DNA from: Candidatus Binatia bacterium
Lineage (GTDB): Bacteria > Desulfobacterota > Binatia > Bin18
Direction of reading: 5' to 3'
Length of the DNA stretch: 64,000 nt
NCBI GenBank assembly: GCA_963664395.2
Contig: OY761159.2
Span: forward strand, 3,296,001-3,360,000
Shown here: piece by piece, positions 1 through 64,000 of the stretch
Numbering within the stretch: the stretch's first letter is position 1
Layout: every line of letters starts with the position of its first letter
Made by a program: the position numbers and the translations under genes
Notes under the pieces: model-generated
What the model was told of the DNA's origin: nothing
The model's database searches: none
The model's input: only the letters and a program-made list of their open reading frames with translations

Positions 1-1
1 C

Positions 2-1165
2 GTGGCCGATTTCTTCTGTGGCTCCGGCACCACAGCGGCGGTGGCGGAAAAGCTGGGCCGCAAGTGGATTTGTGCAGACCTGGGCAAGTTCGCCATACAC
101 ACTACCCGCAAACGCATGATCGGCGTACAGCGGCAACTCAAGGCCGACAGCCAGAACTACCGCGCCTTTGAAATCCTCAACCTCGGCAAATACGAACGGC
201 AGCATTTTGTCGGCCTCAACCCCAATCTGCGCGAAGAAGAGCAGCAAAAGCAGTTGCAGGAAAAAGAGGCGGCCTTTCTTGATTTGCTCCTCAACGCCTA
301 TCGGGCGGAGAAGGTAGAAAACTTTACCGCCTTCCACGGCAAAAAGGCCGGACGACTCGTGGCGGTGGGGCCGGTGAATTTACCTGTTACGCGGCTGTTT
401 GTGGAAGAGATTATTCTGGAGTGTCGCAAGAACCATATCACCAAGGTGGACATTCTCGGCTTTGAGTTCGAGATGGGTCTCTTCCCCAACGTGCTGGACG
501 AAGCCCGGAGCAAGGGAATAGATATCGCGCCTAAATACATCCCCGCCGAGGTCTTCGACAAACGGGCAGTAGAGCGCAATCAAGTGGTGTTTCACGACGT
601 GTCGTTCATTGAAGTCAAACCTCATATAATAGCCGGTAGAAAAGGACGGCCTGCGACGGTGGCAGTGGAGCTGACCGATTTTTCGGTATTCTACTCCCAG
701 GACTCTATCGCCCAAGCGGAAGAAGCGTTGGGTAAAAAACAGTTGGGCAGCAAGGTCGTGGTCGAAGCTGGCCAGATTGTGAAATTGATCAAAGACAAAC
801 AGGGCGTATTCCGGCGCGAGCGACTGACAAACCACTGGACGGACTGGATAGACTACTGGTCGGTGGATTTCGATTTCGAGAGTAAGCGCGAACTCATCCG
901 CGTCAAGAAAGAGCTTTCTCCCGAAGAGCAGTCTGCTTTCGAGGGCATGGGCGACGCACAGCAAAAGCTGATGGGATGGGAAGAGCAGTGGACGGGCGAC
1001 TATATCTTTGAGAACGAGTGGCAGAGCTTCCGCACCAAAAAAGACCGCAGCCTGGATTTGAAGAGTGTCGCCCACGAATGCCCGCCGGGCCGCCATAAGA
1101 TAGCCGTGAAGGTGGTGGATATCTTCGGCAATGACACCATGACGATTGTGGAGGTGGGGGTATGA
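2..1165 (+). CDS. mod: Type III R-M DNA methyltransferase (Mod), C-terminal part; 5' end lies outside the window
   Basis: SAM-binding motif I DFFCGSGTT followed by AEKLGRKWI; C-terminal KVVDIFGNDT; a Res-type helicase lies downstream. Confidence 0.9.
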   Translation: MADFFCGSGTTAAVAEKLGRKWICADLGKFAIHTTRKRMIGVQRQLKADSQNYRAFEILNLGKYERQHFVGLNPNLREEEQQKQLQEKEAAFLDLLLNAYRAEKVENFTAFHGKKAGRLVAVGPVNLPVTRLFVEEIILECRKNHITKVDILGFEFEMGLFPNVLDEARSKGIDIAPKYIPAEVFDKRAVERNQVVFHDVSFIEVKPHIIAGRKGRPATVAVELTDFSVFYSQDSIAQAEEALGKKQLGSKVVVEAGQIVKLIKDKQGVFRRERLTNHWTDWIDYWSVDFDFESKRELIRVKKELSPEEQSAFEGMGDAQQKLMGWEEQWTGDYIFENEWQSFRTKKDRSLDLKSVAHECPPGRHKIAVKVVDIFGNDTMTIVEVGV

Positions 1166-2034
1166 GATTCGCCCTGCCGTCAATCCGGCACGACTCGAAA
1201 GGGTTTGCAGCGCTAGCGAACCTTCATGCGCAAACCGAGCACTGTTTTGTCGATGATATCGAGATCGACATGCAGTCAACGAACTGGTTCGACGCCGATA
1301 TGTGCGCAGCGTTTGGCGCGATTCTGTACGGGCTAGGAGACAATCTGAATACCATCAGTTTGACGAATATCAGCTCCGGAGTGGAGGATATTCTTTCTAA
1401 AAACGGATTCCTCAGCCACTATGGACGACAGAAAATGCCCGACCGTTGGGGAACGACAATCGCGTACCAACGCTTCGACATTGAGGACGACCGCTATTTC
1501 TCCGGCTATATTGAGCAGGAGTTCATCCATCGTCCCGAAATGCCAGAAATGTCCCCAGGATTATTAAAAAAGTTCCGTGAGAGCGTTTTCGAGATATTCA
1601 GCAACGCCGTGCTACACTCTCACACTGCATTGGGAATTTTCAGTTGCGGACAGTTTTTCCCCGCTAGGAACCGACTCGATTTTACTGTGGCCGACCTAGG
1701 AATCGGTATCCGAAAGAATGTCTGCGACAATCTCCAGCAAGAGCTGTCCCCTGTGGACGCCATCATCTGGGCGACTCAGGAGCACAATACGACCAAACGC
1801 GGGAAAGTTCCCGGCGGACTTGGCCTGACTCTACTGAGCGAGTTTATCCACCTGAATGGCGGCCGTATTCAAATAGTGTCTGACGCCGGCTACTGGTTGC
1901 AAAGAAAGGGCGGAACCCATGCGGTCTCGTTGGCCGAGCCGTTTCCGGGCACAGTAGTCAACGTAGAAATCAATACCGCAGATCGAAGCTTTTACAGCCT
2001 TCCCCCAGAACTCGAAGACGACGAAATTTTCTAA
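1162..2034 (+). CDS. GHKL (HATPase_c) ATP-binding protein, anti-sigma/Ser-kinase-like, with N-terminal STAS-like region
   Basis: N-box EIFSNAVLHS, G1 ADLGIGI, G2 GGLGL, G3 PGTVVNVEI; no His-kinase H-box or TM helices; ATGA overlap with the mod stop. Confidence 0.8.
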   Translation: MRFALPSIRHDSKGFAALANLHAQTEHCFVDDIEIDMQSTNWFDADMCAAFGAILYGLGDNLNTISLTNISSGVEDILSKNGFLSHYGRQKMPDRWGTTIAYQRFDIEDDRYFSGYIEQEFIHRPEMPEMSPGLLKKFRESVFEIFSNAVLHSHTALGIFSCGQFFPARNRLDFTVADLGIGIRKNVCDNLQQELSPVDAIIWATQEHNTTKRGKVPGGLGLTLLSEFIHLNGGRIQIVSDAGYWLQRKGGTHAVSLAEPFPGTVVNVEINTADRSFYSLPPELEDDEIF

Positions 2035-2044
2035 GGCGCCTCCC

Positions 2045-2410
2045 ATGAAGAAAGACGTTCCCATATCCGTATTCGAAGTCGTTGGCAGCCCTTTATGTGT
2101 CGCGTCGGGCGATGGGCAGAAAGTATACGACCGCATCGCCGCCGTACTGAAACAGGACCGGCGTGTCTTAATCTCGTTCCGTAATGTGTCCACGCTGACA
2201 TCGGCATTTCTCAACACGGCGATCGGTCAACTATATGGCACATTCAACGAAGATCAGATTCGCGCTTTGCTAACGGTGGAAGACATGGAAGCCGATGATA
2301 TTGCACTGTTAAGGCGGGTTGTTAATACAGCCAAACGATACTTTCAAGACCCGGAGAGATTCAACAACGTGGTGCGAGAGGTGCTGGAGGATGACGGCGA
2401 TGACGCATGA
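2045..2410 (+). CDS. Stand-alone STAS-like (DUF4325-type) protein
   Basis: 121 aa; GQKVY...VLISFRNVSTLTSAFLNTAIGQLY pattern typical of DUF4325/STAS-like proteins. Confidence 0.8.
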   Translation: MKKDVPISVFEVVGSPLCVASGDGQKVYDRIAAVLKQDRRVLISFRNVSTLTSAFLNTAIGQLYGTFNEDQIRALLTVEDMEADDIALLRRVVNTAKRYFQDPERFNNVVREVLEDDGDDA

Positions 2411-2933
2411 CGTTTCACATGTCGAGAGTTACGACTTCACGTCTGAGGATAAATTATTTCTGGATACCAATATCTGGCTGTTCATCTACGGCCCACAGGA
2501 CCCCGCCAGCACCAAAATGTATACATACTCCTCGGCATTTCATCACATCCTGAAAGCGCAGAGCCGCATCTATATCGATGCCCTTGTCATTTCGGAATTT
2601 ATTAACGCCTACGCTCGGCAGCAATGGCACCTTGTTGCGCCCGACACGAAGTTCAAGGAGTTCCGCAACAGCCCACACTTCAAGCCAGTCGCTCAAGAAA
2701 TAGCCGACAATACCAAGCGAGTGCTGAACCACTGTTCGCGGCTCGAGAGCCGCTTTGAGACGTTGGACGTAGATGGCTTGATGAACGAATATGCAGAAGG
2801 CGGCGCTGACTTTAATGACCAGGTTATCAGGGAGCTGTGTAACAGCAGAAGCTTGAAGCTGGTCACAGATGACGGCGATTTCAGTGGACAAGGGATATCT
2901 ATAATAACGGCGAACAGGCGCTTATTGGGCTGA
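2400..2933 (+). CDS. PIN-domain ribonuclease
   Basis: Acidic PIN motifs LFLDTNIW, ISEF, DFND, LVTDDGDF; start moved to ATG 2400 (GGAGG at 2386-2390), overlapping the STAS gene end. Confidence 0.85.
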   Translation: MTHDVSHVESYDFTSEDKLFLDTNIWLFIYGPQDPASTKMYTYSSAFHHILKAQSRIYIDALVISEFINAYARQQWHLVAPDTKFKEFRNSPHFKPVAQEIADNTKRVLNHCSRLESRFETLDVDGLMNEYAEGGADFNDQVIRELCNSRSLKLVTDDGDFSGQGISIITANRRLLG

Positions 2934-2937
2934 TTCC

Positions 2938-5631
2938 ATGGCGCTGCATATCGACTTCCCCAACTCCCCCCACGCGATTCTTGACCCAGAGTTTCGCTGG
3001 TTTCCTGCGGATGAGGCACTGCGTCATACCAGCACGGAAAAGCTGATGCCACCACTTGTGGCGCAGCTGCGACGTAAGGTTAAGGAATTCCGCGACAGCG
3101 GCTATGTGGGCGCCAGCGATACCAGCAAGAGCCTGCTCAATTGGTGGTTTGTGGAACCGCATTTGTTGCCGAAAGCAGACGGCAGTATGGAGAAATTTGA
3201 ATATTTCTTCGCCCAGCGGGAAGCGCTGGAAACCATTATTTATCTGTACGACGTGAGAGGCGCGAAGGACAAATACGATCTGATGCGTTTTGACGCCAGC
3301 GGCGTGGTCTCCAGCGGCATGTTCGATGAGAGCTGGCGACGGTATGTGATCAAGATGGCCACCGGCAGCGGCAAGACCAAGGTACTGAGTTTGGCTTTGG
3401 CGTGGAGTTTTTATCATAAGCTGTATGAAACGGCCTCCGAACTGTCACGCAATTTTCTGGTGATCGCCCCGAACATTATTGTGCTGGACCGACTCTACAG
3501 GGATTTCCAGGGGTTGCGTATCTTCTTCGAGGACCCGGTCATTCCCGACAACGGCTACGATGGGCGCAACTGGCGGGACGATTTTCAACTGACGCTACAT
3601 CTTCAGGACGAGGTACGGGTATCCCGCCCAACGGGCAATATATTCCTGACCAATATCCACCGCGTCTATTCGGGGGAAGACATTCCACCCTCGCCCGATG
3701 ACGAAGACACCAGAGAATATTTTCTGGGCAAACGGCCCACCGGCGCGACCACGGATTCCAAGTTGGACCTCGGCGACATCGTGCGTGACATTGACGAACT
3801 CATGGTACTGAACGACGAGGCGCATCATATTCACGACAACAAGTTGGCGTGGTTCAAGTCAATTGAAGACATTCACAATCGCCTTGTACAAAAAGGTGGG
3901 GCGTTGAGTTTGCAGGTGGATGTGACGGCAACGCCAAGGCACAACGACGGGGCAATTTTCGTGCAGACGGTGGCCGACTATCCGCTGGTGGAGGCGATTT
4001 CGCAGAATGTGGTGAAGCATCCGGTCCTGCCGGATGCCGCAAGCCGGGCGAAACTATCCGAGCAGCAGAGTGCGAAATTTACCGAGAAGTATGCCGACTA
4101 CCTTGACCTCGGCGTCATTGAATGGCGCAAGGCGTATCAAGAACACAGCAAGTTGGGCAAAAAGGCGATTCTGTTCGTGATGACGGACGACACCCGTAAC
4201 TGCGATGAGGTGGCCGCGTATCTGGAGAACCGCTACCCGGACCTGAAAGATGCGGTGCTGACCATTCACACCAAGAACAACGGCGAGATTTACGAAGCGT
4301 CTTCGAGCAAGCAAAAGGAAGAGTTGGAGCAGTTACGCAAGCAGGCAAACGAGATTGATACGGCAACCAGCCCCTACAGAGCCATTGTGTCCGTGATTAT
4401 GCTGAAAGAAGGCTGGGATGTGCGCAATGTGACAACGATTGTGGGACTACGAGCGTACTCGGCCAAGAGCAATATCTTGCCCGAGCAGACCCTTGGCCGG
4501 GGCTTGCGCAAGATGTATCCGGGAGACACCGAGGAATATGTCAGCGTGGTCGGCACCGATGCCTTTATGGAGTTCGTTGAATCGATTCAGTCTGAAGGTG
4601 TTGAACTTGAACGTAAGGCTATGGGCGAAGGCTCCGGGCCGAAAACTCCGCTGGTGGTAGAAGTCGATAACGACAATACGAATAAGAATATCGATGCCCT
4701 GGATATCGAGATTCCGATACTGACGCCGCGAGCCTATCGGGAATACGGGAATCTGGCCGCTCTGGACTCCACGGTAAGGCCATTCACGCCGGTTGCCTAT
4801 CAGCAATTCAGCCAGGAAGAGCAACGCGAGATCGTATTCAAGGATATTACCACTGGGGAAGTGACCCATACCACGGTGCTGGACAGTGCAGGGATTGCCG
4901 ACTATCGAAGTGTCATCGGCTATTTTGCTCAAACCGTGATGAAAGAGCTGCGGCTGGTAAGCGGCTACGATGTGCTCTACGGCAAAGTGAAAGGCTTTGT
5001 GCGGGACGCCCTGTTCGGCCAAACAGTAGACCTGGAGTCGCCGAACACACTGCGCAATCTGTCGGAGTTGGCCGCCACCAAGACGGTGATTGAGTGCTTC
5101 AAGCGGGCGGTGAATGATCTGACAGTGCAGGATAAAGGCGACGCCCGGATACGGGACACGATCAAGCTGCGTCAAACCCGGCCCTTTGTGGTGAAGGATC
5201 AAGCCTATCTCATACCGAGCAAGAGCGTGTTCAATCGCGTTATCGGTGACAGCCAGTTTGAGTTGACATTTGCCGGTTTTCTGGAGCAGTGCGGTGACGT
5301 GATTGCCTACACTAAAAACTATCTGGCTGTGAACTTCAAACTGGATTATGTGAGCGCCAGTGGAGACATCTCGAATTATTACCCGGACTTCATTGTGAAG
5401 TTGTCGAACGGGCAGATTGTCATTGTGGAAACCAAGGGACAGGAAGACCTGGATGTACCACCGAAAATGAAACGGCTACGGCAATGGTGCGAAGACGTCA
5501 ACAGAGTACAGACGAAAACGGAATATGCGTTTGTTTTTGTGGATGATGTGGGGTTTGCAAAGTACGACCCAAAGACCTTTGACGTATTATTGGCTGGCTT
5601 TCAAGATTATCAATCAGACGCAGCAGAGTGA
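2938..5631 (+). CDS. res: Type III restriction enzyme Res subunit (SF2 helicase + PD-(D/E)xK nuclease)
   Basis: KMATGSGKT, NDEAHH, TATP, MLKEGWDV, EQTLGRGLR; C-terminal YYPDFIV...VETKG. Confidence 0.9.
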   Translation: MALHIDFPNSPHAILDPEFRWFPADEALRHTSTEKLMPPLVAQLRRKVKEFRDSGYVGASDTSKSLLNWWFVEPHLLPKADGSMEKFEYFFAQREALETIIYLYDVRGAKDKYDLMRFDASGVVSSGMFDESWRRYVIKMATGSGKTKVLSLALAWSFYHKLYETASELSRNFLVIAPNIIVLDRLYRDFQGLRIFFEDPVIPDNGYDGRNWRDDFQLTLHLQDEVRVSRPTGNIFLTNIHRVYSGEDIPPSPDDEDTREYFLGKRPTGATTDSKLDLGDIVRDIDELMVLNDEAHHIHDNKLAWFKSIEDIHNRLVQKGGALSLQVDVTATPRHNDGAIFVQTVADYPLVEAISQNVVKHPVLPDAASRAKLSEQQSAKFTEKYADYLDLGVIEWRKAYQEHSKLGKKAILFVMTDDTRNCDEVAAYLENRYPDLKDAVLTIHTKNNGEIYEASSSKQKEELEQLRKQANEIDTATSPYRAIVSVIMLKEGWDVRNVTTIVGLRAYSAKSNILPEQTLGRGLRKMYPGDTEEYVSVVGTDAFMEFVESIQSEGVELERKAMGEGSGPKTPLVVEVDNDNTNKNIDALDIEIPILTPRAYREYGNLAALDSTVRPFTPVAYQQFSQEEQREIVFKDITTGEVTHTTVLDSAGIADYRSVIGYFAQTVMKELRLVSGYDVLYGKVKGFVRDALFGQTVDLESPNTLRNLSELAATKTVIECFKRAVNDLTVQDKGDARIRDTIKLRQTRPFVVKDQAYLIPSKSVFNRVIGDSQFELTFAGFLEQCGDVIAYTKNYLAVNFKLDYVSASGDISNYYPDFIVKLSNGQIVIVETKGQEDLDVPPKMKRLRQWCEDVNRVQTKTEYAFVFVDDVGFAKYDPKTFDVLLAGFQDYQSDAAE

Positions 5632-5702
5632 CGGACCGGAGGAGGGCAAAAGGGGAGAACAGGTCTTTCCTTATATTCCAGCCGAGATTTTCCAATGCAG
5701 AT

Positions 5703-6953
5703 TTAATGAAAGCCCATTATGTCGTGGTAGTAATGCCAATACCCGCGAATGGCACTCTCGGTTAAGAGATTTTCCTGATTCTCTCTTCCCGTACCACCGA
5801 AGGCGAGGAGGGAGCAGGCGTCCTTTTCTCGGGCGATAGCCTGCTGGACCAATTCAGTGGCGTAGCCGTCCTCCATGGAAATATAGCCGGCCGGACCGAC
5901 CAAATTGGCCTGTTTGAGGCGGATGTTGCGGATTTCCTCATCATCATCTGCATAGCCAAAGAACGTAAACAGCAGTTCAAACTGACCTGGCCCCTTGGGC
6001 AGAATATGTCGGGTCGCCAGCGTGTTTTGAATCTGCTGGACGACCAGACACGGAAAAATCATCTGGATGTGGTTGGTCAATTCCAGCTCGAATTCTTTGC
6101 GTGAGGTGAGGAGTGAGGGGTCGGCTAGGGTGTAATCCGTCTGGTAACTGCGGATGTTCTTGCCTGTGTAGGCGGCAATCTCTTCCTGCTCTGTCTTCTT
6201 ATACGCGCGCAGCATGCTGTGTCGGCCGGCCTCATCCATAATCACCCCGCCCCCTTGGGATGAACGATAGATGCCAAAAGTCGTGTGAAAGAGATGCAAC
6301 AGACTGGCGTGATAGGGGTCCTTCACGTTCTCTGAGTAGAGTTTCCAGTTGGCATGAATGAATTGACGGGCATAGCCCAACACCTGGACCGGTCGGTTGA
6401 AGACCCGGTCGAGCCACGGTTGCATGGCCGGGCCAAGATAGTCTGCCAGCGGCTCAACCTCAGCAGAAAAGGACGCGAAGATAAGACCGTTATAGGTATC
6501 CACTTGCAGTTTCCGGAGTGAGTGCTGCGCGAGATCAAAGTCGGCGGGGTAGCCGCCCTGGCGATGAATGCCGGTGCGAAACGGGACACCGATCAGATCG
6601 CCTTGCTGGTTATAACTCCACTGGTGGTAGATACAGGTGTGGGTTGCCCGATTACCACGAGACTCGCGGCACACCATTGCCCCGCGATGCGCGCACCGAT
6701 TCACAAAGGCGTGCAGCCGGCCCGCTTTGTCGCGTGACACAACGATGGGCGTATCACCCACAAAGGTTGATTTGAAGTCGCCTGGGTTGGCAACCTCAGC
6801 TTCGAGGCCCACATAACTCCACGTCGGACCTCTGAAGATTCGTTCCTGTTCCCGGGCATACATCGCGGGATCACAAAAGACCTGATACGGGACTGAGGTC
6901 ATATCCGGCCAGCCCACCGCGCCGAGAGTGTTGTCCGTGGGTGAAAGGCTCAT
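5703..6953 (-). CDS. Rieske aromatic ring-hydroxylating oxygenase alpha subunit (salicylate/anthranilate/terephthalate-like group)
   Basis: CAHRG and CIYH Rieske ligands; NWK...DPYHASLLH and EDG mononuclear Fe ligands; ATG 6953 preceded by GGAGG. Confidence 0.9.
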   Translation of the reverse strand: MSLSPTDNTLGAVGWPDMTSVPYQVFCDPAMYAREQERIFRGPTWSYVGLEAEVANPGDFKSTFVGDTPIVVSRDKAGRLHAFVNRCAHRGAMVCRESRGNRATHTCIYHQWSYNQQGDLIGVPFRTGIHRQGGYPADFDLAQHSLRKLQVDTYNGLIFASFSAEVEPLADYLGPAMQPWLDRVFNRPVQVLGYARQFIHANWKLYSENVKDPYHASLLHLFHTTFGIYRSSQGGGVIMDEAGRHSMLRAYKKTEQEEIAAYTGKNIRSYQTDYTLADPSLLTSRKEFELELTNHIQMIFPCLVVQQIQNTLATRHILPKGPGQFELLFTFFGYADDDEEIRNIRLKQANLVGPAGYISMEDGYATELVQQAIAREKDACSLLAFGGTGRENQENLLTESAIRGYWHYYHDIMGFH

Positions 6954-7070
6954 CGTGCTACCTCCCTTGCAATCTCTCTTCTGCTCTCTCCAGTAGATAC
7001 CGCTTGGTGTTGATTGACAAGCCATGTTCGAGACGCGTATACGAGGGAACTGAGAGACAAGGGAGGGACC

Positions 7071-7328
7071 ATGAGTGCGCAGAGCTTGAATATCATGCTG
7101 GTTGATCTGTTTCGATCTGAGGCTGAGTTGGCACAGTATCAGAAAGAGCCTGAGGTGATTCTGGCAAACTACGAGGTGACGGACGAAGAGCGGGCGCGGC
7201 TCAAAGACACGGACCTGGGTTGGCTCTATACACACGGGATTCACCCGTACATTCTGGTCCAGTTTGCCTTAGCCCTGGGGATAGAGATCCCGCAGTATGT
7301 GCAGCAGGTGAAAGAAGCGACGGGGTAG
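7071..7328 (+). CDS. LigA-like small subunit of class III extradiol ring-cleavage dioxygenase
   Basis: 85 aa helical protein, YEVTDEER...DLGWLYTHGIHPYIL; GGGAGG RBS; directly upstream of a LigB-like gene. Confidence 0.75.
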   Translation: MSAQSLNIMLVDLFRSEAELAQYQKEPEVILANYEVTDEERARLKDTDLGWLYTHGIHPYILVQFALALGIEIPQYVQQVKEATG

Positions 7329-7365
7329 GGAAATTCCTATTAGGGTGCTTGCTAAAAGCCCTATT

Positions 7366-7404
7366 CCCCCTCACCCTAGCCCTCTCCCACCAGGGGAGAG
7401 GGGA
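7366..7404. repeat. Intergenic palindromic element (CCCTCACCC-TAG-CCCTCTCCC...GGGAGAGGG type)
   Basis: ccctctccc-accag-gggagaggg inverted repeat preceded by cccctcaccctag, between the ligA- and ligB-like genes. Confidence 0.6.
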
Positions 7405-7426
7405 TAGAAGGAAAAAGGAGAACCAA

Positions 7427-8245
7427 ATGGCAGAAATCGTTGCAGCCATGTCGTCAGTCCACAGTCCCCTGATGATGAGTGCGCCCCACATGGCGGATGA
7501 GGCCACCTGGGGGAGGATCCATACGGGATTCGATACCCTGCGAGAAACTTTCACCTCGGCTGGGGCAGATACCATCGTCGTTATTTCAGATGAACATTTT
7601 AATGCGCTCGACCCGCGTCGCTATCCATCGTTCGGCGTGGTGACGGCTGAGACGAGCGTTGGTCCGGTAGAAAACTGGCTCGGCGTTCCCCGCGATAGCA
7701 TCTCGGTCAGGTTTGAGCCGGAGCTGGCTGAAGCGGTTCTTGATGAAGGTATGCGCCAAGGCTTCGATTTGACGCGGATTGGCGAAGTCGGCCTGGAGCA
7801 TGGATTTGTCACCTGCCTGAACTTTCTGACGCCGCAGTGGGATATGTCCTATCTCTGGCTGATTCAAAACTGTGTCCTGCCGCCCCTGCCCAGCCTGAAG
7901 CGGTGTTATGACTTTGGCCGGATGGTGGGTCAGGCCATCCGCTCGTGGGACAGCTCCCGGCGGGTGGCTCTGCTCGGCACGGGCGGTTTGTCCCATGCCG
8001 TTGGTACGCCGGACATGGGCAAGGTGGACCAGCAATTCGATAAAAAATTCCTGGATCTGCTGTGCAAGCAGGACCCGGCCATGTTCGATATTACGGATGT
8101 GGAGCTGGATACGATCGGCAACGGCACGCACGAGATCCGAAACTGGATTGCGGTGGCTGGTGCAGTCGAGGGCGCCCAAGGTGAAGTCGTCATGTACGAA
8201 GAAGCCATGGTCGTGGGCTTCGGCATGATGCAATTTCAGTTGTAA
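7427..8245 (+). CDS. LigB-like class III extradiol dioxygenase catalytic subunit
   Basis: SVHSP, ISDEH, LEHG, GTGGLSH, GTHEIRNW motifs; AAGGAG RBS before ATG 7427. Confidence 0.88.
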   Translation: MAEIVAAMSSVHSPLMMSAPHMADEATWGRIHTGFDTLRETFTSAGADTIVVISDEHFNALDPRRYPSFGVVTAETSVGPVENWLGVPRDSISVRFEPELAEAVLDEGMRQGFDLTRIGEVGLEHGFVTCLNFLTPQWDMSYLWLIQNCVLPPLPSLKRCYDFGRMVGQAIRSWDSSRRVALLGTGGLSHAVGTPDMGKVDQQFDKKFLDLLCKQDPAMFDITDVELDTIGNGTHEIRNWIAVAGAVEGAQGEVVMYEEAMVVGFGMMQFQL

Positions 8246-8269
8246 GGACGGCCTCATCCCGTAGGGCAG

Positions 8270-9151
8270 ATGAGCGCAGCCATGCCGCGTGGAACGCTCG
8301 TTGTCCTGGGTGTCGGCATTCTCGCCATTTCGACTGCCGCCCCACTGATAAAGCTTGTTCCCGACGTCCCTCCGCTCGTTGTGGCGGCCGCTCGGCTCGG
8401 CCTTGCCGCGCTGATATTCACCCCGCTGAGTGTGGTTCGACTCCGAACCGAACGCATCTCACTATCGGTTTCTGACCTGTGGGTTGTGGGTGTGGCCGGT
8501 CTGTGTTTGGCCCTCCATTTTGCCGCTTGGATTGCCTCGTTGCGCTACACGTCTGTGGCGAGTTCCGTAGCGCTGGTGACCATGAATCCTTTACTGCTCG
8601 CCCTGGCTGGCTATCTCATCTGGGGGGAACGGCTCGTCCGGCGTCAATGGTGTGGTATTGGCCTGGCGTTGCTGGGCAGCCTGTGCATTGGTTGGAACGA
8701 TTTTCAACAGGTGGGTCCAGCCGGAGAGTCGGCGCTGTATGGCGATGTCTTAGCCGTGTGCGGAGCCGTCATGGTGTCGGCCTATCTCCTGTGTGGACGA
8801 TTTGCCCGAGCGCGCCTCGGCTTGAGCGTGTATGTTGGGCTGGTCTATGGCTGGGCGGCCGGCATTTTACTCGTTGGCTGTCTTGTCCTCCAACTGCCGC
8901 TGCTGGGCTATGCCCCCCAGGCCTACCTCGTACTGGTCCTGCTGGCCCTTATTCCCCAAGTGTTGGGCCATACTATTCTGAACTGGGCGCTTGCCTATAT
9001 GTCCCCGACGCTGGTGGCGCTGGCGATTCTTGGCGAACCGGTTGGGGCCGTCCTGCTGGCCTCGATATTTCTCAACGAGCCGGTTGTCTTGCTCCAAGGG
9101 ATAGGAGGGGTATGCCTGCTCACGGGGATTGTGATGGGACAGCAACAGTAA
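8270..9151 (+). CDS. DMT/EamA family transporter
   Basis: About 10 hydrophobic segments; HFAAWIASL..TSVASS, GH...NWAL and GEPV motifs. Confidence 0.88.
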   Translation: MSAAMPRGTLVVLGVGILAISTAAPLIKLVPDVPPLVVAAARLGLAALIFTPLSVVRLRTERISLSVSDLWVVGVAGLCLALHFAAWIASLRYTSVASSVALVTMNPLLLALAGYLIWGERLVRRQWCGIGLALLGSLCIGWNDFQQVGPAGESALYGDVLAVCGAVMVSAYLLCGRFARARLGLSVYVGLVYGWAAGILLVGCLVLQLPLLGYAPQAYLVLVLLALIPQVLGHTILNWALAYMSPTLVALAILGEPVGAVLLASIFLNEPVVLLQGIGGVCLLTGIVMGQQQ

Positions 9152-9179
9152 CGGAATGGAGATGATGAGCACCCGACAC

Positions 9180-9240
9180 AGGGCAACCACAAGGGTTGCC
9201 CCTACGTGGGCCGGCCCAAACCGTAGGGGCGTGGCCGTCC
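9180..9240. repeat. Inverted pair of GTAG-type REP palindromes
   Basis: Minus-strand GTAGGGGCAACC-CTTGT-GGTTGCCC at 9180-9205 and plus-strand GTAGGGGC at 9223; lies between convergent genes. Confidence 0.7.
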
Positions 9241-9246
9241 AGGCTT

Positions 9247-9954
9247 CTAGTCGTTATTCGCCAGGGAAAGCAGAATTTGCAGAATATACCAGAACATCAG
9301 GGCCACACCGGCAAACAACGCCAACGAGGCGGCCACGTGCTGATCGGGTCGATAGTGGTGAATAATGTTCGAGGTCGTATACAGGATAGACCCTGCGGCA
9401 AAGGCGACCATAATGGCGGAGAAGAACAATCCCAGGCTAAAGCCAAACAACATACTGGCCAAGATCACACCCAGGGCGACAAATCCACCTATGGAGAGAA
9501 TGCCCCGCAGAAAAGAGAAGTCTTTGCGCGTTGTGAAAGCCGTAAACGTCAGCCCGCCGAACAGCAGCAAGGTCATCAGTCCTGCCGTAGGAATAACATC
9601 CGGCGAGCTATAGTGCGTCGCAATATACAGCATGGGCAGAAAGATGACCGCCTCTGCCACGATATACAGGCCCAGTCCAAGATATTGCATCTGGGGCGAG
9701 GCATCAGACTGCGCCCAGCGGTCGGCCAGCCAGGACACGCCCATAAACGCGGCGAGCACGACGAACCAGCCGTAACCACCAACCATGGTCTGAGCCAGAG
9801 CTGGCGCAAACGACGACTGCAACAGGAGATTTTCAACCAGGATAAAGGCCAATATTGCCAATGCGAGGTGGGTGTACGTGCGGCGAATAAACCCCGCTCG
9901 CGCTACCTCAGACGCATGGGCCGCCGGCTGGGAATACGTCATAGTTGAAGCCAT
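9247..9954 (-). CDS. Bax inhibitor-1/YccA family membrane protein
   Basis: FIRRTYTHL, RKDFSFL, ILYTTSNI, about 7 TM helices; GGAGG RBS. Confidence 0.88.
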   Translation of the reverse strand: MASTMTYSQPAAHASEVARAGFIRRTYTHLALAILAFILVENLLLQSSFAPALAQTMVGGYGWFVVLAAFMGVSWLADRWAQSDASPQMQYLGLGLYIVAEAVIFLPMLYIATHYSSPDVIPTAGLMTLLLFGGLTFTAFTTRKDFSFLRGILSIGGFVALGVILASMLFGFSLGLFFSAIMVAFAAGSILYTTSNIIHHYRPDQHVAASLALFAGVALMFWYILQILLSLANND

Positions 9955-10020
9955 ACATACCTCCGTAGAGTTGAAGAGTCTTTTTTCAGGCTAATGCCCT
10001 GGAGGGGTACAGTCAATAAG

Positions 10021-10041
10021 AGAAGGGGCAGCGCCCCTTCT
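10021..10041. terminator. Hairpin, possible terminator downstream of the esterase gene
   Basis: agaaggggc-agc-gccccttct perfect 9-bp stem; U-tract weak. Confidence 0.4.
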
Positions 10042-10076
10042 CACGGCGATCAATCTGTGCGAAGAACTGCTCGTGT

Positions 10077-11003
10077 TTATTGGGCAAACGCCGCTTTCAG
10101 TTCCTCAGCCACTTCCGCTAGTGCTTTCTTCTGGGCGTCAAGATGGAAGAAGCTGAAGAAGCCGTGAATCGTTCCGTCGTAGCGGGATATTTTGATATCA
10201 GCGCCGGCGTCTTGGAGCCTTTTGCCGTAGGCTTCGCCTTCGTCGCGCAGGGGATCAAATTCGGCCGTAATCACCAGCCCCGGCGGAGGACTGTTCACGT
10301 ATTTAGCTTGCAAAGGCGAGGCATACGGAGCATTCCCGGCCTCGTCGTTTTCAAGATAGTGGTCCCAGAACCACACCATGGAGTCTTTGGTCAGCAGATA
10401 GTCTTCCCCATTCTGCTTACACGACTCGGTATCAAAGGAATGGTTGGTGACCGGATAGAGCAGGAGCTGGTAGGCGAGTGAAGGGGCACCGCGATCACCC
10501 GCCATGAGTGCCACTGCTGCGGCTAAGTTGCCGCCGGCACTATCACCGCCAACCGCCACCCGTTGCGGGTCTCCGCCAAGAGCAGCCGCATTTAACACGG
10601 CCCATTTGGTGGCTTCGTAACAATCCTCAGGCGCTGCGGGAAATTTATGCTCCGGAGCGAGGCGGTAATCGACTGCAAGCGTGATGCAGCCGGCGGCGTT
10701 GGCCAAGGCGCGGCAGGTTGCATCATGGCTTTCGAGGTTGCCGACCACCCAGCCGCCGCCGTGAAAAAAGACCAGAACGGGCAGCGGACCGTCTCCCTCG
10801 GGCGTGTAGAGCCGAATCGGCAGGTCTCCGGTCGGGGTCGGAATGGTCCGGTCTTCAACCTTGGCAACCGGCTCCGGATTTTCAACTTGGAAGAGCTGCA
10901 GAATAGCCTGGCGGGCTTCCGCGACCTCCATTTCATGAAAGCCACGACCGCCGGCGGCTGCGAGTTGATCAATAAATGCCTGTTCTTGCTGACCTAGGGG
11001 CAT
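10077..11003 (-). CDS. HSL-family (family IV) esterase/lipase
   Basis: [29 protein letters not shown]. Confidence 0.93.
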
Positions 11004-11112
11004 ACTTCCCTCCTTCGTGTGATTCGTACTGTGATGTGTCGAAATGTCAGGGCTGAAATGAGATGTTTATCTGGGGTGGGTGGTATTTTTCAAGAGGGCA
11101 ACCAAGCTGTGA

Positions 11113-12078
11113 TTACTGTGTACTCGCCCGGCCATTCACCCACTGGGCAAATTTATCCGTTTCATTCCGAGCCTGCTGCCACAGGAGCTGAACCGCGCGG
11201 TCCGGGTCCCAGCTACCGGGCCGTTCGATAAAGTCAAAACCCAGCTTATCCGGAGAATCTTTAATGCTCGAACGTAGAAACGGGTATTTATCCACCCAGG
11301 CTGTGACGGGCGAGTCATAAAAATAGAGAACGGTTTCAGAAGTAAAACTTGCGGCCCGCCCCGCCCGTATGTCTTTCCGTTCACTGTCGATATAGGCATG
11401 TTTATACTGACGGATGGCACGCGCCGTCTCATAATAACCGAAGAGTACTTTGGCGCCGGCCACGACGCGTTTTTCCGCCTCTCCCTGGCTTTGGCGACTC
11501 AAAGTGCGGATGCGATTTCTGGCCTCCCGCACGCCTTTCTCGTAGACTGGCAGTGGACCGGAGGGCACGGCCAGCATTTCCAACCCGCGCAACGTGGCGA
11601 GGGCCTGATCGCCCATCGCCTCTGTTTTTGCTTGAATTCCTTCCGGCAACGGCGCCGTCAACATGGTTTGCAGGCTTGCGACCGCCTGTTTCTCCTCTTT
11701 CTTCTCTTCTATACGTTGCCAAATTTCAGGCTCAAAAAATATCGGGCGGCGTTTCCCCTTGCGGGAGACTAACAGCAGGACGGCCTTTTGTTTTTTCTGG
11801 GCATCACGGACTGCGTTGCGGTAACTCGTACAGTTCTGAATGGGCCAGCTATTCACCTGTTCGAGGATGTCGCCTGTGCGCAACCCTACGCGTGAGCCTG
11901 GGGTGAGCTGGGTAATCTCGGCAATGGGCAGACCGGGCGACTCTTCTTGCGTGGTCGGATGGAGGCTGAGACCCAGATACTCTTGCGCCTCCTGGCATGG
12001 ATTCGCTCCTGCAGAGGGGGGATGAATAAAGAAACTCACTGTGACGACGACCGCAATAACGACAGCAGGGTATTTCAC
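11113..12078 (-). CDS. Exported PDZ-domain protein
   Basis: N-terminal signal peptide; GLRTGDILEQVN PDZ motif; helical C-terminal region of unknown function. Confidence 0.65.
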   Translation of the reverse strand: MKYPAVVIAVVVTVSFFIHPPSAGANPCQEAQEYLGLSLHPTTQEESPGLPIAEITQLTPGSRVGLRTGDILEQVNSWPIQNCTSYRNAVRDAQKKQKAVLLLVSRKGKRRPIFFEPEIWQRIEEKKEEKQAVASLQTMLTAPLPEGIQAKTEAMGDQALATLRGLEMLAVPSGPLPVYEKGVREARNRIRTLSRQSQGEAEKRVVAGAKVLFGYYETARAIRQYKHAYIDSERKDIRAGRAASFTSETVLYFYDSPVTAWVDKYPFLRSSIKDSPDKLGFDFIERPGSWDPDRAVQLLWQQARNETDKFAQWVNGRASTQ

Positions 12079-12157
12079 GCTGATGTGTTCCTTCTCTCTC
12101 TCTTGAGTGTCGGCATTGTATAGAGGGGAGCCTCAGACTGGAAGGGCGGTTGCTGCG

Positions 12158-13012
12158 CTATCTTTCCCCCCAGCGGAGCTTGTTGCGCAAGACATCAAAG
12201 AAGGTTCGGTTGGGGGAGATGATGAGCGGAACGGTGACGTGGGAGCGTTGAATACATACGGTGTCCCCACTCTTGAGGGGATGTCCTTCCTGGCCATCCA
12301 GGGTCAGGGTGACGTCCTCGTCCGGAGTCTGGACCACAACATTGATATCAGCCTGGTCAGACAGAATAATTGGACGGTTTGTCAATGTATGCGGACAGAT
12401 CGGAGTCAGCACGACAACACCCAGCGTGGCATCAATAATCGGCCCGCCGGCCGCCAGTGAATACGCAGTTGAGCCAGTTGGGGTAGCGACAATGAGACCG
12501 TCCGCTTTATAGGTACATAAATGTTTGCCATCCACCCAGGTTGCGAGGTCCATGATACGGGCCAGCGCGCCTTTGTTGATAACCGCGTCATTCAGCGCCT
12601 GAAACGTTCCAACCGACTTCTTCTCGCGGACCAGCGTGGCGGCGAGGAGGCTGCGTCGCTCAATTGCATAATCCCCGGCGAGGATACGTTCAAGCGTGGG
12701 CAGCAGTTCTGCGGTCGTTGTTTCGGTCAGAAAGCCCAGCCCGCCAAGATTGACGCCAAGAATGGGCACTTCCCGCGCAGTGGCCCGCCGGGCAACACTG
12801 AGCAGCGTGCCATCGCCACCCAGCACGACAACCAGGTCGGCCTGTGCCATGATTTCGACTTTACGCCACCCCCGCTCAAGGCCAAGTTCTTCACTGGTTC
12901 GGTCCTCGGGCAGGATCGTTTTGCCGCGCTCTTGAAGCCAGGCAGTCAGTTCGCGGCCAAGCACAATAGCCGCTGGAGTGTTGACTTTGATGACCAGACC
13001 GATTGTCTTCAT
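12158..13012 (-). CDS. nadK: NAD(+) kinase
   Basis: GGDGT, GLGFL, LND, DGLIVATPTGSTAYSLAAGGP. Confidence 0.96.
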   Translation of the reverse strand: MKTIGLVIKVNTPAAIVLGRELTAWLQERGKTILPEDRTSEELGLERGWRKVEIMAQADLVVVLGGDGTLLSVARRATAREVPILGVNLGGLGFLTETTTAELLPTLERILAGDYAIERRSLLAATLVREKKSVGTFQALNDAVINKGALARIMDLATWVDGKHLCTYKADGLIVATPTGSTAYSLAAGGPIIDATLGVVVLTPICPHTLTNRPIILSDQADINVVVQTPDEDVTLTLDGQEGHPLKSGDTVCIQRSHVTVPLIISPNRTFFDVLRNKLRWGER

Positions 13013-13076
13013 GGCACCCTACTACCGAGCAGAGGGCGCTCCCTTTTCGCTGCACCCGGCGTATAATGGCGTGTAT

Positions 13077-14441
13077 ATGGCACCCCGTCATCCTCACTTG
13101 AAGAACCAGAACAATTTATTTGCTCATACTGCCGAAAAGGAGGCGGCCAAGAAAGCCCCTCTGGCCGAGCGTCTACGCCCGCAGACGCTGGATGCCTATG
13201 TCGGTCAGACGCATCTCCTCGGTCCAGGCCGCTTACTGCGTCAAATGGTTGAGCAGAAAACACTCACCTCGCTGATCTTATGGGGACCGCCGGGCAGTGG
13301 CAAAACAACCCTGGCCCACCTGCTCGCTCAGTCGGTAGCGCTGCCCTTTGTGGGCTTTTCAGCGGTGCTGTTCGGGGTCAAAGAGTTGCGTCTCATTCTT
13401 GCGGACGCGCAGCTGCACCGGCAGCAAACGGGTGAAGCTACCGTCTTGTTTGTGGATGAAATTCACCGTTTTAACAAAGCCCAACAAGACGCCTTTCTGC
13501 CCCATGTGGAGCAAGGTCTGATTATTCTGATCGGCGCAACAACGGAAAATCCATCTTTTGAAGTGATTGCGCCACTCTTGTCGCGCTCCCGCGTGGTGGT
13601 GCTGGAAGCGCTTGAAGCAGAGCAGCTTGTCCGGATTCTGCACCGCGCGGTGCAGGACACAGACAGCGGCCTGGGCCGGCACCAGATTGCAGCAGACGAA
13701 GAGGTGCTGCGTACAATCGCCGAGTACGCGCAGGGGGATGCCCGGGTCGCCTTAAACACCCTTGAGGTCGTAACAACCCTGGCGGTCCAAAAAAAAGCCG
13801 CCCGCCTTGACCTGGCTCTCGTGCAAGAGGCAACCCAGCATAAGGCGATCCTGTACGATAAGGGTGGTGAGGAACATTATAATATCATCTCCGCCTTTAT
13901 TAAGAGCTTGCGCGGGAGTGATCCTGACGCGGCGTTGTACTGGATGCTGCGCATGCTGGAGGCCGGGGAAGACATCCTCTTTATTGCCAGAAGGATGGTG
14001 ATCTTTGCAGCCGAAGACATTGGGAATGCCGATCCACAGGCGCTGTCTCTTGCTGTTGCGACAAAGGAAGCGGTGCATTTTGTCGGGCTGCCGGAGGCGC
14101 GTATTCCATTGGCCCAGGCCACAACCTACCTGGCAACCGCACCCAAATCGAACGCGTCATACAAAGCCATGCTGGCCGCCCAGGAAGATGTGAAAACATA
14201 TGGCCCTTTGCCGGTCCCGCTCCACTTGCGCAACGCGCCGACAAAATTGATGCAAAACCTGGGTTATGGCAAGGAGTATCAGTATGCGCATGATTACGAG
14301 GACGCCCGTGTGACACAGACCCATTTGCCTGAGAAGCTGACCCAACGTCGGTATTATCAGCCCAGCGAGCACGGACATGAAAAAGTGATGAGCGAGCGGT
14401 TGAATGCACGGCGAAAAAGGCGCGCCGGAACAAAAGACTGA
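13077..14441 (+). CDS. rarA: Replication-associated recombination protein A (MgsA)
   Basis: PLAERLRP, GPPGSGKTT, DEIHRFNKAQQD, GATTENP, SAFIKSLRGSD, EDIGNADP; start uncertain. Confidence 0.95.
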   Translation: MAPRHPHLKNQNNLFAHTAEKEAAKKAPLAERLRPQTLDAYVGQTHLLGPGRLLRQMVEQKTLTSLILWGPPGSGKTTLAHLLAQSVALPFVGFSAVLFGVKELRLILADAQLHRQQTGEATVLFVDEIHRFNKAQQDAFLPHVEQGLIILIGATTENPSFEVIAPLLSRSRVVVLEALEAEQLVRILHRAVQDTDSGLGRHQIAADEEVLRTIAEYAQGDARVALNTLEVVTTLAVQKKAARLDLALVQEATQHKAILYDKGGEEHYNIISAFIKSLRGSDPDAALYWMLRMLEAGEDILFIARRMVIFAAEDIGNADPQALSLAVATKEAVHFVGLPEARIPLAQATTYLATAPKSNASYKAMLAAQEDVKTYGPLPVPLHLRNAPTKLMQNLGYGKEYQYAHDYEDARVTQTHLPEKLTQRRYYQPSEHGHEKVMSERLNARRKRRAGTKD

Positions 14442-14506
14442 AAAGAAGCGGAGACCGGCTGACGCGGCGCATGCAGCCGCCCTGCAAGAGGTGAGGAGGA
14501 ATACGC

Positions 14507-15661
14507 ATGGAATACACACCACCCGAATCTTTTACGATCACCATTCCCGACGCGGTGCTTGATGATCTGAAAAATCGGCTCAACCGCGTTCGCTGGCCGG
14601 GCGAGTTGCCCAACTCAGACTGGGATTACGGAGCGAATCTATCCTATATCCGGCAACTCGTTGAATACTGGCGCACCCAGTATGACTGGCGCGCCCAGGA
14701 GCGGGCGATGAATCGCTGGACGCATTTCAAAACCGCTATAGGCGGCCAAGGGATTCATTTTATTCATGCGCGCGGGAAAGGCCCCGCTCCACTGCCACTG
14801 ATTATTTCGCACGGTTGGCCCGGTTCGTTTTATGAGTTTATGGATGTGATCGGGCCATTAACCGATCCTGCCGCCCACGGCGGCGACCCAGCCGACGCGT
14901 TCGATGTGGTGGTGCCGTCTCTGCCGGGCTATGGATTTTCCGACCCGCCGCACGAGCGCGCAGTCAATATCAGTCGCATGGCCGAGTGGTTTGCCGTCTT
15001 GATGAAAGAGGTCCTCGGCTATGAGCGCTACGGAGCCCAGGGGGGCGACTGGGGTTCAATGATTTCGTCTCGGCTGGGCTATGCCTATCCTGAGCAGTTG
15101 ATCGGCGTCCATCTCAATATGGTCGGCATTGCACCCCACCCGGCGAACCGCCAAAACTTGAGCACCGCCGAAGAGGCGTTTCTGAAAGGGATGGGCACCT
15201 GGCAACGAGAGGAACGCGGCTACCAGGAAATTCAGGGTACCAAGCCCCAGACCTTAGGCTTTGCGCTCAATGACTCGCCGGTTGGATTATGTGCCTGGAT
15301 CGTTGAAAAATTTCGGACGTGGAGCGACTGCGATGGGAATCCGGAAAACTCGTATACCAAAGACCAACTGCTCACCAACGTCATGCTCTACTGGGTCACG
15401 CAGACTTTCCACTCGGCCTCACGGATTTATTATGAGGAGCGGCATCATCCGTGGCGGCTCGGAAAAGACGAAAAAGTGAGTGTGCCCACCGGGATCGCCG
15501 TCTTTCCAAAAGAGATTGCCTGTGCTCCGCGGGAATGGGCTGAGCGGGCGTATAATGTCCGGCACTGGACTGCCATGCCTGCCGGTGGCCATTTTGCGGC
15601 CATGGAGCAGCCTGAGTTGATGGTAAAGGATATTCGGGCGTTCTTCCGCGGTTTGCGTTAA
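14507..15661 (+). CDS. Epoxide hydrolase (EHN + alpha/beta hydrolase)
   Basis: YDWR, HGWPGS, PSLPGYGFS, GGDWG, GGHFAA. Confidence 0.93.
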   Translation: MEYTPPESFTITIPDAVLDDLKNRLNRVRWPGELPNSDWDYGANLSYIRQLVEYWRTQYDWRAQERAMNRWTHFKTAIGGQGIHFIHARGKGPAPLPLIISHGWPGSFYEFMDVIGPLTDPAAHGGDPADAFDVVVPSLPGYGFSDPPHERAVNISRMAEWFAVLMKEVLGYERYGAQGGDWGSMISSRLGYAYPEQLIGVHLNMVGIAPHPANRQNLSTAEEAFLKGMGTWQREERGYQEIQGTKPQTLGFALNDSPVGLCAWIVEKFRTWSDCDGNPENSYTKDQLLTNVMLYWVTQTFHSASRIYYEERHHPWRLGKDEKVSVPTGIAVFPKEIACAPREWAERAYNVRHWTAMPAGGHFAAMEQPELMVKDIRAFFRGLR

Positions 15662-15666
15662 TTCCA

Positions 15667-16371
15667 ATGGCTGACTACCACAAAATTATTCTCCACGGCT
15701 CACGCCGCTCACCTTTTGTGGAGAAGGTCTATCGGGGCCTCATGCTCAAACGACTGCCGTTTGAGATACACGAGCCCCACACGTTGCAGGATGTGCGTCG
15801 GAATAACCCCACGACGGGCAAGATGCCGGCGCTTGAACTGGATGGACAGCTGCTCTTTGATTCGACGTTTATTCTTCGCGCCCTTGACGACTACCAGCCC
15901 AGTCCGCTGTTGCTGTCAGCCGACCCGCTGCTTGCTGCGCAACAACGGTTGATTGAGGATTGGGCGGACGAGTCCTTATATTGGTATGGTCTGGCCCTGC
16001 GGTGGACGATTCCGGCTAATGCAAAACGCGCCCTCCAAACTTTTGTGTCAGCGGCTCCGCCACTTCTCCGTCCCGTAGTAAAAATCATGGCTCCGCGCAT
16101 GATGCGGTCACAGATTCGTGCCCAAGGGACGGGCCGTCTACCGGCACAGACGCTTGTGCGCGAACTGGATGGACACTTGGCGGCCTTGGTCAAAATGGTC
16201 GGGCGGGGTCCCTTCTTCTTTGGCCTGGACCAGCCCAGTGTCGCCGACCTGGCAGTCTACGGACAATTGTTTTTCCTGCACGATAGCATCACGCCCGAAG
16301 GCCAGGAAACGGTTGAAAACCATCCCGCGCTGACCGAGCTGTGTCTGCGTTTGGACGTGATGACAGGCTAG
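15667..16371 (+). CDS. Glutathione S-transferase family protein
   Basis: SPFVEKV, GKMPAL, DST, PSVADLAVYG. Confidence 0.85.
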   Translation: MADYHKIILHGSRRSPFVEKVYRGLMLKRLPFEIHEPHTLQDVRRNNPTTGKMPALELDGQLLFDSTFILRALDDYQPSPLLLSADPLLAAQQRLIEDWADESLYWYGLALRWTIPANAKRALQTFVSAAPPLLRPVVKIMAPRMMRSQIRAQGTGRLPAQTLVRELDGHLAALVKMVGRGPFFFGLDQPSVADLAVYGQLFFLHDSITPEGQETVENHPALTELCLRLDVMTG

Positions 16372-16381
16372 GGGTAGTTCA

Positions 16382-16765
16382 TCAGCGCTGCCCTTCGTCC
16401 GGGGTGATCTCAAAGGCGAAGGCTTCTGTATACCAGCCGATCCAGCGAAAGAGGCGGGCACGGAAATATTTGCGAAAGAAGAGCGGAAAAATATCGTCTT
16501 GAACCTGTTTCCCCTCCAGCCAGACTGCCGTTCCCTGGAGGCGGGTTGAGCCCATTTGACAGGTGACTGTAGGCGTCTGTTTCAAATTCTTCACCCACTG
16601 TGAGTCCGAGCCTCGACCGGACGAGACATAAATCTTGTCCTGGGTTGCCACAAACCAGATCTTGACCGTGCGTGGTGTACCCGTCTTTCTGCCCAAGACT
16701 GTCAGTTCAATAAGCGACTTGCGATTGAGGCCGGCAACGTCGTGAGAGTCGTTTGAGCTGGCCAT
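16382..16765 (-). CDS. Deazaflavin-dependent oxidoreductase (Ddn/DUF385-like split barrel)
   Basis: LTVLGRKTGTPR...SQWVKNL..TP.V motif. Confidence 0.75.
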   Translation of the reverse strand: MASSNDSHDVAGLNRKSLIELTVLGRKTGTPRTVKIWFVATQDKIYVSSGRGSDSQWVKNLKQTPTVTCQMGSTRLQGTAVWLEGKQVQDDIFPLFFRKYFRARLFRWIGWYTEAFAFEITPDEGQR

Positions 16766-16775
16766 AGCGTCGTCA

Positions 16776-17873
16776 TCATTTAAGCGGAACGAAGTGTCCC
16801 TCTACACGCTGGAGGTTTCGAGGCTCGATGGTAATCGTCCGCTCCGGGGATGCGACTGTGGTGCCGATGCGCCACGCCCGGACATCATGCGCGGCTGCGA
16901 TCTGCATCACGCGGTCAGCCTCTGCTTCAGCAACAACCACACAGAAGCCAATACCCATATTATAGACTTGGTACATTTCCGCGTCGGTGAGCTGCCCAAT
17001 GTCCTGCAATACGGTGAAGATCGGGGGAGGGGGGGGCAGGGTGTGGATATGATAGCCAACTGCGGCCTCGGTCCGGGTGAGATTGAAGAAGCCGTCTCCG
17101 GTGATGTGGATAAGGGCTTTGAGCTGAATGTCGGCCGCAAACATGGCGGTGATTTCAGGAACATAAATGTGGGTTGGTTCAAGCAGTTCTTCTCCAACCG
17201 TGCGTCCGAGTTCTTGCAGATAGCTATCCACCTTGAGTCGGGCGTCTTTGAGCAGAACCTGTCGGGCCAAGGTCAAGCCATTACTATGGATGCCACTACT
17301 GGCAAGACCGATCAGCGTATCTCCCGGTTCGACCTCTTTGCCGATAATAACACGGTCAAGAGGAACAGTGCCGATGGCTGTGCCCGCGAGGTCCAAGCCA
17401 CCGCCGTCCCGAATGCCGTGAATCATCTCCTTGAGCTGAGCAATTTCTCCGCCTAAAATATTGACTTTGGCTCGCTGTGCGCCGCGATACAGGCCTTGAC
17501 CTAAGGCGTCGAGCACATCTGGCTGCAAGCTCTCGACCGCGACATAATCCACAAACGAGATCGGGGTCGCACCAACGCACAACAAGTCGTTGACGTTCAT
17601 GGCGATACAGTCAATGCCAACCGTGTCGTATTTTCCCAGCAGCTCTGCCACCAGGAGTTTGGTTCCGACCCCATCCGTGGTAACGCCGATGCCGAGGTTG
17701 AGCCCGTCGAGACGAATGATATTGGCAAAATATCCAAGGGGCAGATAGGGCCGAGCAGTGGGGCTAAAGGAGAAGGTTTGTTCGACCCAAGCGCGGAGGC
17801 GATCTAAACCGGCTTCGGCCTTCGTGCTATCAACACCTGAGGCCGCATACTGTGGGTCTCTCGCTTGGTCCAT
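16776..17873 (-). CDS. purM: Phosphoribosylformylglycinamidine cyclo-ligase
   Basis: YAASGVD, DGVGTK, GIDCIAMNVND, SSGIHSNG, HITGDG, NMGIG. Confidence 0.95.
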   Translation of the reverse strand: MDQARDPQYAASGVDSTKAEAGLDRLRAWVEQTFSFSPTARPYLPLGYFANIIRLDGLNLGIGVTTDGVGTKLLVAELLGKYDTVGIDCIAMNVNDLLCVGATPISFVDYVAVESLQPDVLDALGQGLYRGAQRAKVNILGGEIAQLKEMIHGIRDGGGLDLAGTAIGTVPLDRVIIGKEVEPGDTLIGLASSGIHSNGLTLARQVLLKDARLKVDSYLQELGRTVGEELLEPTHIYVPEITAMFAADIQLKALIHITGDGFFNLTRTEAAVGYHIHTLPPPPPIFTVLQDIGQLTDAEMYQVYNMGIGFCVVVAEAEADRVMQIAAAHDVRAWRIGTTVASPERTITIEPRNLQRVEGHFVPLK

Positions 17874-18015
17874 AATGGTGTCTCGTTCTACCGAATCTCT
17901 CACTTGAAGGCAATCCGTCTGGCCTTGCTCTTGACTCCATACCGAGCCCGGCTCACTATGGGGAGAGTCCACGGATACGTTTTGTCAGTCCTGCAAGACT
18001 GCATGTCAGACGCCT

Positions 18016-19908
18016 ATGTATGAAGCGTTTTACGGTTTTCAGGAAAACCCGTTTCGCCTCACCCCAGATCCACGCTATCTCTTTCTGAGCGTCAATCACC
18101 AGGAGGCCCTTGGCCATCTCCTGTTTGGGGTGAGTGAAGGCAATGGCGTGGTGGTCCTGACTGGAGAAATTGGCGCGGGGAAAACCACGCTCCTGCGTAC
18201 CCTGGTGGGCGACCTGAATGCGTCCACAACGGTCGCGTATATTTTTAACCCTGCGCTTTCCGCTGTTGAGCTATTGCAGTCGATCAATGCCGACCTCGGA
18301 CTCTCAGCTGACTCGACGAGCAAAAAAGATTTAACCGACGAACTGAACCATTTTCTTCTTGCCCAACAGGCTGCGGGACGACGGGTCGTTGTGATTGTCG
18401 ATGAAGCCCAGAACCTGGAACCGTCGGTTTTAGAACAGCTTCGCCTTCTCTCTAACCTTGAGACAGAACAAGAAAAGCTGCTGCACATCATTCTTGCCGG
18501 GCAACCAGAGCTGCGTGAGATGCTGGCCAAGCCAGAACTTGCGCAGCTCGACCAGCGCGTGACCCTACGCTGGCATCTTGGGCCGTTACGCGCGGAAGAA
18601 GCCGCGGCCTACGTCCGACATCGGCTCTGCATCGCCGGCGATGGACGAGAAGCGCCGCTTTTTTCGCCCGCGGCTTTACGGCAGGTATACCGTTTTTCGG
18701 GCGGCATCCCCCGGCTCATCAATATCCTGTGCCACCGGGTATTATTGGTTGGATATACCCAGGAAGAGACGTACATACGGCCAAAGATGATTCGTCACGC
18801 GATCAGGGAACTGCGTCGGCATACGACTGGCGGTCCGCGTTTTCGCTGGTCGCCGGCCACCGTGTCAACCGCGCTCGTCGTCGGAGGACTCCTGCTGGTC
18901 TGGGGAATGTTTGATATTCCTTCGGCGTGGAATCAACTGGATATTTTGGCGTCACAGGAAGAAGCACAACTCCCTCCTCCATCTCTCGTACCGAAAACGC
19001 AGGAGCGCGCTCCTCAGGAAGAACAGGAAGCAACGGCGTTGTCATCCGATCCGGAGCCACAGACTGGAGACGTTGCTATTACGGCATCCTCTCCTCAGGA
19101 ATTATTCCAGGCGCTCCAGCAGGACGAGATGCTGCCCAGTGCCGTGCGAGCGACACGGGAGCTTCTTGCCACGTGGCAGGGATTTCCTTTGGAAAAAACC
19201 GAGTGGCAAGGGGGCACGCTCGACTTGCCCGCAATTGCCGCCGCTCGTCAGCTTGAGTATCTGTCCGTGCGGAGTGATGTACGGCTCCTGACGCTGCTGG
19301 ATCTGCCGGTGATGGTGGGTTTGGCCGTTCCCCCTTCTCAGCAGACTTCTCAGCAGATGCGCTTTGCCCTGGTCCGCCAGATAACGGATACCCATTGCCT
19401 TGTCCGGCTTGGGCGAGATTATGTCGTGCCGCTCGAAGCGATTACTCACAATTGGTTTCGAGAAGCACACGTCTTTTGGAAAAACTACGAAGAGATCAGC
19501 GTGACCTTGGCTGTGGGCAGTAACGGGCCGTCGGTCGAGAAATTGCAGACTTTGTTGGCCAAGGTCCCCACGCCGTCTCATATGGGGACCTTGCTCGTAC
19601 ATCAGACGGGAAAGCCGACGCAGTTTTTTGGGCTACAGACGCACGACGCAGTGGCGCAATTTCAGAAAATACAGGGCCTTGCACCCGACGGAATCGTTGG
19701 GCCGCAGACCCTTATTCTCCTGTATCATCGCCTCCCCGGGTATATGCCGCCGAGTCTGAGTCGAACAGAGGTGGTGGGGAGTCCCTTTGCTGCTCAACGT
19801 CCAATGGTCGTGCGGCAGGGAGCAAGCCATGCCAGCGCCGACCTTCCTTCTCGTGTAGAGCAGGGCAAGCACATTGAGCAATTGGAGCCAATAGGGAAGG
19901 ACGCATGA
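18016..19908 (+). CDS. exeA: ExeA/GspA-like AAA ATPase with TM helix and peptidoglycan-binding domain
   Basis: MYEAFYGFQENPFRLTPDP, GEIGAGKTT, DEAQ, GIPRLIN; C-terminal AVAQFQ...GLAPDGIVGPQT. Confidence 0.88.
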   Translation: MYEAFYGFQENPFRLTPDPRYLFLSVNHQEALGHLLFGVSEGNGVVVLTGEIGAGKTTLLRTLVGDLNASTTVAYIFNPALSAVELLQSINADLGLSADSTSKKDLTDELNHFLLAQQAAGRRVVVIVDEAQNLEPSVLEQLRLLSNLETEQEKLLHIILAGQPELREMLAKPELAQLDQRVTLRWHLGPLRAEEAAAYVRHRLCIAGDGREAPLFSPAALRQVYRFSGGIPRLINILCHRVLLVGYTQEETYIRPKMIRHAIRELRRHTTGGPRFRWSPATVSTALVVGGLLLVWGMFDIPSAWNQLDILASQEEAQLPPPSLVPKTQERAPQEEQEATALSSDPEPQTGDVAITASSPQELFQALQQDEMLPSAVRATRELLATWQGFPLEKTEWQGGTLDLPAIAAARQLEYLSVRSDVRLLTLLDLPVMVGLAVPPSQQTSQQMRFALVRQITDTHCLVRLGRDYVVPLEAITHNWFREAHVFWKNYEEISVTLAVGSNGPSVEKLQTLLAKVPTPSHMGTLLVHQTGKPTQFFGLQTHDAVAQFQKIQGLAPDGIVGPQTLILLYHRLPGYMPPSLSRTEVVGSPFAAQRPMVVRQGASHASADLPSRVEQGKHIEQLEPIGKDA

Positions 19909-20858
19909 GCACGATTCTCGAGGCCCTCCGAAAAATTGAAGAAGAAAGACAAGGGCAGGCTGGCGAGGTCCGGGCTCGCTTGTTGACGCGGTCCGCTCGA
20001 CGTATCTCTCCTGCCCCTCCACACAGGTCTCTGCTGTGGACGGCTGGTGTGAGTTTTATTCTGGCAGGATTTACCGTAGGCGTATGGGTAGCCGGTCAGG
20101 AGGGAACACCTGCGGAAGAGAGTGGCACGCTTCTAACTCGTCTCTCAAAAGATGCTGAGACCGGATACCGCTTTCCGCCGCCGGCTGTGTCTGACAGTTT
20201 TGGAGATTCTGAGAAAACAGTCTCCGCAGGCACAGAGCCGCAAGCGCAAGAAGGACAGAAAAGAACAGGGAGTGTCACTGACCCCTTGACGCCTGAGCAC
20301 CCTCTGACGCCTGAGCACCCTCTTGTCCTCTCAGAGCCGCCGCCTATTCAGGATTCACCCTTCGTCTCCTCGACCCAAATCGCTCTGCGTAAGCCGCCTG
20401 TGGACGCCGCCCCCCAGGAGTTTTCTGAGCCAAGTAGCGGGAAAGCCCGCCAACAACGGGCAGAACCTCAAAAGCGCAAAGACAGAGTACCGCACGTCTC
20501 CGAGACGGTAGGCGAGATACCGGAGAGTGTACAAGGGGAGGGGGGAAGAGAGGCGCATGGCGGAGATATGGAGGGCTACAGGCAAGAAAAATCGCTTGAG
20601 CAAGGGGAACCGGCAGGTAGGGGGGAGTCGGACGAATCGGAAGATGCCTATGCCCCCGCCCCGGCCAATTCAGCCCTCAGCTTTCTTCAGTGGTCACCCG
20701 AGTCGGCAAGACGAAAAGCCTTTGTACGGGTCGGAGGGAGTCCTTTTACCCTTGTCCACGAAGGTGATTCTGTTGGCGGCTATACGGTCGTTGAAATCCA
20801 GCAAGACGCGGTCGCGCTTCGGTCTGGTGCGACTCGCTTTCGATTACGCGTTCGCTAA
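19905..20858 (+). CDS. ExeB/GspB-like membrane protein
   Basis: MSTILEALRK N-terminus, one TM helix, low-complexity linker, C-terminal VHEGD..GGYTVVEI domain; ATGA overlap with exeA. Confidence 0.72.
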   Translation: MSTILEALRKIEEERQGQAGEVRARLLTRSARRISPAPPHRSLLWTAGVSFILAGFTVGVWVAGQEGTPAEESGTLLTRLSKDAETGYRFPPPAVSDSFGDSEKTVSAGTEPQAQEGQKRTGSVTDPLTPEHPLTPEHPLVLSEPPPIQDSPFVSSTQIALRKPPVDAAPQEFSEPSSGKARQQRAEPQKRKDRVPHVSETVGEIPESVQGEGGREAHGGDMEGYRQEKSLEQGEPAGRGESDESEDAYAPAPANSALSFLQWSPESARRKAFVRVGGSPFTLVHEGDSVGGYTVVEIQQDAVALRSGATRFRLRVR

Positions 20859-20899
20859 AGCCTTGGTGCCTCTCTGGCGGGAACTTGTGTGGGGGAGCA

Positions 20900-21019
20900 T
20901 CACGAGGCCGCAGCCTTTCTTGCCTTCGCCTCTCTCTTGATCTCTTTGGTCCGGCGCTTGAGTTCTTTTTCGCGACGTTTGCGGCGTCGACGGATCTCCT
21001 GATCTCTTTCTCTATGCAT
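20900..21019 (-). CDS. 39-aa highly basic small protein (not in ORF track)
   Basis: MHRERDQEIRRRRKRREKELKRRTKEIKREAKARKAAAS*; GGAGAGG RBS 7 nt upstream of the ATG. Confidence 0.7.
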   Translation of the reverse strand: MHRERDQEIRRRRKRREKELKRRTKEIKREAKARKAAAS

Positions 21020-21252
21020 GGTATTGCCTCTCCTTGTCCTCTTTCCGTTTGCTCTTGCGTGTGTCCCCTCGATCTTGAAGCGGGACTGAGGAGTCGTAGT
21101 ATATCCGTCTCAACACAGCCTGAAAACAGGGTACAATTCGCGCGTCGGAAAAAAAGGTGAGCTACTAGATATTGTAGACTATCCATTTTTTTGCTACAGG
21201 GAGTTGTGGATAGCCTGGAACGGGTCATATCCGCACTCAAGTCAGCGAGTGG

Positions 21253-21975
21253 GTGGAGGTGGTTGTGTCACAGGGAGGAACACCGCTATTTTCGATAAAA
21301 GGACTCAAGGGCGGCCCTACTTTCTTTTTCGCTGATCATGCCCCATTTGTCGATGTGGTTGCAGCGGTTGAGGAAGAATTAGTGCGGGCGAACGGTTTCT
21401 TTCGTGACTCTCCTATCGTGTTGCACTTTGGAGGGCGTACCCTACAAAAAGAAGAATGGTGGCAACTTAAAGATAGGCTCCACCGAGAAGGGTTGCTGCT
21501 GCGCTATGCGGTTTCAAACAGTCCTGTCAGCAGGGAGCTGCTGTACAAGGAAGGATTGTCCGTCCGGGAGACTATGTCGTCCGCTCGGGCGCGGAAAAAC
21601 ACTCAAGACATTCAAGACATTGTTCCGCCCGGAGGAGCGGGGGCATTATACCTGCGCCACGGGATGCGAGGCGGACAGAAGCAAGTTTTTGATGGAGATG
21701 TGATCCTGTGCGGGGATGTGAATCAGGGGGCGGAAATTATCGCGGGCGGGGATGTGATTGTGATAGGAACGCTCCGTGGAGTTGTTCACGCTGGCTATCC
21801 CGATAACAAAAGGACTGTGGTTGTCGCGCTGAGCCTGATGCCGTTGCAACTCAGGATTGGACCCCTGATCGCTATTCCAGAAGAAGAGCAGAACCACCGT
21901 GGCGTAATCCGCCCAGAAGTCGCCCGGATTCTGGATGACCAGATTGTGATTGAACCGTATAACGGGAAGTTATAG
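21253..21975 (+). CDS. minC: Septum site-determining protein MinC
   Basis: MRGGQ...GDVNQGAEIIAGGDVIVIGTLRGVVHAG beta-helix; precedes minD. Confidence 0.9.
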   Translation: MEVVVSQGGTPLFSIKGLKGGPTFFFADHAPFVDVVAAVEEELVRANGFFRDSPIVLHFGGRTLQKEEWWQLKDRLHREGLLLRYAVSNSPVSRELLYKEGLSVRETMSSARARKNTQDIQDIVPPGGAGALYLRHGMRGGQKQVFDGDVILCGDVNQGAEIIAGGDVIVIGTLRGVVHAGYPDNKRTVVVALSLMPLQLRIGPLIAIPEEEQNHRGVIRPEVARILDDQIVIEPYNGKL

Positions 21976-21987
21976 GAGACGCGAGCC

Positions 21988-22788
21988 ATGAGCGGACGAG
22001 CAATTGTCGTCACCTCCGGCAAGGGTGGTGTCGGGAAAACGACGGCGACCGCGAATATCGGCCTTGGTCTTGCCAGCCATGAGCGAAAGGTCGTGATGAT
22101 TGATGGGGATATCGGATTGCGCAATCTTGATCTCATCCTGGGAGTCGAAAACCGGGTCGTATATAATCTCGTTGACGTTGTGAGTGGACGCTGTCAGCCG
22201 CGGCAGGCGCTGGTCAAGGACAAACGGCTGCCGAACCTCTTTCTGATTCCGGCCTCGCAGATTGACCAAAAGGACGCGGTGAATACTGACCAGATGCGGG
22301 AGTTGTCCGCTCAGCTGAAGGAAGAATTCGATTTTGTCCTGATTGACTGCCCGGCTGGTATTGAGCAGGGTTTCCGAAACGCAGTGGCGGCGGCAGATGA
22401 AGCGATTATTATCACCACTCCGGATGTCTCTCCGGTCCGTGATGCAGACCGCGTCATTGGTCTGCTACAGGGCTCCTTGGGCGATCCTCAGCTCATTATT
22501 AATCGTATGTCCATGGACCTGGTAAAGCGGGGAGACATGCTTGACCAACAAGATGTGCTGGACATCTTGGCCGTCCGCCTCTTGGGAATTGTCCCAGAAG
22601 ATGAGGCAGTACTGATTGCCGGTAATAAAGGGACCCCGGTCGTCCTGAACCTGAATGGTGGCTCGCCGTCTGGTGATGCCTACGGGCGTATCGCGCGCAG
22701 GATTCTTGGGGAAGACGTTCCGATTCCCAAGCTGAACGGCCATGGCGGTTTCGTCAAGCGGCTCGGCAAAATCTTCTTTGGGAGATAG
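21988..22788 (+). CDS. minD: Septum site-determining protein MinD
   Basis: SGKGGVGKTT, DIGLRNLD, DCPAGIEQGF, RDADR, C-terminal amphipathic GFVKRLGKIF. Confidence 0.97.
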   Translation: MSGRAIVVTSGKGGVGKTTATANIGLGLASHERKVVMIDGDIGLRNLDLILGVENRVVYNLVDVVSGRCQPRQALVKDKRLPNLFLIPASQIDQKDAVNTDQMRELSAQLKEEFDFVLIDCPAGIEQGFRNAVAAADEAIIITTPDVSPVRDADRVIGLLQGSLGDPQLIINRMSMDLVKRGDMLDQQDVLDILAVRLLGIVPEDEAVLIAGNKGTPVVLNLNGGSPSGDAYGRIARRILGEDVPIPKLNGHGGFVKRLGKIFFGR

Positions 22789-22791
22789 CTC

Positions 22792-23085
22792 ATGACGTTA
22801 ATGGAACGTGTTCAACAATTTTTACATGGGAGTGGGAGCAAGACGGACGCCAAGGTACGCTTGCTCGGCATCATAGGGGATGATCGACTTGGCTTGACTG
22901 CGGAGGAGAAAGAAGAATTGAAGAAGGAGATCCTCGCTGTCATACGCAAGCACGTTGCCCGGAAGCAGGTCGCTATTGACGCCGATGGATTCACCATGGA
23001 GTTTGTTCATTATCCGCAGAAGGAAATACAGATGACAGCACCCATGCAGCGAGGTGAGAAAGCCGCAGTCAATGGGTCCGAATAG
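22792..23085 (+). CDS. minE: Cell division topological specificity factor MinE (divergent)
   Basis: SKTDAKVRL...DR, LKKEILAVIRKHV; position after minD. Confidence 0.78.
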   Translation: MTLMERVQQFLHGSGSKTDAKVRLLGIIGDDRLGLTAEEKEELKKEILAVIRKHVARKQVAIDADGFTMEFVHYPQKEIQMTAPMQRGEKAAVNGSE

Positions 23086-23154
23086 GCATTGCTGTAGCCT
23101 GGACGAAAAAGTTGGCCGATAGGAAAAGGACGGCTCCCTCCCCAATTTTGACCG

Positions 23155-24543
23155 CTACAAAATATACCGGGACAAGTCTTGATCCTTGACAATTGCGTCC
23201 AGCTTGTCTCGGACATAATTGGCATCAATCGGCAGCTCTTGACCGCTCAATTCCGGAGCGTCAAAGGAGAGGTCTTCGACGAGTCGTTCGACCACCGTAT
23301 GGAGTCGCCGCGCTCCGATGTTCTCAGTCCGTTCATTCACTGCGGCGGCAATCTGGGCAATCTGCTCTACTGCATCAGACGTAAAATTGAGCCTGACGTC
23401 TTCTGTATCGAGTAACGCGACATACTGTGTCAGCAACGCATTTTTCGGTTCTGTCAGGATACGAACAAAGTCTTCGTGCGTCAGAGATTCCAGCTCCACG
23501 CGAATCGGGAAACGCCCCTGAAATTCCGGAATAAGGTCTGAGGGTTTGGTGGTATGAAATGCACCCGAGGCGACGAAAAGGATGTGATCGGTGCGGACCA
23601 TGCCATATTTCGTGTTGACGGTACAGCCTTCGACCAGCGGCAGAAGGTCACGTTGAACACCTTGGCGAGAGACGTCGGCACCGTACGCGTTTTCTCTGCC
23701 GGCAATTTTATCGATTTCATCAATAAAGATGATGCCAGTCTGCTCGACCCGCCGAACGGCCTCTTGGACAACCGCTTCCATATCAACCAGCTTATCGGCT
23801 TCTTCGACCGTCAGAATCTCGAGCGCTTCCGGGACCTTCACGCGGCGTTTCTTGGTTTGCTTGGGCATCATAGTGGAGAACATCTCTTTGAGCTGAGTCT
23901 CCATTTCTTCCATGCCCTGAGGAGCCATGACTTCGATAAAGGGGGTGGCGGAGCGGGTAATTTCAAGCTCAACCTCTCGCTCGTCCAGCTTCCCTTCGTG
24001 GAGCATGCGTCGCATTTTTTCCCGCGTACTTTGTATGGCGCTTGTTGGTCCCTCCTCACTCAGACTGGATGATGACGGAGTTGGAGGAAGCAGGAGGTCG
24101 AGCATATGCTCTTCTGCCTGGGCTTGGGCTCTGACTTGAATGCGCTCCTTTTGTTCCTGCTTGACGAGGCCGACGGCCAGTTCCGTGAGGTCCCGAACCA
24201 TAGATTCGACATCGCGCCCCACGTATCCGACCTCGGTAAACTTGGAGGCCTCCACTTTAATAAACGGGGCCTGGGCCAAGCGAGCCAAGCGGCGGGCGAT
24301 CTCGGTTTTCCCGACTCCGGTCGGACCGATCATCAAAATGTTTTTGGGGGCAATTTCGTCACGTAAATCTTCCGGGACTTGCTGCCGTCTCCAGCGATTC
24401 CGCAGCGCAATCGCAACGGAACGTTTGGCTTTCGCCTGGCCAATAATATACCGGTCCAGCTCAGAGACGATTTCTCGCGGGGTCATAACCTGGGGGCCGG
24501 CTGCTTCAACAAACACGGGCGCCCCGTCGACGACATCCGTCAT
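23155..24543 (-). CDS. hslU: ATP-dependent protease ATPase subunit HslU
   Basis: [37 protein letters not shown]. Confidence 0.97.
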
Positions 24544-24544
24544 C

Positions 24545-25081
24545 TTACAACTCCTCCACTACAATCTGGTCGTTAGTGTACACGCAGATAGCTCCGGCGA
24601 TGCGCATGGCTTCTTCAACAATCCGTACCGCGTCCAAAGGCGTGTGGGCGACTAAGGCGCGGGCTGCTGCCAGGGCATAATTGCCGCCCGACCCGATGGC
24701 GAGAACTCCGTCGTCGGGTTCAAGCACATCTCCGCTCCCGGAGATCAGCAGGGATGACTCGTGATCGACGACAGCCAGCAGCGCTTCGAGTCGATGTAAG
24801 ACCCGGTCTGCGCGCCAGTCCCGGGCAAGCTCGACTGCCGCCCGCCGTAGGTTCCCGTTATATTCTTCCAGTTTGCCTTCGAATTTTTCACATAAGGTGA
24901 TGGCATCCGCAGTCCCGCCCGCAAAGCCGGCCAGAATGCGGTCCTTATACAAACGGCGTATTTTCCGTGCGGCGTGCTTGACGACGGTGTCTCCGAGGCT
25001 GACCTGCCCGTCTCCCGCCATGGCGACCTTGCCTTCGCGCCGGACGGTGAGAATAGTTGTCCCATGCATGCTTACGTTCAC
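24545..25081 (-). CDS. hslV: ATP-dependent protease peptidase subunit HslV
   Basis: HGTTIL N-terminal Thr, GDGQV, IGSGG, ICVYTN; start GTG 25081 (GGAGG RBS) or ATG 25069. Confidence 0.96.
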
Positions 25082-25201
25082 CGTGCGTCCTCCAACCACT
25101 GGATCATAGTCTCACTATCCATAGCATAGAGTATTGTATTGAGCTGAACTAGGCATAGAACTCCATAGTGCATTCAGAGGGTGAACGAGAGGAGGGCCAG
25201 C

Positions 25202-26146
25202 TCAGGCCCGCGGGTGTGCCTCGTCATACACTTGGGTCAGCCGGTCCAGATTGACATGGGTATATTTCTGTGTGCTGGAAAGGCTGGAATGTCCCAACAG
25301 TTCCTGAATCGCGCGTAAGTCCGCCCCGGCATCAAGCAAATGCGTGGCAAATGTATGGCGCAGTGCATGCGGACTGATCTTGTGGACCAGCCCGCACTGT
25401 TTGGCACGACCGGCCACAAGTCGCGCAACACTGCGGGGAGTTAAGCGCCCACCGCGTTGGTTGAGGAAAATCGGTCTGGCTTGACCTGCCGACCCGTCGA
25501 GGGACGCTGGCTGATAATTATTGCCGAGCAAGGCCGGAATCTCTGTCCGGTATTGGGAGAGGGCGTCAAGTGCCTTGCGGCCAATCGGGACAATCCGTTC
25601 CTTCTGTCCTTTCCCCTTCACCCGGAGGACTTCAAGATTGGGATCGACATCTTCCCAGTTCAGGCCGGTTAATTCACTGACCCGGAGCCCGCACGAGTAG
25701 AGCACTTCGAGTATGGCTCGGTCACGCAGCTCGGCAGGGGTATTCGGCGCGGGAGCGTCTAAAAGACGAAACATGTCGTCAACCGGGAGATAGGTAGGCA
25801 GGGGGTGGTCTTGCTTGGGCGCACTCAGGTGGAGGGTCGGGTCTTGGTCAATCACGGCTTCGCGTATTAAGAAGCGAAAAAAGCTCTTGAGCGCAGAGAG
25901 TTTTCGGCCAATCGAGCTTTTCGTATGCTGTCGATACAAGGTGGACAAAAAAGCATGAATGACGTGGGGGTTGATCTGCGTGACATCGACCTGCGCACGC
26001 TCAGCCTGCGCCGTCGGCTTTTCAACAAAAGAGAAGAATTGGTGCAGATCGCTGCAGTAGTTGCGCAGGGTATGGATAGAGACACTTTTCTCTACCTCCA
26101 AATATACGGTGTAGCGGTCAAACAACTCGCGGAGTTTTGGTGTCAT
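25202..26146 (-). CDS. xerC: Tyrosine recombinase XerC
   Basis: RDRAILEVLYSCGLRVSE, KGKGQKER, HALRHTFATH, LLGH, STQKY; xerC-hslVU synteny. Confidence 0.92.
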   Translation of the reverse strand: MTPKLRELFDRYTVYLEVEKSVSIHTLRNYCSDLHQFFSFVEKPTAQAERAQVDVTQINPHVIHAFLSTLYRQHTKSSIGRKLSALKSFFRFLIREAVIDQDPTLHLSAPKQDHPLPTYLPVDDMFRLLDAPAPNTPAELRDRAILEVLYSCGLRVSELTGLNWEDVDPNLEVLRVKGKGQKERIVPIGRKALDALSQYRTEIPALLGNNYQPASLDGSAGQARPIFLNQRGGRLTPRSVARLVAGRAKQCGLVHKISPHALRHTFATHLLDAGADLRAIQELLGHSSLSSTQKYTHVNLDRLTQVYDEAHPRA

Positions 26147-26251
26147 TGGAATTTCAATTCAGTGTGACCAATGATATCAACAAGTCCGGCTTGAAGAAAG
26201 TGAGGAGCGGGACGGCCTGCCATGCAGAGACGAACCGCCGGATAGAAGAGA

Positions 26252-26563
26252 ATGAGAGGAGCGAGGGCTGTTGTGCGAGTGTGCTATCAGTGCCAAAAAG
26301 AAATAGGCCTCGAAGAGCCCATTGGGCGACGCAACACGTGCACGGGCTGCGGGGCGGCTGTGCGCTGTTGTTTCAACTGTGCCTTTTATGACGTATCTGC
26401 CGCTGCTGCGTGCCGTGAACCAAATGCGGACCTCGTCCAGCATAAAGACGCTGCAAATTTTTGTGACTTCTTTGCGCTCAAGAATTTACAGACGAGCCCG
26501 GCGCGTCCAGCCGGAGGAGATGCGCGTACGCAATTGGACGCCTTATTCAAAAAGAAGTCCTGA
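26252..26563 (+). CDS. Cys-rich conserved hypothetical protein (putative zinc ribbon)
   Basis: CxxC, CxxC, CCxxC, C, NFCDFF; start may be GTG 26273. Confidence 0.7.
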   Translation: MRGARAVVRVCYQCQKEIGLEEPIGRRNTCTGCGAAVRCCFNCAFYDVSAAAACREPNADLVQHKDAANFCDFFALKNLQTSPARPAGGDARTQLDALFKKKS

Positions 26564-26576
26564 TGTCGTTCTTGCC

Positions 26577-26990
26577 ATGACTGTTTTTCGTTTCCCAGTG
26601 GCGCATCTTGGCGTTTTCTGGCTTCTGCTGCTGAGTACCTGCCAGCCTGATCCCAACACGGCCCAAGGGACGGCTGAACTCTTTCTTGACGCGCATTATG
26701 TACAAATTGACTTACACACCGCCAAAGCCTATTGCGCCGGCTTTGCCCGTAACCGGGTAGAGGAAGAAATTCGACTGACCGCGGGCCTGTCTATTGACGC
26801 AACAACCCGGCAGCCGCGTATGTACTATGAACTGCTTGAAGAAACATCACGCGGCGAATCGAGTGTGTCTTTCCTGTACAAGGCAGACTTTGACGTTGAC
26901 GGCGCCGGACGGTTTACAAAGAATATTTTGTTGACCCTGCGCAATCATGCCGCGGGCTGGCGGGTGGTGAACTACCGTGAGTATGACTAA
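26577..26990 (+). CDS. Putative lipoprotein
   Basis: Hydrophobic signal ending LLLSTC; C-terminal GWRVVNY typical of NTF2-like folds (inference). Confidence 0.55.
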   Translation: MTVFRFPVAHLGVFWLLLLSTCQPDPNTAQGTAELFLDAHYVQIDLHTAKAYCAGFARNRVEEEIRLTAGLSIDATTRQPRMYYELLEETSRGESSVSFLYKADFDVDGAGRFTKNILLTLRNHAAGWRVVNYREYD

Positions 26991-27101
26991 GAACTCCCAC
27001 GGTTGACAGGCGGAGACCAGGGGCAAAGGATAGTGAAGAGGTGACAAAGAAGGAGAGGCAGAACAATACAACCCAGCAAGGGTGGGAAAGGAGGAAGCCA
27101 T

Positions 27102-27341
27102 ATGCAGGACAAAACCTATGTTATCACCGAGATCGTCGGCACCTCGGAGCAGTCAATCTCAGCTGCGGTGAGCAGCGCGATTGAGCGGGCCAACAAGACG
27201 CTCAAGGCACTCGACTGGTTTGAGGTCAAGGCCCTACGCGGGACAGTTGTGGACGGCAAAGTCGGGCAGTATCAGGTCACGCTTGATGTGGGCTTTCGCT
27301 ATTTGAGCGATGAAGAAATGAAAGCCTGGGCAGAAGGGTAA
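27102..27341 (+). CDS. Dodecin (flavin-binding), copy 1
   Basis: EIVGTS, LDWFEV..RG, YQV.L.VGFR; GGAGG RBS. Confidence 0.92.
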   Translation: MQDKTYVITEIVGTSEQSISAAVSSAIERANKTLKALDWFEVKALRGTVVDGKVGQYQVTLDVGFRYLSDEEMKAWAEG

Positions 27342-27384
27342 GCCATAAACGAACACTGGGCATAGGGACGGAAGGTGAGGAGCC

Positions 27385-27594
27385 ATGTCAGACAAAACGT
27401 ATAAGTTAATCGAATTGGTTGGCGTATCGGAAAATTCGATTGAAGAAGCAATCCAGAATGCAGTAGCCCGGGCAAATCAAACCCTCAAGAATTTAGATTG
27501 GTTTGAGGTTATCGAAGCCCGCGGCATGATTCAGGATGGCACAGTCAATCAGTTCCAGGTCAAGATCAAGGTTGGTTTTCGGCTGGATATATAG
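27385..27594 (+). CDS. Dodecin (flavin-binding), copy 2
   Basis: ELVGVS, LDWFEV..RG, FQVKIKVGFRL; GAGGAG RBS. Confidence 0.93.
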   Translation: MSDKTYKLIELVGVSENSIEEAIQNAVARANQTLKNLDWFEVIEARGMIQDGTVNQFQVKIKVGFRLDI

Positions 27595-27766
27595 GGCGGG
27601 AAGGGCGCGATGTGCGCGAAAAGGACAATCTGAGCCGCCTGGGCTTTTTTTGTCAGGGGAAGCGGGAAAACTTCTTCCCCTGCCCCGTACAAGGCGCTAT
27701 ACACGAGTCGATCGAATCCGTGGGCGTAATGGTAACTGTGAGGAGTAGTATTATAGAAGGAGATGC

Positions 27767-28429
27767 ATGATGGCGTTACACATTGGTGAGGAGGCTCCCA
27801 ATTTTACGGCGGAGACAACAGAAGGAACGATCAATTTTCATGAGTGGGTCGGGGACGGCTGGGCCATCCTTTTTTCACACCCCAAGGATTTTACTCCGGT
27901 GTGTACGACCGAGCTTGGCTATATGGCCGGCCTCAAGCCGGAATTTGAAAGGCGCAACTGTAAGATCATGGGTCTGAGCATTGACCCTGTATCCGACCAC
28001 ACGGCATGGGTCAAGGATATTGAAGAGACGCAGGGGCATAGCGTGACGTATCCGTTGATTGGCGATACGGACCTCGCCGTTGCCAAGCTGTACGACATGA
28101 TCCATCCGAACGCGAGCGGGACTGCCAAGGGACGGACTGCGGTAGACAATGCAACCGTCCGCTCAGTCTTTATCGTTGGTCCGGATAAGAAGATCAAGCT
28201 CATGATTACCTATCCGATGAGCACCGGGCGGAACTTCGACGAGGTCCTCCGGGTGTTGGATTCCTGTCAATTGACAGCGCAACACAAAGTCGCCACCCCG
28301 GTGAACTGGAAACAGGGGGAGGACGTGATTATTGTTCCTGCGGTTTCGGACGACGAAGCCAAGGAAAAATTCCCCGGCGGTTGGAAAACGCTAAAGCCGT
28401 ATCTGCGGATCGTACCGCAGCCGCAATAA
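27767..28429 (+). CDS. 1-Cys peroxiredoxin (Prx6 subfamily)
   Basis: FSHPKDFTPVCTTE, YPMSTGRNFDE, ATPVNW, KPYLR. Confidence 0.95.
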   Translation: MMALHIGEEAPNFTAETTEGTINFHEWVGDGWAILFSHPKDFTPVCTTELGYMAGLKPEFERRNCKIMGLSIDPVSDHTAWVKDIEETQGHSVTYPLIGDTDLAVAKLYDMIHPNASGTAKGRTAVDNATVRSVFIVGPDKKIKLMITYPMSTGRNFDEVLRVLDSCQLTAQHKVATPVNWKQGEDVIIVPAVSDDEAKEKFPGGWKTLKPYLRIVPQPQ

Positions 28430-28451
28430 GGCTGGTCGTGCGAGAAGTGAG

Positions 28452-28487
28452 ACAGGGGGGCCGCTGAGAAGCGGCCCCCCTGTTTTT
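28452..28487 (+). terminator. Rho-independent terminator
   Basis: acaggggggccgct-gaga-agcggcccccctgt followed by a T-run. Confidence 0.88.
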
Positions 28488-28506
28488 GTACGCGACTAAT
28501 ACGTTT

Positions 28507-28698
28507 TCAAAATTCGGCCGTGTGGCAGATGCGCGTTAAAGGTGCTTCCTGGGTGACGAAGAGATTCGGCAGATAGGTCATGGGCCGGCCTTTCCAGGGG
28601 CACGCCAGATCCGGAATCGCCTCATTGTACGGACCAAAGGTTGAGAAGTGGTATTTGGCAATAATGATACTGGCGGTCGCCGGCTCAATATTGCCCTC
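28507..28698 (-). pseudogene. Internal fragment of an acetoacetate decarboxylase-family gene
   Basis: Start-less frame EPATASIIIAKYHFSTFGPYNEAI...TYLPNLFVTQEAPL; stops resembling the family before the expected GRE..G.PKK active-site segment. Confidence 0.55.
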
Positions 28699-28725
28699 CT
28701 GATGTGTTTGATGGCGGCATGGTGA

Positions 28726-29898
28726 CTACGAGTCCATGCCGTAGCACTTCAGCACGTTCTTGCCCAATATACCTGCTCGGGCCGACTCTGACATCAGATT
28801 CGTCAGCGCAATCAAATTGGGAATATATTCGGGTGGATGATCGGCATGCGGAAAATCGCTTGCCCAGAAAAACCGATCTTCTCCAACAAAGGGGATCACC
28901 CCGGCGAGTGCACGTTCATCCGGGTCGCCCGAGATCCAGCACTGTCTGCGGAAATATTCGCTGGGTTTGTCTTTCAGCCGCACACTCTTGCCGAGCGGCG
29001 AATCGTAAACTGCATCCATGCGTTCCAGCCAGTAACCGATCCAGCCCGCGCCAACTTCCAGGACGATGACTTTGAGATTCGGGAATTTGTCGAACACACC
29101 ATACTGAAAGAGTGAGACAAACCCGCCTCGAATGGCATCACCCCCAGAGATGTTTTGGTAAAACGCAGTCGAAAAACTGGTCATCCGGCCAAAGCGGGTT
29201 GAGGCCGCCCAGTGTGGTTCAAACGACGGGTGAATGCCAAACGGCAGGGCTAACTCTTGGGCCGCAGCAAACACCCGGTCATGATCGGGATGGCCATGCG
29301 CTTTTCGGCTCCAGATATACGGAGCCACAAAGAAGCCTTTCATGCCGTCCTTGGCTGCCCGGCGCAGCTCTTCTTCAGCAAGCTCGGGGATGCCAATGGG
29401 GATATGCGCAATGGGAATCAGGCGTCCGTCCGAATCCGAGCAAAAGTCCACCAGCCAACGATTATACGCCCGGGCATAGGCCATCGACAGTTCGAGGTCT
29501 TCACATTCCGGTTCCCATAACAGGCCAACAGTGGGGTAGAGAAACACCTTCTCAATATTCTCGATGTCCAAGCGTTTCAACCGCTCTTTCGGGTCCATAG
29601 AGCCAAACGAGGCATTATCAACATAGCCAGAGCCGGTCGGCTCGCGTTTATACTCAATGCCCCCAAGCCGGTCCATCACGCCCAGCCCCGAAGGTGCGCC
29701 CTTGCGGGTCATTTTGGACGGTTGGCCGTTGACCTCAAGATACTCCAGGCCGGCGTCGTCTTTACGAATACGCACGGCGCGGTCGCGGTATTTGGGTTCC
29801 AGATATTGCTCCCAGAGATCAGGCGCTTCGAGTATATGACCGTCCGCATCGATCACACCTGACATGGGGAGACTGGGTAATGCTTCAGGGCCGGGCAT
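28726..29898 (-). CDS. Amidohydrolase-2 family protein
   Basis: DADGH, LYPT, AYNRWL, IHP, LEVGAGW, WASDFPH; AGGAG RBS before ATG 29898. Confidence 0.9.
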   Translation of the reverse strand: MPGPEALPSLPMSGVIDADGHILEAPDLWEQYLEPKYRDRAVRIRKDDAGLEYLEVNGQPSKMTRKGAPSGLGVMDRLGGIEYKREPTGSGYVDNASFGSMDPKERLKRLDIENIEKVFLYPTVGLLWEPECEDLELSMAYARAYNRWLVDFCSDSDGRLIPIAHIPIGIPELAEEELRRAAKDGMKGFFVAPYIWSRKAHGHPDHDRVFAAAQELALPFGIHPSFEPHWAASTRFGRMTSFSTAFYQNISGGDAIRGGFVSLFQYGVFDKFPNLKVIVLEVGAGWIGYWLERMDAVYDSPLGKSVRLKDKPSEYFRRQCWISGDPDERALAGVIPFVGEDRFFWASDFPHADHPPEYIPNLIALTNLMSESARAGILGKNVLKCYGMDS

Positions 29899-29981
29899 AC
29901 GCATTCTCCTTCTTGAGCAGTCGACCGGAGCATACCACTGAGCCTGGGCAGTGCAAGCGAAGTCCGGGCGTACTCTCCGCC

Positions 29982-31211
29982 TCAGAGCTTCGGGCGCCAC
30001 TTGCGCAGCAGCTCCTCTCCTTCCTCAATCTGCTCCGGCTTCATAAGCTCAACAATATAACCACGTACTTTGAGTACGTCATTCTTGTGCTCGCCTGAGG
30101 CATTCGTGGCTGCCAGATTGATCCAGAGATAGGCTTGGCCATAGTCCTGCGGCGCACCCTGGCCCCTGGCGTACCGAAGCGCCAGATTATACTGCGCCTG
30201 GGCATCACCCTGATTGGCCGCCCGGCGATACCAGTTCGCCGCTTGGGTGTCGTTTTGTTCGACCCCTTGCCCGGTCGCATACATGAATCCCAGATTTATC
30301 TGGGCCTGGGCATGGCCCTGCTCGGCGGCTTTGCGGTACCATGCGGCGGCCTCAGCAGCATCTTGGGTCGCGCCCAGGCCAGCGCGATACATGAGCCCTA
30401 AGTTCCACTGCGCATCGGCATAGCCCTGCTCGGCGGCTTTGCGATACCAGGTGGCGGCCTCCGCGGCATCTTGGGTCACGCCCTGGCCAGTCTGGTAATG
30501 GAGCCCCATAAAATACAGTGACCGCGGGTGCCCCCGCTCGGCGGCTGTGCGATGCCATTCCATCGCTTGGGTGGCATCCTGTGCAACGCTCTGGCCCAGG
30601 CCGTAGAGCACTCCCAGTTTTGCCTGGGCCAGCAGGACTCCACGCTCGGCCGCTTGGGTGAGTTGGGCGGGCGTCATGCGCGCGATCAGATTAGCGCGTG
30701 CACCGGCGTACTTTGCGGCCGTTGCTTTGGCGGCACTGAACGAATCACGATCGCCTTTATAGACAGCCTGTGTCGCAGCCGTATCAGCTGCCTGGTTAAT
30801 CAAAAACAGGGCCTGAACGTCATCTTTCTCAATCCCTTTCCCCGACGAATACAGAATACCCAGATCATACTGGGCAGTGACGTGGCCCTGATCTACCGCT
30901 TTACGGTACCATGCTATTGCCGTGTCCAGGTCCTCTGGGACGCCCAGGCCGTTCGCATATATGGCTCCTAGGTTCCACTGCGCTGTCACATGGCCTTGCT
31001 CGGCGGCTTTGCGGTACCAGGTTCTCGCGGCGGTATAATCGAGTTGAAGGCCATAGCCATTATCGTACAGGAACGCGAGGTCATACTGTGCATCCACATC
31101 ACCGGCCTCAGCCCGCTCGCGCAACTCGGCATTCCTGTCGGTTTGCGCGTGGGGTGCAGCACCATTGAGCAAGACAACACTAACTAGTAACCATTGTAAA
31201 ATCGTCCTCAT
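29982..31211 (-). CDS. Secreted Sel1-repeat protein
   Basis: Signal peptide; repeated AQ.NLG..Y..G.GV.QD...A..WYRKAAEQG units; 108-bp DNA periodicity at about 30321/30429/30537. Confidence 0.93.
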   Translation of the reverse strand: MRTILQWLLVSVVLLNGAAPHAQTDRNAELRERAEAGDVDAQYDLAFLYDNGYGLQLDYTAARTWYRKAAEQGHVTAQWNLGAIYANGLGVPEDLDTAIAWYRKAVDQGHVTAQYDLGILYSSGKGIEKDDVQALFLINQAADTAATQAVYKGDRDSFSAAKATAAKYAGARANLIARMTPAQLTQAAERGVLLAQAKLGVLYGLGQSVAQDATQAMEWHRTAAERGHPRSLYFMGLHYQTGQGVTQDAAEAATWYRKAAEQGYADAQWNLGLMYRAGLGATQDAAEAAAWYRKAAEQGHAQAQINLGFMYATGQGVEQNDTQAANWYRRAANQGDAQAQYNLALRYARGQGAPQDYGQAYLWINLAATNASGEHKNDVLKVRGYIVELMKPEQIEEGEELLRKWRPKL

Positions 31212-31339
31212 ACAATTTTCCTAGCGCATTCTCGCACAAATGAGAAGTGGAGGAGTCATGAGGGTGTGAGTGGCGTGTCGTATATGGAGGGCCATAGCAT
31301 CACAGCGAGGCTAGATGGTCCGTCTCAAGCGACGTTATG

Positions 31340-31540
31340 TTAGGTATCTTTTTTTACTGTGGTAAATTGACGACAGCCGCACATACTGATGCGACATCTC
31401 CCAGTCCAGGCGCGTTCGTGCATCAGCGCAGGGTGGCCACAGGCGCACAGCGAGACCCCCATAACCGGGGGGCGTGGCGTGCCTTCGAGTTTCGCCCATT
31501 GCCGTTCCAAATCCCGCCGAATCTCTTCATCCCGCGTCAT
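31340..31540 (-). CDS. Small Cys/His-rich hypothetical protein
   Basis: CACGH...H...C...CGC; AAGGAG upstream of ATG 31540. Confidence 0.5.
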   Translation of the reverse strand: MTRDEEIRRDLERQWAKLEGTPRPPVMGVSLCACGHPALMHERAWTGRCRISMCGCRQFTTVKKDT

Positions 31541-31595
31541 TGCCGTACGCTCTCCTTCAGGCATGTATCGAGGCTACCCTGCTGGCTTCGGCTGC

Positions 31596-31901
31596 TCAAG
31601 AGGATCTCGTGTGGAGTGCATCTATCCAGTCAGGTAAGGGTTGATCTGGCATGTCAGCGCTCTCGGGTAAGAGTTCAAGCACATCCAGCGACATCCGGTA
31701 GCGAATGCGTCCGCGCCACAAATACGGTGTTTTTACAGAGTTGCTGACCATGCCACCGTGGAGGGCCGGGCAGACACCCTGAGGGGGCGTGGCTTCCACC
31801 CATAACTCTGCCCCACGATTCTGACGAACCCAGGCGTGCGAGTCCGGGTGGATATTGTCCCAACTCTCCGGCTCCACAAGCCGGGCTTTTTGGCAATGCA
31901 T
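31596..31901 (-). CDS. Hypothetical protein
   Basis: 101-aa ORF with GGGAGAG upstream of ATG 31901; no recognised motif. Confidence 0.4.
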   Translation of the reverse strand: MHCQKARLVEPESWDNIHPDSHAWVRQNRGAELWVEATPPQGVCPALHGGMVSNSVKTPYLWRGRIRYRMSLDVLELLPESADMPDQPLPDWIDALHTRSS

Positions 31902-32074
31902 AGCTCTCCCCGGTGTTCCTGCTCCCGTAAAGAGCAGACCCCGCAACGTGATACGGTCATCTGGCTGAAGCCTGACCGGCTCAGGTGACGTGCGGGCCTT
32001 GTGTCGAATGGTGTCAATTGCATACCAGATCCACTATACACGAGCTGTGACGAAACGCCTCGGGAGGAAGTGAT

Positions 32075-32836
32075 ATGGACACCTTTCAATATGAAACCGT
32101 TCTGAGCAGGCTGGGCGACAGTGGGGTGCGCACCATCGCTCTGAACCGGCCGGAGCGCCTCAACGCCATGAACCAGCAGCTCATGGTCGATATTGCTCGC
32201 GCCTTTGACGAAGCCAATGCTGATCCGGAGACCCGCGCCATCATCTTTACCGGTCAGGGCCGCGCCTTTTGCGCTGGCGATGACCGTAAGGCACATCGTC
32301 AGCCGGCAAACGAAGCGCAGGCCAGAGAGGCCGTGGACGCGGTCCAGCGGGCGACCCTGGCGATTGTCTTTGGCGGGAAGCCGGTGGTGGGAGCCATCAA
32401 CGGCTGGGCAGTCGGGGGTGGGTTTGAGTTGGCGCTCAACTGTGATTTTCCGATCTGGGCGGAAAGCGCTAGAGGGTTTTTCCCCGAAGTGTCGCTCAAC
32501 GCCTTTGTGACGGGGGCCGTCTCCTCGCTTTTACCAGCCCTGGTCGGGCTGAACAAAGCCCGAGAAATGCTCTTTCTGGGCGAGCAGTATGACGCCCGCA
32601 CCCTGCTGGACCTGGGCGTTGCGTGGCGCGTGGTCGGCGATGATCGTCTGCTTGCCGAGGCGCACAGTGTGGCGGAGAAACTGAGTAGCCTGCCGTCTCT
32701 TGCCGTCCGAGCGATGAAGCGCGTGCTCAATCAGTGCGCGGCCAGCGATATCCACACCGCACTGCGACTTGAAACAGAGGCGACGGTTGCAAGTTTTCTC
32801 GACCCGGAAACAACCGAACGACTCACGAATTTCTAG
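32075..32836 (+). CDS. Enoyl-CoA hydratase/isomerase family protein
   Basis: LNRPERLNA, RAFCAGDD, KPVVGAING.AVGGGFEL, PE. Confidence 0.93.
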   Translation: MDTFQYETVLSRLGDSGVRTIALNRPERLNAMNQQLMVDIARAFDEANADPETRAIIFTGQGRAFCAGDDRKAHRQPANEAQAREAVDAVQRATLAIVFGGKPVVGAINGWAVGGGFELALNCDFPIWAESARGFFPEVSLNAFVTGAVSSLLPALVGLNKAREMLFLGEQYDARTLLDLGVAWRVVGDDRLLAEAHSVAEKLSSLPSLAVRAMKRVLNQCAASDIHTALRLETEATVASFLDPETTERLTNF

Positions 32837-32872
32837 CCTGGTACACGGTAACAGCACGCGGCTCGACTATCC

Positions 32873-33580
32873 CTAGTCCTTTGCCTTCTCAGGGTTTGGT
32901 ACCATCTTGCCATGACCGGGGATAATCCAGTCCGCGCGCTGTAAAACCTTTGCTCGACTCGTATTGAGCGCCTCTTGGTCCCAGGTCAGCGGGGCGTCTC
33001 CGGGGGTGATGTCGGGGAATGCCCAGGTATGTGTCAGGACGTAGGTCCCTTGGGCCGTCTCAACGACCAGCGACGCATCCTCTTCGGTATGTCCTGGGGT
33101 TTGCAGCACACGTATGCCGGGCGCAATGGCATACGCATCGCCATGATCTTCCCACAGGTCGCCGGTATACGTCGCCCAAAAATCGACCAGTTGGGCGTTG
33201 GGGAAGAGGGCAATATTCACGGTATGGTCGGGATGGTGATGGCTGATAAAGATATGGGTGACGTCCTCAGCGGAGACACCTTCTTTTTTCAGCGCGTCAA
33301 GAATGAGAGCCCGTTCTGCAACCATGCCGGGATCGGCGACCAGCGTGACACCCGCGCCTCGGACCAGGGCAACCGTCCCCGCCACATGTCTGGCGCCGTC
33401 ATCAGTCACACCGGGCATGGGCTGTCGCCCTTCTATCGGCTTGACATAGCCTTCAAGCAGAACGGTGACGGTGTTCGTGTTTGGTGTTTCCTGTCCCTGT
33501 ATTCCGAGGGGCGTACAAATAAACGCCACTCCCATGAGTCCAACCAGGGCAACGAATCGGCATCTTTTGGTGTGCAGCAT
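32873..33580 (-). CDS. Exported MBL-fold metallo-hydrolase
   Basis: SHHHPDH, TPGHT, IPGHG; signal peptide; GGAGGGAG RBS. Confidence 0.85.
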   Translation of the reverse strand: MLHTKRCRFVALVGLMGVAFICTPLGIQGQETPNTNTVTVLLEGYVKPIEGRQPMPGVTDDGARHVAGTVALVRGAGVTLVADPGMVAERALILDALKKEGVSAEDVTHIFISHHHPDHTVNIALFPNAQLVDFWATYTGDLWEDHGDAYAIAPGIRVLQTPGHTEEDASLVVETAQGTYVLTHTWAFPDITPGDAPLTWDQEALNTSRAKVLQRADWIIPGHGKMVPNPEKAKD

Positions 33581-33733
33581 ATCTCCCTCCTGCTTGTTCC
33601 CTGACATAGCACTCCGGTCTGTGGGGAACCAGTCGTCTCGTTTCTCGCTTTTTTTACTCGGTGTGGCTATTATCACTGGCATTGGGATGGTGGTGAGTAT
33701 AACGCCTTGGGCAGACACATACTGGAGACGCAA

Positions 33734-35074
33734 ATGAGTGATCTATCCTCTGACGAGATCTTACGCCTGACTCGTGAGTACGGCCTGTACGAATGGGCCG
33801 CGCAGAAGGCGGTGAATCCAATCAGCGTTGACCATGCCAAGGGCGTCTACTTCTGGACGGTCGACGGCAAACGCTTTCTCGACTTCAACTCCCAGCTCAT
33901 GTGCGTCAATATCGGCCACGGGGATGAGCGCGTCCTGACTGCCATTCGGGAGCAAGCTGAGAAGCTGACCTATGTGATGCCGCATATCACGACCGAGCCG
34001 CGTGCCAGGCTGCATCAACTCCTGGCCGAGGTCAGCCCCGGTGCCCTCAAACGCTCCTTTTTGACGCTCAGCGGAGCGGAGGCCAATGAACACGCCGTTA
34101 GGATCGCCCGCTTGGTCACGCAGCGTCAGAAAATTCTTGTCCGCTACCGTTCCTATCACGGCGCGACAGCCGGAGCCGGAACGCTGACTGGAGAGCCGCG
34201 CCGCTGGGGAGCCGAACCAGGCATCCCCGGTGTTGTGCGGGCCATGGACCCCTACCGCTATCGGTGCCGCTGGTGTCAGGAGCAGCCAGCTTGTAACCTC
34301 AACTGCTTGAATCATGTTGAAGATGTCATCCAGTTTGAGGGCGCGCACACGATTGCCGCCGTGCTGATTGAGACCGTGACCGGAACGAACGGCGTGATCA
34401 TTCCACCCGACGGCTATCTGCCGGGGCTGCGCACCTTGTGCGATAAATATGGCATCCTGCTGATCGCCGATGAGGTCATGAGCGGCTTTGGCCGGACGGG
34501 GGAGTGGTTTGCAGTCAATCACTGGGATGTCGTGCCTGACATCATGACGCTGGCAAAGGGCTTAACGAGCGCCTATCTGCCGCTTGGCGCCATTATGGTA
34601 AACGACGAAATCGCGGCCCATTTTGAAGACAACGTCCTGTACGCCGGGTTGACCTATGGGGCGCATCCGGTCTCCTGTGCAGCCGCGATTGCCACCATTA
34701 AGGTCTACCAGGAAGACGGTTTGATCGAGAATGCCAAAAAGATGGGTACGGTCCTGGCTCAAGAGATGGAACGCTTACAGCACAAGCATCCCTCAGTCGG
34801 AGAGACCCGTTCCATTGGCCTGTTTGGCCTGTTCGAACTTGTCAAAAACCGTCAGACGCGCGAGCCTCTGGCCCCCTTTAACGCCACGCCTGCCGAGATG
34901 GGTCCTATGGCTCAGCTCGGCGCATTTTTTCGAGACAACGGTCTCTTTACCCTGGTCCGCTGGAACACCTTTTTTGTGAATCCGCCGCTGTGTATTACCG
35001 AGGCACAGCTCCGCGAGGGATTGGCTATTATTGACCAGGCGCTCGACATTACCGACGCGGCCGTTTTGTCCTGA
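33734..35074 (+). CDS. Class III (omega-amino acid) PLP aminotransferase
   Basis: SGAEAN, SYHG, LIADEVMSGFGRTG, PDIMTLAKG, TYGAHP. Confidence 0.93.
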   Translation: MSDLSSDEILRLTREYGLYEWAAQKAVNPISVDHAKGVYFWTVDGKRFLDFNSQLMCVNIGHGDERVLTAIREQAEKLTYVMPHITTEPRARLHQLLAEVSPGALKRSFLTLSGAEANEHAVRIARLVTQRQKILVRYRSYHGATAGAGTLTGEPRRWGAEPGIPGVVRAMDPYRYRCRWCQEQPACNLNCLNHVEDVIQFEGAHTIAAVLIETVTGTNGVIIPPDGYLPGLRTLCDKYGILLIADEVMSGFGRTGEWFAVNHWDVVPDIMTLAKGLTSAYLPLGAIMVNDEIAAHFEDNVLYAGLTYGAHPVSCAAAIATIKVYQEDGLIENAKKMGTVLAQEMERLQHKHPSVGETRSIGLFGLFELVKNRQTREPLAPFNATPAEMGPMAQLGAFFRDNGLFTLVRWNTFFVNPPLCITEAQLREGLAIIDQALDITDAAVLS

Positions 35075-35281
35075 CGGCTCTTTTCGGGAGCAGGCGCGTA
35101 TCAACATCAACCGTAATGTCCAGAGTATGCCGGACCTGACCGCCTGCTGGAGTGCGATATTTTGGCATCTTGGCCATGAGACTGGGAACTCCTCTAGTGG
35201 GGTTGGTATTGTCCTACTGCCCTGCGGCGATATACCCTTCTGCACTGATTGCAGCCTAAGCGAAAGGTGGGGGTACACGGT

Positions 35282-36595
35282 ATGAGAGTAATGACGAGGA
35301 GGGCGCTGATCCGCTCCGGTCTGAGCTGCTGCTTGACCGCCCCCTGGTTGGAGCCTCTGATGGCGCTCGCCAACACAGACGCCAGCCAGTCTGCGCCGCA
35401 GACGGCATCCGGCTTGACCGACACTGAGATTATTCTCGGCATGTCCGCAGCATTCTCCGGCCCGTCCCGAGGTTTGGGCGTCGAACTGCATCGAGGCGCC
35501 AGCGCGTACTTCGCACACGTCAATGAGCAAGGGGGTATCGCGGGCCGCAACGTCATTCTCAAAACGTATGACGATGGCTACCAACCCGACCCTTCCATCA
35601 AGAACACCCTGAAGCTGATACGGCAAGACCGGGTGTTTCTGCTATTCGGTTACGTTGGAACGCCGACGGTCACGCGCGTACTTCCCATGCTCAAGAAGTT
35701 CCAGGACAGAAACATCTTTTTGTTTTTTCCCTTCACTGGTGCCCAGCCGCAGCGGGAACCTCCGTATGGAGACTTCGCGTTTAATCTGCGTTCCTCCTAT
35801 CGCCAGGAAACCGCGGGTCTCGTCGACAATTTCGTTCGCATCAACCGAAGACGCCTCGCCGTGTTCTATCAAGCGGATGCCTATGGACGCAGTGGCTGGG
35901 CGGGTGTCAGACGCGCCCTGAAGAGGCACGGGGAACGGATTGCGGGCGAGGCGACGTACCGCCGCGGCGAAAGGTTCACCGGAAGCATGCGCAAACAGGT
36001 CGAAATACTGAAGGCGTCAAAGCCCGAAGCGGTGATCTGTATCGGCTCCTATGCGGCCTGCGCGGCCTTTATACGCGACGCCGTAGACCTCGGCCTGCAC
36101 GTGCCGATTGCCAACCTGTCCTTTGTTGGCAGCGAAGACCTTTTGAAACTTCTCACTTTCTGGGCGCTTACTGAGAGGCATGGCGACAGCGAAGCGTATA
36201 CGCGACTGCTCGTAAACTCCCAGGTGGTCCCGAGTTACGAAGAAGCCTCCATGCCAGCTGTCAAAGAGTATCGTACATTGATCCGACGCTACAACCCGCA
36301 GCCGCCTATAGAACTGTTGAAAGAGGCCTACCTGTCCTCTGAGTTCAGCTTCGTCAGCCTCGAGGGATTTATCAACGCCAAGTTAATGGTTGAAATTCTG
36401 CGCCGTCTTGGCGACAAGCCGGAACGGAGCCAGCTCGAGCGCGCAGTCTTCACCGTCCAGGATTTCGATCTGGGCATCGGCGAACGGGTCTCCTTTAGTC
36501 CCGGTCGCCGACAGGGTCTACAGCAAGTCTACTACACCGTTGTTGATAAAGGCCGTTTTGCCACTCTGGACAATTGGGAAGATAGGTTTGCATAA
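35282..36595 (+). CDS. Periplasmic binding protein (LivJ/Peripla_BP_6-like), Tat-like signal
   Basis: TRRALI N-terminus; GMSAAFSGP, YDDGYQP, GYVGTPT, DAYG. Confidence 0.85.
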   Translation: MRVMTRRALIRSGLSCCLTAPWLEPLMALANTDASQSAPQTASGLTDTEIILGMSAAFSGPSRGLGVELHRGASAYFAHVNEQGGIAGRNVILKTYDDGYQPDPSIKNTLKLIRQDRVFLLFGYVGTPTVTRVLPMLKKFQDRNIFLFFPFTGAQPQREPPYGDFAFNLRSSYRQETAGLVDNFVRINRRRLAVFYQADAYGRSGWAGVRRALKRHGERIAGEATYRRGERFTGSMRKQVEILKASKPEAVICIGSYAACAAFIRDAVDLGLHVPIANLSFVGSEDLLKLLTFWALTERHGDSEAYTRLLVNSQVVPSYEEASMPAVKEYRTLIRRYNPQPPIELLKEAYLSSEFSFVSLEGFINAKLMVEILRRLGDKPERSQLERAVFTVQDFDLGIGERVSFSPGRRQGLQQVYYTVVDKGRFATLDNWEDRFA

Positions 36596-36596
36596 C

Positions 36597-37334
36597 ATGA
36601 AAGTACAAAAGCTTTTTCAGAAAACATTATTCGGCGTTTTCTCGCTGTTCGGTGTGATTAGCCTGTCAACCTCCGTTCTGTGCGTCTATACGGTCGATAC
36701 GCACTTGTCAGAGGAATACGAGAGCAATAGCAAGGATATCGCCAAGACCCTGGCTGATGCCAGTGTGGACATTCTCTTGAATCGGGACCTGGCGGCTCTG
36801 CAATCGCTCATCGATCAATTTGTCGAAATTCGGAGCATACGATACATCTATATTACGGACGAAGCCGGCGATTTTATCGCCCACACTTTTGTCCCCGGAA
36901 TTCCCGAAGAAATTCGAACGGGGGACCGGAACAACACGGCGCCTGTGGAGCGCCGCCTGCCCGGGATGGGCGATTTCGTGGAGGTTGGCAGTCCGATTCT
37001 GGCCGGCGTTGCGGGCACCGTTCATGTCGGCATGGACACCGGTCTGATTGCGCTGAAGATTCAAAGAGCAATCGGTCGACAGATCTACCTCATCTCCATT
37101 ATACTTGTGGTTGGCGTCCTGGCCGCCATCTGGTTCGTCAACCTTGCGGCGAAGCCCCTGGGCGACCTCCTCGCGTATGCCGTGGGTCTCGCACGTCACC
37201 AGGAAGACCGACCGGATGAAAAGCTTCTGGCACGTGACGATGAGGTTGGACAACTGGCCCGACTCTTCTTCTATTTTGCAGAGTTCGTGGATGCCGAAGG
37301 GGGACGGCGCGTACCGCCCGGAAGCGATAGTTAG
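36597..37334 (+). CDS. Two-TM membrane sensor with extracytoplasmic domain and HAMP-like segment, no output domain
   Basis: TM1, periplasmic segment, TM2, then KPL..L...A and DEVGQLARLF; stops about 20 aa later. Confidence 0.72.
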   Translation: MKVQKLFQKTLFGVFSLFGVISLSTSVLCVYTVDTHLSEEYESNSKDIAKTLADASVDILLNRDLAALQSLIDQFVEIRSIRYIYITDEAGDFIAHTFVPGIPEEIRTGDRNNTAPVERRLPGMGDFVEVGSPILAGVAGTVHVGMDTGLIALKIQRAIGRQIYLISIILVVGVLAAIWFVNLAAKPLGDLLAYAVGLARHQEDRPDEKLLARDDEVGQLARLFFYFAEFVDAEGGRRVPPGSDS

Positions 37335-37448
37335 TTCTTAACTCCGGAGGATTTCCACAGAATGTCCAGGCATATGGGCATGGCTCGTCGGATCAAGACG
37401 AAGTCCTGCGAGCGGTTGAGGCTGAGTGGCGATTGAGGGCTCTTGGAA

Positions 37449-38759
37449 ATGGCGAAACAACAAAGAATCCCTATTCCGCGTACGATTATCGTACTGTTAT
37501 GCACCCTCCTGCAGATTTGCTTCGGGACCGTGTATGCGTGGAGTTTCTTTCAAACGCTTCTGGTCAGACAGCTCGGTTGGTCGTTCACGGAAACGGCCTG
37601 GGCCTTCAGCCTCGCGATCTTTTCGCTGGGTACCTCCGCGGCCTGGGCCGGCGCTATGCTGCCACGGTTCGGACCGCGCAGATTGGCGCTGGCCGGGAGC
37701 GTCATGTTTTCGGGCGGCTATGTGATCGCCAGTCTCGCGCTTCACCTGAACTTTGTTGAGCTCTTTTATCTCGGCTACGGTGTGATCGGCGGGGCGGGAA
37801 TCGGGCTTGGCTACGTGACGCCGGTCGCAACCGCGGCGAAGTGGTTTCCAGACCACAAGGGGTTGGTGACCGGGATCGTCGTGATGGGTTTCGGCGTGGG
37901 CGCGTTTCTTTTGAGCAAAGTGCTGGCGCCGCTGCTCGTGCTGTGGGCGGATGGTGACCTGCCGCTCGTCTTCTTGTGGCTCGGGATTGTATTTGCCTGT
38001 ATTTTACTGCCTGCCAGCTTTGCGTTAAGCGATCCCCCGACCTCTGCTGTGCCTGCGGCCGCAAGTCAGCAGAGCGACGACTCCGACTCTGTCGTGCCCT
38101 ACCTCCGGTCTCCTGGGTTCATCCTCATGTGGACCGTCTTTTTTTTCAACATCGTCGCGGGGATATCCGTTATCAGCTTTCAGTCGGAACTCCTGCAGGA
38201 AGTGTGGGGACTGGCCGACCCGTCGTTGGAGCCGGCGACGCTCGTCGAGTATGGGGCGACACTGATCGCCGTCAGTTCGCTGTGCAACGGCGCGGGGCGG
38301 CTGTTCTGGGGGTTACTATCGGACCGTATTGGGCGCGTCAGGGTTTTCAGAATTCTGCTCGCCAGTCAGATGATCGTTTTCGGTATTTTGATGACAGAAC
38401 GTAATCCCTGGATATTTTCGGCGCTCGTGTGTTATGTCCTCTTATGCTTCGGAGGCGGCTTTGCCACCATGCCCTCTTTCGTTCTCGATGTTTTTGGCGC
38501 GAAAAAGATGTCCACGATTTACGGGGCCATTCTGACGGCCTGGGCCGCGGCGGGGATCTTCGGCCCGCTCTATGTGGGGCATTTGAAAGACCAATATCCC
38601 GACCGGGCTGTCATGTATTGCTTTTTGATCGGGATTCTGATGCTTGGCCTTGGCTATGTATTCTCTTATTTGTTGAACGACGACCGCATTCGCCTGCATC
38701 GCCCGACATTGGAAAGTACGCTGCGTCAGTATGGCATTTCGCCTCCTCGGCGCGTCTGA
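37449..38759 (+). CDS. OFA-family MFS transporter (oxalate/formate antiporter-like)
   Basis: GTVYAWS, KWFPDHKGL, NGAGRLFWG..SDRIGR, IYG.ILTAW. Confidence 0.9.
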   Translation: MAKQQRIPIPRTIIVLLCTLLQICFGTVYAWSFFQTLLVRQLGWSFTETAWAFSLAIFSLGTSAAWAGAMLPRFGPRRLALAGSVMFSGGYVIASLALHLNFVELFYLGYGVIGGAGIGLGYVTPVATAAKWFPDHKGLVTGIVVMGFGVGAFLLSKVLAPLLVLWADGDLPLVFLWLGIVFACILLPASFALSDPPTSAVPAAASQQSDDSDSVVPYLRSPGFILMWTVFFFNIVAGISVISFQSELLQEVWGLADPSLEPATLVEYGATLIAVSSLCNGAGRLFWGLLSDRIGRVRVFRILLASQMIVFGILMTERNPWIFSALVCYVLLCFGGGFATMPSFVLDVFGAKKMSTIYGAILTAWAAAGIFGPLYVGHLKDQYPDRAVMYCFLIGILMLGLGYVFSYLLNDDRIRLHRPTLESTLRQYGISPPRRV

Positions 38760-39136
38760 TTCCCGCTCCCCCTACGTCTCTCCAGGGCGTCCTTCTGCTG
38801 GCGCTTTTTTTACCCGTACAGTACACTGGGCGTATGCTGTATGCTTGTTCACCTGACGATGGTTTTGACGACGAGGATGATGAGGACGAACGCTGTCCGT
38901 GCTCTATCCTCATTCGATGGCCCCGCCCACACGCCGTGAGGCCATTACAACCAAAATAATCGAGAGGCCTGCGGCCCGCCCGCTTGAGTCTGAATCAAAC
39001 AAAGAGAGCCTCAGGCTTGCCTTTCCAGCCTGTTCTCTCTATAGGGATGCAAGGAATTTGACCCATACGCCGGGACTATGACCGCACGTGTGGCTGTGTC
39101 ATAGAGACGTGCCTGCGCACATAAAGGAGAGACGCC

Positions 39137-40870
39137 ATGGCTGAGTTTGATGTGCATATTAAAGGGGGAACGGTTGTTGACGGGACCCGCGTCCCGCGCT
39201 TTCAGGCTGATGTCTGGATTAAAGATGGAAAAATCGCCCAACTCGGCGGTCGGACGCCTGGCAGTGCGCACAAGGTCATTGATGCCGACGGGCTGATTGT
39301 TGCGCCTGGGTTTGTTGACCTGCATACCCATTATGACGCTCAGATTCGCTGGGACCCCTGGTGCACGATTTCCGGCTGGCACGGCGTGACCTCGGTTGTT
39401 CTTGGCAACTGCGGCTTTGGCTTTGCCCCGGTCAAACCCGATTTTCGGGAACGGTCCATGCTTACCATGACGCGCACGGAAGCTATCCCGTATGATTCCA
39501 TGAAAGAGGGCATGACCTGGGACTGGGAAACCATCCCTGAATATCTGGACTCGCTTGCCCGCTCGGCCAAAGGCGTCAACTGTATCCAGTATATGCCCAC
39601 TGCGTCGTTAATGACCTATGTGATGGGACTGGAGGCCGCCAAGTCCCGCACCGCCACGGATGCCGAAAAGAAAGAGATGCAGCGGCTCTTGCACGAAGGC
39701 ATGGATGCCGGACTGTGCGGCTTCTCGATTCAACGGCTTGGCCCCGACTCAACGCAAGCTGATTATGATGGCTCCCCCATGGTGACAGACATCATGGCGG
39801 ACGAGGACATTCTGAGCCTGGCCGAAGTCCTGCGGGGGCGAGACGAGGGATGTATCCAAATCACCCAGTCAACCGGGCATATTAAGGCCGACCTTGCCTT
39901 TTTGGAAAAACTGGCGGAAACCGCCCGACGGCCCATTCTGCACAACGTCATTGTCGCGGCCCGCAAGGACCCGAAGATCCACCGCCGGAGTTTGGACTGG
40001 CTGGAGCGCTGCCAGGAGAAGAACCTGCCGATCTATGGCCAGACCGGAACGCATCGGACGGGCTTTGCGTTTACGCTCGAACACTGGAATCTGTACGACG
40101 CGAGTCCTGCCTGGCGTGAGCTGACGACCGGAACGAAGACCGACAAGCTGGCCAAGATGAAAAACCCGGCCCTGCGCGCAGCAGTCAAGCGCGAGACCGA
40201 AGAAGCGGACCGTAAGCTGCAAGTGATCCAGGCGGGTGTTGGCGGTCCGATTCAAAGACTGATCGTCCAGACGGCCAACAATCAAACCGAGCTGGAACAC
40301 TATGTGGGTAAATCTGTCGGTCAGATTGCAGAAGAAGAGGGGAAAGACCCCATCGACGTCATGCTCGACCTGTCGCTTGCCGGTGATCTGAATGTCGAAT
40401 TCCTTGGACCGGACCGTGGTTTTAATGCCGAGCATACGGCCGAGATGATCAACGATTCGTACTTTACCGTTCCGGGAGCCTCAGACGGTGGTGCGCATAC
40501 CAAGTTCTTCACGGGTGGCGCTTTTACGACCGACTTCCTGCGTTGGTTAGTCCGGGATGAACACCTGATTAGCTTGGAAGAAGCCCATTACCGACTCTCT
40601 GCGCTTCCTGCTCATGCGGCCGGCTTCCGTGATCGTGGGGTGTTGCGTGAAGGCGCGGCAGCCGATGTGGTGGTTTACAATCTGGATGAATTGGACATCG
40701 AGCCGAATTGGATTGGTGAGATCGTGCATGACTTTCCCGGGAATGAATGGCGCCGGATTCAGCGGGCCAAAGGCTACCACGCGATCCTGGTGAACGGGGT
40801 CCAAACGTTCGAGGATGGCGAGTGTACCGGGGAAACACCGGGCCAGTTGCTGCGCAACGGGAGAGGCTAA
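39137..40870 (+). CDS. N-acyl-D-amino-acid deacylase family amidohydrolase
   Basis: GGTVVDGT, APGFVDLHTHYD, HGVTSVVLGNCG, SDGGAH. Confidence 0.9.
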   Translation: MAEFDVHIKGGTVVDGTRVPRFQADVWIKDGKIAQLGGRTPGSAHKVIDADGLIVAPGFVDLHTHYDAQIRWDPWCTISGWHGVTSVVLGNCGFGFAPVKPDFRERSMLTMTRTEAIPYDSMKEGMTWDWETIPEYLDSLARSAKGVNCIQYMPTASLMTYVMGLEAAKSRTATDAEKKEMQRLLHEGMDAGLCGFSIQRLGPDSTQADYDGSPMVTDIMADEDILSLAEVLRGRDEGCIQITQSTGHIKADLAFLEKLAETARRPILHNVIVAARKDPKIHRRSLDWLERCQEKNLPIYGQTGTHRTGFAFTLEHWNLYDASPAWRELTTGTKTDKLAKMKNPALRAAVKRETEEADRKLQVIQAGVGGPIQRLIVQTANNQTELEHYVGKSVGQIAEEEGKDPIDVMLDLSLAGDLNVEFLGPDRGFNAEHTAEMINDSYFTVPGASDGGAHTKFFTGGAFTTDFLRWLVRDEHLISLEEAHYRLSALPAHAAGFRDRGVLREGAAADVVVYNLDELDIEPNWIGEIVHDFPGNEWRRIQRAKGYHAILVNGVQTFEDGECTGETPGQLLRNGRG

Positions 40871-40895
40871 GAACAGTGTTCACCCGGGTTGATTC

Positions 40896-40922
40896 AAGGG
40901 CGGCCGAGTGGCCGCCCTTTTT
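40896..40922 (+). terminator. Rho-independent terminator
   Basis: aagggcggcc-gagt-ggccgccctt plus T-run. Confidence 0.88.
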
Positions 40923-40955
40923 ATTCCCGCTCTTCATACGGGATAGCATTCCATT

Positions 40956-40987
40956 AAAGATTCGGCTCCGCAAAGATTCGGCTCCGC
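40956..40987. repeat. 16-bp tandem duplication
   Basis: aaagattcggctccgc x2. Confidence 0.85.
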
Positions 40988-41144
40988 TGGAGCATGCGTC
41001 GTTCCGGTATCGAAGAGACCTCAGAGCTAGAGACCGGGCGGGGAGAGCCTCTCTGGGCTGACGCTATTCAGCTGGTCCTCTCCCTGGTATACTTCACTGC
41101 CCACGTTCACGAGAAGGATGTGGAGATGATTGAGAGATGATGCG

Positions 41145-41606
41145 ATGAGTCAGCTTCCCGCAGTTGTTCGCATAGGTTTCAAACCCGCCTCTACGCTGTC
41201 CCCCGCCCGCTCTCACTTCCTGTGCCCGGCCTGTTTCTGGGTCGGTCTGCCGCAGCCTCGTACGCCCGGTTCGCTCGTCATTGAAAGCCTCTTGTGGGGA
41301 CTCGGAGTGACAAGCAGCATGGGGCTGCTGCTGTGGGCGGGACAGCTCTCTCTGGTCCCGGTTGCACTGCCGTGTCTCCCTGGTCTGGGTTACTCAGTGT
41401 GGAGACGCTATCGCCGTCCGGCAGCCTGTCCTCGGTGCGGTATGCATTCGCTGCTGCCTGAAGAGGCGGTGTATCCCCCGGCCTGCTCTCATTTTCTTTT
41501 TAGTACGGAGCCGCGGCGTACGCCAGATGAAAACTATGAGCGGGCGTCCGCTGGCAACGCCCCTCCTCCAATCGCAGCTCTTGAGTCATCATCAAAGGTC
41601 CGTTGA
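41145..41606 (+). CDS. Hypothetical membrane protein with split zinc ribbon
   Basis: CPAC, two hydrophobic segments, then CPRCG. Confidence 0.55.
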   Translation: MSQLPAVVRIGFKPASTLSPARSHFLCPACFWVGLPQPRTPGSLVIESLLWGLGVTSSMGLLLWAGQLSLVPVALPCLPGLGYSVWRRYRRPAACPRCGMHSLLPEEAVYPPACSHFLFSTEPRRTPDENYERASAGNAPPPIAALESSSKVR

Positions 41607-41635
41607 ACACGGGCACCAAGACAGGAGTCATATCC

Positions 41636-41872
41636 ATGAGCCCAGGTGAGGTGATCTGCGACTACAAGGGAAAATATACCTCGCTCAAAGTCCTTCCTTT
41701 TGAAGACGCCAGCCGGGAAGTCTCCCTTGAAGGAACATTGGTGTCCGAGTATCAGGGCCGATTGAGTGGCACTGAAGTCGGAACGGTATACTGGCGCCAG
41801 GCGTCCGATGGAACAGCGACCCTTGAAGGCGAAGGCGACTTCTCCGAAGCCGTCGGGCAGTTCTACGCCTGA
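41636..41872 (+). CDS. Short hypothetical protein, possibly a truncated remnant
   Basis: AGGAG RBS; 78-aa beta-rich sequence. Confidence 0.4.
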   Translation: MSPGEVICDYKGKYTSLKVLPFEDASREVSLEGTLVSEYQGRLSGTEVGTVYWRQASDGTATLEGEGDFSEAVGQFYA

Positions 41873-42047
41873 CGCGGCCACGGGGTACAGGAGTACGCGC
41901 CGACGCCGAGCACCCCTCACAATGAAAAGAGGATATTATGTGGACCAGGGTCACACAGACAACCAAGGACGTGACCGCTTATCAGTTCCGTCGGTGCAGT
42001 GTCGGTCTCGGACAAGAGCCGAATCGGCATGTCCCGAGTACGAGGCT

Positions 42048-42674
42048 GTGACGCACTTGATCCGGCTGTATAAGCCGCCTCAGCACCGTCGTCTTTTGCG
42101 TGCTATTGCCTTTGATCTCGACAGCACGCTCACGCGGCCCTATCTGGACTTCACGCGCCTCAGAGCCCAACTTGGCCTGCCTGAGGGCGATATCCTGCAA
42201 TGGGCGGACTCTCTCCCGCCGCGCCCACGGGCTGAAGCCTTTGCCACGATTGAGGCCTTTGAACAAGACGGAGTTGAGAATGTCGCCTGGAACGACGGCG
42301 CACCGGAAACGTTAGCGGCTGTCCAAGCGTGCGGCCTGCCTGTGGCCATTATTACCCGGAACAGCCGGACTTCGCTCAAAGCCGTCTGTGCGCACTTGGA
42401 CATACGCGTAGACGTCCTCATTGCCCGAGAGGACGCAGCTCCCAAGCCGGACCCGGCCTGCGTACAGCTGGCGAGCGCACGCCTCGGTGTTCGCGTAGAG
42501 ACGCTGCTCATGGTGGGAGACTTTCGGCACGATACTGAGGCTGGACGCGCGGCTGGCGCCATGACGGTCCTCCTGACCAATGGCAAAACGCCAACCTGGC
42601 CGGTTGAGGCCGACCTGGCGATTACCCGTCTGCCTGAGCTATTGTCCTATCTGGAATCTGTGACACAAACATAA
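42048..42674 (+). CDS. HAD-family hydrolase
   Basis: FDLDSTL, TRN, KPDP, MVGD...D; start approximate. Confidence 0.88.
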   Translation: MTHLIRLYKPPQHRRLLRAIAFDLDSTLTRPYLDFTRLRAQLGLPEGDILQWADSLPPRPRAEAFATIEAFEQDGVENVAWNDGAPETLAAVQACGLPVAIITRNSRTSLKAVCAHLDIRVDVLIAREDAAPKPDPACVQLASARLGVRVETLLMVGDFRHDTEAGRAAGAMTVLLTNGKTPTWPVEADLAITRLPELLSYLESVTQT

Positions 42675-42689
42675 AGAAGGAGGACACCC

Positions 42690-43763
42690 ATGGAATTTGC
42701 CATTGCTTATCCGGCGAAACTGGACGCGTGGAAAGATCTCGTTGTTGCCGAGGACAACGGATTCAGCCATGCCTGGCTGTACGATTCCCAGATGCTCTAC
42801 AGCGATGTGTATGCGTGCCTGGCACTTGCCGCGGAGCACACCAAGGCCATGACGTTGGGAACAGGAGTCGCGATCCCGAGCAATCGCATCGCCCCAGTCA
42901 CCGCCCACTCCATTGCCACTATTAACCAACTCGCGCCAGGGCGCGTCATTCTTGGCCTGGGGACGGGGTTTACCGGACGGAATACCATGGGTCTCCCGCC
43001 TGTCTCTCTGAAAAGCATCCGGCACTATATTGAGCAATGTCGGGCGTTGCTCAAAGGAGAAGACGTTCTCTTTCAAGACAATGAAGGGGATGGTTCACGC
43101 GAACGCTGGATTCGTTTTCTGCACCAAGACCACGGCTATATCAATTTGAAAGACCCCATTCCGATTCATTTTGCGGCCAACGGTCCCAAGGCGTTAGAGC
43201 TGACAGGCGAGATTACGGACGGCTGGATTACGACCATTTCCACCCCTGAGACCTTGCGCAAAAACCTTGACGTGGTTGAAAAGGGGGCAGCCAAGGTCGG
43301 TCGGTCGGCCCGGGACTTACCCAATGTCGCGCTGACAACAGCCTGCGTACTCCAACCGGGTGAGTCTGCGACCTCGCCCCGCGTGATTGACCGTGTTGGC
43401 CCCTTTGCCGTGGTCGCGCTCCATGCACTATGGGAGCAATCTGCGGTCAGCGCAAACATGCCGCCTGCCATGGAGCCACTCTATCAGGGTTTTGCCGACT
43501 ATGTGGCCCAGATGCAAACGCCCGAAGACCGCCGTTATCTCGAAGTCCATGAAGGCCACCTGATCTACCTCAAGCCGGGTGAAGAGCGCTACTGTACTGA
43601 AGATCTGATTCGCGTCGTGACGCTGACCGGGACCGGGGAAGAGATCATTGCCCGGCTCAAAGCCCTCGAAGCGGCCGGTCTCAAACAGGTTGCCGTTCAG
43701 GTCGTGAACAATGGCCGTGAAATGATCGAAGAGTTCAGCCGCGAGGTGATTGCGAAATACTAG
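42690..43763 (+). CDS. LLM-class flavin/deazaflavin-dependent oxidoreductase
   Basis: AWLYDSQM, LGTGV, APGRVILGLGTG, AANGPKAL..TGEITDG. Confidence 0.9.
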   Translation: MEFAIAYPAKLDAWKDLVVAEDNGFSHAWLYDSQMLYSDVYACLALAAEHTKAMTLGTGVAIPSNRIAPVTAHSIATINQLAPGRVILGLGTGFTGRNTMGLPPVSLKSIRHYIEQCRALLKGEDVLFQDNEGDGSRERWIRFLHQDHGYINLKDPIPIHFAANGPKALELTGEITDGWITTISTPETLRKNLDVVEKGAAKVGRSARDLPNVALTTACVLQPGESATSPRVIDRVGPFAVVALHALWEQSAVSANMPPAMEPLYQGFADYVAQMQTPEDRRYLEVHEGHLIYLKPGEERYCTEDLIRVVTLTGTGEEIIARLKALEAAGLKQVAVQVVNNGREMIEEFSREVIAKY

Positions 43764-43770
43764 GAGGACT

Positions 43771-44913
43771 ATGACTCAAGACACCATCACTTTCGGGATC
43801 GCCATTTCTCTCAGTGGCCGGTATGCCCTGCTGGGGCGCCAAGTCCTTGAAGGGCTTGAGTGCTATGTCCGCGATGTGAATGCCGACGGCGGGATGCTGT
43901 TACGGGACGAGAATCGAAAAATACCCGTCTCTTTAATTGTCGAAGATGACCACAGTGATGAGGCGAGAGTCCGCGGGCTCGTCGAGAAGTTGATTAGCCA
44001 CGCCAAGGTCGATCTGCTGCTGGGGCCCTACGGCAGTGGGCTGACTCTTGCCGCCGCGGAGACGGCCGAGGCCGCCCGGCATGTGCTGTGGAACCATAGC
44101 GGGTCGGCAGACGAAATTTTCGAGTGCAACCTCTCTTGGGTAGTCGGCATTCTGAGTCCGGCGTCACAATACCTCTGTGCCATTCTCGAATTGCTGCACA
44201 CGCTGGACCCCGGCGCAAAACGGGTGGCTGTATTGAGCGCCCAAACCGGCTTTGCAACCGATATGGCCAGGGGTGCGCTGGCGTGGATACAACGGCACGG
44301 CCTGACGCTCGCCAGCCACCAGCTATACCGGTCCGGTCTTGACGATTTCAGCCCTTTGCTCAACCCGCTCAAGGACGACCCGCCGGATTGGTTTCTCAGC
44401 GTGGGCCGCGTAGAGGATGATCTTCGGCTGGGTCGGCAGTTGTGTGACATCCGACCACGACTCAAGGCCGCCGGGCTGGTAGTAGCGGCCATTAGTCGTT
44501 TTAAGGCCGAGCTCGGCGAGCGGGCAGACGGGTTTCTCGCACCGAGTCAGTGGGAGCCACAAGTGGAATACCGGGTGGATTGCGGCCCGCCGGAAAATAC
44601 GTTTTTGACCCACTATCTCAAAGGTGCAACCGTTCCTATCGACTATCCGGCGGCTCAGGGCTATGCCGCCGGGGTGATTGCCCAGCGCTGCGTTGAGGAG
44701 GTGGGCAAGATCGATCAACAGGCGCTGCGGGCCGCTGCCGGCCGTGTCCGCTGCACAACCTTCTACGGCCCGTATGCGATTGAAGCGCAGACCGGTCGCC
44801 AAACCGCCCACCCCATGCTGGTGACGCAATGGCAGCAGGGCCGTAAGGAAATCGTGTGGCCACGCACGGTGGCTGAAGCCCAGCCGGTCTATCCCGGACC
44901 GCTGTGGGAGTAG
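43771..44913 (+). CDS. Branched-chain amino acid-type ABC substrate-binding protein
   Basis: [28 protein letters not shown]; no obvious signal peptide. Confidence 0.82.
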
Positions 44914-45035
44914 GTGGGAAAGGAGAAACCCGTCCAACAATTGAACTTGCTCTCCACCTTGGTTACACTCTTACGAAGTTGGGGCAGGCAAGCGCCTATT
45001 CCAGCGACATCATCTTCACGAAAGGGGAGAGCGAA

Positions 45036-45455
45036 ATGAGTCACATCAGAGCGGAATACATCTGGATAGACGGGAACAAACCGACTGCCACGCTGCATCC
45101 AAAACCGATCAAAGGAGATTGGAATGGCGCCGGTGCCCACACAAATTTCAGCACCAAATCCATGCGCGCGGCAGGCGGCTTGCAGGTGGTGAAAGCCGCC
45201 TGCGAAGCGCTGGAAAAAAAGCACGAGGAACACATTGCGGTGTATGGCGCCCACAATGAAGAACGCCTCACCGGCCTGCATGAGACGTGCAGCATCCATG
45301 AATTTCGCTACGGCATAAGTGACCGTGGAGCCTCGGTCCGGATCCCGATGGCCACGGCCAAAGAGGGGCGCGGCTATTTGGAAGATCGCCGCCCGGCAGC
45401 CAACATGGACCCCTATCGGGTCTGCGCCGCGCTGCTCGAAACAACGTGTGGCTGA
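45036..45455 (+). pseudogene. glnII: Glutamine synthetase type II with large in-frame internal deletion
   Basis: N-terminal [11 protein letters not shown] joined directly to [41 protein letters not shown]; only 139 aa. Confidence 0.85.
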
Positions 45456-45504
45456 GGCGCACAATCAGAGAGATAATACCTTCTCTCTTGCTCGGAGGGC
45501 CGCT

Positions 45505-46515
45505 ATGTTACACACGCCAGTATGCCAGGACCTGGGTATCAAGTATCCAATTTTTTCCGTAGGTATGGGCGGTGGGATGTCCGGGCCACCGCTCACGGCA
45601 GCGGTTTCCAACGCCGGCGGCTGTGGTGTCTTGGGTATGGGCGGTCTGCCGGCGCCTTTCATACAACAGCAGATCCGGCAGGTCCGGGTGCTGACCACGC
45701 AGCCCTTTGGGGTCAATATTATTCTGCCCCTGCTGCAAGAGGGACAGGTTGAAACGTGTCTGGCCGAAGCCGTTCCCCTGCTTGTGCTCTTCTGGGGTGA
45801 TCCTGAACCCTATGTCAAAGAAGCCCATCGCGCAGGGACCAAAGTCTTTATCCAGGTTGGCTCAGTTGAAGAAGCGCTTGCCGCGGCGGACGCCGGAGTG
45901 GATGGCATTATCGTCCAAGGTGTTGAAGCGGGGGGGCACGTCAAAAGCACAACCTCACTGTCAACCATCGTGCCGGCTGTGGCCGAAGCCGTTGGACCGG
46001 TGCCGGTTATTGCCGCTGGTGGCATCGCCACCGGACGCGGGGTCGTGGCGGCCCTCACGCTGGGTGCTCAGGCGGTATCCATGGGCACGCGCTTTGTGGC
46101 CAGTGAAGAAGTCCACGTCACCCAGGAATACAAACAGCGCATTGTTGACAGCACGGCAGAAGATACGGTGTACACCACGCTCTTTGATGTGGGCTGGCCG
46201 GAGGCGGCTCATAGGGTGTTGCGCAATAGGGCTCTGGACGAATGGGAAGCCGCCGGCCGGCCGGCCAGCGGCCAGCGGTCCGGCGAAGGCAGCATTGTCG
46301 GTACGATGCCGCTGGCCGGAACGTCCATAGACCTGCCCAAATACGGCATCTTCCCGCCTATGCTTGGCTTTGAGGGCGACCTGGAACAAACCGCATTGTA
46401 CGCGGGTGAATCGTGTCGGTTGATTCATGCCATTAAGCCGGCGGGTCAAATCGTGCACGACATCGTGCACGAAGCCCAAGACATTCTGAAAAGCCTGGGC
46501 GCGTCAAGAGCGTAA
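45505..46515 (+). CDS. Nitronate monooxygenase/FabK-like flavoprotein
   Basis: AAVSNAGGCG, PFGVN, QGVEAGGH, PVIAAGGI, MGTRF. Confidence 0.9.
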   Translation: MLHTPVCQDLGIKYPIFSVGMGGGMSGPPLTAAVSNAGGCGVLGMGGLPAPFIQQQIRQVRVLTTQPFGVNIILPLLQEGQVETCLAEAVPLLVLFWGDPEPYVKEAHRAGTKVFIQVGSVEEALAAADAGVDGIIVQGVEAGGHVKSTTSLSTIVPAVAEAVGPVPVIAAGGIATGRGVVAALTLGAQAVSMGTRFVASEEVHVTQEYKQRIVDSTAEDTVYTTLFDVGWPEAAHRVLRNRALDEWEAAGRPASGQRSGEGSIVGTMPLAGTSIDLPKYGIFPPMLGFEGDLEQTALYAGESCRLIHAIKPAGQIVHDIVHEAQDILKSLGASRA

Positions 46516-46558
46516 TCAAACTCCCCTGCGCTCTGAGAAAAGAAAGGAAACAAACTGC

Positions 46559-47311
46559 ATGACTCGGCTCGCAAACAAAGTCAGCCTGATTACCGGCGGC
46601 GGTTCCGGCATTGGCCGCGCAACCTGTCTGCTGTTCGCCCAAGAGGGCGCTCGGGTGAGTGTGGCAGACTACGACGAACCCGGCGGACAGGAAACCGTGC
46701 AACAAATCCGGGCCAGCGGCGGTACCGCCGCCTTTATTCGAGCCGATGTCTCTCAGTCAGCGGACGTGCAGCGCATGATTGCGGCAACCAAAGAAACCTA
46801 TGGGCGCATTGACGTCTTATTCAATAATGCCGGGATTGAGGGCCCGTCCGCAAAATTAGCCACCTATCCCGAGGACGCCTGGGACACCGTTATCGCTGTT
46901 GATCTCACGTCGGTCTATTTAGGCATGAAATACGTCATCCCGCATATGCTTGAACAGGGCGGTGGCGTCATTCTGAGTACCGCCTCCGTAGCCGGATTGG
47001 TCGGATTTCCCGGCAGCGGCGCGTATGCTGCCGCCAAGGCCGGCGTGATCAACCTGACCCGCATGGTCGCACTTGAATACGCCAGTAAAAATATTCGGGT
47101 CAACTGTATCTGTCCGGGCATTATTGCAACGCCCATGGCCGAGCGCGTCATAGGCGAGCGCCCGCAAGAGCAGGTTGTCCGCATGGAGCCCATCGGTCGG
47201 CTGGGCAAGGCCGAAGACATTGCCCAGGCCGCGCTCTTCTTAGCCAGTGATGAGTCGTCGTTTGCCACCGGTGCGCCCTTCATTATTGACGGGGGGTATG
47301 TAGCACGGTAG
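46559..47311 (+). CDS. SDR family oxidoreductase
   Basis: TGGGSGIG, NNAG, YAAAK, IRVNCICPG, DGG. Confidence 0.95.
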   Translation: MTRLANKVSLITGGGSGIGRATCLLFAQEGARVSVADYDEPGGQETVQQIRASGGTAAFIRADVSQSADVQRMIAATKETYGRIDVLFNNAGIEGPSAKLATYPEDAWDTVIAVDLTSVYLGMKYVIPHMLEQGGGVILSTASVAGLVGFPGSGAYAAAKAGVINLTRMVALEYASKNIRVNCICPGIIATPMAERVIGERPQEQVVRMEPIGRLGKAEDIAQAALFLASDESSFATGAPFIIDGGYVAR

Positions 47312-47321
47312 TGGAGACGGC

Positions 47322-48014
47322 ATGAAAGAATCGTTTATCCTGCTGTTGTGGTGGGGTCTCTTTGGTGGCGCGCATATGCTTATGTCCTCGCCCGGTTGGC
47401 GCCCGAAACTGGTTGCCGGTCTTGGTGAGCGGGGCTTCTTGGGACTCTATTCTCTGATTGCGCTCGCCACCCTGGTGCCACTGTGCCTCTACTACGGCGC
47501 GCACAAACACACCGGCCCGCAGCTCTGGATCACACTTGCCCCCTACCTTCTTGCGCGTGATATGAATATCCTGCTCATGCTGCTGGCCTTTGCCCTCTTC
47601 GTCAGCGGACTTGCTGCGCGTCCGCCCAGCTCCATGCTGGCCAGTGGAGAGCCCCGGGCCTATGGCGTCACCCGTATTACCCGCCACCCGGTCTTTGCCG
47701 CGTTCTTTTTGTTCGGCGTGGCGCACTGCCTGGTGAACGGCGCCCTCAGCGACGTCGTCTTCTTCGGCGGTTTCGTCGTCTACTCCTGGCTGGGCGCTCG
47801 CCATCAGGACGAACGCAAAGCGGGCGACATTCCCGGCTATGCAGAATTTCGGCTGTCCACCTCGTTTGTGCCATTCGGGGCCATTGTCAGCCGACGGCAG
47901 CCGTTTCCTGCCGGAGAGTTGCGTTGGGGGGCGATCGTCATTGGCCTAGTTGTGTTCTACCTCGTGCGAACCTTTCATCCCGGCATATTTGGCGGGATTC
48001 TCATGACGCTCTAA
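47322..48014 (+). CDS. NnrU family membrane protein
   Basis: ITRHP...AH.LVNG, TSFVPF.AI. Confidence 0.85.
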   Translation: MKESFILLLWWGLFGGAHMLMSSPGWRPKLVAGLGERGFLGLYSLIALATLVPLCLYYGAHKHTGPQLWITLAPYLLARDMNILLMLLAFALFVSGLAARPPSSMLASGEPRAYGVTRITRHPVFAAFFLFGVAHCLVNGALSDVVFFGGFVVYSWLGARHQDERKAGDIPGYAEFRLSTSFVPFGAIVSRRQPFPAGELRWGAIVIGLVVFYLVRTFHPGIFGGILMTL

Positions 48015-48026
48015 TAATACTGTATT

Positions 48027-48317
48027 ATGAACCTGGAGGCGTTGACTGAGGCCTGGAACTGGCTCCTCGGCCTGTCCAAGGTCCAATTGATTATGCTGGG
48101 TGGTGGAACCGCTCTGCTCGTTGCGGTGAGTAAAGTTCTCCGCCTTCTGTTCTTAATTGTTGTCCTGCTCCTCTTTCTTGGCGTGTTTCTGCCGCACCTG
48201 CTCAAGACTTATGAAGAGGGTCCGCTTCCGGCTGTGGTCGACGATGCCATCCAACGGGGAGTTGATGCCTCTCAGGATATTGCTCCCGCACTGCCCCCGG
48301 CCACGCCTCAACCGTAA
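48027..48317 (+). CDS. Small hypothetical membrane protein
   Basis: Two hydrophobic helices; fills the gap in a co-directional gene run. Confidence 0.5.
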   Translation: MNLEALTEAWNWLLGLSKVQLIMLGGGTALLVAVSKVLRLLFLIVVLLLFLGVFLPHLLKTYEEGPLPAVVDDAIQRGVDASQDIAPALPPATPQP

Positions 48318-48363
48318 GACTGGCCTAAGACCGTATCAAAAGACGAATGAGCGAAAGGAGACG

Positions 48364-48837
48364 ATGATGGAAGTTGAAAGGAAACTCGAAGAACTCGGGC
48401 TGACCCTGCCGCCCATTCCCACTCCCGTGGCCAATTATCTGCCCCTGGTGCGAACCGGCAATCTCCTGTTTGTCTCCGGCCACGGACCGGGTGTCCTCAA
48501 GGACGGCGCGGTGTCGTTCATCCAGGGTAAGCTCGGCAGAGACCTGGATGTCGAGCAAGGCTATGCCGCGGCCAAACAGGTCATGCTCAATATCTTGCAA
48601 TCCATGAAGCAAGAACTGGGAGACCTGGACAAAGTTCAGAAGGTTGTCAAGCTGCTCGGCTTTGTCAACTGTACGCCCGACTTCCCGGATCAACCCAAAG
48701 TGATCAATGGCGCGTCCGACCTGCTGGTCGAACTGTTCGGTGAGCGCGGTCGCCACGCCCGCTCGGCCGTGGGGATGAACCAGCTCCCGTTCGGCATCGC
48801 GGTCGAGATTGAGCTGGTGGTGGAAGTCAAGGACTGA
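48364..48837 (+). CDS. RidA/YjgF superfamily protein
   Basis: PVANY, VSG, QPKVINGASDL, HARSAVG, VEIE. Confidence 0.92.
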   Translation: MMEVERKLEELGLTLPPIPTPVANYLPLVRTGNLLFVSGHGPGVLKDGAVSFIQGKLGRDLDVEQGYAAAKQVMLNILQSMKQELGDLDKVQKVVKLLGFVNCTPDFPDQPKVINGASDLLVELFGERGRHARSAVGMNQLPFGIAVEIELVVEVKD

Positions 48838-48880
48838 GGCGGAGATCCGCGCCGCCGCCTATGTATCGTCGGGCAGGGGA

Positions 48881-49867
<987 letters not shown>

Positions 49868-49967
49868 TATTCTTGTATTGTTCCTGATCTGCACGCTGTC
49901 CACAAGCTCGACTGACTGCAAAGCGCGTTGAGACCGGCGCACCCCGGCGCACACAAGAGACGCATCC

Positions 49968-49996
49968 GTGACGCCAGCCAGCCTCCACTGTATAAT
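49968..49996 (+). promoter_or_regulatory. Sigma70-type promoter, probably yielding a leaderless mRNA
   Basis: GTGACG-17 nt-TATAAT, ATG 6 nt after the -10, no Shine-Dalgarno. Confidence 0.55.
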
Positions 49997-50002
49997 ACGA
50001 CT

Positions 50003-52036
50003 ATGCCCCAGGAAAATACTGCGGACTACCCCGTTCGGGTTGTCCAGAATGTTTACGTCCCTCTGCCTGATGGGATTCGGTTGGGCGCGACTCTGTATAT
50101 GCCGGACTCATCGAATGACGGTCCGTTCCCCGCCGTGATCGAGTATGACCCCTATCGTAAAGATGACAATAAAGTCGTCCGTAACTGGCAGACCCATAGC
50201 TATCTCGCGCGCAAGGGGCATATCGGCGTCCGCCTGGACGTGCGTGGCACAGGTGCATCGACAGGAATTGCCGAGAATGAGTACACCCGGCAGGAACAAG
50301 CGGATTGTCTCCACGCCCTCGCATGGTTGGCCGACCAATCCTGGTGTACGGGCAATATTGGGATGTGGGGTTCCTCATACGGTGGCATCACTGCCATCCA
50401 AACCGCTATGCACGCCCCGCCTCAGCTCAAAGCCATACTGCCCATGCATGCTGTTGTCGATCGCTATGGTGACGATGTGCACTACCACGGGGGGTGTGTA
50501 CCGGTGCATGAATCTGTTGCCTGGGCCGGCCGTATGGTGGCCCTGAATGCGCTGCCGCCTTTGCCTGAGATCGTCGGAGATGCATGGCAGCGGCTCTGGC
50601 TGGAACGTCTGGAGCAGACCCCCCAATGGCCGTGCGCATGGCTGCAACATCCACACCGGGACGCTTACTGGGAACATGGCTCTGTCTGTGAGAACTGGGA
50701 ATCCATTGTGTGCCCGGTTTTTGCTGTTGGCGGTTGGGCGGACAGTTATCACAATTTTGTCCTGCGCCTCCTGGAACATCTGACGGTTCCGCGCAAAGGG
50801 CTGATCGGACCGTGGCTACACGACCGTCCGCATACGGCGCGACCCGGGCCACAGATTGACTTTCTGCGTGAGATGGTCCGTTGGTGGGATCATTGGCTGA
50901 AAGGGATAGCGACCGGCATCATGGACGAACCCCTCTTAACCGTATGGGTTCAGGAGTCTCGTCCGCCCGATCCGTACCTGGCCACCATTCCAGGATACTG
51001 GCGCGCTGAAACGGAATGGCCGGTCGCACGCGCACAGCAGCAGACCTGGTTTCTTGGGGACGGGGCGCGCTTACAACCAGACTGCCCTCTTGAAACTGCC
51101 CAGAATCAATCGACTGAATGGAACGGGCCGCTCACGGTCGGGACCGCCGCCCCGTTCTGGTGTACCGGCTTTCGGCCAAGCGGTATGCCGCGGGATCAAC
51201 GCCGGGATGATGCCTGTTCTCTGGCGTTTACCAGTGCGCCGCTCCAAGCGCCCGTCGAAATCCTCGGCTTTCCTACGGTCAGGCTCTACGTTGCTGCTTC
51301 AGAACCTGTTGCCCACGTAGCAGTCAAGCTGTGTGATGTGGCTCCGGACGGGGCGTCTCTTCTGGTGACACGCGGCGTTCTCAATCTCACCCATCGCACC
51401 GGCCATAGCGCTCCCACACCACTCACGCCGAGAACGATCTATCCCGTAACTATCGAGCTGGGCAGTATCTCGCACGTGTTTGCCGTGGGTCATTGCCTGC
51501 GGCTGAGTATGAGCGGCGCAGATTGGCCGCTGGTGTGGCCGGCTCCCCGACCGTATGCGCTCACGTTGTATCACGCGGCCGAACATCCAACTCAACTGAC
51601 CCTCCCTGTGCTTCCGCCGCAAACGACGGCATTGCCCACCCCCGTCTTTCGCCCGCCAGAGGTCTCTCTCCCGCCTGCTCGCGCTGAAGGAGAGCCGGGT
51701 TCGTTTACCATCCTTCAGGACATGGAAACCGGAACAACGCAAATGGAGACCACGTCAGCGTCTCGAACCACGCTGCACGAGCGAGATTTGGTTATGACGG
51801 AGTCAAACCGGAAAACCTTATCTCTGCAAGAAGGCAATCCGCTGAGTTGTCGAGCCGTGATGACACGTCAGCTCGGTCTGGAGCGTTCTGGCTGGAATGT
51901 GCAGGTTGACAGTACGCTCCACATGGGGTGTACGGAAAAAATGTTCACAGTCGAGATCGATCTGAGAGCCCGGCATAACGATGAGGTAGTCTTTGAACGA
52001 CACTGGAAGGAAGAGGTCCCGCGTCTCTTGGGGTGA
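50003..52036 (+). CDS. CocE/NonD family hydrolase (peptidase S15)
   Basis: PYRKDD, DVRGTGAS.G, GSSYGG, GGWAD, GPW.H, C-terminal PepX_C-like domain. Confidence 0.92.
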   Translation: MPQENTADYPVRVVQNVYVPLPDGIRLGATLYMPDSSNDGPFPAVIEYDPYRKDDNKVVRNWQTHSYLARKGHIGVRLDVRGTGASTGIAENEYTRQEQADCLHALAWLADQSWCTGNIGMWGSSYGGITAIQTAMHAPPQLKAILPMHAVVDRYGDDVHYHGGCVPVHESVAWAGRMVALNALPPLPEIVGDAWQRLWLERLEQTPQWPCAWLQHPHRDAYWEHGSVCENWESIVCPVFAVGGWADSYHNFVLRLLEHLTVPRKGLIGPWLHDRPHTARPGPQIDFLREMVRWWDHWLKGIATGIMDEPLLTVWVQESRPPDPYLATIPGYWRAETEWPVARAQQQTWFLGDGARLQPDCPLETAQNQSTEWNGPLTVGTAAPFWCTGFRPSGMPRDQRRDDACSLAFTSAPLQAPVEILGFPTVRLYVAASEPVAHVAVKLCDVAPDGASLLVTRGVLNLTHRTGHSAPTPLTPRTIYPVTIELGSISHVFAVGHCLRLSMSGADWPLVWPAPRPYALTLYHAAEHPTQLTLPVLPPQTTALPTPVFRPPEVSLPPARAEGEPGSFTILQDMETGTTQMETTSASRTTLHERDLVMTESNRKTLSLQEGNPLSCRAVMTRQLGLERSGWNVQVDSTLHMGCTEKMFTVEIDLRARHNDEVVFERHWKEEVPRLLG

Positions 52037-52290
52037 GAGGAAGTCGAAAGAGTGGCTTCAGATGAAAAGCGAGTCGCTTTGGACCGCGTATGAGGCCCAC
52101 CGTCCGGCTATCGCCGGGAAAGTCGAAACGTTTCTCGCTGGGGCAAACCCTGCGGACCGGTAACGAGATTCACCGTTGTAGGACTTGACAGTGGCAGCAG
52201 AAAGCTGACAGTTTTTCTCTCTTACATCATACGGCACCCTGTCCCATTCCCAGGGGAGGCGACCCGCAAGGAGAAAGGACCTCCACCGCG

Positions 52291-53007
52291 ATGACAACCA
52301 CGAGTGCATTCCTCCAGGAAGTCGAAGTCAAGCTCCTCACCGATGACGTGTCGGTCTTCGATCAGATCGCGGCCCTCCCGCAGCTCGGTCCTTTTAGTCT
52401 TGAGCGCCGCCCGACTTTACAGTTGCAGACGACGTATCTGGATACGACGGGCTTCCTCATAGCACGCCATGCGCTTGCCCTGCGCCTTCGGCGGATAGGC
52501 GAGGCTGGTGAGGGGGGCTGGGAAGTTTCGACAAAAGGGCAGGGGCAGGTCACAGGGGCTATGCATGCCCGACCGGAACGGACGGTGGTGCTGCCCAGTG
52601 CTCCTGTCTTCCCATTCGTCCCGCCAGCAGAGTTAGCCGACGGTTTACCGACCGCCGCTCTCCGCCAGACGCTCGCTCCGATTCTGATTTCCGAGGTGAC
52701 ACGACAACGCTTGGCCATCAAGCGCAGCGCTGAACCACAGGAAAAATCGCTTGCAGAGGTGGCCCTCGATACGGCGCAGTATCGTGACCCGAAAGCGCCC
52801 GCGCGTGCCTTTGCCACGTTTTATGAAGTCGAAGTCGAGCTGGAAGCCGGTACGCAGGATGAGCTGAGACGCATCAGCCGTTTTCTCCAGGAGCATTTTC
52901 CCTTACACCCGTCACACGCTAATAAGCTCCAGCGTGGCCTGGCTCTTTTATATGGCCCAGGTGTGTGGAAAGTCCCCTATGCAAGCCCGCAGCAGTCAGG
53001 CGGGTGA
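52291..53007 (+). CDS. CYTH domain protein
   Basis: EVEVK (ExExK), YLDT, ALRLR, EVALD, EVEVEL, NKLQRGL. Confidence 0.88.
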   Translation: MTTTSAFLQEVEVKLLTDDVSVFDQIAALPQLGPFSLERRPTLQLQTTYLDTTGFLIARHALALRLRRIGEAGEGGWEVSTKGQGQVTGAMHARPERTVVLPSAPVFPFVPPAELADGLPTAALRQTLAPILISEVTRQRLAIKRSAEPQEKSLAEVALDTAQYRDPKAPARAFATFYEVEVELEAGTQDELRRISRFLQEHFPLHPSHANKLQRGLALLYGPGVWKVPYASPQQSGG

Positions 53008-53037
53008 GGTCCGGCCGTCCTCCTGCGTCGGCACGTT

Positions 53038-54534
53038 TTACGACCACGGGGCGACCTCGGCGATAAAATCCGTAAAAGTCGTATGGACTTCCGCGTGAAG
53101 CCTATCCTTCTGATTCTCGAACGTCTGCATCAGGATTTGGATCGTTCGAGCGGTTCGGTGCCTCTGGCGGGACGAACCTGATACTTCGTGAGCGAGTTCT
53201 TGCAGCATAGTCTGCTGAACATCAAGATCGTTGAGCTGGCCTAACACGTCCTGGAGGGTGCGCAGACGACGAATCGGTTCAGTTGTCAGCGCCTCGGGGA
53301 ACGCACTGGTAAAAAACTCGAACAAATAGCGGAGTTTCTTACATTCAATGCGGAGTCTATGCAGCCGTCGGGGGTCGCTCGCCTTGAGGGCGTCCGGTCG
53401 TATGGTGGTGACCACGCGCTGACACTGCTTGCGGATACATTTCCGGACAAGTTTTCCCAGCGTGTGGTCTGCCCGTGGTCCCTTGGCTTTCGTATCCGTT
53501 GCGACGGCTTCCCAGCGCTGGAGAATGCTCTCATATTGCTGTGTGTTCAGCGCTTCCACCAGACGGTGGTGCGTGGCGTAGCGTTCATACTGAACCGCGC
53601 GAAAGAGCGGTGCAATGTCCGGGCGCAGGTCCGGCGGGAGAGCGGCCAGATAGCCCGCCTGTTGAAGCAGAAACACGTCCAGATCGCGCAGGTGGTTGGT
53701 GAGGCTTCCCAAAAAGGACAAATCCTTGCGCAGGTGTTTGGTCAAGCGAACCGGCAATACCGCCGGCAGTTGGCCGAGCAAGGACCGGGCACGCCGAATG
53801 GCTACGCGAAAGTCGTGCAAAAACTCAGTATCAATATCGGAGAGGATGCCCGCCCGGTTCTGTCTGACTATGCCAAGCAGAAAGGCCAGAATTGTGCGCA
53901 CCGCGCTATCAGCCCGCATATCGGGCTCGAACCCAAACGCGAGTTTCGCAGAATAGGCGCGCGCCTGCTGGGCTGTATATAGGGTCGCCAGCGGACCGCT
54001 CGGAGAAACCGGAGTCAGGGCTAAGGAATCCAGCCATGCGCACAGCCCACCCGCCGACTCGGCATAAGACGAGACCTCGACCTGGGTCGGAAACGGGACG
54101 ATCCCTGCGTAGTCTTTGGCCGCGCTCTCTTCAAAGACAATATTCGCCACAGGTCGATGGGGGGCCGCCTGCTCCGCCAGCGCAAAATACGCGGCATGCA
54201 CGACCGCCCGCTCCATAAGCGCGCGGATTGAGACCAGCGGCAAGAGTTGCGCTTTGAGGGGACTCTCTACCCACTCGCCGACACAAGGCAGGAGCGCCGA
54301 GCAGGGCGTGCGTTCACCGACCGGACGGCTGTCCAGCGACCAGAGCGCAACCGTATCGTGCACCTGACACAAGGCCAGCTCACGCCGAAACAGGCGCCAG
54401 TCAAAGGTATCGAAATAGCGCCGCGTCTGGGTTCCTAAAGAGGTGAGATCAACGGAAAAACGCGCCTGCAATTGGCGCAGGAACTGGTCCTGGGTTATGT
54501 TCCCTGGCAAGCTATAGCGGGTCCGCATACTCAT
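53038..54534 (-). CDS. CHAD domain protein with degenerate CYTH-like N-terminus
   Basis: YFDTFDWRL; EFLHDFRVAIRR, RDLDV, LHRLRIECKKLRY..E, LQDVLGQLND. Confidence 0.9.
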   Translation of the reverse strand: MSMRTRYSLPGNITQDQFLRQLQARFSVDLTSLGTQTRRYFDTFDWRLFRRELALCQVHDTVALWSLDSRPVGERTPCSALLPCVGEWVESPLKAQLLPLVSIRALMERAVVHAAYFALAEQAAPHRPVANIVFEESAAKDYAGIVPFPTQVEVSSYAESAGGLCAWLDSLALTPVSPSGPLATLYTAQQARAYSAKLAFGFEPDMRADSAVRTILAFLLGIVRQNRAGILSDIDTEFLHDFRVAIRRARSLLGQLPAVLPVRLTKHLRKDLSFLGSLTNHLRDLDVFLLQQAGYLAALPPDLRPDIAPLFRAVQYERYATHHRLVEALNTQQYESILQRWEAVATDTKAKGPRADHTLGKLVRKCIRKQCQRVVTTIRPDALKASDPRRLHRLRIECKKLRYLFEFFTSAFPEALTTEPIRRLRTLQDVLGQLNDLDVQQTMLQELAHEVSGSSRQRHRTARTIQILMQTFENQKDRLHAEVHTTFTDFIAEVAPWS

Positions 54535-54620
54535 GTCCGACTCTTCTGTGTTATGAGACAGGCTCCTGAGCATCCCTGTAGTATAAAGACCTGTCAGGAC
54601 TAATAAAGGTAGCCCCAAAA

Positions 54621-54848
54621 ATGAACGCCCAGCCCGGCAGCTATGCCCTCCTCTTGCAAGCCGACCGGCGGCGGACCGTCCGGATTGGGCGGCTGGGCCA
54701 GCTCACCGTTGAGCCGGGCTGCTACATCTACGTCGGCAGTGCCCTGGGACCGGGAGGGGTACGGGCGCAGGGCGGTCATCACGGCGCAGGCTTCGGGCCG
54801 CTATTCCGCAGCATGGTCGAGCCGAACGGGTGGCGGCGGAGGGGATAG
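54621..54848 (+). pseudogene. Truncated DUF123 (GIY-YIG/Uri-like) endonuclease
   Basis: GSYALLL...IGRLG...GCYIYVGSALGPGG present; downstream WHIDYL and GFGSSDC motifs absent. Confidence 0.7.
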
Positions 54849-54908
54849 TCTGTCTTGTCTGACAGGCCCGGACTGGTCTATAGAGGAGCGGGTATAAGGA
54901 TAGAAACT

Positions 54909-56360
54909 ATGGGAGCACGCACCGGAGCAGAGTTTACTGCGGGACTACGCGATAATCGAGAAGTCTGGCTGGGCAACGAGCGCGTCGAAGATGTGACCAC
55001 GCATCCGGCCTTTCGCGCCGCGGTCGAGAGTATTGCCCAGTTATACGACATGCAGCACGATCCGGCCTATCGGGACACGCTGTGCTATCCCTCGCCGACG
55101 AGCGGTAATCCGGTCGGGCTGTCGTTTCTGATCCCGCGCACGCGGGACGACCTGGTGCGGCGGCGGGCCATGAGTAAGGTCTGGGCGGACGCGACCTGCG
55201 GCATGATGGGCCGCAGTGCGGATTTTCTCAATGCCATGGTCACCGCCTGGGCGGCCAAGGCCGACTATTTTGCCCGGCAGAGTCCGGAGTGCCGGGAGCG
55301 CGTCCTGGACTATTATGAACATTGCCGCGAGAACGACCTGTTTCTCACCCATACCCTGGTTGATCCGCAAGTGGACCGCTCCAGGAACCGGGCCGAGCAG
55401 GACGATCCGCATCAGTGCCTCGGTATTGTAGACGAGACGGCTGAGGGGCTCGTTATTCGAGGCGCGAAAATGATTGCCACGGCCGCGCCGTTCGCCGATG
55501 AGATTCTGGCCTGGCCCTTTCCGCCAACCCTGACCGCAGCAGAGTCGGCCTATGCCATTGTCTTTATCATCCCGGTTGCCTCGCCGGGGCTGAAGATTAT
55601 TTGTCGCGAGTCTTTTACCCGACCTGGCCCGGTCGAAGATCATCCGCTGAGCGCCCGCTTTGACGAGATGGACGCAGTCGCGGTTTTTGACGATGTGCTT
55701 GTCCCCTGGCCGCGCGTTTTTTTGCACAAAGATGTCAATCTGGTCGGCCAGATGTACACCGGCACCCGCATTCGAGAATGGACGGCCCACCAGACCAATA
55801 CGCGGCTGTTGTCGAAGATCGAGTTTGTCTACGGCACGCTCAGCCTCATGGCTGAAGCCATCGGGGTCCAGGACAAACCCGTCGTACAAGAGACACTGGG
55901 CGAAGCGGCCAGCTACGTTGAAATCATTAAATCCATTCTCCTTGCAGCGGAACAAGAAGCCGAAATTGACCCTTCCAACGGGGCGATCTACCCTGCCCTC
56001 ACGCCCCTGCAAGTCGGACGGGTCTGGGGGCCGCGTATCTATCCGCGCTTGATGGAAATGATGCGCCGGATTGGAGCGGGCGGGCTGATGCAGTTGCCGG
56101 CCACATTTGCTTCCTTTGACGGGCCGACCGGGCCGGACCTGGAAAAATACTACCGCGGCGCCCACATCCCGGCCCAGGATAAAGTCCGGCTCTTTAAGCT
56201 GGCCTGGGACCTTGTCGGCTCTGATTTTGGCTCACGCCACGAGCTATACGAAATGTTCTATGCCGGCGATCCCAGCATGATTACGGCCGGCTTGCAGCGT
56301 GATTTCGACACCGCACGGTGTACGAACCGGGTGAAAGCATTTCTGGGTCTGGGAGAGTAG
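54909..56360 (+). CDS. hpaB: 4-hydroxyphenylacetate 3-monooxygenase-family oxygenase component
   Basis: VEDVTTHPAF, GMMGRSADF, DPQVDR, RGAKMIAT, HPLSARFDEMDA, FGSRHELYEMF. Confidence 0.88.
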   Translation: MGARTGAEFTAGLRDNREVWLGNERVEDVTTHPAFRAAVESIAQLYDMQHDPAYRDTLCYPSPTSGNPVGLSFLIPRTRDDLVRRRAMSKVWADATCGMMGRSADFLNAMVTAWAAKADYFARQSPECRERVLDYYEHCRENDLFLTHTLVDPQVDRSRNRAEQDDPHQCLGIVDETAEGLVIRGAKMIATAAPFADEILAWPFPPTLTAAESAYAIVFIIPVASPGLKIICRESFTRPGPVEDHPLSARFDEMDAVAVFDDVLVPWPRVFLHKDVNLVGQMYTGTRIREWTAHQTNTRLLSKIEFVYGTLSLMAEAIGVQDKPVVQETLGEAASYVEIIKSILLAAEQEAEIDPSNGAIYPALTPLQVGRVWGPRIYPRLMEMMRRIGAGGLMQLPATFASFDGPTGPDLEKYYRGAHIPAQDKVRLFKLAWDLVGSDFGSRHELYEMFYAGDPSMITAGLQRDFDTARCTNRVKAFLGLGE

Positions 56361-56561
56361 AACCCTATCGGTTCATGCATCGATTTTCAGAGGCGTATGG
56401 CGTGCCGACGCCTCGAATTATCGACAAGAAAGATTTGTGGATTTTTAGGACAGATGCCAGTTTACCCGCGATTTATTCAGATGGGAAAAAAGCGAGCGCG
56501 GTAAGTCCGTGATTTTATTGACATCCAGCCTGGCTCGCTACATCCGATAAGATATTATGTG

Positions 56562-56786
56562 TCAGACTTGCCGGGGTGCGGTCCGTTCAATCAGCGCCCG
56601 CAAGGCCAGCATGTTTTCCTCATGCTGCTGGTCACGATAGCCCGCGCTCTGGCGCATCAACCGCAGGCCCCAGGCAATCAAGGCGCATTGGATCAAGCCC
56701 ACCAGCCCAGCTATCCCGGCCTGGACATACATTGCCCCTAGTGAAGCGTGCTGCAAAGCAATCGTTGCCGTCTCAAATTCAGTCAT
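56562..56786 (-). CDS. Small single-TM hypothetical protein
   Basis: GGAGAAGGA RBS; hydrophobic AGIAGLVGLIQCALIAWGL then a charged helical tail. Confidence 0.6.
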   Translation of the reverse strand: MTEFETATIALQHASLGAMYVQAGIAGLVGLIQCALIAWGLRLMRQSAGYRDQQHEENMLALRALIERTAPRQV

Positions 56787-56837
56787 GATTTCCTTCTCCC
56801 CTATGCCGTTCCTTTAGCTTATCCAATACTATGGACG

Positions 56838-56861
56838 GGAATTCATTCAGGAATTCATTCA
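56838..56861. repeat. 12-bp tandem duplication
   Basis: ggaattcattca x2. Confidence 0.8.
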
Positions 56862-56928
56862 ATAGTGAGCCTATTTTCGCAGGAATGACGGAAGGTGGCG
56901 GGCGGCTATACGGAATCGTGAATTTGCC

Positions 56929-57987
56929 CTAGACCGGTATCGCCAGCAGTTCGCCCAGGTGTTGGTCGATTTGTTTCAGATAGTCCGGCTCGATGCCGAA
57001 CAGCCCGAGGTGGCCGTAGATGCTGTGAATCACCCGGAACTCGCTGTTGGGAATGAGTTGCTGCTCGGCTTCACAATCGCGCGGGGGAAAGAACATGTCT
57101 TCGTCAATCGGCAGGACAAATACTTTGGCCCGAATACGCTCAAGCGCCTGTTTAAGGTCACCGCCGGTATGCCGACTGACATCACCCCGCTGCCATTTCC
57201 AGGCCATGCACAGCAGATTGTTCGGGTCCATGGGCAGAAAATAGTTTTCCACAAAACCGACCACAAAGTCTTCGGTGGAAGAGAAGCCCAACTCCCGCCA
57301 GGCTTCCTGCTTGAACAGCTCGGTGCAGAAGCCCATCACGGACCACAGGCGGGCCTGGCGGCGCAATCCGACCTGGACCGCGTGCGGGTCTGTATACCAG
57401 CCGTTATTCCAGGCGGGGTCTGAGGTGATCGCCTCGTTCAGGGTCTCAACGTACAGAAAGTCGTGCGGCGTGTTCTTGGCCGTGCCGGCCAGCGGGGCCG
57501 CACGCTTGACCATAGCGGGATAGCGCACCGCCCACTCATAGGTTTGCTGCGCACCCATAGAGCCGCCGCACACCAGTTCCAAGCGTTCAATACCAAACTG
57601 TTCGGTCACAAGCTTGTGCTGGGCGCGCACATCGTCGCCGATTCGGATGCGCGGGAAACGTGCCATATTGAACGGAGCAGGCGTATTTGACGGCGAGCTC
57701 GACAGACCATTGCCGAGTTGGTTGGCGATAATGACAAAATACTTGTCCGGATCAATCGCCCGGCCTGGACCAACATGGACATCAGCCATGATCTTACTGG
57801 TGCCCGAGTACCAGGTCGGCAGGAGAATGGCATTGTCCTTTTGGGCGTTCAGCGTCCCCTGGGTGGTATAGGCGAGCTTGCCGTCATGCAGCGTTCCGCC
57901 TTCTTCCAATGTGAAGTTGCCGAGATCGAACAACTCAAATGGCCCGTGATTCTCTTGCGAGTAGTAGTCGTTGAACGTACTGGACAT
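56929..57987 (-). CDS. Homoserine acetyltransferase-like alpha/beta hydrolase (probable esterase)
   Basis: LAY.T.G.LN..KDN, PTWYSG, GGSMGAQQ, DMFFP, GH. Confidence 0.87.
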   Translation of the reverse strand: MSSTFNDYYSQENHGPFELFDLGNFTLEEGGTLHDGKLAYTTQGTLNAQKDNAILLPTWYSGTSKIMADVHVGPGRAIDPDKYFVIIANQLGNGLSSSPSNTPAPFNMARFPRIRIGDDVRAQHKLVTEQFGIERLELVCGGSMGAQQTYEWAVRYPAMVKRAAPLAGTAKNTPHDFLYVETLNEAITSDPAWNNGWYTDPHAVQVGLRRQARLWSVMGFCTELFKQEAWRELGFSSTEDFVVGFVENYFLPMDPNNLLCMAWKWQRGDVSRHTGGDLKQALERIRAKVFVLPIDEDMFFPPRDCEAEQQLIPNSEFRVIHSIYGHLGLFGIEPDYLKQIDQHLGELLAIPV

Positions 57988-58095
57988 GCTACGTCTCCTT
58001 GTCCGCTGAGCAACCTCTGAGGCGTGTTTGAACCAACTGCCTGATTGGGGTATAGCTTATCCGAACGGAAAGCCCAAGAGAAGAAAACGAGCACC

Positions 58096-59157
58096 ATGCA
58101 CGCAAACACTGACAGTCTGAACGAAGATATCGACGCTATCGAATACTATTTCGAGCAGGGCGTCACCGACGGTCTGCCCGTTGTCCCACCAACCGAAGAA
58201 CGGATGCAACTCATGCTGGCCGCTACCTCACAGGCTGCGGACGAAGTTGTTGCACTCGTGCCGCCCAATTTTGGCGAAGCCTCGATTGAGAAGATCGCCG
58301 TGAATGCAGTCATGGCCGGCTGCAAGCCGGAATTCCTGCCGGTCGTTATTGCCGGTGTGCGGGCCATGTGTGACGAGCGGGCCAATCTGCATGGCGTGCA
58401 GGGCACCACCCACACGGCCACACCGCTGTTTATTATTAACGGCCCAGTCCGGCAGCAGCTTGATATTAATTGCGCCGCCGGCGTGTTTGGCTCAGGCTGG
58501 CGGGCCAACGCGACCATCGGCCGGGCACTCCGCCTGATCATGATTAATATCGGCGGTGCGTATCCGGGCGAAATCGATAAATCAACCATGGGCCATCCCG
58601 GCAAATACACCTATTGCATCGGCGAATACGAAGAACAGAACCCGTGGGAGCCGTTACATGTCGAGCACGGCTACGCGCCGGAGCAGAGCACCATCAGCGT
58701 CTATTGTTGCGACGCCCCACAGTGTGTGAGCAATCACGGCAGTCGCACGGCGCGCGGTATTCTGGACACCGTCGGGGCCAGCATGGCTGTCGGCTGGAGC
58801 GATAAGACCTATCTGGCCGGAAACTATATTGTCGTGCTCGGCCCGGAACACGCCAAAAGCATTGCGGCGGATGGCATGCGCAAACAGGACGTGAAGCGCT
58901 ATCTGTATGAAAACGTCCGGCGGCCTCTTCACGAACTGCTTCCCGGACCGGACGGCAGTGAGGGAGTGAGACGGGAAAGCCTGCCCGGCTGGCTAAACGC
59001 AACAGACGACTTCAGCCTTATCCCAAAAGTGTCCTCGCCGGACGGCATTATTCTTGTCGTGGCCGGCGGGACAGCCGGACGCTTTTCCGTGCATATGTGT
59101 GGCTGGGGTGGGGGCGCCGGCCAGAGTGAACTCGTGACCGTACCTATAGGGACATAA
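58096..59157 (+). CDS. Conserved partner protein of UGSC-type (seleno)proteins
   Basis: TDGLPVVPPT, EKIAVNAVMAGCKPE, RANATIGRALRL, GE.EE.NPWEPLH.E.G, VVAGG; directly upstream of the UGSC gene. Confidence 0.8.
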   Translation: MHANTDSLNEDIDAIEYYFEQGVTDGLPVVPPTEERMQLMLAATSQAADEVVALVPPNFGEASIEKIAVNAVMAGCKPEFLPVVIAGVRAMCDERANLHGVQGTTHTATPLFIINGPVRQQLDINCAAGVFGSGWRANATIGRALRLIMINIGGAYPGEIDKSTMGHPGKYTYCIGEYEEQNPWEPLHVEHGYAPEQSTISVYCCDAPQCVSNHGSRTARGILDTVGASMAVGWSDKTYLAGNYIVVLGPEHAKSIAADGMRKQDVKRYLYENVRRPLHELLPGPDGSEGVRRESLPGWLNATDDFSLIPKVSSPDGIILVVAGGTAGRFSVHMCGWGGGAGQSELVTVPIGT

Positions 59158-59180
59158 AGCACGCAAGAGGAGAAAGACAC

Positions 59181-59714
59181 ATGCCAAAACTCTATGACCC
59201 GACGGCAACCCCGAAACAAGCCACCGCGGCGCTCGCGGCCCGTTTACCGGACTTGCGAGGCAAGACGGTTGGTTTGCTCGATATCAGCAAGGCCAAGGGC
59301 AATTTTTTCCTGGACCGCGTAGAAGAGATGTTGACTGCGCAATTCCAGCCGCAGGCAATTATCCGGCGCATGAAGCCCACGTTTGCCCGTCCGGCGCCGG
59401 AAGACATACGCCAGGAACTGGCGCAAAAGTGCGACTTTCTGATTGAAGCCCTGGCCGATTGAGGCTCGTGTACAACGTGCAGTGTGCACGACGGAATCTT
59501 TTTTGAAAAAGCCGGTATCCCTTCGGCGGTGTTTGCCACGACCGAGTTTTCCAACGCGGCACTCGCTCAGGCCAAGGCGTTGGGCTTGCCGGATTTCAAG
59601 GTCATCTTGGTCGAACATCCTATTCAGCCCCTGACACCGGAAGAAGTCCACGGACGGGCGGAGGCGGTGTTCGGCCAGATGGTTGAAAAGGTGACGGGAC
59701 GAGCGGGCTCCTGA
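59181..59714 (+). CDS. UGSC-motif selenoprotein (177 aa, Sec94); split into two ORFs by the track
   Basis: In-frame TGA at 59460-59462: ALAD-U-GSCTTCSVHDG..EKAGIP; ORFs 59181 and 59484 share a frame; hairpin directly after the TGA. Confidence 0.9.
59466..59491 (+). promoter_or_regulatory. Candidate bacterial SECIS element
   Basis: TCGTGTACA pairs with TGTGCACGA (one G-U); it can close on a GUGCA apical loop whose G is 15 nt 3' of the UGA. Confidence 0.65.
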
Positions 59715-59751
59715 TTTCAGGAACACCGCCCGCCCAGGCTTGTGCGCCCGC

Positions 59752-60090
59752 TTACCCGGCCAAGGGTATAATACCCATCACCACCGCTTCGTCACTCACC
59801 ACTCGGGTGGTATGACCCTGACCGGTCGTGTCTTCAACCAGGCGGGCGTCGCCGGGGCCAAAGCGCCGGGTGGTGCCGTCGCCCAGGCCGATTTCCAGTT
59901 GCCCGGAGACAATAATCACGTACTGCCGGCGCGGCGCGGGATGCCAGTCCATAAAAGTCCCGACCGGCACTTCGACAAAAGAGATATGCGACGTGGCCTG
60001 CGGCTCGGTCAGGCTTGGATGCGAGGCCAGGCTTTGATCTTCAAAATGTGATTGGCCGTCGTCGCCGGTGTACAGTCGATACAGTCCCAT
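59752..60090 (-). CDS. Cupin domain protein
   Basis: YTGDDGQSHFED, WHPAPRRQY, GDGT.RRFGPGD...EDTTGQGH; GAGGTG RBS. Confidence 0.87.
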   Translation of the reverse strand: MGLYRLYTGDDGQSHFEDQSLASHPSLTEPQATSHISFVEVPVGTFMDWHPAPRRQYVIIVSGQLEIGLGDGTTRRFGPGDARLVEDTTGQGHTTRVVSDEAVVMGIIPLAG

Positions 60091-60121
60091 TACCCACCTC
60101 TCTTTTCTTACGCTTGGCCTT

Positions 60122-60153
60122 GGTAGGGGGCGACGCAGGCGTCGCCCCCTACC
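60122..60153. repeat. GTAG-type REP palindrome
   Basis: Perfect ggtagggggcgacgc-ag-gcgtcgccccctacc; overlaps the TAG stop of the large surface protein. Confidence 0.8.
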
Positions 60154-63100
60154 GAACATCCGTAATAACAAAGTTCTGGCTGTTCTGCTGCCACTCCAGT
60201 GTGACCGTCCCGCCCAGCATGGGAAAGTCCTCCGCCATACACTCGCCCTCGGCCCCCCGCAGAAACTCTTCCTCTGCCCCTTCCCCCACGGTCGTCACCC
60301 GCACCGTGGCCCGACCCAACTCGATGTCATCGACCCACGCTACCACCGTATGCTCCCCCTCCCCCAACAGGTTCCAGTTGAACAACAACCCAAACCCATT
60401 GTCCGTGTCCCCACACGCACCTTGGGTATCCACCCGCTCCGTCCCATACGCCGCCCCCTGCCGCCCGGCGGTCCCAATCGCAAGCTCGACCGTGTCGGCG
60501 TCACACACCCAGCCCGACAGTACCCGGACCCCACTCTGAAAGGAGTTATGACCCGGATTCTCCAGAAACCCGGTCAGTGCACTTGTCCGGCCCGGAGTGG
60601 CCCCAGCCGGGGGATTCCCGCCCGCAATGACGAAGTTCTGGCTGTTTTGCTGCCACACCAAGGTCACCCGTCTCGCCCACCACCGGAAAGTCCTCGGCCT
60701 CACACGTCCCCGTCTACCCCCCGCAGAAACTCCTGTCCCAGCGTCGTCACGGTCACAGTCGCCCGGTCCAACTCCACCCCATCCACCAGGGCCACGACTT
60801 CATGCTCCCCGTCTCTCAACAGGTTCCAGTTAAACAAGAGGCCAAAGCCATTGTCCGTGTCGCCACACGCCGGCAGCGTGTCTAGCCGCTCCGTCCCATA
60901 CGCCGCCTCCTGCGGTATCCCGTTCAACTCGATCTCCACCACCGCCGCCTCACACACCCAGCCCGAGAGCACGCCCACGCCACTCTGGAACGAATCGGCA
61001 CCGGGGTTCTCCAGATAGCCCTGCACGAAGGTGATTTCTAAGTCGTACGTCCCAGTCGCTCCCCCTTGCCCTTGTACGGCTACGACGACTGGGCCGGCCT
61101 GCACGAGGGCACCAAGCCGGTCGTTCTGCTGCCCCCCCGTGGGGCCGGACGCCACGACCACGTCGTTCTGCCAGATGGTCCCTCGGGTCGGCACTCCGCC
61201 GGTGGTGTCCACAAAGACGAGACCCCGGCCGGGGGCGGTGACGGTAAAATAATCCACATCTGCGGCGGGACAGATGGCGCCAGCAGTCACCGCAGACAGC
61301 GCACTGTCAGTGGCCTGTGCAGCGGTGTTGGCGTGCACGTCATCCTGCGTACAGGCTGGGGCCCCCACCGCCGCCCCCACCGCCGCTGCCCCCACCCACG
61401 CTGCCCCCACGATCAGGTGGCGGGGGAGGGGGCGGCGGAGAAGACGAGACGGTGATGAAGACGGGGATGTCGTCGGATTCCCCGGACGGGTCAGTGGCGA
61501 GCACGGTGAGTTGGTAGGTCTTGGATTCCTCAGCCCTCGCGCTTATCGTGCGCTGCCCGGGTGACCGCGTCACCGAGTTTGCACAGGGCGCCACCCCCTG
61601 TGGGCCCACCGCGATCTGGCCGCTGAGCCAGTCGATATCGAAACAGGCCGCAGCCGATTCCGTTTCGTCCAGGGTGTAGGTGAGCGGGTCACCAGGGTCC
61701 TCGGCCCTCACCGGAGCACCGACGCGACTCCCCGCTCTCGCGTTGGCTCCGATGGTGAGGGTGGGCGGGGACCCGGTAAATTCTGGGGGATCGTTATTGA
61801 CCCGCGCCTGTCGTACCGCATAGGGCGCAACGATCGGCGGGACGTGCTTGTCGGCCCCGGCCCCGTCGGTGTACGTCACTGTGACCCGCAGGTACGCGCC
61901 CACGTCGGCAGTCTCCGGCGTATAGCTGGCGGCGGGCGTCCCCTTGACGGGCTCCCAAGTCCGCTTGTTGTCCTGCGACTGCTCCCAGACCCAGTCGATG
62001 GAGACAAGGCCGTCGGGATCGGTCAGGATGGCGGTCAGCTCGGTATCGACCTGCGGCTGTACCGACGACAGGGTCAGGCTGCCCGCTTCGTCTTCGTTGG
62101 TCACGGTGACCGTCACGTCCAGCTCATCAGTAAACTCGTCATCGGAGGCTGTCACGGTCACGGAATAGCTATCCTTGGTCTCGTGGTCAGGCGGAGTACG
62201 GAAGCGCAGGACGCCGTCGCTGATGGTGAAGGCGGCGGAATCGACGGTCCACTGAATCGGGTCGCGCTCCGGGTCGGTGGCACGGTAGGTGGCAACCGGC
62301 CCCGTGGCGTGCTCCGTGTACGGGATATCGGTATCGGCTGGCCTGGTGATTTCCGGCCGCTCGTTCACGTCGGTGACGTTGACGGTGACGGTCTGTCGCG
62401 CGGTATGGCTCCCGGCGGAGGCTTCCACGGTCACGGTGTAGCGGGTGTCCGCCTCGTAGTCGGGCGGGTCGTTGAAGGTGAGGGTGGCGTCGGTGATGTT
62501 AGCGGTGAGGGTGAGAGAGTTTCGATCGACTCCTGTTAGCGCCCAGGTAATCGGCCAGGTAATCGGGTCGTGTTCGTGCTCCGGGTCGTCAGCGCTGAAG
62601 GTGTCAACTGGCCCCGTGTCGTTCTCCGCGTACGGGACGGCGCTCGGTCCCATCAGCGTGAGCGGTTCATCCTCATTTTCGACGGTGATGGTCACGTCGA
62701 TGGAGGCGGAGTCTCCGGAGGGGTCGGTGGCCGTCACGGTGACGGCGTAGCTCGACGTTTTCTCGCGGTCCAGCTCTGCTTTGGTCCGCAACTGGCCGGA
62801 CCTGCTGTCGATGGCGAAGACGCTATCGCCCGCAGCATCCAAAGAGTAAGTCAGCGGGTCGTCGGTGTCCGCGTCGGTAGCCACTATTGGGTCGCCGATA
62901 TTCCTCCCGGCTGCCGTGTTCTCCTGGACGCTGCGGGTCGTGGTGGCGTCCGAGAACAGCGGTACGTTGTTGTTGCCCCGTGCCGCTCGTACCCGGTTGG
63001 TGGCCTCGCGCTGGAAACTTTTGCTGCCGGGCTCCCCATGCCCGTCGGTGTAGGTCACCCTGACCCGCAGATAGTTGCTTATGTCGCCGGTCTCCGGCGT

Positions 63101-64000
63101 GTAGCTGTTCGAGGTCTCATCATCAATCTCCGTCCACGTACTCCTGTTCGAGGAACGCTCCCAGAGCCAGATGATGTCGGAGGCGCCGTCGGGATCGGTC
63201 AGGGTTGCGGTCAACTCGGCATCCACCTGCGGATACTCCGACGACAGGGTCAGGCTGCCCGCTTCGTCCAGGTTGTTGACGGTGACGGTGAGGGCCTGCG
63301 GCGTGGTGAGGTCTCCATCAGAGGCGACCACGGTCACTTCATAGTTGTTGTCGCCGTCAGCGTCGGCGCGCGCTTCGTAGTTGGGAGCGGGGCTGAAGTT
63401 CAGGACGCCGTTGCTGATGGTGAAGTCATCGGCGTCGGTTCCGGTCACTGTCCAGATGACTGTCGCACCCTCCGGGTCGGTGGCGGTGTAGCGGGCGACC
63501 TGGGCCGTGTTGTTCTCGGCATACGAGACCTCGGATGGGACCGGCGATCCCGTCAGCACGGGCGGTTCATCCACGCCGGTGACACGAATGGTGATGACCT
63601 GCGGTATGGTGTGAATCCCAGCGGCGGCTTGCACGGTCACCTCATAGACGTTGTTGCTACCGGCGTCGGCGGGTTGCTCGAAGTTGGGAGCGGTTGCGAA
63701 GCTCAGGGTGCCGCCGCTCATGGTGAAGTCGCCACGGTCGGTGCCGGCCAGTGACCAAGTGACTGACTCGTTCTCCTCCAGGTCGGTGACGCTGTATTCC
63801 GCAACCGACCCGATGCCGTTCTCGGCATACGACGGAACGCGGCTCAGCTCCGTCAGCGTGTGCACTTCCTCCACGTTGGTGACAGTGACGGTGACGGGCA
63901 GTGTAGCGGGGCTGGTGGTCCCATCCGAGGCGACCACGGTCACTTCATAGACATTGTTGTGGTTGGGATCCTCATAGTTGGGAGCGGAGTCGAAGCTCAG
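60149..64000 (-). CDS. Large cadherin/Ig-repeat surface protein, 5'-partial, frameshifted three times in this sequence
   Basis: Frame open from 64000; repeats L.F...P.YE...N.YEVTV.A.D, VTNEDE.G, LTDPDG...W.WE, ENTAAG..IG.P..ATD.D; Pro/Gly linker; PPC-like DVDYF domain; two C-terminal LENPG..SFQSG repeats; homology continues across ORFs 61340-63943, 60700-61410 and 60149-60703. Confidence 0.85.

Follow-up and report, generated by a model that had tools for sequence, protein, structure and literature searches.

A probable vapKSC operon embedded in a type III-like restriction–modification operon, between mod and res

The window, a stretch of 64,000 nucleotides from a Candidatus Binatia bacterium, begins inside a type III-like restriction–modification (R-M) locus in which three genes lie between the methyltransferase gene mod and the restriction gene res. 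The features of the locus are as follows.

2..1165, + strand: mod, 3′ part, type III-like beta-class DNA methyltransferase
1162..2034, + strand: vapK (gene 1), 290 aa, predicted STAS domain plus SpoIIAB-like GHKL kinase domain
2045..2410, + strand: vapS (gene 2), 121 aa, STAS-like (DUF4325) putative antitoxin with C-terminal helix
2391..2933, + strand: vapC (gene 3), 180 aa from the likely start at ATG 2391, putative PIN-domain toxin
2938..5631, + strand: res, 897 aa, type III-like restriction subunit with a helicase and a C-terminal nuclease

The five genes are located and packed as the initial annotation had described. The vapK start (1162) falls before the mod end (1165), so that ATG and TGA share the motif ATGA; vapK and vapS are separated by 10 nt, vapS and vapC overlap by 20 nt when counted from the vapC ATG at 2391, and 4 nt remain between vapC and res. 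Although the longest vapC open reading frame begins at TTG 2319, the overlap in the 78 related loci with all three genes called is 20 nt in 26 and 11 nt in 21 (47/78 for the two lengths), and therefore ATG 2391 rather than TTG 2319 is the likely start of vapC. The 10-nt gap between vapK and vapS recurs in 33 of these 78 loci. A scan of L082:13300-18000 for sigma-70-like promoters gave a single site, located some 60 nt upstream of the mod start codon, and this is weak evidence, since shuffled sequences would yield 4.2 such sites. Together, the ATGA overlap, the 4 nt to res and the single promoter-like site suggest that mod-vapKSC-res is read as one transcript. The genes flanking the whole R-M/vapKSC locus are metabolic. 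Within the window, neither direct nor inverted repeats bounding the cassette were found, and there were no tRNAs and no Rfam families at gathering score.

The flanking genes were assigned to the type III-like class by their domains and motifs. Full-length mod encodes 770 aa and starts at L082:13853, 1148 nt ahead of the window; the full protein matches Pfam N6_N4_Mtase at 1e-41, the part inside the window also matches this family, and Mod is a beta-class N6/N4 methyltransferase with the DPPY-type and FxGxG motifs of type III enzymes (DPPF and FCGSG in the translation). Res matches Pfam ResIII (5.9e-15) and RE_endonuc (0.003), and it combines superfamily-2 helicase motifs (GSGKT and DEAH in the translation) with a C-terminal nuclease, as in type III systems. 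Res is also related to the NCBIfam BPTD_3080 restriction endonuclease (E 6.5e-78, residues 446-871 only), and membership of that equivalog was rejected at 262.7 bits against a cut-off of 800. PADLOC scored the flanks as MTase_III (5.5e-45, C-terminal part of Mod) and REase_III (5.9e-21), which agrees with the earlier placement of the cassette inside a type III mod-res operon, and made no VapS or VapC call. PADLOC-DB v2.0.0 holds no model for VapS or VapC, and VapK only weakly matches DrmA (3.6e-5), so that the cassette would not be flagged.

The three inner genes correspond to VapKSC, a kinase-controlled toxin–antitoxin phage-defence system first described in 2026 by Chambers, Rani, Min, Villa and Corbett (Chambers et al., EMBO J 2026, PMC13373217; preprint 10.64898/2026.02.02.703251; structure PDB 9z7o). 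As reported there, VapK consists of a STAS domain and a SpoIIAB-like GHKL kinase, VapS is a STAS antitoxin, and VapC is a PIN toxin. In the Escherichia crystal structure (9z7o), VapC is bound by VapS, not by the kinase, in a VapS2VapC2 complex; Escherichia VapC is toxic, VapS alone neutralises it, and the phosphomimic VapS S48E loses both VapC binding and antitoxin action (PMC13373217). The Escherichia operon gave ~2-log (~100-fold) protection against phage Bas42, for which VapC D28, VapS S48 and VapK F54 were required. The same paper proposes that the STAS and GHKL domains of VapK bind single-stranded DNA (ssDNA), an activation based on an AlphaFold 3 prediction and one mutant, as VapK resisted purification.

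VapC of the window matched Pfam PIN (PF01850, 9.3e-7) and, over nearly its full length, chain 9z7o_C, 'Escherichia VapC' (single sequence, E 6.8e-6; 30-sequence profile, E 7.8e-13). Its predicted structure (pLDDT 91.6) had VapC/PAE2754 folds as best Foldseek matches, and Shigella and M. tuberculosis VapC were also matched. D25 aligns with residue 28 of the chain, the published catalytic D28, and the acidic PIN motifs noted earlier are kept among the relatives, with D25 and E69 each in 78/79 and D140, D143 and D161 each in 79/79. VapS matched Pfam DUF4325 (PF14213, 5.9e-16) and chain 9z7o_A, 'Escherichia VapS', at E 1.1e-15 (single sequence, residues 7-117) and E 3.1e-21 (30-sequence profile, residues 4-118), thus nearly its full length including both the STAS domain and the C-terminal helix. 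Ser53, located in the motif LTSAF, aligns with residue 66 of the chain. As this chain exceeds the native protein of 116 aa by 18 residues, its residue 66 is native S48, the counterpart of Ser53. The suggestion that Ser53 lies near the STAS phosphorylation site was thereby sharpened to the published phosphosite itself, and Ser53 is the predicted phosphosite of VapS (S in 80/81 and T in 1/81 close relatives; the preceding T52 in 81/81).

VapK could be divided into two domains. Pfam HATPase_c matched at E 3.9e-5 (24.5 bits, slightly below the gathering cut-off of 26.4), and the whole predicted structure (pLDDT 77) had only generic GHKL matches by Foldseek (E ~1e-4). By VIA-align, residues 97-275 of the model matched SpoIIAB (1l0o_A; Z 10.2, 134 aligned residues, rmsd 3.4), and residues 1-90 matched STAS chains with Z from 10.4 to 8.2. 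The first ~90 residues are thus a STAS domain by fold match only, as the profile–profile comparison with VapS was not significant (hhalign, E 0.17, probability 0.35%). The kinase active site is intact in its N-box Asn and its G1 and G2 boxes: N148 is kept in 81/81 close and 118/118 diverse sequences, and D178, G180 and GGLGL 218-222 are each kept in 81/81 close relatives. The reading of gene 1 as a GHKL kinase with intact boxes stood, while its N-terminal STAS domain had been missed. In this STAS domain the canonical phosphosite position is alanine (A45 in 80/81 close relatives). The W42 position is aromatic in 108/118 diverse homologues (W in 82, F in 22, Y in 4), and W42 may correspond to the conserved W/F position (Escherichia F54, CapK W68) for which stacking against ssDNA has been proposed.

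The window therefore displays the gene order, the domain folds, homology to a solved complex, and the conserved phosphosite and catalytic residues, and the modelled VapK has the STAS plus SpoIIAB-like GHKL architecture published for VapK. We consider it highly probable that 1162-2933 is a vapKSC operon inserted between type III-like mod and res and seemingly cotranscribed with them. The window proteins share low identity with the Escherichia VapKSC proteins, VapC reaching only E 6.8e-6 as a single sequence, and are their distant relatives, so that we infer only by homology that toxicity, antitoxin action, phosphorylation and phage protection would extend to this member. VapK proteins from Nitrosomonas nitrosa Nm90 (L039, 67% identical to that of the window) and Zetaproteobacteria CG_4_9_14_3_um_filter_49_83 (L068, 64%) come from organisms included in Dataset EV3 of the VapKSC paper, the match to its operons being by organism name, not by gene identifier. 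The homology to an experimentally studied system supports the functional reading and at the same time removes the novelty: the possibility of a system not yet characterised, raised in the initial annotation, is refuted, as the trio is VapKSC. That annotation had itself anticipated that a published counterpart would disprove novelty alone. The position inside a type III restriction operon, on the other hand, seems to be unreported, with 'type III' occurring 0 times in the available text of PMC13373217 and 'RM_type_III' 0 times in Dataset EV3.

VapK matched 1856 cluster representatives at E<=1e-3, and the neighbourhood survey that the initial annotation had proposed found the triplet conserved, with the kinase–STAS–PIN order kept in 78/80 related loci from many phyla; of the two exceptions, one is cut by a contig end (L080) and one is rearranged (L052). 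This arrangement is far beyond chance. The vapKSC branch of the window shows ~60-80% VapK identity across at least 10 phylum-level groups, as labelled in the records. In 13/80 loci the cassette lies between a full mod and a full res of the type III-like family, and in a further 5/80 it comes after a full mod, with res lying upstream of that mod; a mod or mod piece of this family is directly upstream in 35/66 judgeable loci, roughly half. In other genomes, the same mod-res junction is either empty or holds other toxin or defence cassettes, namely MNT-HepT, a Zeta-toxin-like kinase, Bro-N/PDC-S13, KilA-N/PDC-S22, PD-T4-4-like pairs and PDC-M19. The mod-res orthologues lacking the cassette, which had also been proposed as a comparison, were thus found, with mod and res directly adjacent in L086, L087 and L097. 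An NTGA at the VapK start of mod-less loci, considered as a relic of a lost mod stop, is explained by the Met-Lys/Arg start of VapK.

Several known systems share parts of this design. VapKSC has the same order of kinase, STAS protein and PIN genes, the same STAS plus GHKL kinase, the conserved VapS serine and the VapC acidic residues, but the window cassette is enclosed by mod and res within a type III-like R-M operon. In CapK/CapS, as described in PMC13373217, the STAS-GHKL kinase likewise targets a conserved serine in its STAS partner, CapK was shown to be activated by ssDNA in vitro, and the pair often adjoins R-M systems (88/443); CapK, however, has an additional HTH at its N-terminus, CapS acts as a transcriptional repressor and bears a wHTH, and the pair contains no toxin and sits upstream of an immune operon, not inside it. 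VapBC also has a VapC-type PIN toxin restrained by a protein antitoxin whose gene immediately precedes it, whereas the antitoxin here is a STAS protein instead of the DNA-binding VapB, and release in VapKSC would proceed via phosphorylation, not proteolysis; VapS is reported to leave the active-site Mg2+ of VapC in place (PMC13373217). SpoIIAB/SpoIIAA and RsbW/RsbV share the kinase-domain fold, both STAS folds and a serine where the second helix begins, but no sigma factor or PP2C phosphatase is present at this locus, the kinase carries a further STAS domain with alanine at the phosphosite, and the output would be a nuclease that the STAS protein restrains. The anticodon nuclease PrrC, an ABC-ATPase, responds to R-M enzyme inhibition. 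In EcoprrI it is likewise a toxic nuclease module nested co-directionally between R-M genes, while its family and trigger are unrelated to those of the window cassette.

According to the published complex, the STAS domain of VapS would bind VapC and its C-terminal helix could extend toward the active site of the PIN domain, so that the RNase stays inhibited. VapK would then phosphorylate VapS at Ser53, located in the predicted VapS–VapC interface, and phosphorylated VapS would detach, so that VapC could cleave RNA and the growth of the infected cell would stop. The earlier idea of an anti-sigma-type kinase and a STAS protein restraining a toxic PIN RNase until infection thus gains support from the homology to VapKSC. 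For the trigger, the infection part of the earlier claim is favoured by the same homology, but R-M inhibition is not: the paper proposes, from ssDNA binding by the STAS and GHKL domains of VapK, that ssDNA arising from DNA damage or phage infection switches VapK on. We further infer that DNA cutting by the restriction enzyme might help trigger VapK.

The initial annotation had regarded the cassette as a repurposed partner switch, of which the control of the PIN protein by a STAS protein and a kinase holds, but the STAS protein is itself the antitoxin, which is not a true partner switch. A classical version, in which the kinase would hold the PIN protein as SpoIIAB holds sigma-F and the unphosphorylated STAS protein would free it, could draw on the GHKL domain, whose top structural match is SpoIIAB bound to sigma-F (1l0o_A, Z 10.2), and on the canonical serine of VapS; it is nevertheless very improbable, since in Escherichia VapC is bound by VapS and not by the kinase, VapS alone neutralises it and S48E abolishes the binding (PMC13373217). 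The locus itself also speaks against it: as expected earlier, Pfam showed neither a sigma factor nor VapB, the gene upstream of vapC being DUF4325/STAS, and only three genes, none with a sigma factor or PP2C domain, lie between mod and res, so that there is no phosphatase gene. Even less credible is a role in regulating the R-M enzyme, for instance through phosphorylation of Mod or Res or an effect on their translation, without acting via the PIN toxin. The translational coupling to mod, the tight packing with res and the control of neighbouring immune operons by the related CapK/CapS pair (PMC13373217) would fit such a role, but VapS (121 aa, STAS plus helix) has no counterpart of the DNA-binding wHTH of CapS, and Pfam detected no DNA-binding domain in it; moreover, 22/80 loci have sufficient DNA on both sides and show no trace of this mod or res on either, and the same R-M family has mod and res directly adjacent in L086, L087 and L097.

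It is also unlikely, though less so, that the cassette is mainly an addiction module, stabilising itself and the R-M operon by post-segregational killing instead of acting as an infection-triggered defence. vapKSC is a toxin–antitoxin unit, and it is intact in the nearest relatives of the window (L001 and L002), where the R-M genes are pieces; mod is only a piece in 14/66 loci with sufficient upstream DNA and res in 7/64 with sufficient downstream DNA, and along the VapK tree the R-M context shows at least 8 changes. Against this stands the ~100-fold phage protection by the Escherichia operon with its dependence on VapC D28, VapS S48 and VapK F54 (PMC13373217), and the addiction and defence roles are mutually compatible. 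Infection-triggered defence by a vapKSC operon remains our preferred reading.

Whether the embedding itself is functional is a more tentative matter, and we regard it as possible but rather doubtful that the mod-res junction is a site dedicated to the swapping of toxin or abortive-infection cassettes and, with vapKSC, forms a five-gene, two-layer unit. At such a site, recombination within the conserved end of mod and the conserved beginning of res could bring about the exchange, and these two parts might survive as scars beside solitary cassettes. In a two-layer unit, restriction would cut incoming DNA, and end processing could then yield the ssDNA that switches VapK on, so that VapC might be freed when restriction alone fails to stop the phage.

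The system is already named, its core complex has been solved and a relative has been tested for its phenotype, so that vapKSC is the appropriate annotation for the cassette, not a new system. Beyond what the available text of the VapKSC paper covers, our results add a large VapKSC branch, strongly conserved, in uncultured environmental phyla, and the occurrence of other toxin or defence cassettes at the same mod-res junction in other genomes. An embedded-defence survey (Payne et al. 2024, 10.1101/2024.01.29.577857) addresses Hma, BREX, DISARM and type I R-M systems and, in its available part, not type III; the junction cassettes extend this 'guilt by embedding' to type III-like systems. Should the ssDNA that activates VapK come from restriction itself, the locus would be a compact natural case of the wiring between first-line and second-line defence.

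The cassette and its flanking mod and res have the five-gene arrangement and domain content that the initial annotation described, since the ORF layout, Pfam and PADLOC results agree.

Genes of the island (window coordinates, strand, description)
2..1165, forward, 3' part of mod, the window opening inside the gene
1162..2034, forward, gene 1 (vapK), 290 aa, its ATG overlapping the mod stop as ATGA
2045..2410, forward, gene 2 (vapS), 121 aa, 10 nt 3' of gene 1
ending at 2933, forward, gene 3 (vapC), longest ORF from TTG 2319
2938..5631, forward, res, 897 aa, 4 nt after gene 3

The complete mod gene begins at L082:13853, in a larger stretch of the same contig, and its 770-aa product carries the methyltransferase motifs DPPF and FCGSG. 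Gene 1 matched Pfam HATPase_c just below the gathering score (E 3.9e-5), gene 2 DUF4325 'STAS-like' (E 5.9e-16) and gene 3 PIN (E 9.3e-7). The flanking mod and res matched N6_N4_Mtase and ResIII and were recognized by PADLOC as MTase_III and REase_III, and PADLOC lacked models for genes 2 and 3. The original coordinates hold except for the start of gene 3, where the STAS/PIN overlap lengths in relatives (20 nt in 26 and 11 nt in 21 among the 78 loci where gene calls cover all three) point to ATG 2391 rather than TTG 2319. Together the five genes make up a small island, with luciferase-like monooxygenases and amidohydrolases upstream and Rieske and LigB dioxygenases downstream, and gene 1 is single-copy in the genome. 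The sole sigma-70-like site in L082:13300-18000 lies ~60 nt before mod; the scan favours a single transcript from mod to res weakly, as one site was found versus 4.2 expected from shuffles. No mobility gene was seen near the island other than a DDE transposase fragment (L082:6829-7371, 180 aa, DDE_Tnp_1 6.7e-17) ~6.5 kb upstream of mod.

The profiles of genes 2 and 3 each matched a single PDB entry, 9z7o, gene 2 aligning with the chain 'Escherichia VapS' (E 3.1e-21 by profile, 1.1e-15 by single sequence) and gene 3 with 'Escherichia VapC' (7.8e-13 and 6.8e-6, respectively). These names lead to VapKSC, the phage-defence system of a kinase, a STAS antitoxin and a PIN toxin described by Chambers et al. 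(EMBO J 2026, PMC13373217; preprint February 2026). Serine 53 of the window VapS corresponds to the published S48, the alignment falling on residue 66 of a chain that exceeds the 116-aa protein by 18 residues, and alignment counting equates VapC D25 with the published D28. At VapK W42, the likely candidate for the equivalent of the published F54, 108 of 118 diverse homologues have an aromatic residue (W in 82, F in 22). Two organisms with related loci, Nitrosomonas nitrosa Nm90 (L039) and a Zetaproteobacteria MAG (L068), are present in the VapKSC list of that paper. Judged by homology, the window cassette belongs to this known kind. The initial interpretation of a kinase-controlled toxic nuclease was therefore largely right, its functional reading being carried by the likeness to VapKSC, and its candidacy as a new system falls, the same system having been published.

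PMC13373217 reports 289 vapKSC operons, of which 36% have a PADLOC hit within 10 kb. VapC is toxic, unlike its D28A mutant; VapS neutralises VapC, and VapS lacking its C-terminus or carrying S48E fails to do so. The crystallised complex is a tetramer, VapS2VapC2, whose interface buries S48; in AlphaFold 3 models S48 sits at the active site of VapK, and ssDNA between the two domains of that kinase. The operon gave ~2-log protection against phage Bas42, which was abolished by VapC D28A, VapS S48A or VapK F54A. Phosphorylation and activation by ssDNA were demonstrated only for the related CapK/CapS, because the authors could not purify VapK. From the identification as VapKSC it follows that the published mechanism is the best-supported reading of the window locus, by homology at every step: VapS would keep VapC inactive, VapK, probably activated by ssDNA, would phosphorylate VapS S53, and VapC, thereby set free, would cut RNA.

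AlphaFold modelled gene 1 (pLDDT 77) as two domains, the N-terminal of which the initial annotation had overlooked. Residues 1-90 resemble STAS folds (SulP STAS 3mgl_A, Z 10.4; RsbV 6m36_B, Z 8.9; SpoIIAA 1tid_B, Z 8.2), and the top structural match of residues 97-275 was SpoIIAB (1l0o_A, Z 10.2 over 134 residues, 22% identity), with histidine-kinase catalytic domains ranking behind it. At the canonical phosphosite position the N-terminal STAS domain has alanine (A45; 80/81 close and 97/118 diverse relatives), so the domain is predicted not to be a substrate itself, and sequence profiles gave no link between it and gene 2. The kinase boxes are intact, N148 being kept in all 81 close and all 118 diverse sequences and D178, G180 and GGLGL in 81/81. 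In gene 2, T52 was kept in 81/81 and position 53 was serine in 80 and threonine in one. The gene 3 model (pLDDT 91.6) resembles VapC-type PIN domains, with D25 and E69 kept in 78 of 79 sequences and D140, D143 and D161 in all 79.

Gene 1 had 1393 relatives at E<=1e-3 in a word-indexed collection, the best 120 of which were all 289-295 aa long with 66-94% identity, and it matched 1856 representatives of 50%-identity clusters (336 at E<=1e-30), most of them ~290 aa. One representative, P0121 (568 aa), has two VapK-like stretches, which may reflect tandem fusion or merging at gene calling. Scanning species-representative genomes confirmed 167 places, and the best 80 were analysed; their record titles place them in Binatia, Acidobacteriota, Nitrospirota, Thermodesulfobacteriota, Beta-, Gamma- and Zetaproteobacteria, Chloroflexota, Poribacteria, Planctomycetota, Sumerlaeota, Latescibacterota, Nitrospinota and Armatimonadota. 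The kinase-STAS-PIN order was common to 78 of these best 80, the exceptions being L080, where the sequence ends 33 nt past gene 2, and L052, where genes 2 and 3 precede gene 1; the gene 1-gene 2 spacing was 10 nt in 33/78.

Restriction-modification (R-M) context was scored in the same 80 loci with full-length Mod and Res queries, and the resulting fractions are biased upwards because these loci are the nearest relatives of an embedded cassette. Upstream, 66 assessable loci comprised 21 with full mod, 14 with a mod piece (35-234 residues) and 31 with none; downstream, 64 comprised 17 with full res, seven with a res piece, 35 with none and five with res upstream of mod instead. Full mod and full res as in the window were found at 13 loci, and neither at 22 loci assessable on both sides; full res began 1-7 nt past vapC in 11 of 17. 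On the VapK tree the R-M state was clustered, yet at least eight changes were needed. Within the window's four-member VapK clade, the cassette is embedded in the window and L003, and lies intact among mod/res fragments in L001 and L002. Five loci, L001 (9822-12056), L002, L005, L021 and L074, have intact vapKSC between a mod piece (the last 58-70 codons in the first three, 136 residues in L021, 203 in L074) and the first 37-102 res codons, the res piece of L001 being additionally frameshifted; at these loci vapKSC is retained while the R-M genes are in decay.

A PD-T4-4-like pair (PDC-M47A/B) lies directly 3' of vapKSC in 8/80 loci, namely between vapC and res at L013:11815-13814 (PADLOC PDC-M47A 3.6e-214, PDC-M47B 5.8e-59) and at +1 to +3 in L022, L026, L027, L036, L041, L066 and L069; PDC-M19A/B occupies the 3' side in L033. 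Poribacteria-type loci (L026:7289-7747; L022, L041, L066) carry, in order, res, a DUF4231/SLATT small two-transmembrane protein, mod and vapKSC. Other loci adjoin type I, IIG or other type III R-M, Hhe/PDC-S37, PDC-S05 or Schlafen-like genes, and many adjoin housekeeping genes (among them PGI, GlyRS, RecO, LpxC, sigma-70, FtsH).

Within the window's phylum, 34 of 401 genomes, its own included, had a Res homologue at E<=1e-50, and junction contents were compared among the closer of these. This junction differs between genomes: mod directly abuts res in L086, L087, L097, L100 and L101, as it does in L112, whose res is broken. The own genome and L093 of the same genus have vapKSC between mod and res, and other genomes have other genes there or directly upstream of res.

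Other genes directly upstream of res (locus coordinates, description)
L088:689-1517, MNT-HepT pair between mod and res
L090:4196-4880, MNT-HepT pair between mod and res
L084:616-1495, Zeta-toxin/AAA_33-like protein between mod and res
L085:634-1494, Bro-N/PDC-S13 between mod and res
L092:684-1501, KilA-N/PDC-S22 between mod and res
L094:30-1394 and L096:53-1378, HATPase_c_4 protein immediately upstream of res, the 1.5 kb covered containing no mod

Between cassettes at L033:3798-6035, L008:7313-7611, L010:11787-12085 and L090:4880-5217 there are additional short copies of the res head (~52 codons) and of a piece or tail of mod (~45 codons), which resemble scars left by recombination during cassette exchange or tandem stacking.

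In the text of PMC13373217, 'type III' is absent and R-M is mentioned for capKS only; its Dataset EV3 holds no 'RM_type_III' entry. Near the N. nitrosa Nm90 vapKSC, that dataset gives 'PDC-S01' alone, and tblastn found full mod, with 80% identity across the 387-residue part present in the window, and full res (79%) flanking vapKSC at L039 8871-14662. Tables of neighbourhoods built on PADLOC seem to overlook this split type III-like system. Defence genes that lie within Hma, BREX, DISARM and type I R-M have been reported (Payne et al. 2024 preprint), and a 2025 R-M review, in the passages covered, mentions embedding for PrrC and BrxU only; a literature search on VapKSC and type III embedding returned nothing beyond these publications. 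The placement of VapKSC inside a type III-like operon, together with a mod-res slot of variable content, adds a modest piece of new context, which we did not find in print and which merits a systematic survey.

Follow-up and report, generated by a model that had tools for sequence, protein, structure and literature searches.

A UGSC-family selenoprotein and its near-constant partner gene in a Candidatus Binatia bacterium: a candidate two-subunit selenium-dependent reductase

In a 64,000-nucleotide stretch of the genome of a Candidatus Binatia bacterium (the window), a selenoprotein gene of the UGSC family lies directly downstream of an unnamed gene that, by synteny and fusion, is its near-constant partner. 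Given that near-constant pairing, the two proteins probably form one selenium-dependent reductase (probability roughly 0.55), in which the partner would be the substrate-binding or catalytic subunit and the UGSC protein the redox subunit. The partnership, and not the selenoprotein itself, is the more interesting part of the locus.

The family is the ‘UGSC-containing protein’ of Zhang and Gladyshev. In a metagenomic survey, as far as the portion drawn on here goes, it is among the most abundant selenoprotein families of ocean and freshwater metagenomes, with 255 sequences in the GOS table (PMC2398784). The same portion assigns no function, classes the family with redox proteins and suggests a thioredoxin (Trx)-like fold (PMC2398784), and a 2026 review, in the part cited, still counts UGSC among the selenoproteins with largely uncharacterised functions (PMC13188914). 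To this orphan the present analysis adds a near-obligate partner enzyme, a recurrent thioredoxin reductase (TrxR)-type electron donor, a likely tie to PrdB and a Rossmann/flavodoxin-like model, turning it into a defined two- or three-component system that is open to expression, reconstitution and substrate screening.

Organization of the locus

The features of the locus, all on the forward strand of the window, are as follows.

58096..59157, + strand: partner gene, 353 aa (open reading frame and translation)
59165..59173, + strand: Shine-Dalgarno-like sequence AAGAGGAGA, 8 nt ahead of the selenoprotein ATG (read from the sequence)
59181..59714, + strand: UGSC-family selenoprotein gene, 177 aa, Sec94 (read-through translation, NF041046, PF24696, AlphaFold2 model)
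59460..59462, + strand: UGA codon read as selenocysteine U94, opening the redox motif U94-G-S-C97 (alignment, paralogues, contigs)
59466..59491, + strand: longer alternative hairpin, sharing its 3' arm with the SECIS core (RNAfold, -12.1 kcal/mol)
59476..59490, + strand: predicted SECIS core common to the family, with a 6-bp stem (59476-59481/59485-59490) and the loop GUG at 59482-59484 (covariation, loop AGT bias, -7.4 kcal/mol)
59712..59714, + strand: terminal stop TGA of the selenoprotein gene

A first-pass annotation made from the sequence had joined the open reading frames 59181-59462 and 59484-59714 across a TGA, and the two do share a frame, the junction GAT TGA GGC TCG TGT ACA ACG TGC giving D-U-G-S-C-T-T-C; its figure of 23 nt between the end of the partner gene and the ATG at 59181 is likewise correct. 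The partner gene has an alternative TTG start at 58045. Scans for promoters and terminators gave nothing better than shuffled sequences did.

A genuine selenoprotein of a catalogued family

Judged by its homologues, the segment 59181-59714 is one gene and a genuine selenoprotein gene, its UGA decoded as selenocysteine. When the window gene was aligned with 62 homologues, as the first-pass annotation had proposed, the site proved to be TGA in 61 of the 63 genes and TGC (Cys) in the other two, with conservation on both sides. The motif there reads U-G-[SAGT]-[CS]; Cys97 is absent in three homologues (U-G-[ST]-S), and where U-G-S-C-T-T-C has its third Cys, homologues have either Cys or Trp. Contigs from four runs cover the TGA at 59460-59462, with no difference there among those listed, which stand ahead of 44 less-supported ones, and contig X15, from an RNA library, crosses the gene, which is not proof of transcription. 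The selenocysteine machinery that had likewise been proposed as a check was found in the genome: selA (596.3 bits), selB (389.8 bits) and selD (316.3 bits) each score above their profile cut-offs, and a tRNA-SeC (tca) gene adjoins selA. The genome holds six UGSC copies, each with one in-frame TGA.

The gene had also been described as a ‘hidden’ selenoprotein, a description that does not hold: proteins of this kind were already in print in 2007-2008, to go by the parts of that literature drawn on here, and both Pfam and NCBIfam have models. Hyphomonas neptunium is among the carriers of UGSC named in the 2007 paper. The window protein scores 161.9 bits against NF041046 (cut-off 125) and 171.6 bits against PF24696 (cut-off 25; E 2.2e-50; positions 2-171 of 172). 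Because these scores exceed the curated cut-offs, it belongs, by profile comparison, to a catalogued family without standing out in it, and as a selenoprotein it is not new.

The SECIS hairpin

In bacteria, a SECIS element is a hairpin situated shortly 3' of the UGA, with G/U in its apical loop. The hairpin described in the first-pass annotation, at 59466-59491 with 9+1 pairs and beginning 3 nt past the TGA, is present, but the one conserved across the family is the shorter hairpin at 59476-59490; outside the window, the longer one is predicted only for L014-L016, L022, L029 and a small number of other loci. Folded by itself, a 66-nt stretch of the window is not beyond chance (z = -1.34; 16 of 200 shuffles fold as well). 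Across the aligned genes, the short stem occupies columns 17-22 and 26-31 around a G-U-N loop, and column 21 pairs with column 27 as C-G in 41 genes but as G-C in 19, a covariation score that was reached by none of 500 shuffles. Of the 61 TGA genes, 54 use AGT as the loop codon and 59 use NGT, whereas outside the loop these genes have AGT at 19 of their 366 Ser codons; the GU of the loop is lost in both Cys forms. Because of these compensatory changes and the codon bias in the loop, the hairpin is regarded as real on comparative data, despite a single-sequence fold within chance.

A true stop or a sequence error, leaving two small unrelated open reading frames or a pseudogene, could draw on the insignificance of the hairpin taken alone. 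The chance that it is correct is nonetheless close to nil, with TGA conserved in 61 of 63 genes between conserved flanks, covariation in the SECIS stem, the full set of Sec genes present and the TGA retained in the contigs of all four runs, no difference appearing among those listed.

A near-constant partner

The first-pass annotation proposed that the upstream gene, with its TDGLP motif, is a dedicated partner and that fusions of the two genes should be sought, and on both counts the genomic data agree with it. Of 79 partner loci, 60 have a UGSC gene next to the partner gene and in the same orientation, whichever of the two comes first, and a partner gene is adjacent or fused in all 30 UGSC loci gathered from 11 genomes; in the present genome, all six UGSC copies adjoin one. 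The other 19 partner loci show no UGSC gene in up to 4 kb of neighbouring DNA, and at least 10 of them have flanks of about 3.8 kb or longer on either side. Among the best 150 UGSC representatives, 13 are single chains of UGSC followed by partner, and in seven fusion loci the sole TGA in the entire frame is the Sec codon. The chain P0243 is a natural Cys-form fusion of the two domains. An apparent fusion in the opposite order, P0142, was discarded as an Arg-rich, wrong-frame translation. A possible trace of the pairing exists in the literature, where the consulted part of the metagenomic survey records one ‘UGSC/Unknown_1 fusion’ (PMC2398784); Unknown_1 may be the partner family.

The 353-aa partner matches no Pfam or NCBIfam family, and in the protein atlas it falls only in clusters without a common Pfam family, one of which bears the automatic name ‘Thioredoxin (Fragment) family protein’. 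The family is nevertheless large, as 7999 of 8000 scored candidates are relatives. Its invariant motifs are D25-G-L-P, A-G-C76, T105, R136-A-N138, G142-R143, E177 and W184. Cys76 is present in 249 of 258 partner domains, and Ala replaces it in five of 24 UGSC-fused partner domains.

These data bear on the possibility that the UGSC protein is merely a thioredoxin-like carrier or antioxidant and the partner its client or a maturation or repair factor. The modelled position of UxxC, at the N-terminal end of a helix as thiol oxidoreductases have it, would suit such a role, as would the placing of UGSC among redox proteins in the surveys, on the portion cited (PMC2398784), and a chain of TrxR, carrier and target may become fused in any pair. 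A general carrier, however, is not expected to keep to a single family at every one of 30 loci or to occur pairwise six times in one genome, and the partner is rich in invariant polar residues of the sort typical of an active site; this explanation is improbable.

Foldseek matched the partner to nothing but class I fumarate hydratase (TM 0.2-0.3, with E about 6e-4 to 2e-3) and, at E about 0.3, Toblerone-fold hydrolases, and the best hits of VIA structure searches (Z 6.4 and 5.2) cover residues about 205-340 only. A subdomain resembles YjgF/RidA and MmgE/PrpD-type modules, with Z about 5. No meaningful hit came from profile searches of the Protein Data Bank, whether with the partner, UGSC or PrdB-like proteins. 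The partner thus has no convincing solved relative in these searches, and its chemistry is therefore not readable from its fold; no function is drawn from the fold matches, which are weak, limited to one subdomain and at TM about 0.2-0.3.

TrxR-like fusions and gene neighbourhood

Among the 79 long relatives of the partner, 37 are fused to a TrxR-like flavoprotein domain, in one order in 33 cases and in the other in four, and a further 23 carry PF24696. The TrxR-like domains have one CxxC motif (CAVC, CATC or CADC), and a Sec-UGSC gene lies directly upstream in all seven partner::TrxR fusion loci that have upstream DNA. None of the six pairs in the genome has a TrxR or thioredoxin gene in the surrounding 7 kb or so; one has a DsbA-like gene nearby. 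The neighbourhood scan took in 86 open reading frames around the six pairs and, at other loci, 83 of the 166 neighbours on the same strand, and the neighbours are variable, including luciferase-like monooxygenases, Amidohydro_2, a cyclase, BKACE, SDR, CoA-transferase III, HpaB, MFS and PLP decarboxylase genes. Among the paralogous pairs, one sits in an operon that runs MFS, partner, UGSC, PLP decarboxylase, and another shares its operon with two Amidohydro_2 genes and a luciferase-like monooxygenase gene. No third constant gene appears among the scanned neighbours, and no substrate is indicated by them.

Chemistry other than reduction, with the two proteins as a sulfur/selenium transfer pair or an isomerase and Cys76 and Sec94 as carrier or acid-base pair, would accommodate the single invariant Cys of the partner opposite a Sec/Cys motif, as well as the likeness of one subdomain to the YjgF/RidA and MmgE/PrpD-type modules of non-redox enzymes. 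Those structural matches are weak, however, and the fusion of 37 of 79 long relatives to NAD(P)H-flavoprotein disulfide reductases points to a net input of electrons, so that such chemistry seems very improbable.

The fold of the UGSC protein

The AlphaFold2 model of the UGSC protein (pLDDT 96.6) has five beta-alpha units, with Sec94 at a strand-to-helix junction, at the N-terminus of the helix, and Cys97 one turn further on. Its best matches are azoreductase, WrbA, CheY, periplasmic-binding and TIR-type alpha/beta domains (TM 0.4-0.5, Z 9-11), and thioredoxin is absent among the structural matches listed. The protein thus models as Rossmann/flavodoxin-like, apparently rather than thioredoxin-like, in contrast to the Trx-like fold suggested in the portion of the survey cited (PMC2398784).

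Relationship to PrdB and GrdB

An evolutionary tie between UGSC and PrdB is likely on profile evidence. When 54 UGSC sequences were compared by hhalign with 43 PrdB-like/GrdB-type sequences, the alignment placed Sec on Sec over 70 columns (probability 74.5 %, E 2.7e-5), with a score of 41.1 as against 13.2 for a reversed control and at most 19.9 for 30 column shuffles, the latter being a lenient control. The GrdB-type loci L149-L151, missed by the motif pattern, are absent from the 43-sequence alignment. Smaller inputs gave weak results, with probabilities of 0.7-5 % for one sequence or 17 PrdB-like sequences (4.95 % for the 17). PF07355 matched none of the 54 UGSC members at E <= 1, nor the window protein at E <= 0.1, and a sequence search found no solved structure of the GrdB/PrdB family. 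The link to GrdB/PrdB drawn in the first-pass annotation is backed by the alignment of Sec on Sec but not by any direct match to PF07355.

In both groups the Sec ends a beta-strand and opens a helix, after which come E-x-x-G-I-P-T (more generally E-x-x-G-[IV]-P-[TS]), a strand and an H-P loop, and the short PrdB-like proteins read UxxC, as UGSC does. The parallel that had been drawn with the UxxCxxC motif of GrdB is not supported: in this phylum, GrdB-type genes carry U-G-[TS]-x-x-R-C, and the third Cys of UGSC is the one that alternates with Trp. UGSC is, moreover, half the size of PrdB/GrdB and is without their N-terminal PF07355 region. Its partner shows no likeness to the GrdE/PrdA of those systems: the partner profile scored 14.7 against four GrdE-type proteins, below the 16.1 of a reversed control, and the partner has no match to PF09338. 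In the true GrdB-type loci of the phylum, PF09338/GrdE lies upstream in four of four, and the pairing of UGSC with its partner therefore differs. The genome also encodes two PrdB-like selenoproteins, with no partner-family gene among the open reading frames listed, which cover part of each locus. The grd operons hold thioredoxin, and a supply of electrons of the thioredoxin type is probably a feature of both systems.

From these likenesses it might be argued that the pair is an exact counterpart of D-proline or glycine reductase, with UGSC cleaving a C-N (or C-X) bond and the partner taking the place of the pyruvoyl PrdA/GrdE. The score of the Sec-on-Sec alignment above its controls, the segment common to both groups after the Sec helix and the TrxR link as a parallel to the thioredoxin of grd operons all speak for this, and the amidohydrolase-rich, cyclase and PLP decarboxylase contexts would fit amine substrates. 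The leniency of the column shuffles, the failure of PF07355 to match any UGSC member, the lack of GrdE likeness or a PF09338 match in the partner, the different pairing of GrdB-type genes and the lack of an evident self-cleavage site in the partner all weigh against it, and it is judged unlikely.

Proposed mechanism and a possible superfamily

In the two-subunit selenium-dependent reductase favoured here, it is an inference that the two proteins bind each other, as are the way in which electrons flow, the part played by Cys76 and the type of reaction. The partner, with its nearly universal Cys76, would bind the substrate and serve as the catalytic subunit, and the selenolate of the UGSC subunit would attack the partner-bound substrate or an adduct at Cys76. 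The intermediate would then be resolved by Cys97 to a selenenylsulfide, and a TrxR-type flavoprotein or thioredoxin would restore the reduced pair with NAD(P)H. Several observations count against this reading: the lack of a TrxR or thioredoxin gene near the six pairs, the 19 partner loci without UGSC nearby, the Ala in place of Cys76 in five fused domains, the three homologues lacking Cys97, the missing solved relative of the partner and the variable neighbours. The pair may carry out a reductive cleavage, and the substrate probably differs among paralogues.

TrxR/Trx relays with fused parts are known from AhpF-AhpC and NTRC. As in those relays, a flavoprotein with one CxxC stands beside, or is fused with, a target enzyme and a small dithiol protein, here a selenol-thiol one; in contrast to them, the small protein carries Sec and is apparently not thioredoxin-fold in the model, and the target enzyme belongs to an unnamed family without a clear solved relative.

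On a wider reading, to which we give slightly less than an even chance, UGSC, the 350-aa family and the TrxR-like donors would make up a large, undescribed superfamily of selenium-dependent reductases, an offshoot of the PrdB/GrdB Sec domain that has recruited a catalytic subunit lacking a clear solved relative and has diversified by paralogy to handle a wide range of small molecules. Were this so, what one of the commonest environmental selenoproteins does could be tested directly. Apart from the six copies in the present genome, 11 UGSC matches occur in one relative.

The UGSC gene and its selenocysteine codon

The locus consists of a partner gene and, directly downstream of it, a gene of the UGSC family in which the codon for selenocysteine (Sec) lies in frame:

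58096-59157, + strand: partner ORF, 353 aa, from ORF translation
59181-59714, + strand: UGSC gene, ATG at 59181 and terminal TGA at 59712-59714, from read-through translation
59460-59462, + strand: in-frame TGA read as Sec, the same frame being open on both sides

The 23-nt spacer between the partner and the UGSC ATG includes AAGAGGAGA (+ strand). With the first TGA taken as Sec, translation yields a 177-aa protein with ...EALAD-U-G-S-C-T-T-C-S-V-H-D..., and the coordinates given for this selenoprotein by the first-pass annotation were all correct when the sequence was re-read. The selenoprotein is a real, ordinary member of a catalogued family, matching NCBIfam NF041046 ('UGSC family (seleno)protein') at 161.9 bits against a cut-off of 125 and Pfam PF24696 end to end (E 2.2e-50). 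A 2007 Olavius paper calls UGSC 'a selenoprotein of unknown function' (PMC1976440), a 2008 GOS paper reports 255 forms with Sec and 21 with Cys (PMC2398784), and reviews of 2022 and 2026 name it without a function (PMC9312934, PMC13188914); in a search lying mostly outside subscription journals, the relevant papers on UGSC, PF24696 or NF041046 were sequence surveys throughout.

The same assembly encodes the Sec machinery, namely selA, selB and selD, all above curated cut-offs, and a tRNA-SeC (anticodon tca) a few hundred bases from selA. The selD match (G000:C1:4506291-4507208, locus L002) sits inside a 759-aa open frame that may be a fused SelD form like the Ndh-SelD described in the GOS paper (PMC2398784). 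In an alignment of the gene with 62 homologues taken from beside partner genes, TGA is the codon in 61 of 63 and a Cys codon stands there in two, one of them from Natrialba asiatica, with both flanks clearly conserved; within the assembly, all six UGSC matches have exactly one in-frame TGA. Contigs from four public runs cross the TGA codon with no difference there among those listed, and two of the four carry 29 other differences (better-supported ones, 44 less-supported being left out). In all four runs depth peaks over the 48 bases surrounding the TGA and SECIS (59445-59492). Numerous contigs from paralogues or from other organisms match there alone, which makes this the gene's most conserved nucleotide segment.

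The SECIS element

The hairpin that the first-pass annotation placed after the TGA (59466-59491) exists, at -12.1 kcal/mol, but 16 of 200 shuffles fold as well as the region alone. The comparative signal belongs to a shorter hairpin that shares its 3' arm (59476-59490; 6-bp stem, loop GUG). Across the 63 sequences, stem pair 21-27 reads C-G 41 times and G-C 19 times, a swap that ties a Cys/Trp protein change to the third base of a Val/Ile codon two codons on, and double changes also occur at pairs 18-30 and 19-29. None of 500 shuffles reached its covariation score, and sliding the register lowered the score markedly in every case. SelB recognises a G/U loop. The loop codon is AGT in 54 and NGT in 59 of the 61 TGA genes, AGT making up 19 of 366 Ser codons elsewhere in them, and is AGC or TGC in the two Cys forms.

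Pairing of UGSC with its partner

The dedicated partnership proposed at first reading holds widely. In 60 of 79 partner loci from named genome records, UGSC directly adjoins the partner on the same strand, mostly downstream and otherwise upstream, and a profile search for UGSC returned the identical 60; some of the 79 carry two or three copies of each gene. Among the 19 loci lacking UGSC, at least 10 are flanked on each side by about 3.8 kb of DNA or more, so the partner can stand without an adjacent UGSC. These 19 include a Poribacteria subgroup of six (L028, L030, L032, L034, L040 and L051; four so titled) whose partner lacks roughly residues 277-313, with no UGSC within 4 kb and with neighbours including PhyH/HEAT, aldo-keto reductase and POR genes. 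Starting from UGSC gives a cleaner result: the partner is adjacent or in frame at all 30 UGSC loci, which come from 11 of 101 genomes in the phylum, and the present genome has six of each gene, pairwise adjacent.

Natural fusions of the two genes also occur, 13 of the 150 best UGSC representatives being single chains of UGSC then partner; at seven fusion loci the Sec codon is the sole TGA of the whole frame. An apparent fusion in reverse order, P0142, was dropped as a wrong-frame artefact. Another genome of the phylum, G034 (L118, L123, L127-L133), has 11 UGSC matches, most in 580-607-aa frames that are fused UGSC-partner selenoproteins with the divergent motifs U-S-T-C, U-S-S-C, U-D-G-C and U-P-G-C.

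Structure of the two proteins

The UGSC model (pLDDT 96.6) has five beta-alpha units, with Sec94 opening the helix after strand 86-92; Cys97, Cys100 and His103 follow at three-residue steps, a spacing by which they should lie on one helix face. Its best structural matches are generic Rossmann/flavodoxin-like domains (TM 0.4-0.5, Z 9-11), with no thioredoxin among the matches listed.

The partner matches no Pfam or NCBIfam family. Relatives made up 7999 of 8000 scored candidates; none of the best 120 has a Pfam domain or any name other than 'hypothetical'. The invariant core, taken across 258 partner domains, comprises D25-G-L-P, P32, A-G-C76, T105, G116, R136-A-N138, G142-R143, E177 and W184, Cys76 being present in 249 and replaced by Ala in five UGSC-fused forms. 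The model is fair (pLDDT 80.5, pTM 0.83), with conserved residues in two low-confidence loops, and has no convincing relative among solved structures: class I fumarate hydratase gives TM 0.2-0.3, Toblerone-fold hydrolases Z about 5 across about 160 residues, and YjgF/RidA-like modules Z 5-6 over residues 205-340. Seven long relatives (P0396, P0399, P0407, P0409, P0414, P0418 and P0431) contain two partner domains in tandem, a hint that the partner may act as a dimer.

Electron supply and the proposed reductase

In 79 long partner relatives (619-2000 aa), pyridine-nucleotide disulfide oxidoreductase domains are present in 37, PF24696 in 23, peroxiredoxin or redoxin domains in two and other domains in four; 13 have no extra domain, seven of these being the tandems. 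The partner is N-terminal in 33 of the flavoprotein fusions and C-terminal in four, and each of the 37 has one CxxC (CAVC, CATC, CADC or similar). A metagenome scan with one partner::thioredoxin reductase (TrxR) fusion returned 13 loci: all seven having the 5' end and upstream DNA show a Sec-containing UGSC directly upstream, two further, more distant loci have UGSC downstream, and four are uninformative.

The best-supported model, to which we give slightly better than even odds (about 0.55), is a two-subunit Sec-dependent reductase. The partner would bind and turn over the substrate, UGSC would provide the selenol/thiol pair U94 and C97, and a TrxR-type flavoprotein or thioredoxin would regenerate that pair; that the two proteins form a complex, what Cys76 does and the kind of chemistry are inferred. 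In the present genome none of the six pairs has a TrxR or thioredoxin gene nearby; there a general system would have to serve.

Relation to GrdB and PrdB

The GrdB/PrdB likeness suggested by the first-pass annotation is probable for the Sec-bearing half. UGSC members have no direct match to PF07355, yet Sec falls on Sec in every profile-profile alignment with PF07355-type proteins. Probability was 0.7-5% with one or 17 PrdB-like sequences and 74.5% with 43, three GrdB-type loci excluded (E 2.7e-5, score 41.1, 70 columns); reversing the alignment gave a score of 13.2, and the best of 30 column shuffles, a lenient control, gave 19.9. Because that control is lenient, the Sec-bearing half is described as probably remotely homologous to the PrdB/GrdB type, not as a member. 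At four of four loci of true GrdB-type genes in the phylum, a PF09338 (GrdE/PrdA) gene lies upstream; compared with these GrdE-type proteins, the partner profile scores 14.7 and the reversed control 16.1, which amounts to no likeness. A strict C-N cleavage of the proline-reductase kind would be a narrower and less probable form of the reductase model, compatible with the data.

TGA occupies the Sec site in each of the 31 PF07355-type loci examined from the phylum, with the motif U-[PG]-x-C in short PrdB-like proteins and U-G-[TS]-x-x-R-C in GrdB-type ones. Two such selenoproteins occur in the present genome, ...LLVPV-U-PVC-HQSVGLIARHVEAAGIPT... and ...LLTPV-U-PLC-.... Both come from PrdB-like genes outside the window (L134:1393-2340 and L135:1420-2574), each interrupted by an in-frame TGA (U179 and U149, respectively), with no GrdE/PrdA-type or partner-type gene among the ORFs listed, which cover part of each locus.

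The partnership and the TrxR link are real comparative findings and the PrdB tie is a probable one; they were not found in print in a search thin on subscription journals.

Genomic neighbourhoods

Neighbours of the pairs include amidohydrolases, a cyclase, luciferase-like monooxygenases, HpaB, an MFS transporter and a PLP decarboxylase, and this variety, with the paralogue expansions, suggests many small-molecule substrates for the reductase. Three of the six pairs of the present genome (G000:C1; L093-L104, L105-L109) lie in apparent catabolic operons: MFS, partner, UGSC and PLP decarboxylase; partner, UGSC, Amidohydro_2, luciferase-like monooxygenase and Amidohydro_2; and cyclase, partner and UGSC.

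Elsewhere in the window, a CYTH-domain gene (+) beside a CHAD-domain gene (-) at 52291-54618 lies upstream of an HpaB-type monooxygenase gene (54855-56360). The stretches 60149-61410 and 61340-64000 (both -) contain two adjacent paralogous ORFs of 184 and 236 aa, which share a ...SFQSGV.VLSGWVC...GFGLLFNWNLL... segment, and beside them a very large cadherin-repeat protein that continues past the edge of the window.
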